Positions 1-64,000 of a stretch of 64,000 nt of DNA are shown piece after piece. Source of the stretch: Octopus vulgaris. Taxonomy: Eukaryota. Positions within the stretch are counted from its first letter, which is position 1. Every line of letters starts with the position of its first letter. The translations under genes and the position numbers were made by a program. The notes under the pieces are model-generated. The model had not been told where the DNA came from. It saw only the letters and a list, made by a program, of their open reading frames with translations, and made no database searches. The stretch spans positions 9,734,001 to 9,798,000 of the forward strand of contig OX597814.1 of assembly GCA_951406725.2 (NCBI GenBank), given 5' to 3'.

Positions 1-984
1 ATTAATAGGAAATAGAGAGAGAGATGGGGAGACCGAGAGGGAATCTTGGTATTTAAACAGAAAAAATGAGAGAGAGAGAGGGAAAGAGAGAGAGAGAGAG
101 AGAGAGGAAGGGAGAGAAGGAGAGAGTGAAAGAATGAGAGGGAAAGAAAGAGAGGGGTGGTGGTTGAAGAAATTAAATAAAAGATTAGCACGGGAGAACT
201 GGAATTAAGAGAGAGTCGTTTAGAACTGAAGAAAAATGAATTAAAAGCAAAATGTGAAAATTAAATAAAGAATATAAGAAAGGACAAGGAAAAATATGGC
301 GTCTAATGGAAATGTTTGCGAGAAAACGATATGTACTGCTAATGAGTGTGATTATATTGTAATGAAGACGATGTGGAAAGCTCAATATTACTGTGAAAGA
401 CAGCGCAAACAGAGATTTGGCGTATTATTTAGATTGTTTATCGGATCAACAACTAGGAATTGTTTTGAAAATGTGACAGGAAGTTGTAAAAGATTTTTTA
501 AAAAAAAAACCCCTTCAAAACAATTGTAAAAACAGCAATAACAAATACATGGAAGCGTTTGAGGGGTTTAGAAAAGGAATTTGATGTGCGCGTGTGCGTG
601 TTTGTGTATGTGGAGAAAGGGTTGATTTTTCTGGAATAAATAAATAATCGGGAATCGCTTGTTTATAAACTTATGCATTGATTTGCTTATTTGGCTTTCT
701 CATTCATTCGTGTTTCCTTTTTCTCTTTCTCCTTTTCTACCCCCTCCCCACCTCATTCGCTTTTCACATTTTTATTCCGTCTATTCTACTAAACACCCTT
801 AGATAACTCTTTATTTGCATTACATACATTCATAACATAGATACACATATACATATATATATATATATATGCACACACACACACACATATATACATAAAC
901 ATACGTGCGTACACGCACGTATACATACACAGAGTTTGAAAATTCATTTTCAGCTTCAATAAGATGCGCGCGTATATATATATA

Positions 985-1380
985 CTAGCAGTATCGCCCG
1001 GCGTTGGTCGGGTTTGTAAGGGAAATAACTATATAAGCATTTTTAGAGAGTTATAGCCAAAATATAGCAAAAAAAGCAGTAAAAATGGAAAAAAAATTAT
1101 GGTAATTTTTTAAAAATCGTTGACTCATCGTAGACATTTTTAGAGAGTTACTTCCCTTATATAATAGCGAAAACAATGCATTAAATAGAAAAAAAATGAT
1201 GGTAAATTTTTTTTTAAATCGTAGACTCATCGTAGACGCGCGCTAATACCCAGAAGGGCTCGATATGAATCACGACTATAAGATACCCGGTTTTGGTTAA
1301 ACTGCACCGCAAAATGTGGGAGTAGTTAGGAATCTAAATCGTAGGAGACAGACACACAACTTGACTTTTATATATAAAGA
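985..1380 (-). mobile_element. Non-autonomous Helitron
   Basis: On the minus strand it starts A|TC(TTTATATATAAAAG) and ends with a GC-rich hairpin (plus 997-1012 cccggcgttggtcggg) followed by CTAG|T. Inserted at an AT dinucleotide with no TSD, which are the canonical Helitron termini. Confidence 0.8.
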
Positions 1381-1767
1381 TATATCAAATACAAAAGGGA
1401 CAAGAACGCAAAACATCCGGACAACTAGGTGATACAAAATGGGACAAAAAAACATCCAGATCGACGATACAAAAAAACAAGGACGGGTCATTCGAAGCGT
1501 CCGGATCATCCTCGCAATTTCGGCTGATATACATGTATATCAGTGGCGATTCTGGCACTCGGGCCGTTCGGGCTTAGCCGGAGTATAAATTTAGTAAAGT
1601 GAGTGTGTATTTGCAAGCTGATTTAGTTTCTACCAACACTGACTTCAAGTATGTAATTCCAGCCAATAACCCGAGCTCTTTTATTGAGCCTGGTCGCAGT
1701 TCATTTATTTTCTTTCAGCGTCTGGCGGTCGCCTTAGACGTGCCCTGTGTCAAAAAATGTCTTTCAT

Positions 1768-2350
1768 AAGGCGGAGAACTGATAGAAACGTTAGCACACC
1801 GGGCGAATGCTTAGCGGTATTTCGTCAGCCGCTACGTTCTGAGTTCAAATTCCGCCGAGGTCGACTTTGCCTTTCATCCTTTCGGGGTCGATTAAATAAG
1901 AACCAGTTACGCACTGGAGTCGATATAATCGACTTAATCCGTTTGTCTGTCCTTGTTTGTCCCCTCTGTGTTTAGCCCCTTGTGGGTAGTAAAGAAATAG
2001 GTATTTCGTCTGCCGCTACGTTCTGAGTTCAAATTCCGCCGAGGTCGACTTTGCCTTTCATCCTTTCGGGGTCGATTAAATAAGTACCAGTTACGCACTG
2101 GGGTCGATATAATCGACTTAATCCGTTTGTCTGTCCTTGTTTGTCCTCTCTGTGTTTAGCCCCTTGTGGATAGTAAAGAAATAGGTATTTCGTCTGTCTT
2201 TACGTTCTGAGATCAAATTCCGCCGAGGTCGACTTTACCTTTCATCCTTTCGGGGTCGATAAATTAAGTATCAGTTGCATACTGGGGTCGATCTAATCGA
2301 CTGCCACCCCCCAAAAAAAATTTCGGGCCTTGTGCCTATAGTAGAAAAGA
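1768..2350 (+). mobile_element. tRNA-derived SINE family A (Meta/Sauria-like core), 3 tandem ~184-bp body units
   Basis: Head ggcggagaactgatagaaacgttagc, B-box-like gagttcaaattcc, core gtcgactttgcctttcatcctttcggggtcgat. The motif ggtatttcg recurs at 1816, 2000 and 2184. Confidence 0.85.
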
Positions 2351-2860
2351 AAAAAAAATGTTATTTATAGCAGACGTTCTCTCGACATCGTTCACATGCG
2401 CCTGACTTGGGCTCATAAGTTACAGCCCGAATTGTTATCTATAATCGTAAAAATTAAAAGTAATTCTAATTCAATGTTTTCTTGAAACAATTAATTTCTA
2501 TAGAGATTAGGATTTAAATTCCAATCTAGGAAAAGCTTCCGTTCAACAATATTCTTAGAGGAACGAAAATTTATCCAACAACTCGCGCCAATACACACAT
2601 CCCTGATGTTTGTTGCGCACTCACTGTTGTTATTTGATTGCTGTTACTCTGTGCGTCTGTGTGCAAAGATAAGCTGTGTTTTGCAGGGTTGCTATATTTT
2701 AACCCTTAACTTAGAAATGGAGAAAGACATAGTGCTAGATATAAAAAACAAACCATGTGGGGCTAGAAATAAAGCTGGAAAAGGGGAAATTCTTCGAGCA
2801 GGCATGTCTCATATGCGAAATCTGTGATGAGACCGAGTGATGCTGATAACCTGGAATCGC

Positions 2861-2898
<38 letters not shown>

Positions 2899-2957
2899 TA
2901 AAAACGGTAAGATAACAAAAGAAAGAAAGAGACCTTAATATTATGCAAATAGAGGAA

Positions 2958-3039
<82 letters not shown>

Positions 3040-3517
3040 GACAGATAGATATATGTATGTATGCATATATATTGATAGATATATGTATGTATGTATGTAT
3101 GTATATATATATATATATATATACACATATTATATGTAGACGTATATGTATATGTATTAGCTGTGTGTATAGACATGTATGAGTGTATGTATACATACAC
3201 ACACACACACACACGCATATATATATATATACATATCAAATTCAATTTCATACTACTATTTACATATACACGCACATACATACACAAGTAAACATTAGTA
3301 TGAAATTGAATTTCATTGAGATTAAATTTCACTGGCATTTTAACAAGCTGTCAGCCGAAATTTCAAGAGCCAGTCAACAAAAACATTAATTATAAATTTG
3401 ATAGTACATTTCGCACCAATTCTTTCCATCAGTGAGTTTTCTTCAAGATAATAACCTTAAATAGAATTATATTTGTACGTGTGTGTGTATGTATGTATGT
3501 ATGTATGTGTGTATGTA

Positions 3518-3552
<35 letters not shown>

Positions 3553-3559
3553 ACATGTA

Positions 3560-3654
<95 letters not shown>

Positions 3655-3673
3655 CTTCAAAATGTGACCTCGT

Positions 3674-3864
3674 GTGTACCGTTGGCGATTTTTTTCCTCT
3701 GTCTTCCCTTCTCTGGATCTTTCCTTCTCCTATGCTTCCGACGAAGAGCTCCGCTCGAAACTTTAAACCCGCCTTCTTTCCTTCTTTCCTGAGCGTCCAA
3801 TAATACTATATTTGTTCCACGTCCTCGCGTTGTGTTTTTTTGTGCTTTCTTGTTTGGATTAACT
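3674..3864 (+). mobile_element. Short non-coding repeat with decayed minimal hammerhead (same family as 32505-32700)
   Basis: Near-identical to 32505-32700. CCGACGA-A-GAGCtccGCTC-GAAA at 3738-3760, with the stem III palindrome mutated (AACTTT). Flanked by (TA)n. Confidence 0.7.
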
Positions 3865-3920
3865 TTATATATATGTATGTATGTATGTGTGTGTGTGCAT
3901 ATGTGTGTGTGTGTGTGTGA

Positions 3921-4247
3921 AAGCGCATGGCTCAGTGGTTAGAGCGTCGAGCTTACGATCGTGGCGTTGTGAGCTCGAATCCCGGACCGGGCTGCGTGTT
4001 CTGTTCTTGAGCAAGACACTTTATTTCACGTTGCTCCAGTTCACTCAGCTGTAGAAATGAGTTGCGACGTTACAGGTGCCAAGCTATATCGCCCGTTGCC
4101 TTTCCCTTGGATAACACTGGTGACGTGGAGAGGGGTGGCCGGTATGCATGGGCGACTACTGGTCTTCCATAAACAACCTTGCCTGGACTTGTGCCTGGGA
4201 GGGTAACTTTCTAGGTGCAATCCCCATGGTCTGTGTCGTCACCGAAG
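3921..4247 (+). mobile_element. tRNA(Arg-like)-derived CORE-type SINE (group C)
   Basis: A box tggctcagtgg, anticodon-like cttACGa, B box gagctcgaatcc, CORE-like cttgagcaagacacttt...ccagttcactcagctg. Confidence 0.75.
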
Positions 4248-4624
4248 AATATATATATATATATACATATTTCCAAAGAAAACATTATTAAATAGTGCAA
4301 TACAGTAGTATTGCTTCCCAGTAAAACAAAGCACCATCAGGTTAAAGTATAAATATAGAATAGTGTAACAACTTTTTCACTGTTCTCGGTCTCTTAACGG
4401 CCAGGCGTTCAGACGAGCATTCTCGCACTGATGTAGCAACATTCGAAATTTTGTCTTGGTAAATCTAGCCGAAGAGAACTAATCAATTTTACGTTAGCAA
4501 AAGTAATTTGGAAAGTTCGAAATCTATGTCCTAGATTATCTACATCTGGGTTGTAAATTTGATTGATGTTCTTTCTACACGTAAGATGAAATTTTTTTAT
4601 GTTCGCCACCCACAAACATCTTTG

Positions 4625-4668
<44 letters not shown>

Positions 4669-4734
4669 AACACACAGACACGCACACACACACACACGCA
4701 CACACACATTCACGCATACATATGTATGATAACT

Positions 4735-4952
4735 AGCACTCCGTCGGTTACGTCGACGAGGGTTCCACTTGATCCAATCAACGGAACAACCTGCTCGTGA
4801 AATTAATGTGCAATTAAGTGGCTAAGAACTACACAGACATGTGTACCCTTAGCATAGTTCCCAGAGAGATCCATTTTGAGACAGAATGTAACAAGGCTGG
4901 TTCTTTGAATTAAAGGTACAGCTCGCTTTTGCCAGCTGAGTGGACTGCAGCA
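4735..4952 (-). mobile_element. SINE group C, 3' part
   Basis: agcactccgtcggttacg...gccagctgagtggac, homologous to 33389-33570 and 54925-55051. Confidence 0.75.
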
Positions 4953-5040
4953 ATAAGGACTGATACCTGGTATTAACTAAAGGAATATTGATGTTATAAC
5001 ATCAATATTCCTTTAGTTAATACCGGGTATCAGTCTTTAT
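4953..5040. repeat. 88-bp near-perfect palindrome
   Basis: ataaggactgatacctggtattaactaaaggaatattgatgtta|taacatc...cagtctttat; two mismatches, no spacer. Confidence 0.9.
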
Positions 5041-5189
5041 AGATACAAGTTAAATAAGTAAATAAACAATTTTTAGTTTAAATACTTGAATTATTGTACA
5101 TTTTCTATAAATTTCTATTGATGTTCATAAGGTATATATACTTCATCATGGTTTTAGTGATTAAGCTATTTGATTCCTTTTCTATGGTC

Positions 5190-5572
5190 TGAGCAGTGTG
5201 CACATGGAAAGTTGCGTCGTTGCTCGTGTGGATTTCCAGGTCATGCACCGACTCTAACTCTGGGATTACATCACCTGCTGGTCATGTGTACTTTAGCCGT
5301 AGTTTGTTTGTGGTCTGATAGCGGAGTGCTTGAAATTTTGCGTCATGGAAATGCATATTATTCTAATCAGCCCATTTATATATTGCGTTCAGCTCATTCT
5401 GCACTTTTAGGATGTCAGTAGGATCTTTGACCGCCTGCGATACTTTTGTATCATCGGCGTAGCTGGTGAGTGTGACTGACTCTGTGGCTGAGGGCATGTC
5501 CGAGAGAGCAACCACAAACAGTAGTGGACCCAGCATTGTTCCCTGGGGGACTCTACTGAGGATTGGTGTCAC

Positions 5573-5632
<60 letters not shown>

Positions 5633-6055
5633 CATTTACTGTGATATCCTGACTTCTGCTCTTCAGAAAATCATGCTGCCTCTCTCCCAATCTACCAGCG
5701 ATACTGAGGTCACGCAATTTGTGACATATCATCCCATGATCGACTTTGACAAAGGCCTTGACAAAGTCGAAATATATCACATCCACATCTGAATGGTTGA
5801 GCTGTTGTTTTAATACCCAGTCGAAGTGCTGTAGTGGCTGTGCTAGGCAGCTCCTTCCAGGACAGAAACCATGTTGCGGGACTGTAAGCAAATAATTTTC
5901 CTCTAGGAACATGGTCAGTCATTTTTCTGAAAATACGCTCCATAATCTTGCTAACATGTGAGGCCAGAGAGATAGATCTGTAGTTTATAGCATCTGCTCT
6001 GCTTCCTCCTTTGTGGACAGGGCAGATTATTCTCTCTTTTAACGTTTGGGGAAAT
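5190..6055 (-). pseudogene. Decayed CR1/L2-group LINE reverse transcriptase fragment
   Basis: Minus-strand translation gives [77 protein letters not shown] and YKWAD. Contains frameshifts and stops. Confidence 0.92.
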
Positions 6056-6069
6056 GTACCGCATTATGT

Positions 6070-7830
<1,761 letters not shown>

Positions 7831-8044
7831 TATCACCATGTATGTGTATGAATATGTATGTGTATGCGTGTTATATAAATTGTTAATTTATTCATGGGAT
7901 TAGGACGGGAAAGGCATAATAGTATATGGATAACGAGTTGTAGCATTGAATGTTAAGATGGCTAGTGATAGCGGAAATATTCGCTATTGGCCAGAGAAAT
8001 ATTCGGGATTGGGCTGATTGTGAGTATACCGTGATGATAGGAAA

Positions 8045-8160
8045 TGATGCTGGTGGTGGTGATGATGGTGGTGGTGGTGGTGGTGATGATGATGGTGGGA
8101 TTGTTGGTGGTGGTGGTGGTAGTGGCGGTGGCTAAAAGCTGTGATGGTCATGACAGTTTT

Positions 8161-8193
<33 letters not shown>

Positions 8194-8630
8194 TTGGTGA
8201 TTATGATGATGCGACGATGACGACGACGACTATGACGACGTCGACAACGACAACGAAGGTGGTAGTTGTGGTTGTTGTTGTTGATGAGGGTGGTGGTGAT
8301 GATGATGATGATTATGATGATGATGATGATGAGGAGGAGGAGGAGGAGGAGGATAGTGGTGTTTTTGAAGATAATGATAAAGTGGATTGTGATGGCGGGT
8401 AGTAGTGAAGATGACGATAATGATGGTGATGACGGATGCGATGATGATGATGATGACAACGACGACGACAATGATGATTGCGATAACAACAATGATGATG
8501 ATGATGATGACGGGGTGATGCTGCCGCTGATGATGATGATGACAGCGACGACAACGATGATAGAGGCCAGATATATTGGTACAGTTAGCACGATGCTGCA
8601 TATGTCGCTGTTTGTGGAATCGAAGATTAC

Positions 8631-8698
<68 letters not shown>

Positions 8699-8957
8699 CT
8701 GCAGTGATGATGAGGCTGGATATTATGGAAGTGATGGTGACGATGATGATGATGATGAAGAAGATGATGGCGCTGGCATCGGAGGCGATGATCGTTGTTG
8801 TGATAGTGACGAATGATGCTTATCGAATTTTCAATTGACTTGCTGGCTAAGAAGATGATGATGATGATGATGATGGTGATGATGGTGATGATGGTGATGA
8901 TGATGGTGGTGATGACGATGATGATGATGGTGGTGATGATGACGATGATGATGGTGG

Positions 8958-9001
<44 letters not shown>

Positions 9002-9096
9002 GTGGTGATGATGATGATGATGGTGGTGATGATGACGATGATGATGGTGGTGGTGATGATGACGATGATGATGTTGACGGCGATGATGATGACAAC

Positions 9097-9162
<66 letters not shown>

Positions 9163-9650
9163 AACAATGATGGTGATGATGATGATGACGATGACGACGA
9201 TGAGGTTGATGGCGATGATGATGACAACGATGATGATGATAATGATGATGCTGGCAACGATGACGACGACGACGACGATGATGATGAAGATGATGACGAT
9301 AATGACGATGATGATGATGATGATGGCAACGATGATGGTGATTATGATGGTGATATGGTTGTTGGTGGCGGTGTCGTGGCGATGATATTGATGATGGTTG
9401 CCCCTGGTGATGATGAAATGGCTGTTAGTAATGCTGCTGGTGTTGATGATGACGAACATTATGATGATTAATTAGCTGATTGATAACGTTCTTGATTATG
9501 ATGGAATTGAAGACGATGGTGTGCGGGTGATGATGATGTTGATGATGATGATGATGATGGGTGGGGATGGCCGTAGTGGGGATGATGAAGACGATGATGA
9601 TGATGGTGATGGTAACAACGACGACGATGATAGAGGCCAGATGCGTTGTA
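8045..9650. repeat. Long degenerate (GAT/GGT/GAC)n trinucleotide tract
   Basis: About 1.6 kb of gat-based repeats; gatgatagaggccagat occurs twice (near 8556 and 9626). Confidence 0.95.
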
Positions 9651-10052
9651 AATCATGGACGTGTATCTGTGTGTGTGTGTATGTGTGCGTGTAAGGGTGT
9701 GTGTTTGTGATGGATAGAGAGAGAAAGAGGACGAAAGGAGAGAAAGTGAGAGAGGAAAGGGGAGAGAGGGGGGGAGAGAGAGGGAAAGAGAGAGAGAGAG
9801 AGATTTAGATCGGTCGAAGAATAGATTGAGAGATAAAAAAAAAAGTCTAAAGAGACTTCTTTTCCATACGCAAAATGAAGGGAAAAATAAAGGATTGAAG
9901 GAAAATCAGGGAGTCAGAGGGAAAAAGAGGGATGAGTTGTGATAATAATGATTGCAATTGTGGCTGTGGAATTGGTCGAGAATTTGGTTGAAATGAAGGT
10001 AGCCAGGGTGACAGTTTTGGCATTAGTAGTGATATTGATATTATGGTGAGTG

Positions 10053-10730
10053 AAGGCGGCGAACTGGCAGAAACGTTAGCACGCCGGGCGAAATGTTTGG
10101 CAGTATTTCGTCTGACGTTACGCTCTGAGTTCAAATTGTCTGTGTTTAAGCCCTTGTGGGTAGTAAAGAAATATGTATTTCTGAGTTCAAATTCCACCGA
10201 AGTCGAATTTGACTTTCATCATTTCGGAGTCGATAAATTAAGTACCGAATGCGTACCGTGGTCGATCTAATCGGCTGGGTCCCTCCCACTACATTTCAGG
10301 CCTTGTGCCTACTGTAGGAAAGAGTAGTCGAAGGCGGCGAGCTGACAGAAACGTTAGCATGCCGGGCGAAATATTTAGCGGTATTTCGTCTGCTGTTACG
10401 TTCTGAGTTCAAATTCCGCCGAGGTCGACTTTGCCTGTCATCCTTTCGGGGTCGATTAAATAAGTACCAGTTACGCACTGGGGTCGATATAATCGACTTA
10501 ATCCGTTTGTCTGTCCTTGTTTGTCCTCTCTGTGTTTAGCCTCTTGTGGGTAGTAAAGAAATAGGTATTTCATCTGTCTTTACGTTCTGAGTTCAAATTC
10601 CGTCGAGGTCAACTTTGCCTTTCATCCTTTCGAAGTCGATAACTTAAGTACCAAATGCGTACTGGGGTTGATCTAATCGTCTGGTCCCCTCCCCCAAAAT
10701 TTCGGGCCTTGTGTCTTGAGTAAAAAAGAT
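10053..10730 (+). mobile_element. Two adjacent SINE family A elements (the second has 2 tandem units)
   Basis: Heads aaggcggcga at 10053 and 10331, same core as 1768-2350. Confidence 0.85.
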
Positions 10731-11105
10731 ATTATTGTGATTGACAGGTTGCTTTTGTAGTAGTTCGTCGATTCTGAATGTATTGGTGGAGTATTGGTAC
10801 TGCTCGTAGTAGTCTTGAAGTGGTAGTAGTACTGGTGGTAATACTTCTAATGGTAGTGGTGATGGTGGTGATAGTCGTAGTAGTAGTAGTGGTAGTTATG
10901 GTTAATTCTGTGTTTGTAGTTCTGGTGTCCGGGCATGGCATTAAACTGCATCCCGTTGTGATACTCTAGTTCGGAAGTTCTAGAGTTGCGAGAAGCATGG
11001 AGTCACCCCTTAATCGTCATTATTCCCAGGTCAGTTCTGACTCGGAATGGTAGTACTTGTCAGCTGTATGGGTAGATTGAGCTCCTTAGCCGCGGTGAAA
11101 GCAAT

Positions 11106-11362
11106 GGTAAAGGTAAAAGTAAAAGTCACCTTCTCGAGTCATACGGATTCATAAGGGCCGGTTTCCCGGTTTCCATGGCGTATACATTCCCCACCTGGAT
11201 GGGACGCCGGTCCATCGCAGGGTTACTCACTTTTGCCAGCTGAGTGAACTGGAGCAACGTGAAGTGAAATGTTTTGCTCAAGGACACAATGCGTCGCCCG
11301 GTCCAGGGATCGAAACCATGATCATGAGTCCAACACTCTAACTACTAAACCAAGCGCCTCCA
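11106..11362 (-). mobile_element. tRNA-derived CORE-type SINE with (CTTTAC)n-like tail
   Basis: Minus strand: tRNA-like head, ggtttcgatccc, ccttgagcaaaac, aaccctgcgatggaccggcgtcccatccagg, tail acttttacttttacctttacc. Confidence 0.75.
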
Positions 11363-11733
11363 CGGTCAAAGAACTCAATCTCGGCGAAGGAAAACTTCAA
11401 AATTAATACCCTCTTCCATCTTGGCCTAAGCCAGCACGGAAGAGTACGGCTGATGAAACCAACACGAGGCATGGCAAATAACATAGATTTGAGGCAACTA
11501 TCTCATGTTAGCGGGCGTTCTGTCGCAGGCGGAGATAGTGAGAAATGATGAGTTATAGTGTTGTTATTGGTAGTTCTGGTGGTAGTTGTGGCGCTTGTAG
11601 TTCTGCTGGAAGTGGGCAGAAGTTTTAGTAGTGGCTATTGTTGAGGTAGTTTTTGTGTGATATTGGTGATAGAAATAAATGTCGTATTGGTGGTGCAACC
11701 AGTAACGATTAAGTTAAAGCTAAGGCAGTTATT

Positions 11734-12109
11734 ACAGTTCTATACTTAAGAGATGAAGAATTATGTACATTATTTACATTATTTACATTATTTACATTCG
11801 ACGGATATTTGTCCTCATCTTGCTTGTTGTTAACACAGCGTTTCGGCTGATATACCCTCCAGCCCTCGGGCATATGGTGTAGTGGTTAAGAGCGCGGCCT
11901 ACTAATCCCAGGATTCCGAGTTCGATTCCAAGCAGTGACCTGAACAATAACAATAATAATGATAATAACATCGAAAAATACCTTAGGAATGAGAACCCTG
12001 GTTCGAAATTACTCCAAGACACTTGAAGAAGGATGGAGGGTATATCAGCCAAAACGTTGTGTTAATAAGAAACAAGATGAGGACAAATATCCGTCGAATG
12101 TAAATAATG
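11734..12109 (+). mobile_element. Inverted-repeat element with tRNA-like promoter and decayed hammerhead, 13-bp TSD
   Basis: TSD taaggcagttatt at 11721-11733 and 12110-12122. Inverted arms 11784-11864 and 12031-12111. A box 11875-11885, B box 11918-11929. HHR-like motif 12018-12063. Confidence 0.8.
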
Positions 12110-12127
12110 TAAGGCAGTTATTGTTAC

Positions 12128-12365
12128 TGGTTTCGAATTTTGGCTCAAGGCCAGCAGGTTTGAGGGAAGAGCTGAGTCAATTACATCGACCCACCTGTTT
12201 TTACATTGCTTACTTAATCGACCCCAAAAAGATGAAAGATAAAGTGAATCCCGGCGGAATTTGAACTCAGAACGTAAAGGTGGACGAAATGCCACTAAGT
12301 ATTCCGCCCTGCGTGTTAACCATTCCGCCCTGCGTGTTAACCATTCCGCCAGCTTGCTGCCTTAA
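12128..12365 (-). mobile_element. SINE family A
   Basis: Reverse complement of the family A core (cggcggaatttgaactcagaacgt). Confidence 0.8.
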
Positions 12366-12550
12366 AAGCTGTTATTGATAGGTCTGACTGATGATAAGAT
12401 TGTCATTTAACTCAAAAGTCAGTTCTAAACAAGTAGACTTACGTCCGAAAGCTTTCAGCCAAGTCCATTCTGCTTATCTATTTAATATTCTATGCATAGG
12501 ATATCCAGAACTACATTATCCAATGTGTCCTTATATTAAGACCATAGGGG

Positions 12551-13348
12551 AAGGCAACGAGCTGGCAGAAACGTTAGCACGCCGGGCGAAATGATTAGCG
12601 GTATTTCGTATGCCGCTACGTTCTGAGTTCAAATTCCGCCGAGGTCGACTTTGCCTTTCATCCTTTCGGGGTTGATAAATTAAGTACCAGTTACGCACTG
12701 GGGTCGATATAATCGACTTAATCCGTTTGTCTGTCCTTGTTTGTCCTCTCTGTGTTTAGCTCCTTGTGGGTAGTAAAGAAATAGGTATTTTGTCTGCCGC
12801 TACGTTCCGAGTTCAAATTCCACCGAGGTCGACTTTGCCTTTCAACCTTTCGGGGTCGATAAATTAAGTACCAGTTACGCACGGGGGGGGGGGTGATATA
12901 ATCGACTTAATTCGTTTGTCTGTCCTCTCTGTGTTTAGACCCTTGTGAGTAGTAAAGAAATAGGAATTTTGTCAGCCGCTACGTTCTGAGTTCAAATTCC
13001 GCCGAGGTCGACTTTGCCTTTCATCCTTTCGGGGTCGATTAGATAAGTATCAGTTACGCACTGGGGTTAATATAATCGACTTAATCCCTTTGTCTCTCCT
13101 TGTTTGTCCCCTGTGTGTGTAGCCCCTTGTGGGCAATAAAGAAATAAGGATCGTTAGCATGCCGACCAAAATGTTTAGGCGTATTTCATCTGTCTTTACG
13201 TTCTAAGATCAAATTTCGCCGAGATCGACTTTGCCTTTCATCGCTTCGGGGTCAATGAAATATTGAACGAGATGAGCACTGAGGTCGATCCAATCGAATA
13301 TTCCCCTTCCTCAAAATTTTAGTCCTTGTGTCTATAGAAGAAAGGATG
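12551..13348 (+). mobile_element. SINE family A, ~4 tandem units
   Basis: The core ccgaggtcgactttgcctttca recurs four times at about 175-200 bp spacing. Confidence 0.85.
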
Positions 13349-13895
13349 TTAAGATAATAGGGTAAGATTCGACTGCTATTTCAAGCAGGCCAAGCGACTG
13401 CGAAAATATAGACTCGTGCGATGAGCACACTGAAGGTCTACAAGATGCACCCAGTCAGGGCGTGACTGTTGCTGTTCTGCACTTAACATTGGTGCTCTGC
13501 AGCCTACCACATGTTGCAACTAATTCATTGTATATCTGCTTTTATTTTATGTTTGTCTATACTGAGTCAGAAAGATATGTGTTTTAGGATGTTGTTGGAG
13601 TAATGGCCGAAGGCGTTGTACACTCATTATTGGGTGCTTGAATTGATTATTTCGTGCTGGAAGCGACCGTGAACGTAAGCGTTTCTTGCTGTAATTATAC
13701 AGAGTCCTTTCATCTCTATGCGGTCTTTAATTTCTAATGCTTTTGTGTCATCTGTGATTGTGGTAATGTGAAGTGCACTAATATAGTTTCTTTTTTTCTA
13801 CTTTTTACTCGTCATTGTACTTACTTGTGAAAAGACTAAACAACAGTCTTATCAGGACCGACAATAACAACAATAACATCATCATGCTGCTGTTG

Positions 13896-14015
<120 letters not shown>

Positions 14016-14118
14016 GAGCTACTACCGCCAGCAGCATAACTTCAGATATAGTTAACGTATAGAAATGCTTATGTATTTGTGGTTGAATAAAATTTGTGAC
14101 TGGGCATAGTTTTATCTG

Positions 14119-14393
14119 TACGTGATCTGATCAATAAGTATCCGGACGGTTGCCATAGTAATGAAGCTAAGGCACGCAGAGTAGAGCCGCTTGGCAGAGA
14201 TTGACCTTGAACTCTGCTGTGCATACGCACTAAGTTTTAACGCTCTAGCTCAGTTCTGTTGTTTACAGCAGTGCTTGGAAGTAACTGTGTAGCGTGTGTT
14301 CGTCGAATTGACCATGATAGAGAAAGTTGAGCAGAGAATCTGCATCAAATTTCGCCAAAAGCTTGGAGATATCTGCTCAGAGGCCTACGTAAA
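14119..14393 (+). mobile_element. Mariner element 5' end with transposase N-terminus remnant
   Basis: TA then TIR-like cgtgatctgatcaataagtatccggac; ATG at 14314 gives MIEKVEQRICIKFRQKLGDICSEAY. Confidence 0.8.
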
Positions 14394-14837
14394 GTTTTCA
14401 AACAGTTTCATCGTTCCCAACACAATCAAGAAGATGTACAGCTGAAACCCGAGAGCCTTTTTGGTCAGTTGAAAGCAGTTTTGGCACAAACTTGGCAGAC
14501 ACGCGCTCATACCCATATCTTCAGTCATAATGGACTGAACTGAACCGTATCTAATCTGCCCTCACAGATGCACGCACATCGATGTGTTTTTTCAATTTTG
14601 CTGGCTGCGAGTCTCCCAGAACGTTCGTCAATATCAACATTTTTTTGGCCATCTTGGAAAGGTCTAGACCACCCGTACACGTGTGTGCGGCTCATACACT
14701 CCTCTCCATACACTTTCTGCAACTTTGCGTAGGCCTCTGAGCAGGTATCACCACGACAAATTTCCTTGTCATGATTAATGCGGCGATCATACTTTACACA
14801 CAATATTCGAAGTAGTGCTGTAAACAGCGGAAGTGAG
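14394..14837 (-). pseudogene. Mariner transposase N-terminal (HTH) remnant
   Basis: GDTCSEAYAKLQKVYGEECMSRTHVYGWSRPFQDGQKNVDIDERSGR, then in shifted frames YGSVQSIMTEDMGM and RVSAKFVPKLLSTDQK (WVPHEL-like linker). Confidence 0.85.
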
Positions 14838-14851
14838 CCGGGACAAGGCAA

Positions 14852-14895
14852 CTGAAGACATATGTTTCTGAGTGTATCGCTCATCGTCAGTTCAG
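14852..14895 (-). ncRNA. Type I hammerhead ribozyme, canonical core, palindromic stem III
   Basis: CUGAA-CUGACGA-UGAGcgauacaCUCA-GAAA-CAUAUG-UC-UUCAG: stem I 5 bp, stem II 4 bp, stem III ACAUAUGU, GUC site. Confidence 0.85.
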
Positions 14896-15143
14896 GGTAG
14901 CTTGCCTCGCTCGCTGAGATGACTGCAACCTCTCTGCAAATATATCATATTATCAGTAAAATTTATTTACAGTATACGACCCCTATATCGCTTCACCACC
15001 GCTTATGTCTCTCTGAGACATTTAGAAATTCAATATTTCTAATTTCGGTGATCAGTAAATAAATTTTACTGTAAATATGATATATATTCGAAGAGGTTGC
15101 AGTCATCTCAGTGAGCGAGACTGACTACCCTGGACTGACTACC

Positions 15144-15187
15144 CTGGACTGACGACGAGCAATACACTCAGAAACATATGTCTTCAG
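15144..15187 (+). ncRNA. Type I hammerhead ribozyme (inverted partner of 14852-14895)
   Basis: CUGGA-CUGACGA-cGAGcaauacaCUCa-GAAA-CAUAUG-UC-UUCAG; G-U pair in stem I, mismatch at the base of stem II. Confidence 0.8.
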
Positions 15188-15348
15188 GTGCCTTGTCCCG
15201 GCTTGCGGGGGTGATTGCCTCCCCCTTGCAAATATAAGGACGCAGAAACTGTGTCAAAGCCGACAGGAAACGTCGATGTTTCCTAGGGCTAAATGACGGT
15301 GGTGTAATTCCCTTACGGGACTGTCACATTGAGTTGACAGTATACGAC

Positions 15349-15409
<61 letters not shown>

Positions 15410-15419
15410 GTCATCATCA

Positions 15420-15680
15420 GTTTGTATCTATGTATATGTCTTTGTGCTTGTGTTTGTCTCCCCCATCACCGCTTGACAACCGGTGTTGGTGTGTTTAAGT
15501 CCCTCGTAACTTAGCGTGGAAAGAAAGAAAGAAAGAGAGAGAGAGATCAATAGAATAAGTACCAGGCTTTAAAAAAATAAGTCCTGGGATTGATTTGTTC
15601 GGCTAGAACCCTTCAAGGCGGTGCTCCAGCATGGCTGCAGTCAAATTACTGGAAAATAAAAGAGTAAAAGGATAAAAGGA
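15420..15680 (+). mobile_element. SINE family B, 3' half
   Basis: cgcttgacaaccggtgttggtgtgttt...aggcggtgctccagcatggc...aaagagtaaaag. Confidence 0.8.
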
Positions 15681-15684
15681 TGTA

Positions 15685-15743
<59 letters not shown>

Positions 15744-17463
15744 GACTGTGTGTGCGTAATATTTGTAACCGAAGACAGAGTAAGCGCAGTAAATTAAACA
15801 ATCACCAAGATACAGAAGTCCCGGTGCACGAGAAATTAATAGAAAGTCAATTCTAGTATAGTTAACGTAGGATGTCATGAAAATTTATTTCATTAAAAAT
15901 TATATCCTTCACTATCTGAATGATAATGTTTTATGTCACAAATGACTAATTCGGGTCAAAATGACTTACGGAGACAGCCCTGTGAAATGGGCTCTAAGTT
16001 AAGCCAGTTTAATGTAAGAACTCCACCTCCTGTTAAACCATTAGGTAAGAACCCCATCAGCTCTCTGTTTTTATAATAGCAAATGCAAACACCTTCGGAG
16101 TGATGGTGAGTTTTGAAGTAGAAGTAATATCATTACTGACAGGTTTCTCTCTCTCTCTCTCTCTCTCTCTTTCGCTCTCTCCCCCTCTCTTTGTATTCCT
16201 CTTTCTGCCTCTTTCGCTCTTTGTATATCTCCCTTTTTTTTTTGTCATACCATCTATTTGCCAGTCTCTCTGTCCCAATCAAACTTCACTATCTCTGTAT
16301 CATCGTCCCTTCTCTTTTTCTCTCAGGTATCGTTTTTCTAATGTCTCTTATCAGTAATATCACAACACACAGGTCCTAAAAGTATTAAAAAAAAATATAG
16401 GGAACAAGAATTAGCATCATTTTAAAAAGATACGATTATCTTAATTCTCTCTGGGAAAGTCTTAGGTAAATTCCTTAATCCCTTGATACAATACACCAAC
16501 AGTATCACAGTTAGGCATTTCAGCTTCATTTATCAGAGCAAGAGTTTTAAATTCTGATTAATGATCTGTACAGTTTACTTGGCAAAGAGGTTAGGAGCCA
16601 GCGATCGACTCAATCTTTATTCGCCTATTCACTTTGAGAACGGAACGAATAAACCACAACTGACTATTGCTCAAACCACACTGTATGTGGATTTCGTTTC
16701 ACTTATGCCACCGCTTAATGCTTTGAATATTCCCCTACAATGTCCCTTATTTTCTTATCTTCATCCTAAATCACTAGCAAACTTTTGCACTTAACCGTCC
16801 TAGCAATTTCATTCAAATCCTCATTTTCTGGCGCGGAAGAAGGCAAAAAAAAAGAAAGAAAAAAAGGAAAAAAGAAAAAGCAAAAAGAAAAAGCAAATTG
16901 CTACGGAATATGGTGTGGTGGTGGATGATCGGAAGGTTCGTGGTGCTAGAGCAGAAGACAAAAAAGAACGAAAAGGTGGTGATGGTTGGGTGCTGTGCAG
17001 TGGTAGTAGAGTAAAATTGTCATTAGAGCTAAATCTCCGAGAGAAATAACAGAATTATTTCCTCCCTCTCAATTTTCCTCCTCTGTGATGAACGAAACGT
17101 GGCTGGCTTCTTCTCTCCTTTTCTCTTCCCTTTTTATCTCCCTTTATGCATCTCTCTCTCTTACGAATCTCTTCGCCACTAAAATCTGGAGAGCTGTCGT
17201 AATTCTCCTTGCCGGTATCGCGCATGCGTGTTTTCCTTTCTCGATCTTTTATACCCTCCCCTTACTTTCTCTCTTTTCCTACTTTGCGAGTCAGGCATCA
17301 GCAGACCGGCAGGTCGGAGGCTAAGGCTCTGGTAACAGTGATTCCTCGACAGACGGTGCGTTTGATGGCCGCGACTGGATGGTTGCTTGACACTATCAGT
17401 GTGTAAATCTTCCTGTGGATTATTGTCCGTAACGAACTGATGAACAGATAACTGAAAACGTGC

Positions 17464-17538
<75 letters not shown>

Positions 17539-18174
17539 GGGGTAGTTTCGTTTTTACTCCAACTGCAGTTTTCCATACAATTTGTTACGGCAGAACGTCG
17601 GGGATATAATGATATCATTGCTACTCTCCGTTTCTTTACGTTAATTCATGAGGGACACCAATTTGCTGAAAGGAAAGAAATCTAGAATGAAAGCAGCAAC
17701 AACAAGAGCACTACAACAACAATAACAACAACAGGAGGAAAAAGCAGAAACAACAACAACAATAATAACAGAAACCCAAATAATATCTATAATAATAAAC
17801 AATATTGGTGATGTTAATGAACATGATGTTGATTATAATAATGATGCTGATGAGGATGATAATTAATGATAACAAATAAACAAAAACGCAGCTAATAGGA
17901 ATGAAATAAAATTAATTGGCATTCTTTCAGTTTATATATTGATCAGCAATTGCTAATTGCAAAAGTTCTGCTTAAGCAGTAATCAAATAAACACAATAAA
18001 GATATCAAAATATAGAAAAAAACGAAATAAAATAACACAGAAAAAAAGAAAAAGAAAAATGCAGATTTATAGAATTCACGCTTCATGACCACCACCAAAA
18101 ATATAGAACAACATCAACAACAACAACAAAATTATGTTTTCTGTTCAATTTGTCTTCATTGCAACTTGGTATTC

Positions 18175-18530
18175 AGCGGCCGGACCAAATGCTTAGCGAC
18201 ATTTTGTCCGTCGTTAACGTTCTGAGTTCAAATTCCGCTGAGGTCGTCTATGCCGTTTATCCTTTCGGGACCGTTCAAGAATTTGGACCTGGAGATCTCC
18301 ATTTCCAGTGACTTCGAGGGCCACCTCCCTGTGGTGTTGGGCGTCAACGAAGAGCCCTCGATTACAAGACGACTAAAGTTTTCTTTTTCCAAGGTCTGGG
18401 GTCTCCCGCCCCTAATCCCTAGACCATCACCCTTACCCGCCTTGTTGCTTAACAAAAAAAAAATCCTTTGGGGTTCGATGAAATCAGTACCAGCCCAAGA
18501 ACTGGGGTCGGATCGTGTTAAAACGTCTTC
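18175..18530 (+). mobile_element. SINE family A interrupted by a ~195-bp poly(A)-ended insert
   Basis: The SINE core is split at atcctttcggg (18259-18269) / atcctttgggg (18463-18473), with A10 at 18454-18463. Confidence 0.7.
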
Positions 18531-18854
18531 CAACCACTTGAAGTATCAATTTTTCACAAGATATATTTTTTTCACATTTATCTCTGTATTATTAATTTCT
18601 AGGTAAAAAAAAGAAGAAACAAATGCGATTTTCATCATTAGCATGCAAAAATATATATATTTTGAAAATAATGGGGTGAAAATATCTTATACTTCAAGCA
18701 GGAAGAAATTTAGCAAGAGCCCTGAGGTGGTTATAATTGTCTAGCCCCTTCCGCAAAGCTTCAAGCTATAGTAGAAATTAATCCTATAGTAGAAAGGATT
18801 AATATTTTTATATTATTAACTGAAAAAAATACAAAAAAAAAAAAAACATAGATA

Positions 18855-19014
18855 AGCGTGGCTGTGTGCTAAGAAGTGCGTTTCTCAATCACATAGCTTC
18901 TGTTTCAGTTCCTTTGCGTTGCACCGTGGGCAAGTGTCTTCTACTATAGTCTTGTACCTACCAAAAGTTTGCGAATAGATTTGGTAGACAGAAACTGAAA
19001 GAAGCCCATCGTAT

Positions 19015-19070
<56 letters not shown>

Positions 19071-19521
19071 ATATATATATATGTGTATGTATGTTGTCTT
19101 GGTGTTTGTCTTCAACTACTGTGTAACAACCAGTGTTAGTTTGTTTACGTTCCCGTAATTTAACGGTTTGACAGAAGAGCCCGATAGAATTAGTTCTACG
19201 CTTATCAAAAAACATAAGAAGGAGGGTCAATTCGTTCGACTAAAACCCTTCAAGTTGGTTCTCCAGCATGACCTTAGTCTATTGATTGAGACAAGTAAAA
19301 GGCGTGGCTGTGTAGTAAGAAGCTAGCATTCCAACCACATGGTTCTGGGTTCAGTCCCACTGCGTGGCACTTGGGGCGAGTGTCTTCTACTATATCCTCG
19401 GGTCGATCAAAGCCTTGCGAGTGGATTTGGTAGACGAAAACTGAAAGAAGCCCGTCGTATATATTCAAGCGGTGGTGGTGGTGAGTAGGACAGACAGACA
19501 CAAAGACACACATATAGAAAT

Positions 19522-19566
<45 letters not shown>

Positions 19567-19902
19567 CATATATACGATGGGCCTCTTTCAGTTTCCCTCT
19601 ACCAAATCCACTCACAAGGCTTTGGTAGGGCCGAGGCTATAGTAGAAGACACTTGCCCAAGGTGCCACGCAGTGGGTCTGAACCCGGAACCATGTGGCTG
19701 GGAAGCAAGCTTCTTACCACAGATCCATGCCTATGCCTATATACTTTTATTCTTTTATTCTTTTGACTGCAGCCATGCTGGAGCATCGCTTTTAGTCGAA
19801 CAGATCAACTCCAGGACTTATTCTTTTACTGAAACGCTAAGTTAGGGGGGCATAAACGTATGTAAACACACAAGCTTCTTACCACATAGCCACTCCTGCG
19901 CC
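18855..19902. mobile_element. Cluster of four SINE family B copies (CORE-like): + 18855-19300, + 19301-19460, - 19466-19738, - 19745-19902
   Basis: Head gtggctgtgtggtaagaag, ggttcagtcccactgcgtggcac, CORE-like gggcaagtgtcttctactatag, ggatttggtagacggaaactgaaagaagccc. Confidence 0.85.
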
Positions 19903-20506
19903 TTTTACAATATACATAAAATTGCAGTGTAAATGACCATAAATTGATATCTGCTCTTATAGTAGTTATTTAACTCCAGGTTAGCCCCGATTGAGAGGAT
20001 ATACGGACTAATGCAATTCCTCTATAACTTGTTTTTTATTTAGAGAATGTAGCCTTGTGTGGAATTATGGAAATTTGGTATTTTTTGTAGACTGGGAGAC
20101 GATGTAGAATCTTCCATGTTGATTTGTTCTGATATTAGTCAAATAACAGAGCAATACTGTTGACTGAAAACAAAATGGCGGTTACACTGAATTCCGATAA
20201 CTAGCATATAGATCTGATTATTATTATTCCGAAATTAGGTAATAAGTTTTATATTGCCTCTCATTTCCCCATGTCGCTAACATATAACCACATATATACA
20301 TATTTTCATTCATATATTCATATGCACTTATATATATATATATACACATACACACATATGCGTATGTATGTATGTATGTATGCATGTATGTATGTATGTA
20401 TGTATGTATGTATGTATGTATGTATGTATGTATGTATGTATGTATGTATGTATTAGAATAAGAAATACAAAATCCTTGGTACTGTATTATATATTTGAAA
20501 AAAGGA

Positions 20507-20617
20507 ATAGAAACAGCATTTCTGATAATTTTCCCACTTTAACAAGATGTTTATAAGTTTAAACTTATAAAAATATAATTATTAAAGTGGAAAACTTATC
20601 AGAAATGCCATTTCTAT
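20507..20617. repeat. ~110-bp imperfect palindrome
   Basis: gcatttctgataattttcccactttaa versus ttaaagtggaaaacttatcagaaatgc, centre tttataagtttaaacttataaa. Confidence 0.75.
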
Positions 20618-20626
20618 ACACACACA

Positions 20627-20678
<52 letters not shown>

Positions 20679-20679
<1 letters not shown>

Positions 20680-21383
20680 TACTCTTTTACCATGGTCCTA
20701 CTGATTTTCTCAACCTGAAGCGTTTCACATCACCACTCTGTCACAGCTATTGGCCCATTTGGTGTATAAGGGAGTTTGATTCGTCTGTACCTCATGTTGG
20801 GCTACTGATTCATCCGGTATCGTGGAGAGAAGAATGTCTAGTTCCATTTTGAAGACACCTTATTTCCACCTTATGAAGATTTCTTGATATTTGTGTCAGG
20901 GCATTGAAAAACAGTGGGTCTTTGAACCCTAGGCTATTGCAGTATCTGGCCCAGAATTTAGATGGAGTTCATGGTACCATTGGTACAATACAATGGCGGC
21001 CAGTTCTGTCATTTGTATAATACTCAATGCCGAAATAGGATATTAGTCCTTGCAGAGTTTTCCATATATAAATTATTACATAGATGTCGCACCTTCTCTC
21101 CAGAGAGTAAAATTGCATTTCTTTCAGCTTATCCCTGTGGTTCATCCGTTGCTCTGTTTCAAGATTTTTAGTGTGGTAATATTAGACTGATTTATGCTCC
21201 GTTGTTGATTTGGAACGTGATGACCATAACTGGGAGCAGTAGTCCAGGCCGTTGAGAACAAACGTTCTTTCCACAGGGTCAACATAGTTTCTTGGTCTCT
21301 TGTCTTGAAGGATCTCAGTATCCATCCTGTCAGTTGTCTGCACTTTGCTGCCATCTTGGTAATGTGCATATAAAATGATGCAT

Positions 21384-21385
<2 letters not shown>
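20679..21385 (-). pseudogene. CR1/L2-group LINE 3' fragment (C-terminal ORF2 and 3' tail)
   Basis: DASFYMHITKMAAKCRQLTGWILRSFKTRDQETMLTLWK, LDYCSQLWS, YSLERRCDIYVIIYIWK, FKMELDILLSTIPDE, SNSLIHQ; tail gtaaaagagtaa. Confidence 0.88.
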
Positions 21386-21432
<47 letters not shown>

Positions 21433-21439
21433 GTTTAGA

Positions 21440-21810
21440 TTGTGTGGTAAGAAGATTGCATCACAACCACATGGTTCCAGGTTCAGTTCCACTGTGTGAA
21501 ATCTTGAGCAAATGTCCTATGCTATAGCCTCGTGCCGTCTAAAGCCTTGTGAGTGGAATTGATTGATGGAAACTGAAAGAAGCCTGTCGTATGTGTGTAT
21601 GTGTGCGTCCCACCGCCGCTTGGAAACCGTTGCTGGTGTGTGTACGTCCCGTAAGCTAGCAGTTCGGCCAATGAGTCCGATAAAATAAATACCAGGCTTA
21701 AGAAAACGAAGAAAGAAACAGATTGCAGTCGATTCATAAACAAAAAATTCTTCAAAGCAGTGTCCGAGCATGGCCGCAGTCTAATGACTGAAACAAATAA
21801 AAGGTAAAAA
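21440..21810 (+). mobile_element. SINE family B
   Basis: Diverged full-length copy of the family B consensus. Confidence 0.8.
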
Positions 21811-21825
21811 TATATTACACATGCG

Positions 21826-21899
<74 letters not shown>

Positions 21900-21921
21900 C
21901 GTACACACACATACAAATATA

Positions 21922-21963
<42 letters not shown>

Positions 21964-21965
21964 CA

Positions 21966-22274
21966 TACTCTTTACTCTTTTACTTGTTTCAGTCATTTGA
22001 CTGTGGCCATGCTGGAACACCGCCTTTTGTCGAGCAAATCGACCACAGGACTTATTCTTTGTAAGCCTAGTACTTATTCTATCGGTCTCTTTTGCCGAAC
22101 CGCTAAGTTACGACGGGCTTCTTTCAGTTTCCGTCTACCAAATCCACTCACAAGGCTTTGGTCGGCCCGAGGCTATAGTAGAAGACACTTGCCCAAGATG
22201 CCACGCAGTGGGACTGAACCTGGAACCATGTGGTTCGCAAGCAAGCTACTTACCACACAGCCACTCCTACGCCT
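21966..22274 (-). mobile_element. SINE family B, internally deleted
   Basis: The 3' and 5' halves join directly at gctaagttacg|acgggcttc, so the central microsatellite segment is missing. Confidence 0.85.
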
Positions 22275-23379
22275 ATATATATACATACACACGCGCGCAC
22301 GCATGCACACTCATACACATAAAGGAAAAGAAGGTAGTCAGGATTTGGATAAAAACTGTTTAATTAGCGCGTTCGTCCCTTCCAGGTTAATTCTTATACA
22401 GTCGTGCGTTTACGCAGCATTGTGTACTCATGACCAAAATCTCGTATCTCATAAGCGAAGAATGGAATCTGAACGAATTCATTCGAACCAAATTCGAAGT
22501 TCGACGACAAATAGCTGCCATGTTTCCCTCGACTCATACCGTACTGTCTTTAGAACAGAAAAAAAAAAGGGCGCAAGGGTCAATGAATTAGCTAAATATA
22601 CAAAAAGCCATGATGGTCATAATTAGAATGCCTTTGATTGTATATATATCTAAAGATTTCCTCTATCAGTCCTGACATGGAGCGCTAAAGAAGAACAACA
22701 ACAACAGCAGTAGCAGTAGCAGGAACAACAACAACAGCAGCAACAACACCATCAGCAGCAAGAACAACAACGCTCCATCAACACAGCATCATCACAGGTC
22801 ACAGTTATAAATCAGTACGCTTCAGAATGCTATTGCTACTCCATATTCATGAAAAAGTAGAAATGGAGAAATGAGTTGGCATTCTTAATGTGGGATATGA
22901 AAATATCAATTAATTACGATTGATACTAATCTACAATAGATCGCTCTACTGGGCTTGGAAGCTATTGGTATTTGTTTAAAGTAGAGCTTTTTCTCTCTTA
23001 AACTGCTGAAGGTGGTGGTGATTGCGCGAAATTTTGCGGTCTCTGTAATATGTCTGTATGTATGTGTATGTTCGCAAAAATATTCAGCGCCGATATATGT
23101 AAGAATGAATGCAATACGTCTCCCATTTGCGAATTATTGTATTAATGTATGCGTAAATGACACATCACTGTATTATGGTATTTGTTTATCAAATAAACTA
23201 TCTAGTCATCAATCAGGTTATCTAGTACTTCCACTAACATATTGCGTATGCATGTATGTACGTTACGTATGTGTGAATGTATGTATGTATGTATGTATGT
23301 TGGTAGGTAGGTTAGGACCTTCATACATATGTACGTGTGTAAGTAGGCATGTATCTGACTAGTTCTGTGCCAGCTTGAC

Positions 23380-23730
<351 letters not shown>

Positions 23731-24244
23731 GTCTTGCTGCTTACTAGCTCTCGCAATTTTCCTCAAAATATTAGCTAAGTAACATTAGCACATTATTGAG
23801 CATTTCAAAGGCGTATCTGAGCTTTTCCTACTCAAAATACACAATCAGAAAGAAAGTTAATTTAAAAGAAATACTATAAGTCGTTTCTAGCTGATAATAT
23901 TTGGGCCTTAGTTATCTAGTTCTTGTCACGTGAATCCTTTGGCAAAGTAGTAACAGCATTTGGTTCTATACATGCCCATCATTGTAGAAGAGTTTTAACA
24001 TCAAGTTGGTGGTGGTCTGTAGGATTTGAGAGTTCAATTACGTCACCTCATGACGTATTACCTGGCGAAGAAACTGGTTTGGCATTGTGAAGTTACATGT
24101 ACTTTTGTGCGTTAAGTATAGCTGCAAAATACTGGGTAATAGCAATTGAAGGTGACAGAACACGGAAAGGAAATAGTCTTAATGTGGGCTAACGAGGATT
24201 GTATATCTCACAACTGTGCGTGCGCCAACTATGAACATCTACAG

Positions 24245-24463
24245 CAGTGCTTTTCAAACTTTTTGCTGGAGCGGAACCCCAAGGAAACATTCCACTGGCT
24301 CGAGGAACCCCTGTGCAATAATTTAATAGTCTTATGCACACATATCTGCACAGGAGACTTAAAAATTACTGCTGATTTTAGCAGTTTTGTAACTTCTTGC
24401 GGAACCCCTGGACTGTACTGGCGGAACCCTAAGGTTCCGCGGAATCCTGGTTGAAAACCACTG
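24245..24463. mobile_element. hAT (Charlie-like) MITE
   Basis: TIRs cagtgcttttcaa / ttgaaaaccactg and a perfect 8-bp TSD atctacag (24237-24244, 24464-24471). Confidence 0.88.
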
Positions 24464-25579
24464 ATCTACAGCTGGGTCCTTCATTACTTATTGAGAGTTT
24501 GTAAATTCTAGCTCACATTTGTGAGAAACAGCATATACTAAAACGGCCTGCATTATACATCGCCAAGAAAACAGTTATAGGCTATTCTGGCCTTAAAGAT
24601 ACACCGTGTTAATGAATTTGAAATCATTCACCACTGATAACTCGGATAGACAATGTTGCTCTTGTTGGACTCCGCATAATCGCGAACAGCTGCTTATAGA
24701 TAAATGAGGTGAAGTTTACTTTATCCTGGGATACTAATTTCATTGCATACAATAGAGAAATGATGGCACTTTTACTATTTAGAATAGTTGAAAACCAATG
24801 TGAAACCTGCTTAAAGTGAAGAAATATTTTAGTTGAACAGTAATTCTATTTTTCCGAAGCAAGTTACAGTTCAAATGAAAATAATAAATATAGTTTTTCG
24901 TAATTTATTGTATTCTGTGCCAGTGAATATACGCTTCTGTGTGTTTACTTAACGATTCGATGGCTAAAACTTCGGAAACAATGATTCGCTAAAAATTCGA
25001 ACACGAGCTTCCATAAGAATATGTCAAAAGTTGGCTTTTATTGTAGCAAATTAAAAAATAATAGAAAAGAAAAGAAGGAACAGTGGCTTACCAGGTAATG
25101 CTGTATCTATTTAATTTTTAACTGATTCATATTATAAGCATTGAATAGACTTTTAACCTCTTCAGTGTGATGTTCTGAAGTGTGAGCGTGAGTCTAGTTT
25201 CCAGACAAATAAAATATTAGCAGAAATCTTTGGATTTAAAGACAAAGAATTTGGTGTTGCTAGCCAATCATCTCTTTCAGCAGATCTCATCGTATGTATG
25301 TATGTATGTATGTATGTATGTATGTATGTATGTATGTATGTATGTATGTATGTACATGCGTGCATGTGTGTATGTATGTACGTATGTGTGTGAGTGTGTG
25401 TGTTTGTGTGTGTATTGACTAAAATCTTACTCCTCTTTAAACAAGCTCCATCTTCTTCATCATCGCTGGCTCTAGTAGAGCACTGATCACATTATTTGAA
25501 ACTGAGATGCAGCGACAGGATTTTGTTATCATGTTGAGGACCATAACAGAATCCGAATCTGAAGAATAATTTTTAATAT

Positions 25580-25795
25580 AGGTTTCAAAATTTTTGGTGC
25601 AAGGCCAGCAATTTTGTGGGGAACAGGTCAATGATTACATCGACCCCAGTGCTCAACTGATATTATGTTATCGACCCCGAAAAGATGAAAGGCAAAGCTG
25701 ACCTCGGCGGAATTTGAACTCAGAACGTAAAGACGGACGAAATGCTGCTAAGCATTTTGCCAGGCGTGCTAACGCTTCTGCCAGCCCGCTGCTTT
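25580..25795 (-). mobile_element. SINE family A
   Basis: gacctcggcggaatttgaactcagaacgtaaagacggacgaaatg. A further decayed copy lies at ~26020-26180. Confidence 0.8.
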
Positions 25796-27565
25796 AATAA
25801 ATTCTAATACTGACACAAAGCTACACCGTGGTTTAAACTGACCCCGTTAATTGATTCGTACTTAATTTATCGATTCTGTAGAGAAATTCACAAGACTATA
25901 CTCTTTACCTTCCACTCACTTTGTTGGTATTTGATCGATGTTATTTCTACTTACTCTCTATGATCTTTACTTACTGCAGTAAGAACTGAACGAGTAAAAA
26001 CTGTATGTATATATACTGGTTTTAAACTTTGACACAAGGCCAGCAATTTCGGGGAAGCGGGTAAATCAATTACATCGATTTATACTTATTTCAGCAAGCT
26101 GAAAGGCAAAGTCGACCCCGGCGGCATTTGAGCTCAGAAATGCCGTTAAGTATTTTCCTGGGTGCGGTAACGATTCTGTAATCTCCTACTTTACGATATG
26201 TAAATATGTTGGTTCGTGAAACCATTCGCAGTACCGGTGAGATAACGAAACAAAGACCCATCAACGAAATCACTCAATAATTCAATACTCAGTTGCAACA
26301 CTCAGTACAGCAAAATAATCAAAAATTGAAAACGAAAAAGAAAAAAATGGAAAAAGAAAGGAGAAAGAAAAGAAGAAATGAAATTCTGAAGAGGATTCAT
26401 GATGGTGGTGATGGTGGTAGAAATATTTACTTCCATAACTGTATTCCATAATTTTGCATCTGTTCTTTATAGCGTTTAAATTACAAACAGCGGAAAGAAA
26501 ATCCTTGCCGACGTAGATAAATGTGTTTGTCCAGTTCTCAGTTGTATTTCAAGGATTCTAATTGTGTGTAGACAGGGAATTTAAACAGATTTTCTACAAT
26601 TACTTGTCGTGCGTTATTTCGTCTTATCTTGTTTTTCGATCAGTTTCGCTTGCCATTTCCATGCGGCCCGAAGTGAACTTTATAAGATATGAGACAGACT
26701 GGCCGGGGCCAGTTGATAGGAATGGAGTAAAGAACTGCATCGTTCGCTGATGACTGCAGTTGACAGTAAGCTACCTGCTTTGCTATTCAAAAACTGTAGC
26801 AAACGCACTGCATACACAGAGAGAACGACACATACATACATATACGCATAAAGCTATCTTCTTATCTTCATCATCATCACTACCACCACCACCACAATCA
26901 ACACCGTCGCTCCCGCCGTCGTCATCATCATCGGATCTGTCCGCTCAAGTAATGCTGCCGACCAATTACGTGGCGTCAAAGAGAACGAGGGAAAGAGCGA
27001 TGAGTTTCAGTTGTCACTGATGATAGCAGTTCACACTAAGCTGTTAGCATATTTGATAACATTTTCAACCCTTTCGATTTTTATACCACTGTTTTTCACA
27101 CTACAAACTAAATAAACCAAATCGACCGAAATTTACGAAAAGAAACATAGAAAACGTGCAACGATATAGTTCTAGTTAAGAAATGTAAGTTTATAAGAAG
27201 TATATATAAGAAGAAAAAAAACAGAAAAAACCAGAAAAAAAAACCAGGAACAAACAACGATAACAAAACTCGGAAAACGTACGGGCGGCCATGTTAAGTT
27301 TTTTTCGCAACAACGTCGATCCCATCACACAGTACATAGTGTGTGTGTTTGTTTATGTGCGTGTGAGTGTGCGTGTGTGTGTGATGTGTTCTACTGTAAC
27401 CTTGGGTGAACTAATACTTACGTGGGTGTAAGGTTTCCAGATTAGACGTTGTAGACACACACACGCACACACACATATATGTATATATATATCTTTTATC
27501 TTTTACTTGATACAATCTATCTATCTATCTATCTATCAAAAATTAACCCTGGAGAAAATTAACCC

Positions 27566-27886
27566 TGGCGAAGTAAGTCCATGTAGTCCAACAGCATCTC
27601 CATCATGGGACACTGGACCAACGGACCGGTTAAATTGCTCGGAGTCTGGTTCGGCCCGGACCTCCAAATGGAGAGAACTGGGCCGAGAGGAAGCTATCTC
27701 TAAAAGTTCGAGCTGAGGTGGCGAATGCATTCATCGCATCCATCATCTACTACTGTTGGACCGCCGTGCCCTGTCCCGACCCTATCATCACAAAACCGGA
27801 ACGTATACTCTTCTGCTTTTTGTGGAAAAGAAGCCTTCCGATGGTTAGGCAATCCATTTGCTGTCAACATTCACTAAACAGAGAGT
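27566..27886 (+). pseudogene. Tx1/L1-clade LINE ORF2 fragment (region after RT core)
   Basis: WTNGPVKLLGVWFGPDLQMER, KLSLKVRAEVANAFIASIIYY, VPCPD, ERILFCFLWKRSLPMVRQSICCQH, resembling the L1/Tx1 post-RT segment. Confidence 0.75.
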
Positions 27887-28598
27887 GAATGTGTACTCTT
27901 CTTTGCAGTCACGTCTCACGAATGAATAATTTTTGGCCCGAATAGTGACTGGTGACGAGAAATGGGTTCTCTATAAAAATGTCAAGCGCCGAAGACAGTT
28001 GGTAGGGAAAGGAGAAACACTGGCACCCCAGGCTAAAGAAGGTCTTCCCCCATGTAAGGTGTTGTTATCTGTTTGGTGGGATATGTAAGGTTTAGTCCAC
28101 TTTGAACTTTTAAACCCAAACCAAACGATAACAAAAGAGACGTACAGTGAGCAGCTTAAGCCAGCGCTAGTAAAAAAAACTGCCATCTTTGGGTTCAAGA
28201 CGAAAGGTGTTCTTACATTAAAATAATGCTCGGCCACATACAACGATGATGAGATTCCAAAGGCTGGACCAGTTTGAATGGGAAACAATGCTCCCACCCA
28301 CCATATTCGCGAGACATGGTCCCAATTGATTATTATTTATTCTGCAGTTTTTGAAATCATTTGGACGAAAAAAAATATGAATTCTGTAGGCAAGGTAATA
28401 ATAGTACTGGAGGAGTATTTTTCGTCATGGACAAGAGTATTTTGAGAAAGGAGCCCTGCAATTCTACCAGATAGATGGAAGCGCATTGTATAAAATGAAG
28501 GAGAGTATATGTTAGATTAAAAAAGAACTTTTTGAAATCTAAATGATTTTGAAAAATAAAAGAATAAAAAAAACCGCATTATTTATGGGATGACCCTA
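27887..28598 (+). pseudogene. Mariner (DD34D) transposase catalytic-domain remnant with 3' TIR
   Basis: IVTGDEKWVLY at 27942, KVLLSVWWD, HFELL, NARPH, HPPYSRD, LPDRWKRIV*NEGEY; terminus ccgcattatttatgggatgacccta. Confidence 0.92.
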
Positions 28599-29030
28599 TG
28601 TAAATGCATATACTTTCATCCACCCGTTTAATTCTATATTTCTCTCTCATTATCACCCTGCACGCATTATGCTGATATAATATATACGTATGACTGACAT
28701 GATTGTGTGGCTAGTGAGTTTGCATCGTAATTAAGTAGTCTGAGGTTCGATTCCATTGCACGGTGTCTGCAGCAAGTTAATTTTACTATAGTCTCGGATT
28801 GACCAAGAACTTATAAATGGAATTTGATAGACATGGACTGTACTGAAGGCTGTCATATACAAATATATGCGTACATACATACATACATACATGCATACAT
28901 ACATACATACATGCATACGTATGTGTGTGTGTGTGTGTGCGTGTGTGTGTGTGTGCGCGCGTATGTGTATGTGTTAAGGATTTTAGAATACGCATTAAAA
29001 ATACCAACAAAAATAAGTAAATCTAGGTGA

Positions 29031-29098
<68 letters not shown>

Positions 29099-29117
29099 CA
29101 TCATCATCATCATTATT

Positions 29118-29320
29118 AAGCCGGTGTGCTGGTAAACTCTTTAATTCTCCGGAAAATCGCTTAGCGGCATTTCGTCTGTCTTTTTGCTCTGAGTTCACAT
29201 TCCACCGAGATCGACTTTGCCTTTTATCCTGTCAGGGTCGATAAAACAAGTACAAAGTGAGCACTGGGATCGATGTAATTAACTTTTCTCTTTCGCCGAA
29301 AAATTTCTGACCTTGTGCCA
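29118..29320 (+). mobile_element. SINE family A, diverged
   Basis: ctgagttcacattccaccgagatcgactttgcc. Confidence 0.75.
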
Positions 29321-29349
29321 CCACTGTTATTATTGTTGTTGTTGTTATT

Positions 29350-29389
<40 letters not shown>

Positions 29390-29479
29390 GTAGTAGTAGT
29401 AGCAGCAGTAATAGTGGTAGTATTATTATTAATTCAGCTGACTTCCGATTCTCCTGACTCGAATTTCATTTCACTCCAC

Positions 29480-29888
29480 TACTCTTTTACTCTTTTACTT
29501 ATTTCAGTCATCTGACTGTGGCCATGCTGGAGCACCGCCTTTTGTCGAGCAAATCGACCCCAGAACTTATTCTTTGTAAGCCCAGTACTTATTCTATCGG
29601 TCTCTTTTGCCGAACTGCTAAGTTACGGGGACATAAACACACCAGGATCGGTTGGCAAGCGATGTTGGGGGTACAAACACAGACACACAAACAAGCACAC
29701 ACATACATATATATATATATATATACATATATACGACAGGCTTCTTTCAGTTTCCGTTTACCAAATCCACTCACAAGGCTTTGGTCGGCTCGAGGCCATA
29801 GTAGAAGACACTTGCCCAAAGTGCCACGCAGTGGGACTGAACCCGGAACCATGTGGTTGGTAAGCAAGCTACTTACCACACAGCCACC
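29480..29888 (-). mobile_element. SINE family B, near full length
   Basis: actcttttactctttt tail through cttaccacacagcca head. Confidence 0.88.
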
Positions 29889-31256
29889 AGGCGAATGACG
29901 ATCAGAGTTACACGAAACTGGAGTCACGAGTTTTAAAAAAATCTTTGAATATATAATGTACTATACACTTTGTATTGAGTACTACCATTTACGTTTGCTG
30001 AAAACTGCTCCATTTTGAATGAATGCACACATACGCTCACGGAAGCAGTCATAAAAATATTCCCTCTCATGTACACGCATGTTTGTTCGTCTTTGTGTGG
30101 TGTGTGTTTATGTATGAGATCCTATCTGTATGTAAGTCTTTTATTGTTCTTCTAGTTCTTGATATTTTCAGTGTTGTTGTTGTTGTTGTTGATTAATATT
30201 TAATAAAAAACTTCTAGTGCTTGTTAATGTAATAGAATCTATCAGTTTATTTAATCACACTCTCCCAAACGTTCGAAGAACCGATTGTCCAGTGTTGGAA
30301 ACATTTGGGCGGTCGCCACCCACATCCATCCAAGGTCTCTTAACGCCACAATTTTTCGATGATTTTTCGACAACAAAAGGAAGCCAAACGTCAGCCAACA
30401 CGTGCGAGATCCATTGACCATCCGATTCCATGTGCATTCCACTCATTTGCTTTTACGATTTTCTAGAAATGTCTGACTCACTTCGATTTGACTGATGCTA
30501 TCTGGAAAATAGGCGTATCCAATTAGAGAAAGAAATAGAGAGAGAAGGGAAGCAAATGAGAGAGAGAGAGAGACAGAGGGAAAAGAGAAAGCGAGGGGAA
30601 GAGGAAGGAAGAAGAAAATGGATTTTGACCAACTGTCAATATCGTCAATTTCGAACTATCGTCTTTGAAATTAAATCCAAAGAAAGAACAATAGACCAAA
30701 AGCTAACAACCAAGCCACAGACTCCTATGCCAACCGTCACGCCAATACTTGATCAATTTCTCGGTATTACTTAAATCTATTCTATCTTGGCTGGTGTCAG
30801 TCGGTAGGATTAAACATTTCACTTATCGAAGCCAGCGCTTCGTTTTCACAACAATCGTCTCTCATTGTTTCTGAGTACGCGCCTTACGCAAGGCCAGTGG
30901 CACATACGTGTCTTTAATAACTATTATAGCCGTTACCGGAGATGGCCGATCATGAACCGAAGTCACGCCCGGCATCTGTCGGAACAAGGGACTTAACTAA
31001 TTTTGTAGTCTTTCCACAGCATTTAGTTTTCCGATCAAGTGACCGATGGGCGTGGAGCTTTTGTTTCTAAACTAAAAACGGTGCAGCTGTCACGTCCGGT
31101 TTGGCTTCAAAACGTCCGCCAGTTTTTGCGGATCAAGGAACAATTGATGTTTTCCGAGAATCTAATTGTTCCTTTAAAAGACAGAGGTGTTGTTTTGGCT
31201 ATATCGAGTGTGCATTTATAAACCGCATGGGTAAAAGGATCCCTATTGCTTTGTTG

Positions 31257-31343
<87 letters not shown>

Positions 31344-31783
31344 TAGATACGTTATATCAGTAACTTGCAAACGTGTTTCACAGAATATAGCCATGTTTCT
31401 GCTGTCCAATTTGTTAAACAGGATAAAATAAAAGAAGCGATGAGACTATTTGCTAAATAACTCGAGGATATTTTACAGTAATTTAAACAGATTGAAAATT
31501 TAGAGGAAGTATTTTGTTAATTATATAGGACTTTTATTGGCAGAAAAACTTCTTTGGAAGTTGTAGTGGTGTGGGGAATAAGAAGGGAGATAAGAAGGGA
31601 AACAGGAAGCGTGGCTGATTGTAAACGAGAATCACGAGGTAAAAGAATGATAATATAACTGATGCGGAAATTTGCATACTTATGTGTTGTGTATGCGTGC
31701 GGGGAGTTTCTGTTCAATTCATATATCACGTGCGCGTGCATATACATACGTGCGCGCGCACAAACACACACACACATATGTGT

Positions 31784-31821
<38 letters not shown>

Positions 31822-32256
31822 ACTTGTGTTTATGTGTTATTAAGTTTGGATGTGTACAATTAACTGCATTTGTTTGTGTCATTTTGTGTAATTGTTCAGT
31901 GCATATTTGTATGTGTTTGTGTGTGTGTGTGTGTGTGTATATTTGTATGCATGAATTTATGTGCATGTATGATGTGTATGTGTGTGTACGTGTATGTGCG
32001 TGTGCGCTTGTATCTAAGGGCATATAAATTATGCTCTGCATCTGTGTCATAATCGGTTTGTTATGGCAAATAATATTAAAATGGGGAATCAGAAGTACAA
32101 AGAACAACCACTCGCGTATATATGTATATATTTGATTATATACACACATACATACAAACATATATACATACATACATACTTACATACTTACATACATACT
32201 TGCATACATACATACATACATACATACATACATACATACATACATACATACATACA

Positions 32257-32338
<82 letters not shown>

Positions 32339-32504
32339 CATACATACATATATACATACGTACATACAAATCAGGGGAAGACAAAGAAAATTCTTTAACA
32401 CATCTTTAATGATTCGTCACAATTGCTTGCTTTTGTACCAACTCTATTTGCAACGCTAGTTTACACCCTACCAGAGCTTTAGACCTTTGCTATATATATA
32501 TATT

Positions 32505-32700
32505 GTGTACCGTTGGCGATTTTTTCCCCTCTGTCTTCCCTTCTCTGGATCTTTCCTTCTCCTATGTTTCCGACGAAGAGCTCCGCTCGAAACGTTAAAC
32601 CCTCCTTCTTTCTTTCTTTCCTGAGCGTCCAACAATACTATATTTGTTCCACGTCCTCGCGTTGTTGTGTTTTTTTGTGCTTTCTTGTTAGGATTAACTA
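32505..32700 (+). mobile_element. Short non-coding repeat carrying a minimal hammerhead
   Basis: Second copy at 3674-3864; both copies are bounded by (TA)n. Confidence 0.75.
32566..32600 (+). ncRNA. Minimal type I hammerhead-like motif (U4C variant)
   Basis: GUUU-CCGACGA-A-GAGCuccGCUC-GAAA-CG-UU-AAAC, with the palindrome AACGUU in place of stem III. Confidence 0.65.
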
Positions 32701-32725
32701 TATATATATACATACATATATAGAT

Positions 32726-32794
<69 letters not shown>

Positions 32795-33388
32795 TATATG
32801 TATAGAAATATGCCTGTATATATGTATATGTGTGTGCGGTTTATATGCATGTATATCTAACGCAAATAACTCTGTGTGTGTGACCAAACACTCCTCGCGC
32901 GCGCACGCAGACTCACACACACAAACACACACCCATACACCCATACACACACACAAACAAACAAATACATGCGCACACATCTGCACCTTTCTTTCGATCA
33001 TTAGACTTTGAATACGTGGAGCGTCATATTGAGCAGGATTAGAATATTGGTCTCAGTACTACGCTGTAGGCTTGGTACTTGAACATGAATATTTGCCGAA
33101 CCACTTGGTTACTTGATATAAATAAAGAACAGCCGTTTTGATTCAGTGCTAACAAAAACATGGAAACAGGCACAAATCACATACACACCAACACAGGCAT
33201 GTTTAGGCATTTGTGTATCAAATATCACATATATACACTGTAGTGAGCATGAAACTATGCATTATCGTCTGAGAGAAAATCGCTTCGTAGATATGTTGAA
33301 TTAATATATAACGGAGCGAGACGAAAAAAGCTTCCCGACAGTGGTTGGCAAGAATGCCAGATGCATCGTCGCCTTCTTGGGCCTTGTG

Positions 33389-33761
33389 GAAGCACTCCGT
33401 CGGTTACGACGACGAGGGTTCCGGTTGATCCGAATCAACGGAACAGCCTGCTCGTGAAATTAACGTGTAAGTGGCTGAGCACTCCACAGACACGTGTACC
33501 CTTAACGTAGTTCTCGGGGTTATTCAGCGTGACACAGAGAGTGACAAGGCAGGCCCTTTGAAATACAGGTACAACAGAAACAAGAAGTAAGAGTGAGAGA
33601 AAGTTGTGGTGAAAGAGTACAGCAGGGATCACCACCATCCCTACCGGAGCCTCGTGGACCTTTAGGTGTTTTCGCTCAATAAACACTCACAACGCCCGGT
33701 CTGGGAATCGAAACCGCGATCCTACGACCGCGAGTCCGCTGCCCTAACCACTGGGCCATTA
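33389..33761 (-). mobile_element. tRNA-derived SINE group C, full length
   Basis: Minus head aatggcccagtggttagggcagcggactcgcggtcgtaggatcgcggtttcgattccc (A and B boxes). Confidence 0.85.
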
Positions 33762-34221
33762 CCGATAGCCACACAAGTAACTAGGCAGCTGACCAACGAG
33801 AACACAAGGCCAAAATTTATCTGGTGTTCTTGTGAACCGCTACTGTGACGATCTTTCGCCTTGCTTCGATATATATTGTATTTTTTAAACACAATCTGTG
33901 TATGAAGAGATTTTATCACTCGAAAATCCACAGCATCATACCTCTCAACGGTGTAGAAAAGTCGTACCTCTATTTTAAGAATATTGTTAATGTTGAGTGT
34001 AAAATGAGTTTTATCCTGGGAAGGAGTATCACCTAGAGGGTGTAAAAATCTATATTTAGCAGAGACAGTTGAACTGGGGAAAGACTAATGTGTTTTTATC
34101 AGTGTCTAACCTGGTGAAGTGGGCATTCTTCAGTTCGAGCAACTGAAATTCTTGAAGTCATTATCCCGCATATATATATATATATTTATATATATATATA
34201 CATTGTTATTCGGCGAATACA

Positions 34222-34415
34222 GATGAGTGCTCTTTAAGCTGTACAAAATCTATACACTTTTGACCCACTAACGTATGGCCTTGATTTCTCAACAATGCTC
34301 CACTTAATGATGAGCGGTATACTGTCATCCATCAGGTTCCAGATATAGCTTGCGAGGTTTGTACTATTCTTTCTTTCAGTCTATATGCCTGAAGAAGACT
34401 GAAAGAAGACTGATG
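34222..34415 (-). pseudogene. Penelope-like element GIY-YIG endonuclease C-terminal remnant
   Basis: HQSSF.../ERKNSTNLASYIWNLMDDSIPLIIKWSIVEKSRPYVSGSKVYRFCTA*RALI, matching the pattern H..SF...NST.LS.YIW.LK.....IKWSI....PY..G.K.C.LC..E..I of Penelope endonucleases. Confidence 0.8.
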
Positions 34416-34428
34416 AAGTCATTTTGAA

Positions 34429-34486
<58 letters not shown>

Positions 34487-35230
34487 CTGTTCTTGAAGTC
34501 ATTTTCGCATATATATATATATTTCTAACATTGCATTCTGAGTTCAAATTCCTACCAACTGGAATAAAAGGAGGAAGGATTTGTCCATTAAAAACCTGGC
34601 CCGAATGCTTGTACCAGGCAAAAAAATTTTAAAAAACCTTGAAAATATTAGCATAAGACCAGCAAAATGGTCCCTTTGCATACTGAACACTTGGTGAAAT
34701 TGATTAATAATTAATTAATTTTACCCTCAATTGTTGAAATATATATATATATATATATTGTTATTCGGCGAAACGGAGTGACCACAGTTTCACACAGAAT
34801 TGAGCTGATCGTGTATGCCGGTCTAGCAAGCATGTGTTTGCTTTACTTAAGTTGCAATCTGGATTGGGCATTTAAATTGGCCTACGTTTAATAATGTTCG
34901 TCATATTAGGGCCACAGCAGCTGATAACCCTTACGGAACGTTTATTTAAAATTTTCACACAGACACAGATACACACGTAACGCACATGCACACACACATA
35001 CACACGCACACACACAATTAGATAAATATCAGGGAAACACCTATGTATCAGGGCAAGGAATTTTTACCAATATTAGCTCTAATATTTAAGGAAGTAATGC
35101 GAACCATATAATTTGGCACATTGCATTCTGAGTTCAAATTCCTACCAGCTGGAATAAAACGAGGAAGTTATTGTCCATCAAAAACCTGGCCCGAATGCTT
35201 GTACTAGGCAAATAAAAAATAAAAAAAGAA

Positions 35231-36053
35231 CCTATTTCTTTACTGCCCACAATCGGTTAAACCCAGAGTGGACAAACAAGGACAAACAAACGGTATTAAG
35301 TCGACTATATCGACACCAGTGCGTAACTGGTACTTGATTTATCGACCCCGAAAGGATGAAAGGCAAAGTCGACCTCGACGGGAATTTGAACTCATAATGT
35401 AAAGACGGACGAAATACTGCTAAGCATCTTGCCTGTCGTGCTAACGATTCTTATTTCTTTACTGCCCACAAGGGGCTAAACATAGAGAGGACAAACAAGG
35501 GCAGACAAAGGGATTAAGTCGATTACATTGACCCCAGTGCATAACTGGTACTTATTTAATCGACCCCGAAAGGATGAAAGGCAGAGTCGACCTCGCAGAA
35601 TTTGAACTCAGAACGTAGCGGCAGACGAAATACCTATTTCTTTACTACCCACAAGGGGATAAACACAGAGAGGACAAACAAGGACATACAAACGGATTCA
35701 GTCGATTATATCGACCCCAGTGCGTAACTAGTACTTAATTTATCTACCCCGAAAGGATGAAAGGCAAAGTCGACCTCGGCGGAATTTGAACTCAGAACGT
35801 AGCGGCAGGCGAAATACCTATTTCTTTAGTACCCACAAGGGGCTAAACACAGAGAGGACAAATAAAGACAGACAAACAGATTAAGTCGATTATATCGACC
35901 CCAGTGCGTAACTGGTACTTAATTTATCGACCCTGAAAGGATGAAAGGCAAAGTCGACCTCGGCGGAATTTGAACTCAGAACGTAACGGCAGACGAAATA
36001 CCGCTAAGCACTTCGGCCGGCGTGCTAACGTTTTTGCCAGCTCCTCACGCCTT
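35231..36053 (-). mobile_element. SINE family A, 4 tandem units
   Basis: aaaggatgaaaggca(a/g)agtcgacctc occurs four times. Confidence 0.88.
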
Positions 36054-37539
36054 AACTCTTGAAAATATTCAAAAAAAAAAAAGAAAAAAAAAGAAAAGGA
36101 AAGAAAAGAAGAAAAAAACAAAACAGAAAGAGAAGCTCAATGTCGCTGTTTCCCCTCCTTGAACTAAACGGTAACCATAAAGCAAAAAGAAAATTCAGAA
36201 AAACGCATTCAGTATTACTAAGACATTTTCTACTCCTTATTCTACGGATTCTGCCAATCTACAGTCCATCAACGCAGTGGCGAAATACTATCGCTATCTT
36301 AGATTGGTACAAAGCTGTACACTGAGGGAATGAAACAATATTGGAATGGCAACAGCGAGAAAAGGATTTTCATTGACTTTCAGTGAGAAGCAAAACAAAT
36401 CTGGTGTATAACTTTGTTTTATTTTCACTTAATGCAGAATCTAATGAAAACATTTATCGTTCGTCAAATATTCGACAGGCGCTGCTGCAAAGAGAAATAC
36501 GGAGACCAATAATATAACCAAACACTTAATGCTGGGAGGTAGGCTGTGGGTATATGACTATGTAGGGACATGCTCGTGCGTGCCTCTGTGTGTGTGTGTG
36601 TGTGTGTTGGTTTGTTGTTCGGTCGCTAAGTTGACAATACTTCGGGAATCTAAAGAAATCGCTTGTTTTCTTTTCGCGTCACTTTCCTCTCCGCGTATCC
36701 TTGTAAAGCGTGATTCTGCAAAAAGAGCAACCTTAAACTGGAGAAATGTTATGGTATTTCCTTCCTTCCTTCCTTCCTTCCTTCCTTTATTCATCTATTT
36801 ATGTGCCTGTCTGTTGTGTTATAGTAATTTTAGTTGTATTTACTCTGTGGGTCTTTTGAATTATTCATTTGGCGATCGAGTGTTTATATTCTCGCTTTCC
36901 TAGCTTCCTTTTCTGTTCAAGCTCTCTGTTTCCAGTCTGTGTTTGTTCCAAGACTGTTATTCCTTATTTCAAAATAAAATAATAAAGATAATTAAAACCT
37001 ACAACGCTAATGAAACAAAAAAAAATAAATAAAAGGAAAGCAAAAAACACACAACAAACCTCAACCAAAATACTTGCTTACTGCAAAACAATATTTTGCT
37101 AATTTTTCATGATAGCACCTTAAAGAAAGAGAAGAATGCCTGTGCATGCATAAACATCCAGCCTACTAGAAATAGCAGCCAAATTTCACTGAAATTACAA
37201 CCTACATTTTTTTTTTAGAAAAGGACAAGTTAGGTGTTATCTTAGGTTTTCTGTACATAAGAATAAAAATCAGGTTAGTCATGACTGAAATGATTATATG
37301 TTTGCTTCTTCGGAGCTGACCTAGGGCTAAACAAAAAAATAACAATTACGAGGAGCATTTGTTTGGTAGAAAAATCTCAAATAAACAAAACGATGTAATG
37401 GGAGAAAAAACCCCCCAAAAAACCAACAAAAAAACAACCAGAAGTCTTTCTTGAATATTAAATCTATTTTTAAGACCGGCACATCTGTTTGTTTTTGCTT
37501 TACACATTGGTTCGGTTTTTACTCATTTTTCAATCCTTT

Positions 37540-38610
<1,071 letters not shown>

Positions 38611-40004
38611 TGTTTTATATTTTATCTATTATTAATAATCTAACAGTGTTTTTCTTTGCCGCTATACATATATTTAAGCAAACAAAGCGAAAAAAAACAA
38701 CAAAAAAACAAAAAAACAAGTGGCCGCGCAATACCTTCCTATTATTAGTATGAGTATGAAAAAAAAGAAAGGAAAAACAAAAAACAAAAAAAAAAAAAAG
38801 AGAAAAAAGAACAGAAAAACTGCATCACTAAAATACTAGAGATTTGAGAACCGAAATGAATATAAACAACATGAAGGATATATACTAAGGCGGATCAACG
38901 ATACATTACAGAAGCTGGTTTGTTGATGCAAACTAAATGTTTGATTGGAATCAAGCGAGGCTGGTGTATCATTAATATTATTCTTATTCAAGCTGCTATT
39001 TACTCTGATCAACTTCTGGCCAATTTCGAATTTTAGACACGATACCAGAGTTAACTATACTTAATCCGGGATAATTAATTTTCCGGAATGGAAGTCTAAG
39101 CCATTTATTGTTTAATCGCGTTACTTCAAATGTATATGCATATACATATATATAATATATATAATGTGCATGTGTGTGTGTATGTGTGTGTATGTGTGGG
39201 TGTTGTGTGTGTATGCATATATATATATATATATATATATATGTATTTACGTATATACATACATATTTATGTTTGTATGTAAATGTATGTTCATATGTAT
39301 ATATATGTCTAGATATATGTAGATGTGTATATACATGTGTATATATATGTATATACATATACACACATAATTATAAATATGTATATATATATATAAATAT
39401 ATATAGATATATGTAGATTTATATAAATGTGTCGACATACATATATAGATATATGTATATGTGTATGTGTGTGTGTACGTATTTATACGTACACACAGAC
39501 GTGTATACACACACACACACACATATAAATACATACATACATACATACATACATACAAACATACGATCTACAGTACACGTCTAAAGTATGAATGCAAAAA
39601 TAATGTTTAATACTTATCTAAATATTTCTAGATACGAAGAGAAAATATATCAATTAACCCCCCCAAGATATTTGTAAGAATCAAAGTTTATTTCTTTGTA
39701 TTAAACAATATGATGTAGGAATAATGAAATACTACTTCGTCACTCATGATGTACTTGATATTGCTATTTCATATCACTATTTTATAAATTTATGGTATTG
39801 TCAACTGAAATTAGGGCTCAGATTATTGGTCTGCGAGGCAACAGACTCACGTTCAGGAAAATATTAACTCGGCTAAATACAATTCTTTGCGCTGTACAGA
39901 AAGATTTATCACGTTTTCTTCAGTTAGGTAGATGCAAATTATTATATAGACCTCGCATCAAAATAATTTAAAATGATTGTATGATTTATCGTCCTTCGAT
40001 TGTG

Positions 40005-40051
<47 letters not shown>

Positions 40052-41094
40052 ATATATATATTTATATATACATGCCTAGCAGTGCTATATACAACAAACA
40101 TGTCCGCAACAGTGAAATGCATTCATATCTTCGACCATATGACGTTGATTATTGAAAATAACTTTTGTCCAATTGCCAGACATCCAGTAAAAAAATTGTA
40201 CCATGAAAATAAAAGTATAAAAATAAATAAATAAATAAAAAGAAACCCACTCTGGGCCGTAAAAATACTGAAGGAATCGTAAAATCTGGATTAGGAAAGA
40301 GTGGTTTAAAATTATATTTAGCGGTGAAAAATTCTATCCGACAATTTGAATTTAATTCTTTTTGTTTGTCGTTCATCAGATTCATGATGCAAACCTAGGT
40401 ATGTATACTTTTGCAAGAGTCTAGAAATACACATTTATTATTATAAAGGATAAAGGATTTATTATGATAAAGGATAAAGGATTTCTGAAAAATGAAGAGA
40501 TGGTAATTTGGATAATACTTCAAGTTGTAACATAAATACTAAATATATATTAGCTACTGAAGCAGTATTAATATCGAAAGGTAATATTTATCCCCGCTTA
40601 AACGAGGATGTTCTGTTTGAACAAACTATACTGCGGTAGATATTTTGAGAGAAACTCTCATATCGGCTTTTAGTGCGAAATGCACTCTTGTTTATAAATG
40701 CTAAAATCTTCCTGGATATCCTGAAGAAGTTGTCTACACATATGATCACCTAACTTTATTCTCTATACCAAAAGGGTTATTATACACCATGGCAGCCTGC
40801 GCTAACAGTACGAGTGTACTAGGTTGATAGCCAGTATCATCTTATGACTTGAACTCAATAGATAATGCAGGGTATCATTTAGAAAAGAAAACTGCAGTTT
40901 ATACGTGATCAGTTTCGTATTCAAAAGAGAAAATACAGCAAGGATCGCCCCAGAAGATAACTGCAAAAATGTAGCCGAAGCATCTTTCATCACACTTTTG
41001 ATAAACTGGAGGTAAAGAAGCATCACCCCCAACTGTTGAGCAGCGTAATTGTGTCATTTGTACTTTGGTAAACTGTTCTCAGGTTACCTCTTTG

Positions 41095-41354
41095 TCTTTT
41101 ACTTCTTTCAGTCGTTGAAATCCGGCCATGCTGGGGCACCGACTTGAAAAAATTTAGTCGAACGAATCGACCCCCAGTACTTAATTCTTTAAATTCTAGT
41201 ACTTATTCTGTTATTCTCTTTTGCCGTACCGCTAAATTACGTGGGGTGTAAGCCCAATAACACTAGTTGTCAAGCGGTGGCGGAGAACAGACACAGACAC
41301 AAAGGCATACACACTAACACACACACACACACACAACACACAACACACACACAC

Positions 41355-41386
<32 letters not shown>

Positions 41387-41545
41387 TAGATACAATGAGT
41401 TTCTTTCAGTTTCCCGTTACCAATTTCACCCACAAGGCTTTGATTGGCCCGAAGCTATAATAGAAGACATTGACCCAAGATTCCACGTATTGGGACTGAA
41501 CCCGAAATTATATGGTTGGGAAGCAAACTGCTTATCACACAGCCA
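41095..41545 (-). mobile_element. SINE family B, diverged
   Basis: ggccatgctggggcacc...gggactgaaccc...cttatcacacagcca. Confidence 0.8.
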
Positions 41546-41593
41546 TTTTATTACAATGCTTTGTTGTCCATGGACATCATCATGTACAGTATA

Positions 41594-42036
41594 CACCACT
41601 TCCTCGACTATTGCGGGTGTTACATTCCAAAACGCTACGCGATAGGTGAAAATCTGCAAAGTTTCTGTATATTCATTTTATTACAAATGTAAAACAACAC
41701 CACACACTCGTCTGTTTTCCATACAGTATGTGCGATTCTTTGTTTACTCATCTACAGTACACTAAGTATTTTCTTTTAATATATTATAGTGAATGTGTTA
41801 TACAGTGCAGTACTGTACTGTATTTTTATTTATTGATTTATAAACTTTTAGGCGTGAAAATGCTTATTTTACCACAGAAATAATTAAAATCTAAAAAAAT
41901 ATAAATACCTATCGGCTGCAGAAACCCGCCATATACTGAGGAGTCCGCGATATAAATTTACATATATTAACCAGGAAAATCCGCGATGTACTGAGGGCGC
42001 GATAGGTGAACCGCGATATGATGAGTGATTACTGTA
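41594..42036. mobile_element. Tc1/mariner (Tigger/pogo-like) MITE
   Basis: Left cctcgactattgcggg and right ccgcgatatgatgagtgattactg|ta, with subterminal cgcgataggtgaa at both ends. Confidence 0.6.
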
Positions 42037-42222
42037 TAATCTTAATTTTATATTCAGGCTATGGATTTATATTTATAAATTGATTTCGTCATAAGAATTT
42101 AAAAACTTCTAGTCATGAAATAAATCGTATTTAACGGTGGAACTCGAAGTAGATAATGCTATATTTAAGAGCGTGTAAGTATTAGGTTAAAATAACCTTT
42201 GGATGGAAAAAGTCGAAGGCTG

Positions 42223-42281
42223 CTCGTGGGATTCGAACCTACATCTTCTATGAACATTACAGACAGTCTACCATTGTACCA
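42223..42281 (-). pseudogene. Degenerate tRNA-like sequence (SINE head or tRNA pseudogene)
   Basis: Minus strand: tggtacaatgg (A box) ... ggttcgaatccc (B box); the cloverleaf is not intact. Confidence 0.5.
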
Positions 42282-42436
42282 AACCAATCTTTCGAATCAC
42301 TTTGACTGCTTTAGAAGCTTTGTTCTTACCCTTAAGAATAGTATTTTATGTCATAAGAATCTATAAACTTTGAGAAACACGGAATAAATAATGGAGGAAC
42401 GCAAAGTAAACAAAACTATAAAGAATAATATCTAAA

Positions 42437-42835
42437 TATTCTTTTCTACTCTAGGCACAAGGCCCGAAATTTTTTGGGAGGGTGCCAGTCGATTAGATCT
42501 ACCCCAATATTCAACTGGTACTTAATTTATCGACCCCGGAAGGATAAAAGGCAAAGTCGACCTCGGCGGAATTTGAACTCAGAACGTAGACAGATGAAAT
42601 ACCTATTTCTTTACTACCCACAAGGGGCTAAACACAGAGAGGACAAACAAGGACAGACAAACGGATTAAGTCGATTACATCGACCCCAGTGCGTAACTGG
42701 TACTTAATTTATCGACTCCAACAGGATGAAAGGCAAAGTCAACCTCGGCGGAATTTGAACTCAGAACGTAACGGCAGACGAAATACGGCTACGCATTTCG
42801 CCGGCGTGCTAACGTTTCTGCCAGCTCGCCGCTTT
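42437..42835 (-). mobile_element. SINE family A, 2 tandem units
   Basis: Core present twice; head ctgccagctcgccgc. Confidence 0.88.
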
Positions 42836-43242
42836 ACGGCATCTAAATATTGAGTTGGAAAACTTCTTAAATGGAAAAGTGTACAGAAAATATGGGTTCC
42901 TGTCCCAGACGCGCGAACATACACATATTCTTGGAGCGCGAGGTTCTTGATCCAAACTTCCCTTTTTCTTGGAAATCGTAAATCCTTCCACGTTCGTGTT
43001 TGTTCTTCTATTTTTCTCAACCAAGTTATTATTAGCATCTAATTAATATCAATCACTTGATCAATTTACATTTTAATCATGTTTTTCTAGACACTTATCA
43101 TACACACACACATACAAAAAGTAAAAACAATAACAAAAATTACATACGCATGTATTCAAATAGCTGCTCCTTTATTTATATATATATATATATATATACA
43201 CATACATATACGTTATTGAAAAGCAGCAGAAATATTCCAAAA

Positions 43243-43292
43243 ACTGTTACTCAGAGTTTTACTCAGTTTCACGTTCCCGTTCGTCGGACAGT
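43243..43292 (-). ncRNA. Type I hammerhead-like motif (U4C) with extended stem III
   Basis: ACUGU-CCGACGA-ACGggaaCGU-GAAA-CUGAGUAAAACUCUGAG-UA-ACAGU. Confidence 0.7.
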
Positions 43293-43314
43293 TTTGCTTA
43301 GAATTCTAAACAAA

Positions 43315-43352
43315 ACTGTCCGACGAAGGGGAATGTGAAACTGAGTAACAGT
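43315..43352 (+). ncRNA. Type I hammerhead-like motif (U4C), stem II mutated
   Basis: ACUGU-CCGACGA-aggggaaugu-GAAA-CUGAG-UA-ACAGU; inverted partner of 43243-43292. Confidence 0.6.
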
Positions 43353-43377
43353 CTACCTTTTGCATTTATTTGTACCC

Positions 43378-43416
<39 letters not shown>

Positions 43417-43529
43417 TTTGCTGCTTTTCAGTAAGACATGTACGGTGGTGGCATATTACTCTACCTCGGGTATTCGAATACTATTTTTTTCTACCTTGTT
43501 TTGCATTTATTTGCTTACTTCGGAACAAC

Positions 43530-43612
<83 letters not shown>

Positions 43613-44239
43613 TAGTATATATCTTTACACACAAACACACATAGAATTATATTCACAAACTTAGATATAAATTTATGCGGTTACCCAACTACACGTACAC
43701 ACAGATATAGTTACAATATTTCCTCCCACGACCACGCATATATTAGGTTAATCTCTGTTCAAAACAATAATTAGTGTGCGTGTATATGAAGTAAGTTCTC
43801 TTAAGTTTCACCGCAGAAACAAATAGGTGAGCAGAAATAGTGATATATTAAGTGTTCGTAAGAGCAGTCCAGCCCCACGAATCTTGTCTCTATTGCTCGT
43901 TTGTTTGTTGATGATTCACCTGTGTGGTCTGGCGGTGCTGTTGATCGCCCACGTCGCTCTTCGGCATTGTTTGGCCCTTGTAATGTACACCAAAGGGTAA
44001 CACAATTATTACCAAAGCAGTAGCACCGTCACAAACAACACACACTCGCACACACACACACGCACACACGCACACACCTAGATAGATATACAGTCGCATA
44101 CACACACATACACACACACATTCGCACACATAAACATTCGCACCAAAAGCAGTTTCTGAAAGCGATCGGCGCTTTTATTGTCTCTCTTGAAGCTCTAACA
44201 AATACGTCATTAAATGACGTCAAAAAGAACAGTTGTGGC

Positions 44240-44289
44240 AGCGGCGACACCGCCTCCTCCATCCTCACCAGCACCACCAGCACCACCAC

Positions 44290-44330
<41 letters not shown>

Positions 44331-44440
44331 CAATCACCATCACCATCATCATCATCATCATCACCACCATCACCACCACCACCACCACCACCACCACCAC
44401 CACCACCACCACCACCACCACCACCACCACCACCACCACT

Positions 44441-44485
<45 letters not shown>

Positions 44486-44515
44486 TACTTCTTTTTCTTC
44501 TACTTCTTCTACTTC

Positions 44516-44547
<32 letters not shown>

Positions 44548-45521
44548 CTTCTTCTTCCTCACTACCACCACAACCTCCCACAACCACTTCAACTTATCAT
44601 CATAAGAACCAAGACCACGAAAACGACGACGACGATGACGACAAAGACTCTTCAATCACTACAACCGCCTCCGTCCTCCCACCACCATTGACATCTACTA
44701 CTACTACCACCACCACCACCACCACCACCACCACCACCAACACCAACATCACCACCGCCGCGCCACATCGGTCAATAATCACCACCACATTCACAACCAC
44801 CATCACCACCACCACCCTCGACACCGTCATCTCCAGCATCATCATCATCAGCATCATCATCATCATCAGCATTATCATCATCATCATCATCAACATTGTC
44901 ATCCTACTTAAACCTCTACCACCACCACCACCACCACCAATGCCACTACCGCCGCCACCACCACCACTATCACTACATCACTACCATCAATACCACCACC
45001 ATTACCATCATCGTTACCATCACCACCACCACCACCACCAGCACCACTACAATCAATGATACCATCACCATAACAGCATTGTCATTCTACTAAAACCGCC
45101 ACCACAGCTATTACATCTACCACCACCACCACCACCACCACCGCCACTGCCGCCGCCACCACCATGACTATCACTACATCACCACCATCAATACCACCAC
45201 CATCACCATCACCATCACCATCATCTTCATCGTTACCATCACCATCACCATCATCTACCACCACCATCACCATCACCCTCACCATCATCTTCATCGTTAC
45301 CATCACCACCACCACCACCACCACCACCATCATCAATAATACCATCACCATAAGAGCATTGTCATTCTACCATCACCATCACCATCACCATCACCATCAC
45401 CATCACCATCATCTACCACCACCATCACCACACATTAATATGAACAATAACAACATTGTCATCCTGCTAAAAACCGCCCCCTCAACTATCACGGTCCACC
45501 ACGGCAAATAAGATCAAGAAT

Positions 45522-45571
<50 letters not shown>

Positions 45572-45573
45572 TG

Positions 45574-45634
<61 letters not shown>

Positions 45635-45860
45635 CAATAGTCGCGATTCAACAGAATTTACAAGCAGAGAAACCAAGCAATACATCAATAACGACATAAT
45701 GTGACAACAGCGAACATAATATGAACAATAACCGAAACACCGCGGCAATAACGAGAACATAAGCAAAATTAACAACAACAACAACAACAACAATAACGAA
45801 AACAACAACAATAACAATAACGACAACAACAACAATAACGACAACAACAACGATGACAAT
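44240..45860. repeat. (CAC/CAT/CTT/AAT/AAC)n low-complexity block
   Basis: Directly visible; source of the Pro/Ser/His/Thr-rich ORFs. Confidence 0.95.
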
Positions 45861-46136
45861 AATGGCCGAAAAAAAAAACAAAGATTCGGGAGTAAGGTAA
45901 AATGATAAATATCATAAATTAAAAACTGGAAAACCGAAGCAAAGCACCCCCATACAAAAATATAGATGTAAGACATAGGGATATGAAGAGAAATAAACTG
46001 TATTATGATGATAATAATAAGTGTAAGAGCAACATGTTATATAAAAACTATTATTTCATACAGGCGTAAGTGATACATATATATTCACGATCCTATATAC
46101 GTACGTGCATCTATCTAATCTATCTGTCTGTCTGTA

Positions 46137-46226
<90 letters not shown>

Positions 46227-46308
46227 CCTACCTACCTACCTACCTACCTACCTACCTACCTACGTACGTACGTACGTACGTATGTATGTATGTATGTATG
46301 TATGTATG

Positions 46309-46348
<40 letters not shown>

Positions 46349-46527
46349 AATAGATACACTCACTCACACGCACACACAAACACACAGAACATGTATATGC
46401 GTGAGCGAGCATGTGTGTATGTATATACATCTATACATGTAGACAAACACGTATTCACACACATATACATATGTATACACATACACACACACGTGTGTGT
46501 GTGGGGATATATATATATGTATATATG

Positions 46528-46561
<34 letters not shown>

Positions 46562-48500
46562 CATGTTTATACATACATGCACACACACACACATACACAT
46601 ATATATATATACATGTGTGTGTGTATGTGTGAGTGTGTGTGTGTGTGCGTACAGCTATATATGTAAGCACAATGACACATATTACATATTGTTTAATCCC
46701 CTTTTCCCATACACCATCATCATGAAGAATTAAATCAACAAAAACAAATTAAAATAAGAAAACCAAGACAAAACCTCAAACGTAACCAGTTTATGAAACC
46801 AAACAACAGCAACAACAACAACAACAACAACAGTTATAACGCAGGTCAAAATATATGGACAGCAACATGAACAGGAACAATATCAACTACAAGAGCGTCA
46901 ACAGCAACAAAAATGACAACGAAAAACTACAATTTAAAAAAAACAAAAATCGGGGAGAAGCAGAAAGACAAAGGGGGCAAGGCAAGTCAGCAACAGTATC
47001 CATTGCAAGGGGTACAGTAACAGCAGCAAGTTAAATATATCAAAAATCAACAACAATATCAAATATATCCAAAACAACGACAGTAACAATAACAACAACA
47101 ACAACAACAACAACGATAATATCAACAACGTAGGAAATAAATACCCAGGCAGCGGGAGTGACAACAACAACAAAAATACTGCCCATCAACGTGTATTACG
47201 TACATTGACAAACAGTCGGGAAACATCAAGAGCGAAAGCTGATCAAAAACCATTAGCTGTCAAAGAACAATAGCGAAATGACAACACCGAGCCAAATGTA
47301 TAGAAGGCCAAGTAGGTTATTATGGTTATTAAGCGGCAACGCATGAAAGCCCACACATAGTTTTATAGATGAGAGAACACACACACACACATACAAAAAA
47401 AAAAAAAAATTTTTTAAAATTCTCTCCGGAGAAGTATCTATCATGGTGAACATCATATCAGATATTTGCAGACATTAACGGTTCTACAATTACTGTTTTT
47501 GCTGTTGACGTATAGCTTATGTTGAACAAACCAAATGGTACTTTATGTGGGTAGCCAAGTCGAGCTTGTTTCTTTTTTATGTTTTACAAATTCTGTTTTC
47601 ATTTTGTATTTTTTTCTCGTTTGTTTGTAAGTAACATCTACGACTCTTCGACTCCACGACTCACCACTCCCACTAAACCTTGAACATCAGTTCATAGCAT
47701 ACTTCAACGTGATTCATTGAATAACTATCCTATCCTATAAAAATAATTTTTTTTTTAAAGCCTTGTGCCTATGTGAGAAATCAATATTATTTACCCATTT
47801 ATTGTATGTTTGCACTGAACGAAATTAAAGTTTAAAGTAACTTCTCGGGTATTATACTCGCATAAAATCGATTTCAGTTCTAAGTCGACGTTGGCCCCGG
47901 TTCGATCCACTGACTGTAAATGTTCTGCAAAGTAAAGTTGTGAATGTCAAAATATCGCGTTCTCGGCCTACTACCGAGTACAGTCCGTGTGCTGTACTCA
48001 CCAGTAAGTCTATGAGAACGCTACATGTATAAATGAGTATCGGCATACTACAAAGTGGGGGGGCACAAGTTCTAAAAGTTTTTGTTCTTAACTTTGCCGT
48101 AACATTCAAGGAGTCGAACAAAATGCCTGGGTGGAAGAATTTTTATATTTCCAAACTGTTCTCTGCAAATCGTAAATATCATTATTTTCTGAAATTAACT
48201 TTAATAAACTTTGAAACTATCTAATTGCCTTTCGAAATGACTGAGGACATTAACGCAAAGCTTAATAAATGTTCGTCATGGACACAGGTGTAGCAATGCG
48301 GCCAAGAAGTTGAACTTGCAACCAAAGGCTCCAACCAAAAACTTTAGACATAATTTTCTTATTATTGATGTGTGTATGTGTTTGGGATTTTTTATAAATG
48401 TTGCACGCTAAGCCTATACTAACACTATAGAACAACTACAACAAAAATTAGAGCACGGCCATAAATGTGATTATTAAAACGAGTCAAAAGCCAATTGAAG

Positions 48501-48721
48501 TACGAGGGGCTGCTGAACAGTTCCTGGCTTTGGGTAAAAGAAAGTACAGGAGGATCAGTTGATTATGATTTTATTCAACATATTTCCCTCTCAGATTCAC
48601 ACACTTATTGCAGCGGTCCTTCAGTTTTACTAAGCCCTGTAAAAGAACTCGGAAGGTTGGGTCTCCAACCAGGCTTTTCGCGACCTCCTTAAAGCCAGTA
48701 ACTTTTTAGCACCCCTTCGTA
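48501..48721. mobile_element. Mariner-type MITE
   Basis: TA-flanked TIRs tacgaggggctgctgaacagttcctggcttt / aaagccagtaactttttagcaccccttcgta. Confidence 0.82.
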
Positions 48722-49974
48722 CATAAATAAAACTCGAAAGAAAGCAATATCATTTATTAATTTTCTGACAAGATTAAAGTAATAGAAATTGTTTGCAGGT
48801 TGAATGATCTTGCAACATTCAGTTACTTTCGTTTATTCTCTGGGTTGAAATTCTTCTAAAGCCAACATTTAATTACAAAATACGTAGCAGTGATATCTAA
48901 ATTTGGTTTTCATACATTGTGTATCAAAATCTTCCTCCAGATGAAGTAATTTTATTGAAGGGCTGTCAAAATAAGGAGATACCACTAAAAAACACTTCGT
49001 GTTCATGCTATGTATTTAGAGCCAGTCAATTTGGCGACACTCATATCTCTCCAAGATTTGATCATGGGAACCAATTTAATTCGGTTATAAAAGTTAATGC
49101 AATATTTGCCAATTGTACAATACTGCAGTGGTAAGCTGATTCTGTTTACTATTTATTTGATACTTATTTACAGCTTGGTGGGGAATTGGCTATTTGTGAA
49201 TTAAGTATCTTGACCAGATAAAACAACGTAGTGCCGATGACAGGACACAAACCACCAACCAGTCATTTTGTTGTCTTGTCACCTATCGACTCTGTTAGTT
49301 TCTTTTGTTGATGAAGAACAGGCGACAAAATGGCTCATAAGATAAAATATGCGACTATATACGCTGCTACGCCGGTTATCACTTTTACGGTTATCTGTTT
49401 GTGCCTGTTCTGTTTCAATTCACCGTTGCTGATGGGGAATTATCAGATATGAGAATGTAGCTGAGAGTAGGCTGGCTTCTTGTCCAAGAGATTTCATTAT
49501 CATCTATTCTACTTGACAAAATCTCACTTACTTCACAATTATAGAAACTACTTTGGCCTCCTGTGATAATATCGTTGAAAATTTTCAGTTCGAAATATAT
49601 TTGTTGGTGTAGGTGAAAATGAATACAAGAGGTTGTGATATAGTGAAGAAATATTTGCTAACATAGAAACCACAAAAGCACTATTATTAAAGTAGCAAGA
49701 GTTTCGTGGTGTAATGTGTCCGGATATAAAAGGGTCACGAGAGAGGTAGGCAGTTTTGGGAAACAATTTCCAGTTTTGATAGACGATGGATGGGTAGACC
49801 TTCAGGAGAGGGGAATACTGGTTTCCAGGTCTAAATTCTTTGAACCGATTAACACCAAATATTATTTTGACACTACTAACAAAATTGAGTCCATTCTTCA
49901 GTACATGTTTAGCGTAAGAACTATACAAACCCATTAAACACATGCAGTTACACATACACACACAAACACACATG

Positions 49975-50131
49975 CATAGGTGTAAGATTAAGAAGTTCGC
50001 TTCGCGCGGTCTCAGGTTCAGTTCCACTGCATAGCATCTCGGGCAAGTATCTCCAACATTAGCCTCAGACCAGCTAATTCCTTCTAAGTGAATTTAGTTG
50101 ACGGGAATTGTGTGAAGTTTATCTTATGCGT

Positions 50132-50207
<76 letters not shown>

Positions 50208-50450
50208 ACACACACACACGCACGCACGCACGCACACACACACACACGAACGCTCGCAGATACACACTTATATGAGTGTATGTAGTTGAGAGTGTTATGT
50301 TTGTTATTCACCACTTGAGAAAAATTGTTGGTTTGTTTACGTCCACGTAAGCGAGCGGTTAAGCAAATGAGGCCGTTATAATAAATACTCGGTTCGTTTT
50401 GATTGACTAATACCATCAAGGTAGTGCTTCAGAATAAAGCCGCAATCCAA
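49975..50450 (+). mobile_element. SINE family B, highly diverged
   Basis: ggttcagttccactgc...gggcaagtatct..., central (CA)n, tail caaggtagtgcttcag. Confidence 0.65.
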
Positions 50451-50733
50451 TATATATTACACGCACACACACGCACACATGTACAAACATACACATCTTT
50501 ACTATTATGCAAAAGTGTCTTAAGTCCAAAACGTTGCTTTTTCAGAAAACGAAAAAATAGTTTCACCATTCCATAGCAAAAGTGTTTTACTACACTTCGA
50601 CAATTTTTGATATCTTTGCATCCGAAGCAGTTGGAGATACGATAGTTTGACCGACTATAGCAAGCAAAAATAAATATTGAAAACAACGCATTTAGCCAAA
50701 TTTGGACATACGATAGCTTAACATAATAGCAAC

Positions 50734-50774
<41 letters not shown>

Positions 50775-51191
50775 GTAGTTGAATGAATTATCTTAGTATG
50801 GATAATTCGGTTAACCGATACCTGGGTATAAATATCATCAGAAAAACACGGTTGTGTGTGCTACATGCCAAGGGCATGAGATCACGAAACATATGTGCCG
50901 AGAATAAAGGAATTTTGTTAAATCGTCACCTTCAACTCCATTCTTTCATTTATATATATATATATATATAAATATATATGTATATATATATCGCCATGAT
51001 AGATCGTTAGCCACTACACACATTTTTCCTCTACAAATCTTTCTCTCTTTGTTTTTTTTCTCAGTGTCCCTTTCTCGGACGACGTAGGCTCGAAATCAGT
51101 AAAAGACTTTTTCTATTCCTGAGCGTTATACATATACATCTGTTTGTTTTGTACACCACCTGTCTTCGTCTTTTGTTTTTTCGTAAACTCT

Positions 51192-51302
<111 letters not shown>

Positions 51303-51369
51303 TATATATATGCATATATATATCTATATCTATATATATGTATGTGTGTATGTGTGTGTGTACGTGACT

Positions 51370-51615
51370 TTTAGCGTGGGGATTTCAATTCCTGGACCGG
51401 GTCGTACCTTGATCCTTGAGCTTTGCAATACAACTTCATCTCACGTTGCATTGCACTTCGACACCTGAAGCGTAGTACACCGTGCATCTGTTCAGGTACC
51501 GTCGATGTCATGGACGGTGTGACCTAATGTACAGCACAATCATTTGACTACTATAAACAAATCATTTGTGCAGGTTGATCAACAAAGACCGTCTTTCTCG
51601 GACGACGAGAGATTA
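51370..51615 (+). mobile_element. Diverged tRNA/CORE-type SINE
   Basis: ttcaattcctggaccggg...ccttgagc...tcacgttgc; a related inverted piece lies at ~60085-60215. Confidence 0.55.
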
Positions 51616-51698
51616 CCATCATATAAATATATATTTCGTTTCAAGACAGCAGTGGCGTAAAACCCGTGAGCTTCAGTACCAGGAAACAAAAGTATATA

Positions 51699-51925
51699 TA
51701 TTTCTTTACTACCCACAACGGGCTAAACACAGAGGGGACAAACAAGGACAAACAAACGGATTAAGTCGATTACATCGACCCCCAGTGCGTAACTGGTACT
51801 TAATTTATCGACCCTGAAAGGATGAAAGGCAAAGTCGACCTCGGCGGAATTTGAACTCAGAACGTAACGGCAGACGAAATACGGCTACGCATTTCGCCCG
51901 GCGTGCTAACGTTTCGGCCAGCTTG
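51699..51925 (-). mobile_element. SINE family A monomer with 20-bp TSD
   Basis: ccaggaaacaaaagtatata at 51679-51698 and 51926-51945. Confidence 0.9.
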
Positions 51926-52020
51926 CCAGGAAACAAAAGTATATACTCTACAGCATGTATTGAGCACAACTTCCTCATTTGTTCGACATAAAGCAACGTA
52001 CGCACGTACACACACACACA

Positions 52021-52080
<60 letters not shown>

Positions 52081-52587
52081 AACACACAAACACACACACG
52101 CACACACACACACACAGACGCAAGTGCATGTGCAACACGTTTGTGTGCCAACGAGATGTGAGCAAAGAGTTTCATGCGGGGCTTACAATATTATCTCCTC
52201 TTGAATACAACAGTCACTCTCCTCTCTCCCTATACACAAATCAAGGTCTTGTGCCTATCTAAGAAATCATTACAAAGTCTTTTGTCAACACCGCGCTACA
52301 AATGCCCCTGTAAAAACACTCCTCTCTCCTTTAGAAATGTGTGGTCTGATGATTAAAGAAGAAACTAGTTTTAGTGAGCTACAGCTTACCTATTTTGTAT
52401 ATATCAGTGATTTCCCCACCTCCCTTTAGTTTATCTAATCTGTTATATATTTTATGTATATTTTTATGACTTAAACACTTCGTCTGACCGTTTCCTCTTT
52501 TTCTTCCACTGTTTATTTGATATTTTTTATGGTTTTTGCAAAAGACATTGGTCTGGCTTTATGCGTTAATGTCATGCGCTTCTTACT

Positions 52588-52635
<48 letters not shown>

Positions 52636-52654
52636 AACACACACACACATATAT

Positions 52655-52735
52655 ATATACACACACACGGGCACATATATTTATATATCTGAGGGAGAGA
52701 ACGACATACACACACATTTGTCATGTGTTTTCCAT

Positions 52736-52783
<48 letters not shown>

Positions 52784-52915
52784 GCATGTATGTATATACA
52801 CATGTATGTATGTATGCATGCATGTAAGTATGTATGTATGTATATATGTATGTGTGTATGTATATATATGTGTGTATGTGTATATATATATACATACATA
52901 TATATACATATATAT

Positions 52916-52976
<61 letters not shown>

Positions 52977-53390
52977 TGTATGTATATATAAATGAAATTT
53001 CCAATCCCCTTTTGTCTGTTTTTTTCTCTCTCTTTGTTTCTAGTTCTTTTTCGTATTTTCCCAATTTTTCTATTTTTGTCTCTTGCATTTGTCTTCCTCT
53101 TGTGGGTGGTATAATTTCCTGCAGGCGATATACACCCTTCTTCACCCAGATATTATTTTTTTAAAGTCCTTTCTGTGTGTACCGAATTCGTTTGAAGTCG
53201 AAACCTGTTTTTAATCACACCGCCTAACGCACTCAGCTATAATATCGACGACTCACAAGAGGTGTGAGACTATAAAATTTATTCATGAATGCATTTCAAG
53301 AAACCGGAATTTTACAAAGCAATACCGTGCCATTTTTACAAGAGAATAAATATGTAGATACATACATACATACATACATACATACATACA

Positions 53391-53422
<32 letters not shown>

Positions 53423-53774
53423 CATACATACATACATACATACATACATACATACATACATACATGCATGCATGCATACATACATGCATGCATGCATACA
53501 TACATACACAAACAAATGTATACTTACATATATACACAGATGTACGCACACATACGCACATATTCACACACACGCACACACTGACGTGATGATCAGGTTA
53601 AACATATATATATTACATACATATATAAACATACGTATGTATATATTTATGTTTTATATGTATATATATATGTATATATACATATATACTTATATGTATT
53701 TACGAAAAAGAACTAGAAACAAAGAGCAAAAAAACAGACAAAAGAGGATTGGAAATTTTATTGATATATACATG

Positions 53775-53835
<61 letters not shown>

Positions 53836-53907
53836 TACATATATACATACATACATACTTACATGCATACATACGTACATACATACATGCGTATATACAT
53901 ACATGCA

Positions 53908-53961
<54 letters not shown>

Positions 53962-54088
53962 TGTATGTATGTATGTATGTATGTGTGAATGTGTGTATGT
54001 ATGTGTGTATGTATGTATGTATGTATGTATGTGCATGTCGTTCTCTCCCTCAGATATATAAATATATGTGCACGTGTGTGTGTGTATA
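52655..54088. repeat. Large inverted repeat (~400-bp arms, ~645-bp spacer)
   Basis: Unique anchors 52671-52707 / 54035-54071 and 52995-53055 / 53701-53758 are reverse complements. Confidence 0.85.
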
Positions 54089-54924
54089 TGCATATATAAA
54101 ACTCACATAAAAGCATGATACATGGAACCGAAGTACAGGAATGTTAATTTTGTATACACGTTTACGCACTATGTATATTTAAAACATCAAACAAAAAACT
54201 TGGAGGACCAGAAAATCTCAACAACTGGACAAAAATTCTCTCTATATAAAAGTCAATAAAATTGCCGTAGGAACAATCTAAAAGCAACAACAACAATAAT
54301 AATTATAAGTCCTTCTACACTTTCTAAGGAAGCGTATGATAGAAATTGCACTTGTTGACTCTGATTCAATTAGGTAAATTTGCTCAATGCCTGGCTGAAA
54401 GAAATAGAATATATCCTCTGGGTACAGTTCAATCTTCATTAACTCCTGTATCAATGATCCTGAAGTGAAATACACTGAACAATCTCACGACCACTGCCCT
54501 GTAAACTTCAATGTGAAAAAGAATATCTCTTCTCTGTTAGTCACACGAAATGCATACATAAGATGATTGTCTAGTCTTTTGAGGTAACATCCGTCCCATA
54601 TTCAGCCTGATTGTTCTGATTTACTTCCTTACCTGTATTTGCGCGGATATGACTTTTCACCATGCATTTATCACCGTAGGACTTTATAAAACACAAAACC
54701 AGCTCTGGATTAACTATTAAGCAAAATAAGCACGTGCTTAGGACATCATGGTAAGGAGGAGGCACCACAGAAATGGTAAATGGTTTATGGCACAAAAGAA
54801 ATCACTTTAAACTTGCTAAAATAATATTCGTGGTTCCTTTATCTCTACTGAGTATAGATACAAATGTGTTACCTAAAATTAATTTTGAGAATCAGATCAA
54901 AGACTTTGCAATTCAAAAATGAAA

Positions 54925-55051
54925 ACTACGTTAAGGCGGTAAGGGTACACGTGTCTGTGGAGTGCTCAGCCACTTGCACGTTAATTTCACAAGCAGACTG
55001 TTCCGTTGATCGAATCAGCTGGAACCCACGTCGTTGTAACCGACGGAGTGC
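54925..55051 (+). mobile_element. SINE group C, 3' fragment
   Basis: gggtacacgtgtctgtggagtgctcagccac...gtaaccgacggagtgc. Confidence 0.8.
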
Positions 55052-55400
55052 ACACACACGCACGCACGCACACACACACACACACACACGCACGCACACA
55101 CACACACATACACGCACGCACGCACACACGCACATACACACACACACACACACACACATGAAAATTGAAAGAAATCAGAAAATGGCACCCCTTTTGCTAA
55201 AGATAAGAATCACCACCCTCTGTCACTTTTGTGATCCCTATTAATTTTGCCTTTAGGTTAATTGCAAATAAAACATCCTTTATAATTTGTTGTTTCCACT
55301 TTTACCGTTTTGGAAATCAGCACACTTTCTCAACGGTTTTTTCTTATAAGACTGACAGAGGTTGTTGGGGTTAACCCTAGGTGTCAAGAGCCGCTGATGA

Positions 55401-55686
55401 GGATTTGGTAGACGGAAACTGAAAGAAACCTGTCGTATATATGTATGTATATATATATGTATGTGTGTATGTGTTTGTGTGTCTGTGTTTGTCCCCCTAG
55501 CATTGATTGACAACCGATGCTGGTGTGTTTACGTCCCCGTCACTTAGCGGTTCGGCAAAAGAGACCGATAGAATAAGTACTGGGCTTACAACGAATAAGT
55601 CCCGGGGTCGATTTGCTCGACTAAAGGCGGTGCTCCAGCATGGCCGCAGTCAAAAATGACTGAAACAAGTAAAAGAGTAAAGAGTA
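55401..55686 (+). mobile_element. SINE family B, 5'-truncated
   Basis: ggatttggtagacggaaac through gtaaaagagtaaagagta. Confidence 0.88.
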
Positions 55687-55726
55687 ATTGGTGCAAATCA
55701 ATGCTTCACCATTTTCACCATTTTCT

Positions 55727-56510
55727 GATTGGCTTGATTTAATTTAATCAGGTTAGTTTACCATTAAACAGTAGATGAAACGGTGCATCGTATAAGAAAT
55801 TACAGGGTAAATGTTTTTTAATTTTCTCCTGGTTAACGGAATTAATGTTATTTTGCGGTTGAAGCTTTGGCTGTTATTTCTAGTGGGTGAATGGCCTATT
55901 ATGGCCGTTCCTTGATTGTGATGTTGAACTTATAAATGGTCTATGACTATTTAATTTTTTCCCACTAGGCCGCTGGTGGCAAAAAAATTCTACAAAATTT
56001 TTTTTGCCACCCTATATTGATTAATTATGAATTTTCTGGTTGATTCCGTAATGGAATCGGCGGCTTATATTTATTTGCTGCCGATAAATTTGGCGCGAGT
56101 TCGATGATTTGAAAATTTTAGGTCAGATATTGCCGAGGCAGGGACAGAAATGCCTCGTGAAAATATCTGTTCCGTTCTGGCTATTTCTTACTGAGGAATC
56201 TAAGGGCCTATGGAAGATTGGCTTGATTTAATTTAATCAGGTTAGTTTACCATTAAACAGTAGATGAAACGGTGCATCGTATAAGAAATTACAGGGTAAA
56301 TGTTTTTTAATTTTCTCCTGGTTAACGGAATTAATGTTATTTTGCGGTTGAAGCTTTGGCTGTTATTTCTAGTGGGTGAATGGCCTATTATGGCCGTTCC
56401 TTGATTGTGATGTTGAACTTATAAATGGTCTATGACTATTTAATTTTTTCCCACTAGGCCGCTGGTGGCAAAAAAATTCTACAAAATTTTTTTTTGCCAC
56501 CCTATATTGA

Positions 56511-56518
<8 letters not shown>
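55727..56518 (+). mobile_element. Partial tandem (1.6 copies) of a 489-bp non-coding HHR-containing unit
   Basis: 55727-56028 is repeated almost exactly at 56216-56518. The HHR lies at 56183-56289, and the element ends in (TA)n. Confidence 0.85.
56183..56289 (+). ncRNA. Type I hammerhead ribozyme with long stem II
   Basis: AUUUCUUA-CUGAGGA-AUCUA[58 nt]UAGAU-GAAA-CGGUGCAUCG-UA-UAAGAAAU: 8-bp stem I, near-palindromic stem III, GUA site at 56281. Confidence 0.85.
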
Positions 56519-56561
<43 letters not shown>

Positions 56562-56686
56562 ATAAGCAAAGGCTAAAGAAAGTTTTCTAAAGCCAATATA
56601 CTGAAATCCACGTTTAATCTACTTGCTACAGAAAGTTGAACTGAAATGCGGGCAACTCTACCTTTGGAACATCTAAATTTCGTTAT

Positions 56687-56743
56687 CTTAATATTGAATC
56701 AATTTCGGAATCAACACTAAGTGTTTGTTCTTCTTCAGTTAAG
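56687..56743 (-). ncRNA. Type I hammerhead ribozyme
   Basis: CUUAA-CUGAAGA-aGAAcaAACACuuaGUGUUgaUUCc-GAAA-UUGAuUCAA-UA-UUAAG. Confidence 0.75.
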
Positions 56744-56819
56744 CTTACGAGAGAATATAAGTGAGATACTCACACGCGCCCATGGAAAACAGCGGAAGCG
56801 AATAACACAAGCTCATCTG

Positions 56820-56971
56820 ATTTGTTTCAGTCATTTGACTGCGGCCACGCTGGAGCACCGCCTTTTAGTCGAACAAATCGACCCTAGGACTTATTCTTTG
56901 TAAGCCTAGTACTTATTCTATCGGTCTCTTTTGCTGAACCGCTAAGTTACGGGGACCTAAACACACCAGCA
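56820..56971 (-). mobile_element. SINE family B, 3' fragment
   Basis: ttgtttcagtcatttgactgcggccacgctggagcaccgcc. Confidence 0.85.
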
Positions 56972-57618
56972 TATATGAGGCTGACAATATGAGGCGGTTC
57001 TTGAGATATCTTGTTCAAGAAACAAACAAACACGACTGAAAACAATACCTCCATCTTCGTTAAGGCACCGAATCTACGTAGTAGATATACAATACGCCAA
57101 ATTTAACTACTTCTCCATAGACTGACAAAAGTCAACTGCCTTAATAGAATTACGAATATTCTCGTCAGCAGTGTCAACATCACTTGACCAATCACAGATA
57201 AATAAGCAGCGAGTCTGTTTGTGTACACAATAAATCCAGATGCTTCAGAGAATTGGAGTTACTAATTTGCATACCATAGGTATGCAAATTAGTTGCTGGT
57301 AATTCTCTGGTAATTCTCCAATTCTCCATAGGTAATTCAGCATGTAACACTTCACGTTTAATTCCTTTTTATTTACAACACAGCCTTGGATATTCGTTTC
57401 TTTCTTAAAGAGCAGCCCTTTCTTGAAAGGAAAACAAATCATAATTCATGTGACAGTATGATTGGATTGCAGGAAAGTATCTGATTATATCCCGTATCCA
57501 TGGCTGCTGTATTTACTACATTTAGCAAAAAAAAGTATCTGCTGCTCTAGTTACTGCCGCTGAAAGCTTCACAAAGATCTCTTCAACCATTCGTCCAGCG
57601 ACCAATTAGAAGTTCCGC

Positions 57619-57671
<53 letters not shown>

Positions 57672-57944
57672 AGTAGTAGTAGTCGTGGTGGTGGTGGTGG
57701 TGGTGGTTGAGATGCTAGTAGCAGTGGTTGTTTCAACAGCAGTAAGTACGACAGTAACCGCAGCATCAGTAAATCAACAAGCATGTATGGATATCAAAAA
57801 CATGCAGTTGGAATTTTAAAATGGTTAAGGCCTTATACCGCGGATGTAAATAGCATTACACGACAATCACTTGAAGCACTACGTCATCTGGTCATAATCC
57901 CTCAGAGCATTCGTAGACCGCCAACGTCGCGTCCAATGTAAGTC

Positions 57945-57995
<51 letters not shown>

Positions 57996-58142
57996 ATAAT
58001 TTAAGAAGGGCGAGGATTCTCCTATTTATCGCTCAGTTCAGTTTATTCTCTCATTATTTTATTCTCTTTTGAATACTTGCAAAAGATGAGACAGTGGTGT
58101 TGGTGGTGGTGACAGAAGTTCCAGTAACTGTAACTTCAGTAA

Positions 58143-58282
<140 letters not shown>

Positions 58283-59223
58283 TATATACACATATATATA
58301 TATGGGTATCAAATATATGGGTATCAAAAGTGCAGTCGGGTTACAAGGATTATTTATGCTTTGGGCGCCGGATGTAAATAACATTATATAACTATTATAA
58401 ATAGCTCTGTAAATTGTTTGTCATAAAAGTCGTTTGTTTACCAGCCTGCGATACATGAATGACTTCAGACCTAGACTGTTCCCCGAAGCCACCAAACAAA
58501 GCTACCAAACTATAGACAGGTTTAAACACAAGCATGCATTAACATAGTTTTGTAACTCATGGTTTTTACAGAGACTATGGTTTGTTCTAGAATAAGGCAA
58601 AAAATAAAAATAAATAAATAAAATGAAATAAAAAATAAAATAGAACTGAAATTCATACGTGCACACAAGAGCATTTCTATGTGGGCACTCAACCTTGTGC
58701 CAAAATTTGAAACAATGATGATGATGATGATGATGATGATGATCATCATCATCACCATTATCATCATTATATCCTCGTCGCCACCACCAACACATACACC
58801 CACCACCATCATTGTCTTGGTCCTTGTCCTCGTCCTCCATGTCTTCATCTCCACCCTCTTCCCGCTCCTTCTCCTCTTTATTATCATCATCATCATCGGC
58901 ATCCTCCTCCTCTTCATCATCATCGTCCGCATATCATCGTCATCACCACCAACACATACCCTCCACCATCATTGTCTTGGTCCCCGTCCGCATCACCATC
59001 CTCCTCTTCCTCCTCCTCCCCTCCTCTTCTTTCTCCTCCTCCTCCTCCTCTTCCTCCTCCTCCCCTCCTCTTCTTCCTCCTCCTCTTCTTCCTCCCCCTC
59101 CCCCTCCTCCTCCTCATCTTCATTATCACCATCATCACATTGCTACCTCCACAATCAAGACCACAACCACCGTCATCGTCGTCCCATCGTCAGCATCACC
59201 ATCATTATTACTGTTATAATTAA

Positions 59224-59438
59224 TGAGCTGGGTGAGCAGAAAAGTCAGAGTATCAGAATCAAAGATTTGCTTTCGTCTGTCTTTACGTTCTGAGTTCAAA
59301 TTGCGCCGTAGTCGACTTTGCTTTTCATCCTTTCGGGGTCGTTGAATTAAGTACAAGTTGCGTACTGGGATCGATCATATCGACTGATCTCCTCCCCGCA
59401 AAAATTTCTGGCCTTGTACCTCAGAGTAGAAAAGAATT
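59224..59438 (+). mobile_element. SINE family A
   Basis: tttcgtctgtctttacgttctgagttcaaattgcgccg. Confidence 0.8.
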
Positions 59439-59691
59439 AAAGCTTTTCTGTATTTGTTACAGTAGTTCAATTCCATTGTACAAATCCAGCCAAATTCATC
59501 TTTACCTTTATGCATTTCATTTCAAAATGGCCACATCTCTAGCACATGAAAGACACACTCTAGCCACAAAAGTGACAGCAGTCATCAAGAATTCAAATTT
59601 TAAGCCAATATTGAGCGAGATTCAAATAGCAATTCAGCCAGAAACACATAAAATAAAACAAAGACACTTTTGAAAGACAAACATTTACAAT

Positions 59692-59854
59692 AGGCGTAGG
59701 ATTGGCTGTGTGGTAAGTAGCTTGCTTACCAACCACATGGTTTCGGGTTCAGTCCCACTGCGTGGCACTTTGGACAAGTGTCTTCTACTATAGCCTCGGG
59801 CCGACCAAAGCCTTGTGAGTGGATTTGGTAGACGGAAACTGAAAGAAGCCCGTC

Positions 59855-59890
<36 letters not shown>

Positions 59891-60351
59891 TGGATTCTCT
59901 CATCGAAGACGATGAATGAGGGTTCAGTAAATAACCTTCAGCAATTCCTAAGCCTTGTTGCACCGCATGTGTACCTTCAATCCAGCAGATGTCTTGCACA
60001 CTTAATCGTCATAGAATTAAAAAAAAAAAAAGCACACATCGATGCGCCAAACCTCAGGTGTTATTTAAATGAAAATGGTTTACTGAACAACCGGCACTTT
60101 GACTTGTTTAAAGTGGTCATTGCTTGTGCTGAACAAAGCACACTCTCTCCATCGAATTAACATGGTCTGAACATGGTCTGTACAGGTGCACGGTGTACTA
60201 CACGTCAGATGATAAAACGATCGCAGGATTATCTTATAAGAGTGTTCCGTCTCCTAGATCAGTTGTGAGAGTCAACACTAAAGGGTCTGATCCACCCTGG
60301 TAGGCTTTCTGCGCGCCTGGGCACCATACCAGGTATTTCTAGGTACTCGCG

Positions 60352-60396
<45 letters not shown>

Positions 60397-60613
60397 ATAT
60401 GTTTGTGTGTCTGTGTTTGTCCCCCCAACATCGCTTGACAACCGACGCTGGTGTGTTTATGTCCCCGTAACTTAGCAGTTCGGCAAAAGAAACCGATAGA
60501 ATAAGTACTAGGCTTACAAAGAATAAGTCCAAGGGTCGATTTGTTCGACTAAAGGCGGTGCTCCAGCATGGCCACAGTCAAATGACTGAAACAAGTTAAA
60601 GAGTAAAAGAGTA
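59692..60613 (+). mobile_element. SINE family B halves (59692-59886, 60355-60613) separated by ~465 bp of other sequence inside the (TA)n tract
   Basis: The 5' half ends and the 3' half begins in (TA)n. Confidence 0.75.
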
Positions 60614-60744
60614 ATCGAAATGTGAAAAACACTAACAGTAAATGACGCAAGAAAGTTATATAAAAAACATTAAGAAAACGGTAACAAGAACCCCCCTCTC
60701 CTCATTCTCCACCCACGCATATTGTCTGTCTTCGACTTGATTCG

Positions 60745-61040
60745 GTCATTAGATAGCAGCCATGCAGCGGTGAACAACTTCAAGTGTTTAATCGAACAAA
60801 TGGATCCCAGTACTTTTAAAGTAAGCCTACAACGTATCCTGTCGGCTTTGCAGAATTGTTAAGTTACGGGACCGTAAGCAAACCAACATAGAATGTCAAG
60901 CGATGGTGAGGGAACACATATACATAAACGCACAAACAAACGCATACACACACACATACACACATACACACACACATGCAAGAATTTGGTCGGCACGGAG
61001 CTATAGAAGAAGACACTTGCCGAAGGTGCTACGCAACTAG
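60745..61040 (-). mobile_element. SINE family B, diverged
   Basis: gcagccatgc...aagttacgggaccgtaag...gaagacacttgccgaaggtg. Confidence 0.65.
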
Positions 61041-61619
61041 ATTGGAGTGAAGAAGATTAAAATGCGATATACGTTAAAACATTGAGTTGAGATAACTTGT
61101 AGAGGAATGGGAGATATAGAATCATATTTATTTTGTTGATGGACACTCATATCAAATTTATTGATTTATCTTGTTCAGGACGTTGATGAAATGTATGTCT
61201 GGACGCCATTTTAATTTTGGCCAAGAAACGAATGTAAATTTTTCGTGACGTTAGATTAACGGCAATATACATACATACATACATACATACATACATACAT
61301 ACATACATACATACATACACACATACATACATACATACACATACATACATACATAAATACATACATACATACGTACGTACGTACATACATACATGCATAC
61401 ATACATACATACGTACGTACGTACATAGTACATGCACATGTATATACACGTGCATATATTATATATACATTTTTATATATAGCCATATAAGTACATATAT
61501 ATATATATATATATTTGTACGCATTATTATATATATTATATTTATATATATATATATATATATGCATATACATATAGACAAACATAATATATTTAATAAT
61601 ACATATTATGTATAAATAC

Positions 61620-61706
<87 letters not shown>

Positions 61707-62155
61707 TATGTGTTTGTGTACACATAATATGTATATATATATGTATATCTTTCATACACTCACTCACATAGGTATATATATATGTGTATGTATTTGTTAG
61801 CATCAGTGCGTCTATGTGTGTGTGTGTGTGTTTGCGTGAGTGTGTTAGTGCGTGTCTATCTGTGTTGATGGGACTTGATGGTATTTATAAGATAGTCATA
61901 TTTCATTCGTTTCCGAAATCATCTGAGTTAGAATAAATTGATGGCGTGTGCGAAAGTTGCGTGGAATGCAGTATTTGTCTATCAAATAGCTTGGTCTGTA
62001 TACCTCGGTGAGTGAAGAAATTAGGTTCGGGGCAAATGAAATAGTATTTAGAAAGGTGCTTCAATATTTGATCTGTAGCGAGAGCATGAAGGCTCGTATT
62101 TAAAATAGAATGTAGATATTGACAGACCTATCATAGAACAGTGAGGAATTATATG

Positions 62156-62247
<92 letters not shown>

Positions 62248-62315
62248 TGATAAAAATGGTAAGACAACAAAAGAATGAAAGAGACCTCGATATTATGTAA
62301 AGAGATGAATTTATC

Positions 62316-62429
62316 TGTAAATGTAATATGTGACAATTATTCGGTAGCCAAGATAAAACTCCGAGTTTCCACCTCGGCATCCGAAACTCGGAGTTTTATC
62401 ATGGCTACCGAATAATTGTCACATATTAC

Positions 62430-62436
<7 letters not shown>
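62316..62436. repeat. Palindrome, 54-bp arms with a 13-nt spacer, each arm carrying an HHR 3' half
   Basis: One mismatch between arms; GAAA-CUCgGAG-UU-UUAUC reads outward on both strands. Confidence 0.85.
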
Positions 62437-62497
<61 letters not shown>

Positions 62498-62510
62498 CCG
62501 AGTTTGTATG

Positions 62511-62731
62511 ATTACTCTTTACTCTTTTACTTGTTTCAGTCATTTGACTGTGGCCATGAGGAGCACCGACTTTAGTCGAGCAAATCAACCCTGGGACTTA
62601 TTCTTTGTAAGCCCAGTACTTATTCTATCGCTCTCTTTTGCCGAACCGCTAGTTGACGGGGACATAAACACACCAGCATCGGTTGTCAAGCAACGCTAGG
62701 GAGACAAACACACTCACAAAAACACACACAC

Positions 62732-62779
<48 letters not shown>

Positions 62780-62939
62780 GACGGGCTTCTTTCAGTTTCC
62801 GTCTACCAAATCCACTCACAAGGCTTTGGTCGGCCCGAGGTTATAGTAGAAGACACTTGCCCAAAGTGCCACGCAGTGGGACTGAACCCGGAACCATGTG
62901 GTTGGTAAACAAGCTACTTACCACACAGCCACTTCTGCG
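62511..62939 (-). mobile_element. SINE family B, full length
   Basis: Tail ttactcttttactcttttac through head cttaccacacagccac. Confidence 0.9.
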
Positions 62940-63041
62940 ATTGTGTATAGAATATATATTAATCAAAGAAATTCCAACTTATTCTGGTTTTCACGTTTTA
63001 TTATTTGCAATTTTACAATATTGATATAAAATAGTACATTA

Positions 63042-63161
63042 ATGCGTTTAGCATCCATCACGTTTATGTAGTGACCTTTTGTGTTCCACAATCGACAACT
63101 GTCAGTTGTCAATTGTGAGACACGTTTGTCACTATATAAACCTGATGATTGCGTAACGCAT
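63042..63161. repeat. ~120-bp imperfect palindrome with HHR 5'-half remnant
   Basis: Centre gacaactg-t-cagttgtc; CUGAUGA-U-UGCGuaaCGCA-UGA at 63142-63163. Confidence 0.7.
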
Positions 63162-63294
63162 GATTAAGGTGTACACACATATGTGGATACATAACCAGCT
63201 GTGACACAGTGAATCTGGTTACAAACTCACGACATCCCATCCTAGCGATGACCTCGTATCAATCGTCTATCTTTTATATTTTTTTGTATCATTT

Positions 63295-63372
63295 ATGTGT
63301 TTCAATCATTAGGGTGCAGCCATGCTGGGGCAACGACTTGAGGAATTTTAGTCCTCAAACACAGACTCAAAG

Positions 63373-63421
<49 letters not shown>

Positions 63422-63587
63422 ACACATTAGATATATGCCTATACAATAGGCTTTCTGTTTCCGTCAACCAATCCACTCAGAAGGCTATAGTTGGACACCT
63501 GCTCTGAAGGCGTCACACAGTGGGACTGAACCCGGAACCATGAGGCTGGAAAGCAAACTTCTTACCACACAACCACGTCTGCGCCTA
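63295..63587 (-). mobile_element. SINE family B, diverged and deleted
   Basis: gcagccatgctgggg...cagtgggactgaacccggaaccatg...cttaccacacaaccac. Confidence 0.75.
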
Positions 63588-64000
63588 TAATTAACGTTTC
63601 CATGCTAGGAATCGAACCCAGAGGCCCGGATTTGATTCTAACTACAAGACTTTAAGCAGTTATTTTTTTTTAAAATAACACTTTCATTCAGACAGTCAAT
63701 GAAATTAAGATGCGATATCAGCTCCCCGCAACACAAATGACCACGTAATCTGCTGATGGAAAGGTATGATCTCTTCAGAAATCCAGACTGCAAAAGCGTC
63801 ATGGTTGATATATTGAAGAAAGATACATTCGTGATTCTTTCGTAACCAGAGTCTCTTTTGTCCATATATAGACAGACAATTGAAAAAGAAAGTCTAGCTT
63901 TGACTTCAATCACGCATTAGACTGGTAATTTGGAAATAGCCTTGAAAGATTTTCCGATTTGTGACCCAGGTAGAAAATCGTGCAGTAACCTCTATCGAAG

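Follow-up and report, generated by a model that had tools for sequence, protein, structure and literature searches.

A decayed hammerhead retrozyme-type repeat in the octopus genome with probable marks of insertion by a Penelope-like element

In a 64,000-nucleotide window of Octopus vulgaris DNA, we found that the locus at 14836-15356 is probably one decayed member of an abundant family of retrozyme-type repeats, which carry a hammerhead in an ORF-less unit of about 354 bp, and that it was copied into place by the reverse transcriptase (RT) and endonuclease of a Penelope-like element (PLE). Its placement among the retrozymes draws on size, ribozyme type and predicted fold, with self-cleavage and a circular RNA as proposed steps. 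We expect this copy itself to be inert.

Results

Anatomy of the locus

The element lies between a decayed Mariner-type foldback element and the 3' half (15404-15680) of a common repeat that we take to be a SINE. Its features, in coordinates of the window, are as follows.

14119-14838, no strand: decayed Mariner-type foldback element (left flank), arms 14248-14329 and 14757-14838 at 72%, Pfam HTH_48
14836-14838, no strand: AGC microhomology between Mariner arm and element, present in both parents; likely deletion junction
14836-14970, minus: inverted, 5'-truncated unit copy, head-to-head with the main copy and equivalent to 15055-15203
14847-14906, minus: canonical type I hammerhead, core 14890-14884, predicted cleavage after C14857
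14969-14970, no strand: inversion junction with exact 2-nt microhomology (AC); the inverted arm breaks within an AT-rich hairpin
14969-15356, plus: main copy, closed unit 14969-15336 followed by 16-20 nt of its own start (from the direct repeat and contigs of other copies)
14985-15045, plus: tail-like segment between two recurrent family 3' ends (from loose ends and depth drop), with perfect hairpins 15005-15021 and 15022-15042
15083-15234, plus: long rod that ends in the hammerhead; at its base an 11-bp helix, 15083-15093/15224-15234
15119-15153, plus: 14-bp tandem duplication, 2.5 copies, predicted decoy stem I strand (tandem-repeat detection and fold)
15143-15188, plus: type I hammerhead with damage (core 15149-15155; C.A at stem II base), cleavage predicted after C15182
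15239-15340, plus: 3' hairpin cluster (15239-15255, 15258-15290, 15320-15340), the last hairpin spanning the unit end and the 20-mer
15337-15356, plus: second 20-mer, the insertion's 3' end, in an AC-rich stretch; last bases common to the target
15352-15403, no strand: (TA)26 target, an internal microsatellite of the SINE (repeat detection and other copies in the window)
15404-15680, plus: SINE 3' half, 5' half absent here (comparison with other copies in the window)

The unit is framed by a direct repeat (14966-14988 and 15334-15356) with a spacing of 368 bp that contains the 20-mer, and the second 20-mer runs into (TA)26, just as the original prediction had described. The ORF-less 368-bp unit of that prediction stands in its spacing and in its coding content: the longest stop-free frame, read across the unit's own junction, is 51 aa, the unit holds no RT or GIY-YIG frame, and ARAGORN returned 0 genes. 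Its length requires revision. Because the unit contains the 14-bp duplication, 368 bp is the length of the present copy, and the unit without it measures 354 bp; either value agrees with the retrozyme-sized, non-coding unit that had been proposed. The duplication (15119-15153) is left out in one contig each of three public sequencing runs described below (X1, X3 and X10). One contig of a fourth run, X8, spans 15093-15191 with just 2 gaps, so other copies may share the duplication. The window holds no second copy of the unit, and the locus no tandem array of two hammerheads.

Each arm carries a hammerhead, and the minus copy alone is fully canonical

The inverted arms, 14836-14970 and 15055-15203, show 12 mismatches over 133 aligned positions and a net insertion of 14 bp on the right. 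Of these 12 positions, 6 have in the left arm the letter that prevails in X1 and 1 has a minority letter there; the other 5 are not among the variants listed. Each arm contains a type I hammerhead, and the two lie on opposite strands. The CUGACGA cores start at 14890 (minus) and 15149 (plus), the GAAA motifs lie at 14868 and 15171, and the GUC motifs place C17, the predicted cleavage site, at 14857 and 15182, respectively, so that the arms, motifs and sites were all located as predicted. A strict type I descriptor matched three times in the window (both arm hammerheads and a motif at 56738) and in none of 200 dinucleotide shuffles. Rfam gave 0 hammerhead-family matches at gathering score, and the hammerhead family is not among its 22 matches at E up to 10.

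In both hammerheads, helix III consists of an A-U and a C-G pair with an AUAU loop, together forming an 8-nt palindrome for which we predict intermolecular pairing at -7.0 kcal/mol. In the minus hammerhead, 4 bp (UGAG/CUCA) and a 7-nt loop make up stem II, and a 6-nt bulge separates the two 5-bp parts of stem I; its MFE fold shows the same. In the plus hammerhead, a C.A apposition sits at the base of stem II and the 14-bp duplication occupies the expected upper strand of stem I; in the predicted fold, this strand acts as a decoy that outcompetes the true stem I. The closing pair of stem II is thus U-A or C.A in place of the usual G-C. The catalytic stem I has a predicted pair probability of ~0.03 for the plus copy in its own unit and of ~0.5 for the minus arm. 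Judged by sequence, the minus copy alone is fully canonical and intact. The description of two canonical hammerheads consequently holds for the minus copy and fails for the plus copy, which is altered in stem II by the C.A and in stem I by the duplication.

When we folded a transcript of the whole locus, both hammerheads were locked in an arm-arm duplex (probability 0.0). Because they lie on opposite strands, release of a monomer by the pair is impossible. Given the opposite strands and the predicted sequestration in the duplex, we reject a functional ribozyme pair, and a function of the outward-facing arrangement finds no support. Rather, the modeled folds identify the pair as a by-product of the head-to-head insertion, with predicted mutual masking.

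In the left arm, an ATG at 14883-14881 (minus) overlaps the start of stem II; its frame stops after ~19 codons, and the plus copy has ACG at this place. In the anole element Poseidon, the ATG that starts the ORF overlaps the start of stem II (PMC11167929).

The unit belongs to a very abundant family whose copies are joined end to start

We studied other copies through short contigs of public runs rather than a whole genome. Part of the stretch occurs in 20 of the 24 runs listed, from four organisms, and in four of these runs (X1, X3, X8 and X10; organisms A, B, D and A) we matched contigs to 14966-15358 at 80% likeness. This yielded 2079, 1903, 900 and 264 contigs, respectively. Relative to a typical listed contig, the peak summed depth is ~8800x in X1, ~7000x in X3 and ~3400x in X8; summed depth is not copy number and is readable only as 'thousands'. 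The unit is a member of a very abundant repeat family with thousands of copies. Exact-pattern scans of metagenome contigs, prokaryotic genomes and viral contigs returned nothing.

Joints that lead from the unit's end back by 368 to its start occur at 15339 to 14972 (X1) and at 15350 to 14983 (X1 and X8); the shorter flank of these joints measures 34-56 letters. Behind 15356, loose ends form a consensus like the unit start in 31, 31, 14 and 3 contigs of the four runs; agreement is 0.52-0.60 in the first three, that is, a mixture. Four contigs (records 1, 2, 17 and 26) cross 15045 toward the hammerhead with 14-21 differences and 0 gaps, which means that the link between tail and hammerhead belongs to the family and was not created at the present locus. 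Both unit junctions thus occur in other copies, indicating that the template was tandem or circular. These joints and crossing contigs are in line with the earlier proposal that such a template was read slightly more than once round.

Among the contigs listed, none spans the whole unit or two hammerheads, and the listed runs that contain the stretch include none on record as RNA. The end-to-start link in X10, a run that we guess to be RNA, is uninformative about circles because the link is also found in DNA runs. X10 is relatively lower on the tail segment 15008-15045 (ratio 0.33, against 0.66-0.90 elsewhere; one run).

Family ends are largely fixed and inversion points vary

Past 15045, the depth drops to 6.7% in X1, 9.0% in X3 and 12.4% in X8, and at least 23, 25 and 17 contigs leave there into diverse, long, AT-rich and poorly agreeing flanks. 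Copy ends are largely fixed, mostly at 15045, and not random. The circularly permuted end points that had been expected of other copies therefore find no support, only 7-12% of depth being left after 15045 in these three runs. The data suggest a second recurrent 3' end near 15352, weaker than that at 15045: at least 19 contigs end there in X3 and at least 18 in X8, the latter with a median of 182 loose letters, and the depth drop across the unit junction is 10-34%, with an X3 consensus that partly resembles a continuation of the unit. This second end falls in the AC-rich stretch, and the two ends are spaced ~60 bp. The target is AT-rich or (TA)n, namely (TA)26 in the SINE here and AT-rich loose ends behind 15045 in other copies.

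Six joints connect opposite strands, at six different places; the 15 joints listed do not include the inversion junction of the present locus. Since the inversion points differ between copies, the inversions are remade at each insertion. The Penelope-type architecture that had been recognized at the locus is thereby upheld, by the inverted 5'-truncated copy here and by the opposite-strand joints elsewhere. An optional 3' tail of 30-40 bp, an inverted 5'-truncated copy and a bias for (TA)n have been described for PLEs (PMC8557442, PMC3846280), and the tail of the anole element reflects two internal RT starts that both lie in an AC-rich loop past the hammerhead, on its downstream side (PMC11167929).

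The two depth maxima are at 15218-15357 and 15008-15045; over 15050-15200, depth amounts to about a tenth of the peak or less. It falls between 15232 and 15190, where 5' truncation and subfamily divergence are not separable, and in 19 and 14 contigs the loose ends before 15207 carry a divergent form of the 3' side of the hammerhead. Either closed-unit copies like the present one are a minority, or the others are too diverged in the hammerhead region.

Family letters repair the RNA fold

Compared with shuffles, the unit folds with z -3.1 as a linear and -3.8 as a circular molecule, and the segment 14969-15050 with z -3.7. The minus strand of the unit reaches z -5.2, so that folding alone cannot choose the strand. 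Seven family letters differ from the present copy at 94% depth or more in both X1 and X3, and six of the seven restore or strengthen a pair. In the basal helix of the rod, 8 of 11 pairs form in the present copy and 11 of 11 with the family letters. The shares of G at 15270 and C at 15279 track each other across the four runs (56/60, 82/87, 86/89 and 97/95%), which fits a swap from A-U to G-C, the letters being unphased. The hairpin 15320-15340 bridges the unit junction. Because family letters repair helices that are broken in the present copy, we conclude that the RNA fold is conserved.

Other explanations for the family

The uneven depth could also mean that the family consists mainly of pLTR ends left by truncation of an autonomous PLE that targets (TA)n. 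The closed 354-bp unit would then be a minor internal-deletion derivative, moved in trans and without a life as circular RNA. The two depth peaks, the far lower depth over 15050-15200 and the diverged hammerhead 3' side before 15207 speak for this account, as do published reports that PLE copies are mostly 5'-truncated (PMC8557442) and that insertion by the anole PLE in vitro does not need hammerhead cleavage (PMC11167929). We nevertheless consider it improbable. The unit contains no frame above 51 aa, the helices that close the whole unit are conserved, and the hammerhead is canonical as in retrozymes, with a helix II of 4 bp, not of the minimal type with long helix II (PMC4209133). Moreover, a search for six short motifs of the unit found none in the part covered of the Naiad/Hydra supplement to PMC8557442, a text in which line breaks can hide matches.

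A purely rolling-circle retrozyme with random start and stop, in which circular RNA is primed anywhere, the 20-mer is a chance overrun and the arm a template switch, corresponds to the original prediction, has been put forward as a model (PMC4209133, PMC7229834) and would account for the closed unit and for a copy longer than the unit. The single dominant 3' end at 15045 in three runs, with a probable second end near 15352, makes it very unlikely.

Finally, the direct 20-mer repeat and the long inverted arms might suggest a 348-bp insert between target-site duplicates of 20 bp, or a DNA-transposon MITE whose terminal inverted repeats are the arms (larger duplications are mentioned for metazoan retrozymes in PMC7229834). 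Both readings are refuted by the contigs of other copies, unless these are assembly artefacts. In those copies, element sequence adjoins the 20-mer on either side and inversion points vary, and the 20-mer is part of a family hairpin; the element also runs 150 bp beyond the right arm, so that the arms are not its bounds. The same features, a 20-mer made of element sequence and an element reaching 150 bp past the right arm, dispose of the DNA-transposon alternative raised earlier.

Flanks and later damage

Left of the element, the right arm of the Mariner foldback is ~128 bp shorter than its left arm. Between the arms, a minus-strand frame matches Pfam HTH_48 (Mos1) with E 1e-05, a remnant of the transposase N terminus; the left end near 14119 was placed by eye. 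Among eight SINE copies elsewhere in the window that match the first 90 nt, six have the 5' half upstream (4 whole, 2 part). One deletion at AGC likely explains the losses from the left arm, the SINE 5' half and the Mariner end; loss of the flank during insertion itself is an alternative. Where the left arm stops on its outer side is thus unlikely to mark an end of the insertion.

The window consists of animal DNA rich in microsatellites, with SINEs that resemble those of octopus. A further sequence, at 60000-60383, takes the place of the 5' half of a SINE copy and ends in that copy's (TA)n. A unit of 179-184 bp forms three tandem arrays of 2.5-3 copies each (1816-2302, 12612-13066 and 35452-36002). 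The third descriptor match belongs to a second, unrelated hammerhead-like motif (56558-56830, minus; core 56738, UA site 56692) with a long interrupted stem II, which continues for ~135 nt into (TA)n and adjoins a SINE 3' end. Its own predicted fold does not favor the ribozyme, and it resembles a degraded terminus from a different PLE family.

Proposed sequence of events

On the reading that we prefer, insertion of a retrozyme-type unit by a PLE, a tandem or circular unit RNA would first be made, possibly with hammerhead processing as dimers through the palindromic helix III. A PLE protein would then nick (TA)n, here inside the SINE, and RT would start internally, either near 15352 or at 15045, two sites with a spacing of ~60 nt. 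At the present locus, the start would have been near 15352 and the run one unit plus 16-20 nt. A second, shorter cDNA, from either a template switch or another priming event, would have been joined head-to-head at the 2-nt microhomology, giving the inverted arm. A later deletion at AGC may have removed the outer inverted arm, the SINE 5' half and the Mariner end, and point changes together with the 14-bp duplication would have damaged the plus hammerhead. For the family as a whole, we tentatively suggest, as a possibility open to considerable doubt, that it spread SINE-like to thousands of copies in this animal lineage because a PLE that targets (TA)n reverse-transcribes its circular RNA, beginning at two fixed sites within the unit.

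Discussion

The kind of element described here is known and each of its features has been described before; the particular family is a new member. In the literature searched, to which Repbase and most subscription papers do not belong, we found no description of it; the supplement of PMC7229834 may list mollusc relatives.

Retrozymes measure 350-390 bp in mussel and 330-350 bp in axolotl (Cervera and de la Pena 2020, PMC7229834). Like the metazoan non-LTR retrozymes of that study, the octopus family has a non-coding unit of ~350 bp with low GC and strong self-pairing, a canonical type I hammerhead with a short palindromic helix III, head-to-tail linkage of units and a high copy number. Its helix I is ~6 bp, its helix II 4 bp and its helix III short and palindromic, and the unit falls within 150-450 bp, values that define the non-LTR class. 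The traits of the minimal hammerhead of metazoan PLEs (a helix II of 7-8 bp, an extra base after the core and G10.1-C11.1) are absent, helix II having 4 bp and a 7-nt loop. Unlike those retrozymes, the present element stands alone as a single dispersed unit whose ends are fixed and which has an inverted arm. Retrozymes in the strict sense also form tandem arrays of at least two hammerhead-bearing units and self-cleaving RNA that accumulates as circles, and in that sense the family is a candidate member.

With endonuclease-bearing PLEs (PMC3846280, PMC8557442), the element shares the head-to-head inverted 5'-truncated copy, the microhomology junction at a palindrome, the AT-rich target and, less securely, an optional 3' tail, and with the anole Poseidon (PMC11167929) the AC-rich 3' end downstream of the hammerhead. 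It differs from these PLEs in that it has no RT/GIY-YIG frame and that its tail is ~60 bp, compared with 30-40 bp. Its ends lie ~170 and ~230 nt past the predicted cleavage site, whereas the AC-rich start of the anole element lies at ~85-92 nt (PMC11167929). In PLE remnants of Schistosoma, opposite-strand hammerheads lie 100-700 bp apart (PMC4209133), a range that includes the 325 bp between the cleavage sites here. By contrast, the Schistosoma pairs are minimal hammerheads with long helix II, and the present pair is of the canonical form. The design of dimers through a palindromic helix III was described in the same paper.

Octopus vulgaris has recently active Penelope-like families, described in a paper whose main text does not mention ribozymes (PMC13282606). 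According to the supplement of PMC8557442, the octopus Naiad and Hydra families favor (TA)n, and the Hydra-1_Obim hammerhead given there differs from the present ones. In the giant squid, 235 hammerhead 1 matches have been reported (PMC6962438).

No enzyme is yet established as the mover of animal retrozymes; PLEs have been proposed from co-occurrence and pLTR homology. A preprint (Li, Clavereau and Pollet, bioRxiv 10.64898/2026.07.22.740005) regards retrozymes as non-autonomous PLEs, the same conclusion about origin as ours, and also counts monomeric copies. It argues from joint occurrence and from homology of pLTRs, for the most part in vertebrates, whereas we argue from the anatomy of an insertion (tail, inversion and (TA)n), and our partner PLE is putative. 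Only one of nine dimers tested in that preprint cleaved, so activity cannot be assumed here.

The gain is moderate, since the locus is decayed and probably inert and its features are individually known. A closed, ORF-less hammerhead unit that bears the marks of PLE insertion provides anatomical support for mobilization by PLEs and names candidate start sites, and the fixed ends of the family probably hint at the mechanism by which repeats of this kind are copied. If the reading with two PLE starts is true, the genomic ends would be direct evidence of internal initiation by a PLE on retrozyme circles, and a 350-nt RNA would offer a minimal substrate for studies of PLE tails and inversions.

Follow-up and report, generated by a model that had tools for sequence, protein, structure and literature searches.

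A 490-nt hammerhead repeat of Octopus vulgaris as a probable non-LTR retrozyme with Penelope-like insertion features

Our analysis indicates that an insertion in the window, the 64,000-nt stretch of Octopus vulgaris DNA analysed here, is a young copy of a protein-less 490-nt hammerhead repeat. By every feature testable here, the repeat is a non-LTR retrozyme, for which we infer cleavage, expression and circles from sequence, with covariation and the first-passage run-off as indirect signs of self-cleavage. We consider it likely (probability roughly 70%) that this retrozyme is copied into (AT)n by a Penelope-like (PLE) RT/GIY-YIG protein, mostly from circular RNA. The original prediction had proposed a retrozyme-like RNA, and this is supported at the family level by a conserved core, covarying stems and arrays of up to 14 units. 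That prediction had missed the fixed 3' ends A and B, the (AT)n targeting and the inverted head-to-head arms, features that together point to Penelope-like mobilisation.

The insertion and its hammerhead

The insertion consists of the following parts. Coordinates are those of the window, and q denotes position numbering from window 56030.

55727..56518, + strand: whole insertion, one-armed, 5'-truncated, 1.6 units, terminating at 3' end A
55727..56028, + strand: first unit, 5'-truncated, with the 3' half of the hammerhead only; cut site after 55792
56029..56518, + strand: one full 490-nt monomer
56519..56558, no strand: (AT)n microsatellite, the target

Positions 55727-56028 and 56216-56518 are identical in 302 of 303 columns, the sole difference being an extra T in a T-run, with 0 substitutions. 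The predicted near-perfect duplication of about 302 bp at a 489-bp offset was thus confirmed, and the tandem offset is 489 and then 490. The tandem unit is present as proposed, but the full monomer at the locus measures 490 nt, not 489. This one-armed A insertion has its truncation point at q187 and is bordered on the left by sequence other than (AT)n; no second copy of the unit was found elsewhere in the 64-kb window.

Two inverted copies flank the insertion (55500-55690, + strand; 56830-56970, - strand), and the window also contains 184-bp tandem arrays (1816-2302, 12612-13066 and 35452-36002); we take both the copies and the arrays to be SINE-like. An inverted-repeat pair lies at 14852-14890 and 15149-15187, about 300 bp apart, with CTGANGA words on both strands in each.

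Folded as a circle, the 490-nt unit reached -145.1 kcal/mol. Its 60 dinucleotide shuffles gave -110.5 +/- 5.3 (z -6.5) and the antisense strand -104.6 kcal/mol, so the unit is much more strongly structured than either. The unit has no coding capacity according to the ORF listing and no LTR layout according to the insertion architecture. The sole frame of at least 50 aa that overlaps it is a 66-aa minus-strand frame running through the TA repeat. A tblastn search of the 64-kb window with the 781-aa PLE protein described below gave no match, and thus no RT plus GIY-YIG ORF of an autonomous PLE.

The hammerhead is composed as follows.

56183..56289, + strand: complete type I hammerhead, from sequence reading, descriptor and covariation
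56183-56190 with 56282-56289, + strand: stem I, 8 bp, ATTTCTTA with TAAGAAAT
56191-56197, + strand: core CUGAGGA
56198..56265, + strand: stem II domain, 68 nt, with a 5-bp covarying base (ATCTA/TAGAT), a variable 7x7 internal loop and a distal hairpin
56210..56253, + strand: distal hairpin of stem II, 18 predicted pairs, 5 of them G.U; 15 invariant, none compensatory
56266-56269, + strand: GAAA
56269..56280, + strand: stem III, self-complementary in all three common variants; can pair two hammerheads
56279-56281, + strand: GUA triplet, predicted cut after A56281

Each element of the hammerhead, including the 68-nt stem II domain, was found where it had been placed, and the first copy keeps only the 3' half with its site at 55792, as foreseen. 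The motif is not a chance occurrence, since a type I descriptor matched once in the 64-kb window and in 0 of 60 base-shuffled windows. Rfam gave no hammerhead in the window at the gathering score, nor at E values up to 10; the remark that standard searches would miss the ribozyme is therefore valid for Rfam. The sequence CTGATGAG at 55394 was considered as a second hammerhead and rejected, as the descriptor found no stem II. Within the circle, folding of the hammerhead is predicted to cost 1.9 kcal/mol relative to the minimum. On the 5' side of the stem II hairpin, the invariant strand reads GATTGGCT (window 56216-56223), a reverse CCAAT box by consensus; a putative promoter inside the ribozyme is possible at this box.

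The palindromic helix III allows a double-hammerhead fold, as in the canonical and minimal dimer-forming type I hammerheads of animals and PLEs (PMC4209133). In the octopus unit, helix III has 4 bp as a monomer, compared with 1-2 in those ribozymes, and an internal loop plus a 44-nt hairpin replace loop 2 on helix II, which has 4 bp in canonical and 7-8 bp in minimal forms (PMC4209133).

Family copies and variation in the ribozyme

A search of the 2.8-Gb genome with the unit gave 1,397 candidate places, of which 40 were scored and yielded 197 matches. Identity was 95-100% among the matches listed (150 of 197), and additional loci form subfamilies at 87-96%. The copies are dispersed on many chromosomes as multi-copy, short head-to-tail tandems, as in retrozymes. 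Head-to-tail arrays reach 14 units and have no fixed 5' end. No description of the family or of its A/B end rule was found in open-access main texts, the supplements of which may list cephalopod retrozymes.

The unit and its head-to-tail junction also occur in contigs of runs labelled as other organisms, runs that are only guessed to be RNA and whose depths are given no weight as evidence. The tandem junction of the family is thus not an assembly artefact. Runs X18 and X2 contain sister hammerheads with different palindromic stem III sequences, suggesting further related families.

Conservation was assessed in 155 loci, counted as loci and not as independent events, with variants scored when present in at least three loci. 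CUGA-GA and GAAA carry 0 such variants, while 97 of 489 unit positions do carry them; the core is therefore conserved among copies. All four bases occur at N7 (G39/T33/A21/C20), and H17 is A or C (A95/C28), so that the cut triplet alternates between GUA and GUC; variation at both positions is as hammerhead rules allow. Compensatory pairs were found in stem I (AU>GC in 15 loci; AU>GC in 3) and at the base of stem II (AU>GC in 23, CG>UA in 3, UA>CG in 3), and five of the six compensatory changes of the whole monomer fall inside the hammerhead. Covariation of stems among genomic copies was thus seen for five pairs across the 155 loci; in a 12-sequence alignment, 5 pairs covaried against 2.0 +/- 0.7 in shuffles, with relatedness inflating the significance. 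A stem II base pair is broken in eight loci (4+4). Each unit carries a type I hammerhead with an intact core, as in non-LTR retrozymes. Judged from this pattern of variants, the self-cutting motif is maintained by selection.

The distal stem II hairpin is nearly invariant, with 1 of 33 positions variable and 0 compensatory pairs. Its fold is therefore predicted only, and since other stretches of the unit are equally invariant, invariance alone assigns it no function. Variants in predicted hairpin pairs overall comprise 29 breaking, 19 one-sided and 6 compensatory changes; with almost no compensation outside the hammerhead, conservation of those hairpins as structures is not established. No version of the family with a short stem II was found in 218 pieces from 63 loci, except for one internally deleted copy.

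The repeat resembles metazoan non-LTR retrozymes in several respects: its monomers are non-coding and tandem, each with one type I hammerhead, its GC content is low, it pairs strongly with itself, its hammerhead can fold freely in the circle, and its genome also contains PLEs (Cervera and de la Pena 2020, PMC7229834; Li, Clavereau and Pollet 2026, bioRxiv 10.64898/2026.07.22.740005). The 490-nt monomer is larger than the approximately 170-400 nt of invertebrate retrozymes but falls inside the 51-972 bp of the vertebrate survey, and the unit differs from these retrozymes in its 68-nt stem II domain and in that no pLTR homology was found here (PMC7229834; bioRxiv 10.64898/2026.07.22.740005). The fixed A/B ends, inverted arms and target of the octopus unit are absent from the retrozyme descriptions drawn on from these two sources (PMC7229834; bioRxiv 10.64898/2026.07.22.740005).

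Fixed 3' ends, target and head-to-head arms

Two 3' ends are used by the family.

56506..56518 (q489 = window 56518), + strand: family 3' end A, used at the locus; 670 exact A+(AT)n ends genome-wide
56400..56411 (about q382, window 56411), + strand: family 3' end B, unused at the locus; 418 exact B+(AT)n ends genome-wide
56412..56518, + strand: 107-nt "tail" between B and A, with two predicted hairpins

Reversed controls for the exact A and B ends gave 0 in the genome. Insertion anatomy was read in 140 loci (40 top hits, 20 pattern pairs and 80 chosen by one end), which contain 143 insertions: 110 two-armed head-to-head, 32 one-armed and 1 complex. The family ends abut (AT)n in 240 of 241 cases, giving an AT-rich microsatellite target, and target-site duplications are unreadable here because the target is (AT)n. 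Among two-armed insertions, 100 of 110 combine A with B and a single non-standard end is present in the other 10; the combinations A+A and B+B do not occur. The A+B share is 80 of 90 after removal of the 20 pair-selected loci, and outward-facing neighbours in unbiased pattern lists of chromosomes 1 and 2 were A+B in 20 of 20 cases. Either arm may be on the left (56 and 44 insertions). At the inner junctions, the coordinates at which the two arms meet differ by no more than 12 nt in 26 of 110 insertions, against 5.6 expected, a pattern resembling the palindromic junctions of PLEs noted in PMC3846280. In L072, L083 and L077, arms are cut at q63, q67 and q129 and adjoin sequence that is not (AT)n; these could be secondary insertions into the element.

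PLE insertions carry a tail at one end, an inverted 5' copy and a (TA)n target (PMC8557442, PMC3846280), and the tail has been mapped to two internal RT starts (PMC11167929); how the tail and the inverted ends arise is described as still undefined (PMC8557442). The octopus insertions likewise show a tail at one end plus an inverted 5' copy, the tail of 107 nt being longer than published. Young autonomous PLEs of this genome are arranged in the same way, with tails of 40 and about 37 nt. By this analogy, the A/B end pattern is the Penelope "tail" signature at about three times the usual 30-40 nt. They share with EN+ Penelope-like insertions the partial tandems, head-to-head inverted arm, one-end tail, (TA)n or AT-rich target and two internal RT starts, and differ in the unit without an ORF, in the 107-nt tail against 30-40 bp and in multi-unit arms on both sides (PMC8557442, PMC3846280, PMC11167929). 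A further difference is the one-of-each end rule, counted here over 110 insertions.

Template, partner enzyme and proposed cycle

In 57 of 100 insertions the cut site is traversed by each of the two arms, and in 26 each arm is longer than one unit; the maximum arm length is 6,985 bp, and an arm may pass the ribozyme site as many as 14 times. The interval q253-280, directly 3' of the predicted cut and picked after a first look at 80 loci, holds 40 of 238 5' ends against 10-17 in four neighbouring intervals, and the same excess appears in the 60 last-fetched loci (18 against 6-11). These ends sit 2-28 nt past the cut, not on it, in an AT-rich hairpin region. Within these 28 nt, 5' ends number 31 of 198 at the first passage and 9 of 190 at later passages (Fisher p 4e-4), and the later passages do not differ from neighbouring intervals (p 0.25). 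The two arms of one insertion end together within q253-280 in 10 cases out of 100, and five other intervals hold 1-3 such cases each. RT stalling or partial cleavage of multimers should give equal run-off at each passage, and neither fits an excess restricted to the first, which is expected if cleaved linear monomers are mixed with templates that have no end. A minority of cleaved linear monomers and a majority of circles as templates would fit these data. Such a mixture matches the linear plus circular RNAs seen on Northern blots of other retrozymes (PMC7229834). The circular template of the original prediction stays inferred, with better support than before.

Of the minor alleles in multi-unit loci, 386 are shared by every unit, 45 are partial and 287 are confined to a single unit (L095, with two insertions, is omitted). 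This allele sharing would mostly fit one monomer template per insertion. Variants carried by a subset of units occur in several arrays, some with period 2 or 3 (L034, L037, L040, L043, L079, L082), and in L028 (L028:1094-1442) and L070 subfamilies are mixed between arms or units. Neither the subset variants nor these chimeras are explained by a single monomer circle; for a minority, the periodic patterns and the two chimeric loci indicate that templates were multimeric, that templates were switched or that duplication followed later, with the chimeras pointing to template switching or two RNAs per event.

These variants also favour the foremost alternative, a PLE-dependent element copied from the linear multimeric transcript of a genomic array, in which the hammerhead only trims and no circle is needed. 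A PLE assayed in vitro used mainly unprocessed RNA as its substrate (PMC11167929), and hammerhead-free PLEs, including families of this genome, also make partial tandems (PMC8557442). However, a partly cleaved multimer should run off similarly at each hammerhead and not at the first passage alone, 11 sample-private variants are fixed across both arms in 7 loci, and there is no fixed 5' start; we regard this alternative as unlikely.

The partner enzyme was sought among 6,136 GIY-YIG candidates, of which the best 150 were scored. A young 4.7-kb PLE family has an intact 781-aa RT+GIY-YIG ORF, a (TA)n target and many near-identical copies (L134 = G000:C4:105332000-105341000; L126-L141); it was rejected as the partner, since it has no sequence in common with the unit, its two ends are 40 nt apart and its terminal repeat lacks a CUGANGA core. 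A second young family (L236-L265; 775-aa frame, same scores at many loci, (TA)n target) was rejected for its lack of common sequence and its tail of about 37 nt. A decayed family (L266-L295), whose terminal region carries a minimal type I hammerhead after a tRNA-like stretch, as judged by eye, likewise has no sequence in common with the unit. Overall, no nucleotide sequence common to the unit and PLE families was found in 30+20+30+30 sampled PLE loci, and the tails of sampled families are 36-40 nt, against 107 nt in the unit. Boxes similar to GATTGGCT are present in terminal repeats of young PLEs. Among the sampled PLEs, the clade labels Poseidon-like and, by the CxxC motif described in PMC8557442, Neptune-like are provisional.

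It is considerably less probable still that the unit is a detached pseudo-LTR of an unsampled autonomous PLE, with the arrays as its truncated products. Xenopus retrozymes do match PLE pLTRs (bioRxiv 10.64898/2026.07.22.740005), and scoring only the best 150 of 6,136 candidates leaves room for such an element. Against this, arms consist of the unit only in 143 insertions, unit-to-unit junctions leave no space for an ORF, and PLE protein matches occur in 6 of 140 loci, those examined lying apart from the arms and one being a decayed family with a different minimal hammerhead. A satellite amplified by duplication of DNA, or an assembly artefact, either one resembling a hammerhead by chance, would suit the higher-order, satellite-like patterns of long one-armed arrays, but is already largely refuted and barely credible given copies with fixed 3' ends at (AT)n dispersed over many chromosomes, ribozyme-specific covariation and the tandem junction in contigs of other runs.

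Under the preferred reading, a retrozyme copied by a PLE enzyme mostly from circles, tandem copies would be transcribed, and hammerheads, probably dimerised through the palindromic stem III, would cut out monomers that are ligated into circles. The PLE enzyme, probably as a dimer, would nick both (AT)n strands and prime two cDNAs, one from A and one from B. With a circular template, each of them would continue for up to many turns, and with a cleaved linear monomer both would stop near the cut; the first-passage excess there amounts to about 12% of arms. The two cDNA ends would then join head to head, or one arm would be joined alone, as at the locus.

More tentative, with the odds somewhat against it, is the full form of this cycle, in which the genome would record a PLE dimer that obligately primes A on one strand and B on the other from a circle or cleaved monomer, the stem II insert would be a conserved functional module (promoter or protein site) accommodated within a working ribozyme, and the PLE enzyme would have no sequence in common with the unit. 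The hairpins of the tail may, on this reading, shorten its 107 nt to the usual reach of about 40 nt. In a PLE assay, hammerhead cleavage was not required for insertion and the RT start site was equal on both strands (PMC11167929), which counts against the preferred reading. The spread of 5' ends 2-28 nt past the cut, the 36-40-nt PLE tails, the lack of partner sequence in sampled PLEs and the broken stem II base pairs also count against it. PLE mobilisation of animal retrozymes has been based on co-occurrence and pLTR similarity (PMC7229834; bioRxiv 10.64898/2026.07.22.740005).

This family is set apart by its 68-nt stem II, by a 107-nt tail and by the absence of a homologous partner among the PLEs sampled. 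Since non-LTR retrozymes are an already known class, the gain is mechanistic detail and not a new system. The family also includes a hammerhead form that goes undetected by Rfam, and the 490-nt unit offers the existing in vitro PLE assay a substrate with an unusually long tail. The family provides countable insertion-site evidence, including a test that separates circular from linear templates, and, if the full form of the cycle is true, these insertions would preserve a fossil record from which cleavage and circularisation in vivo could be estimated.
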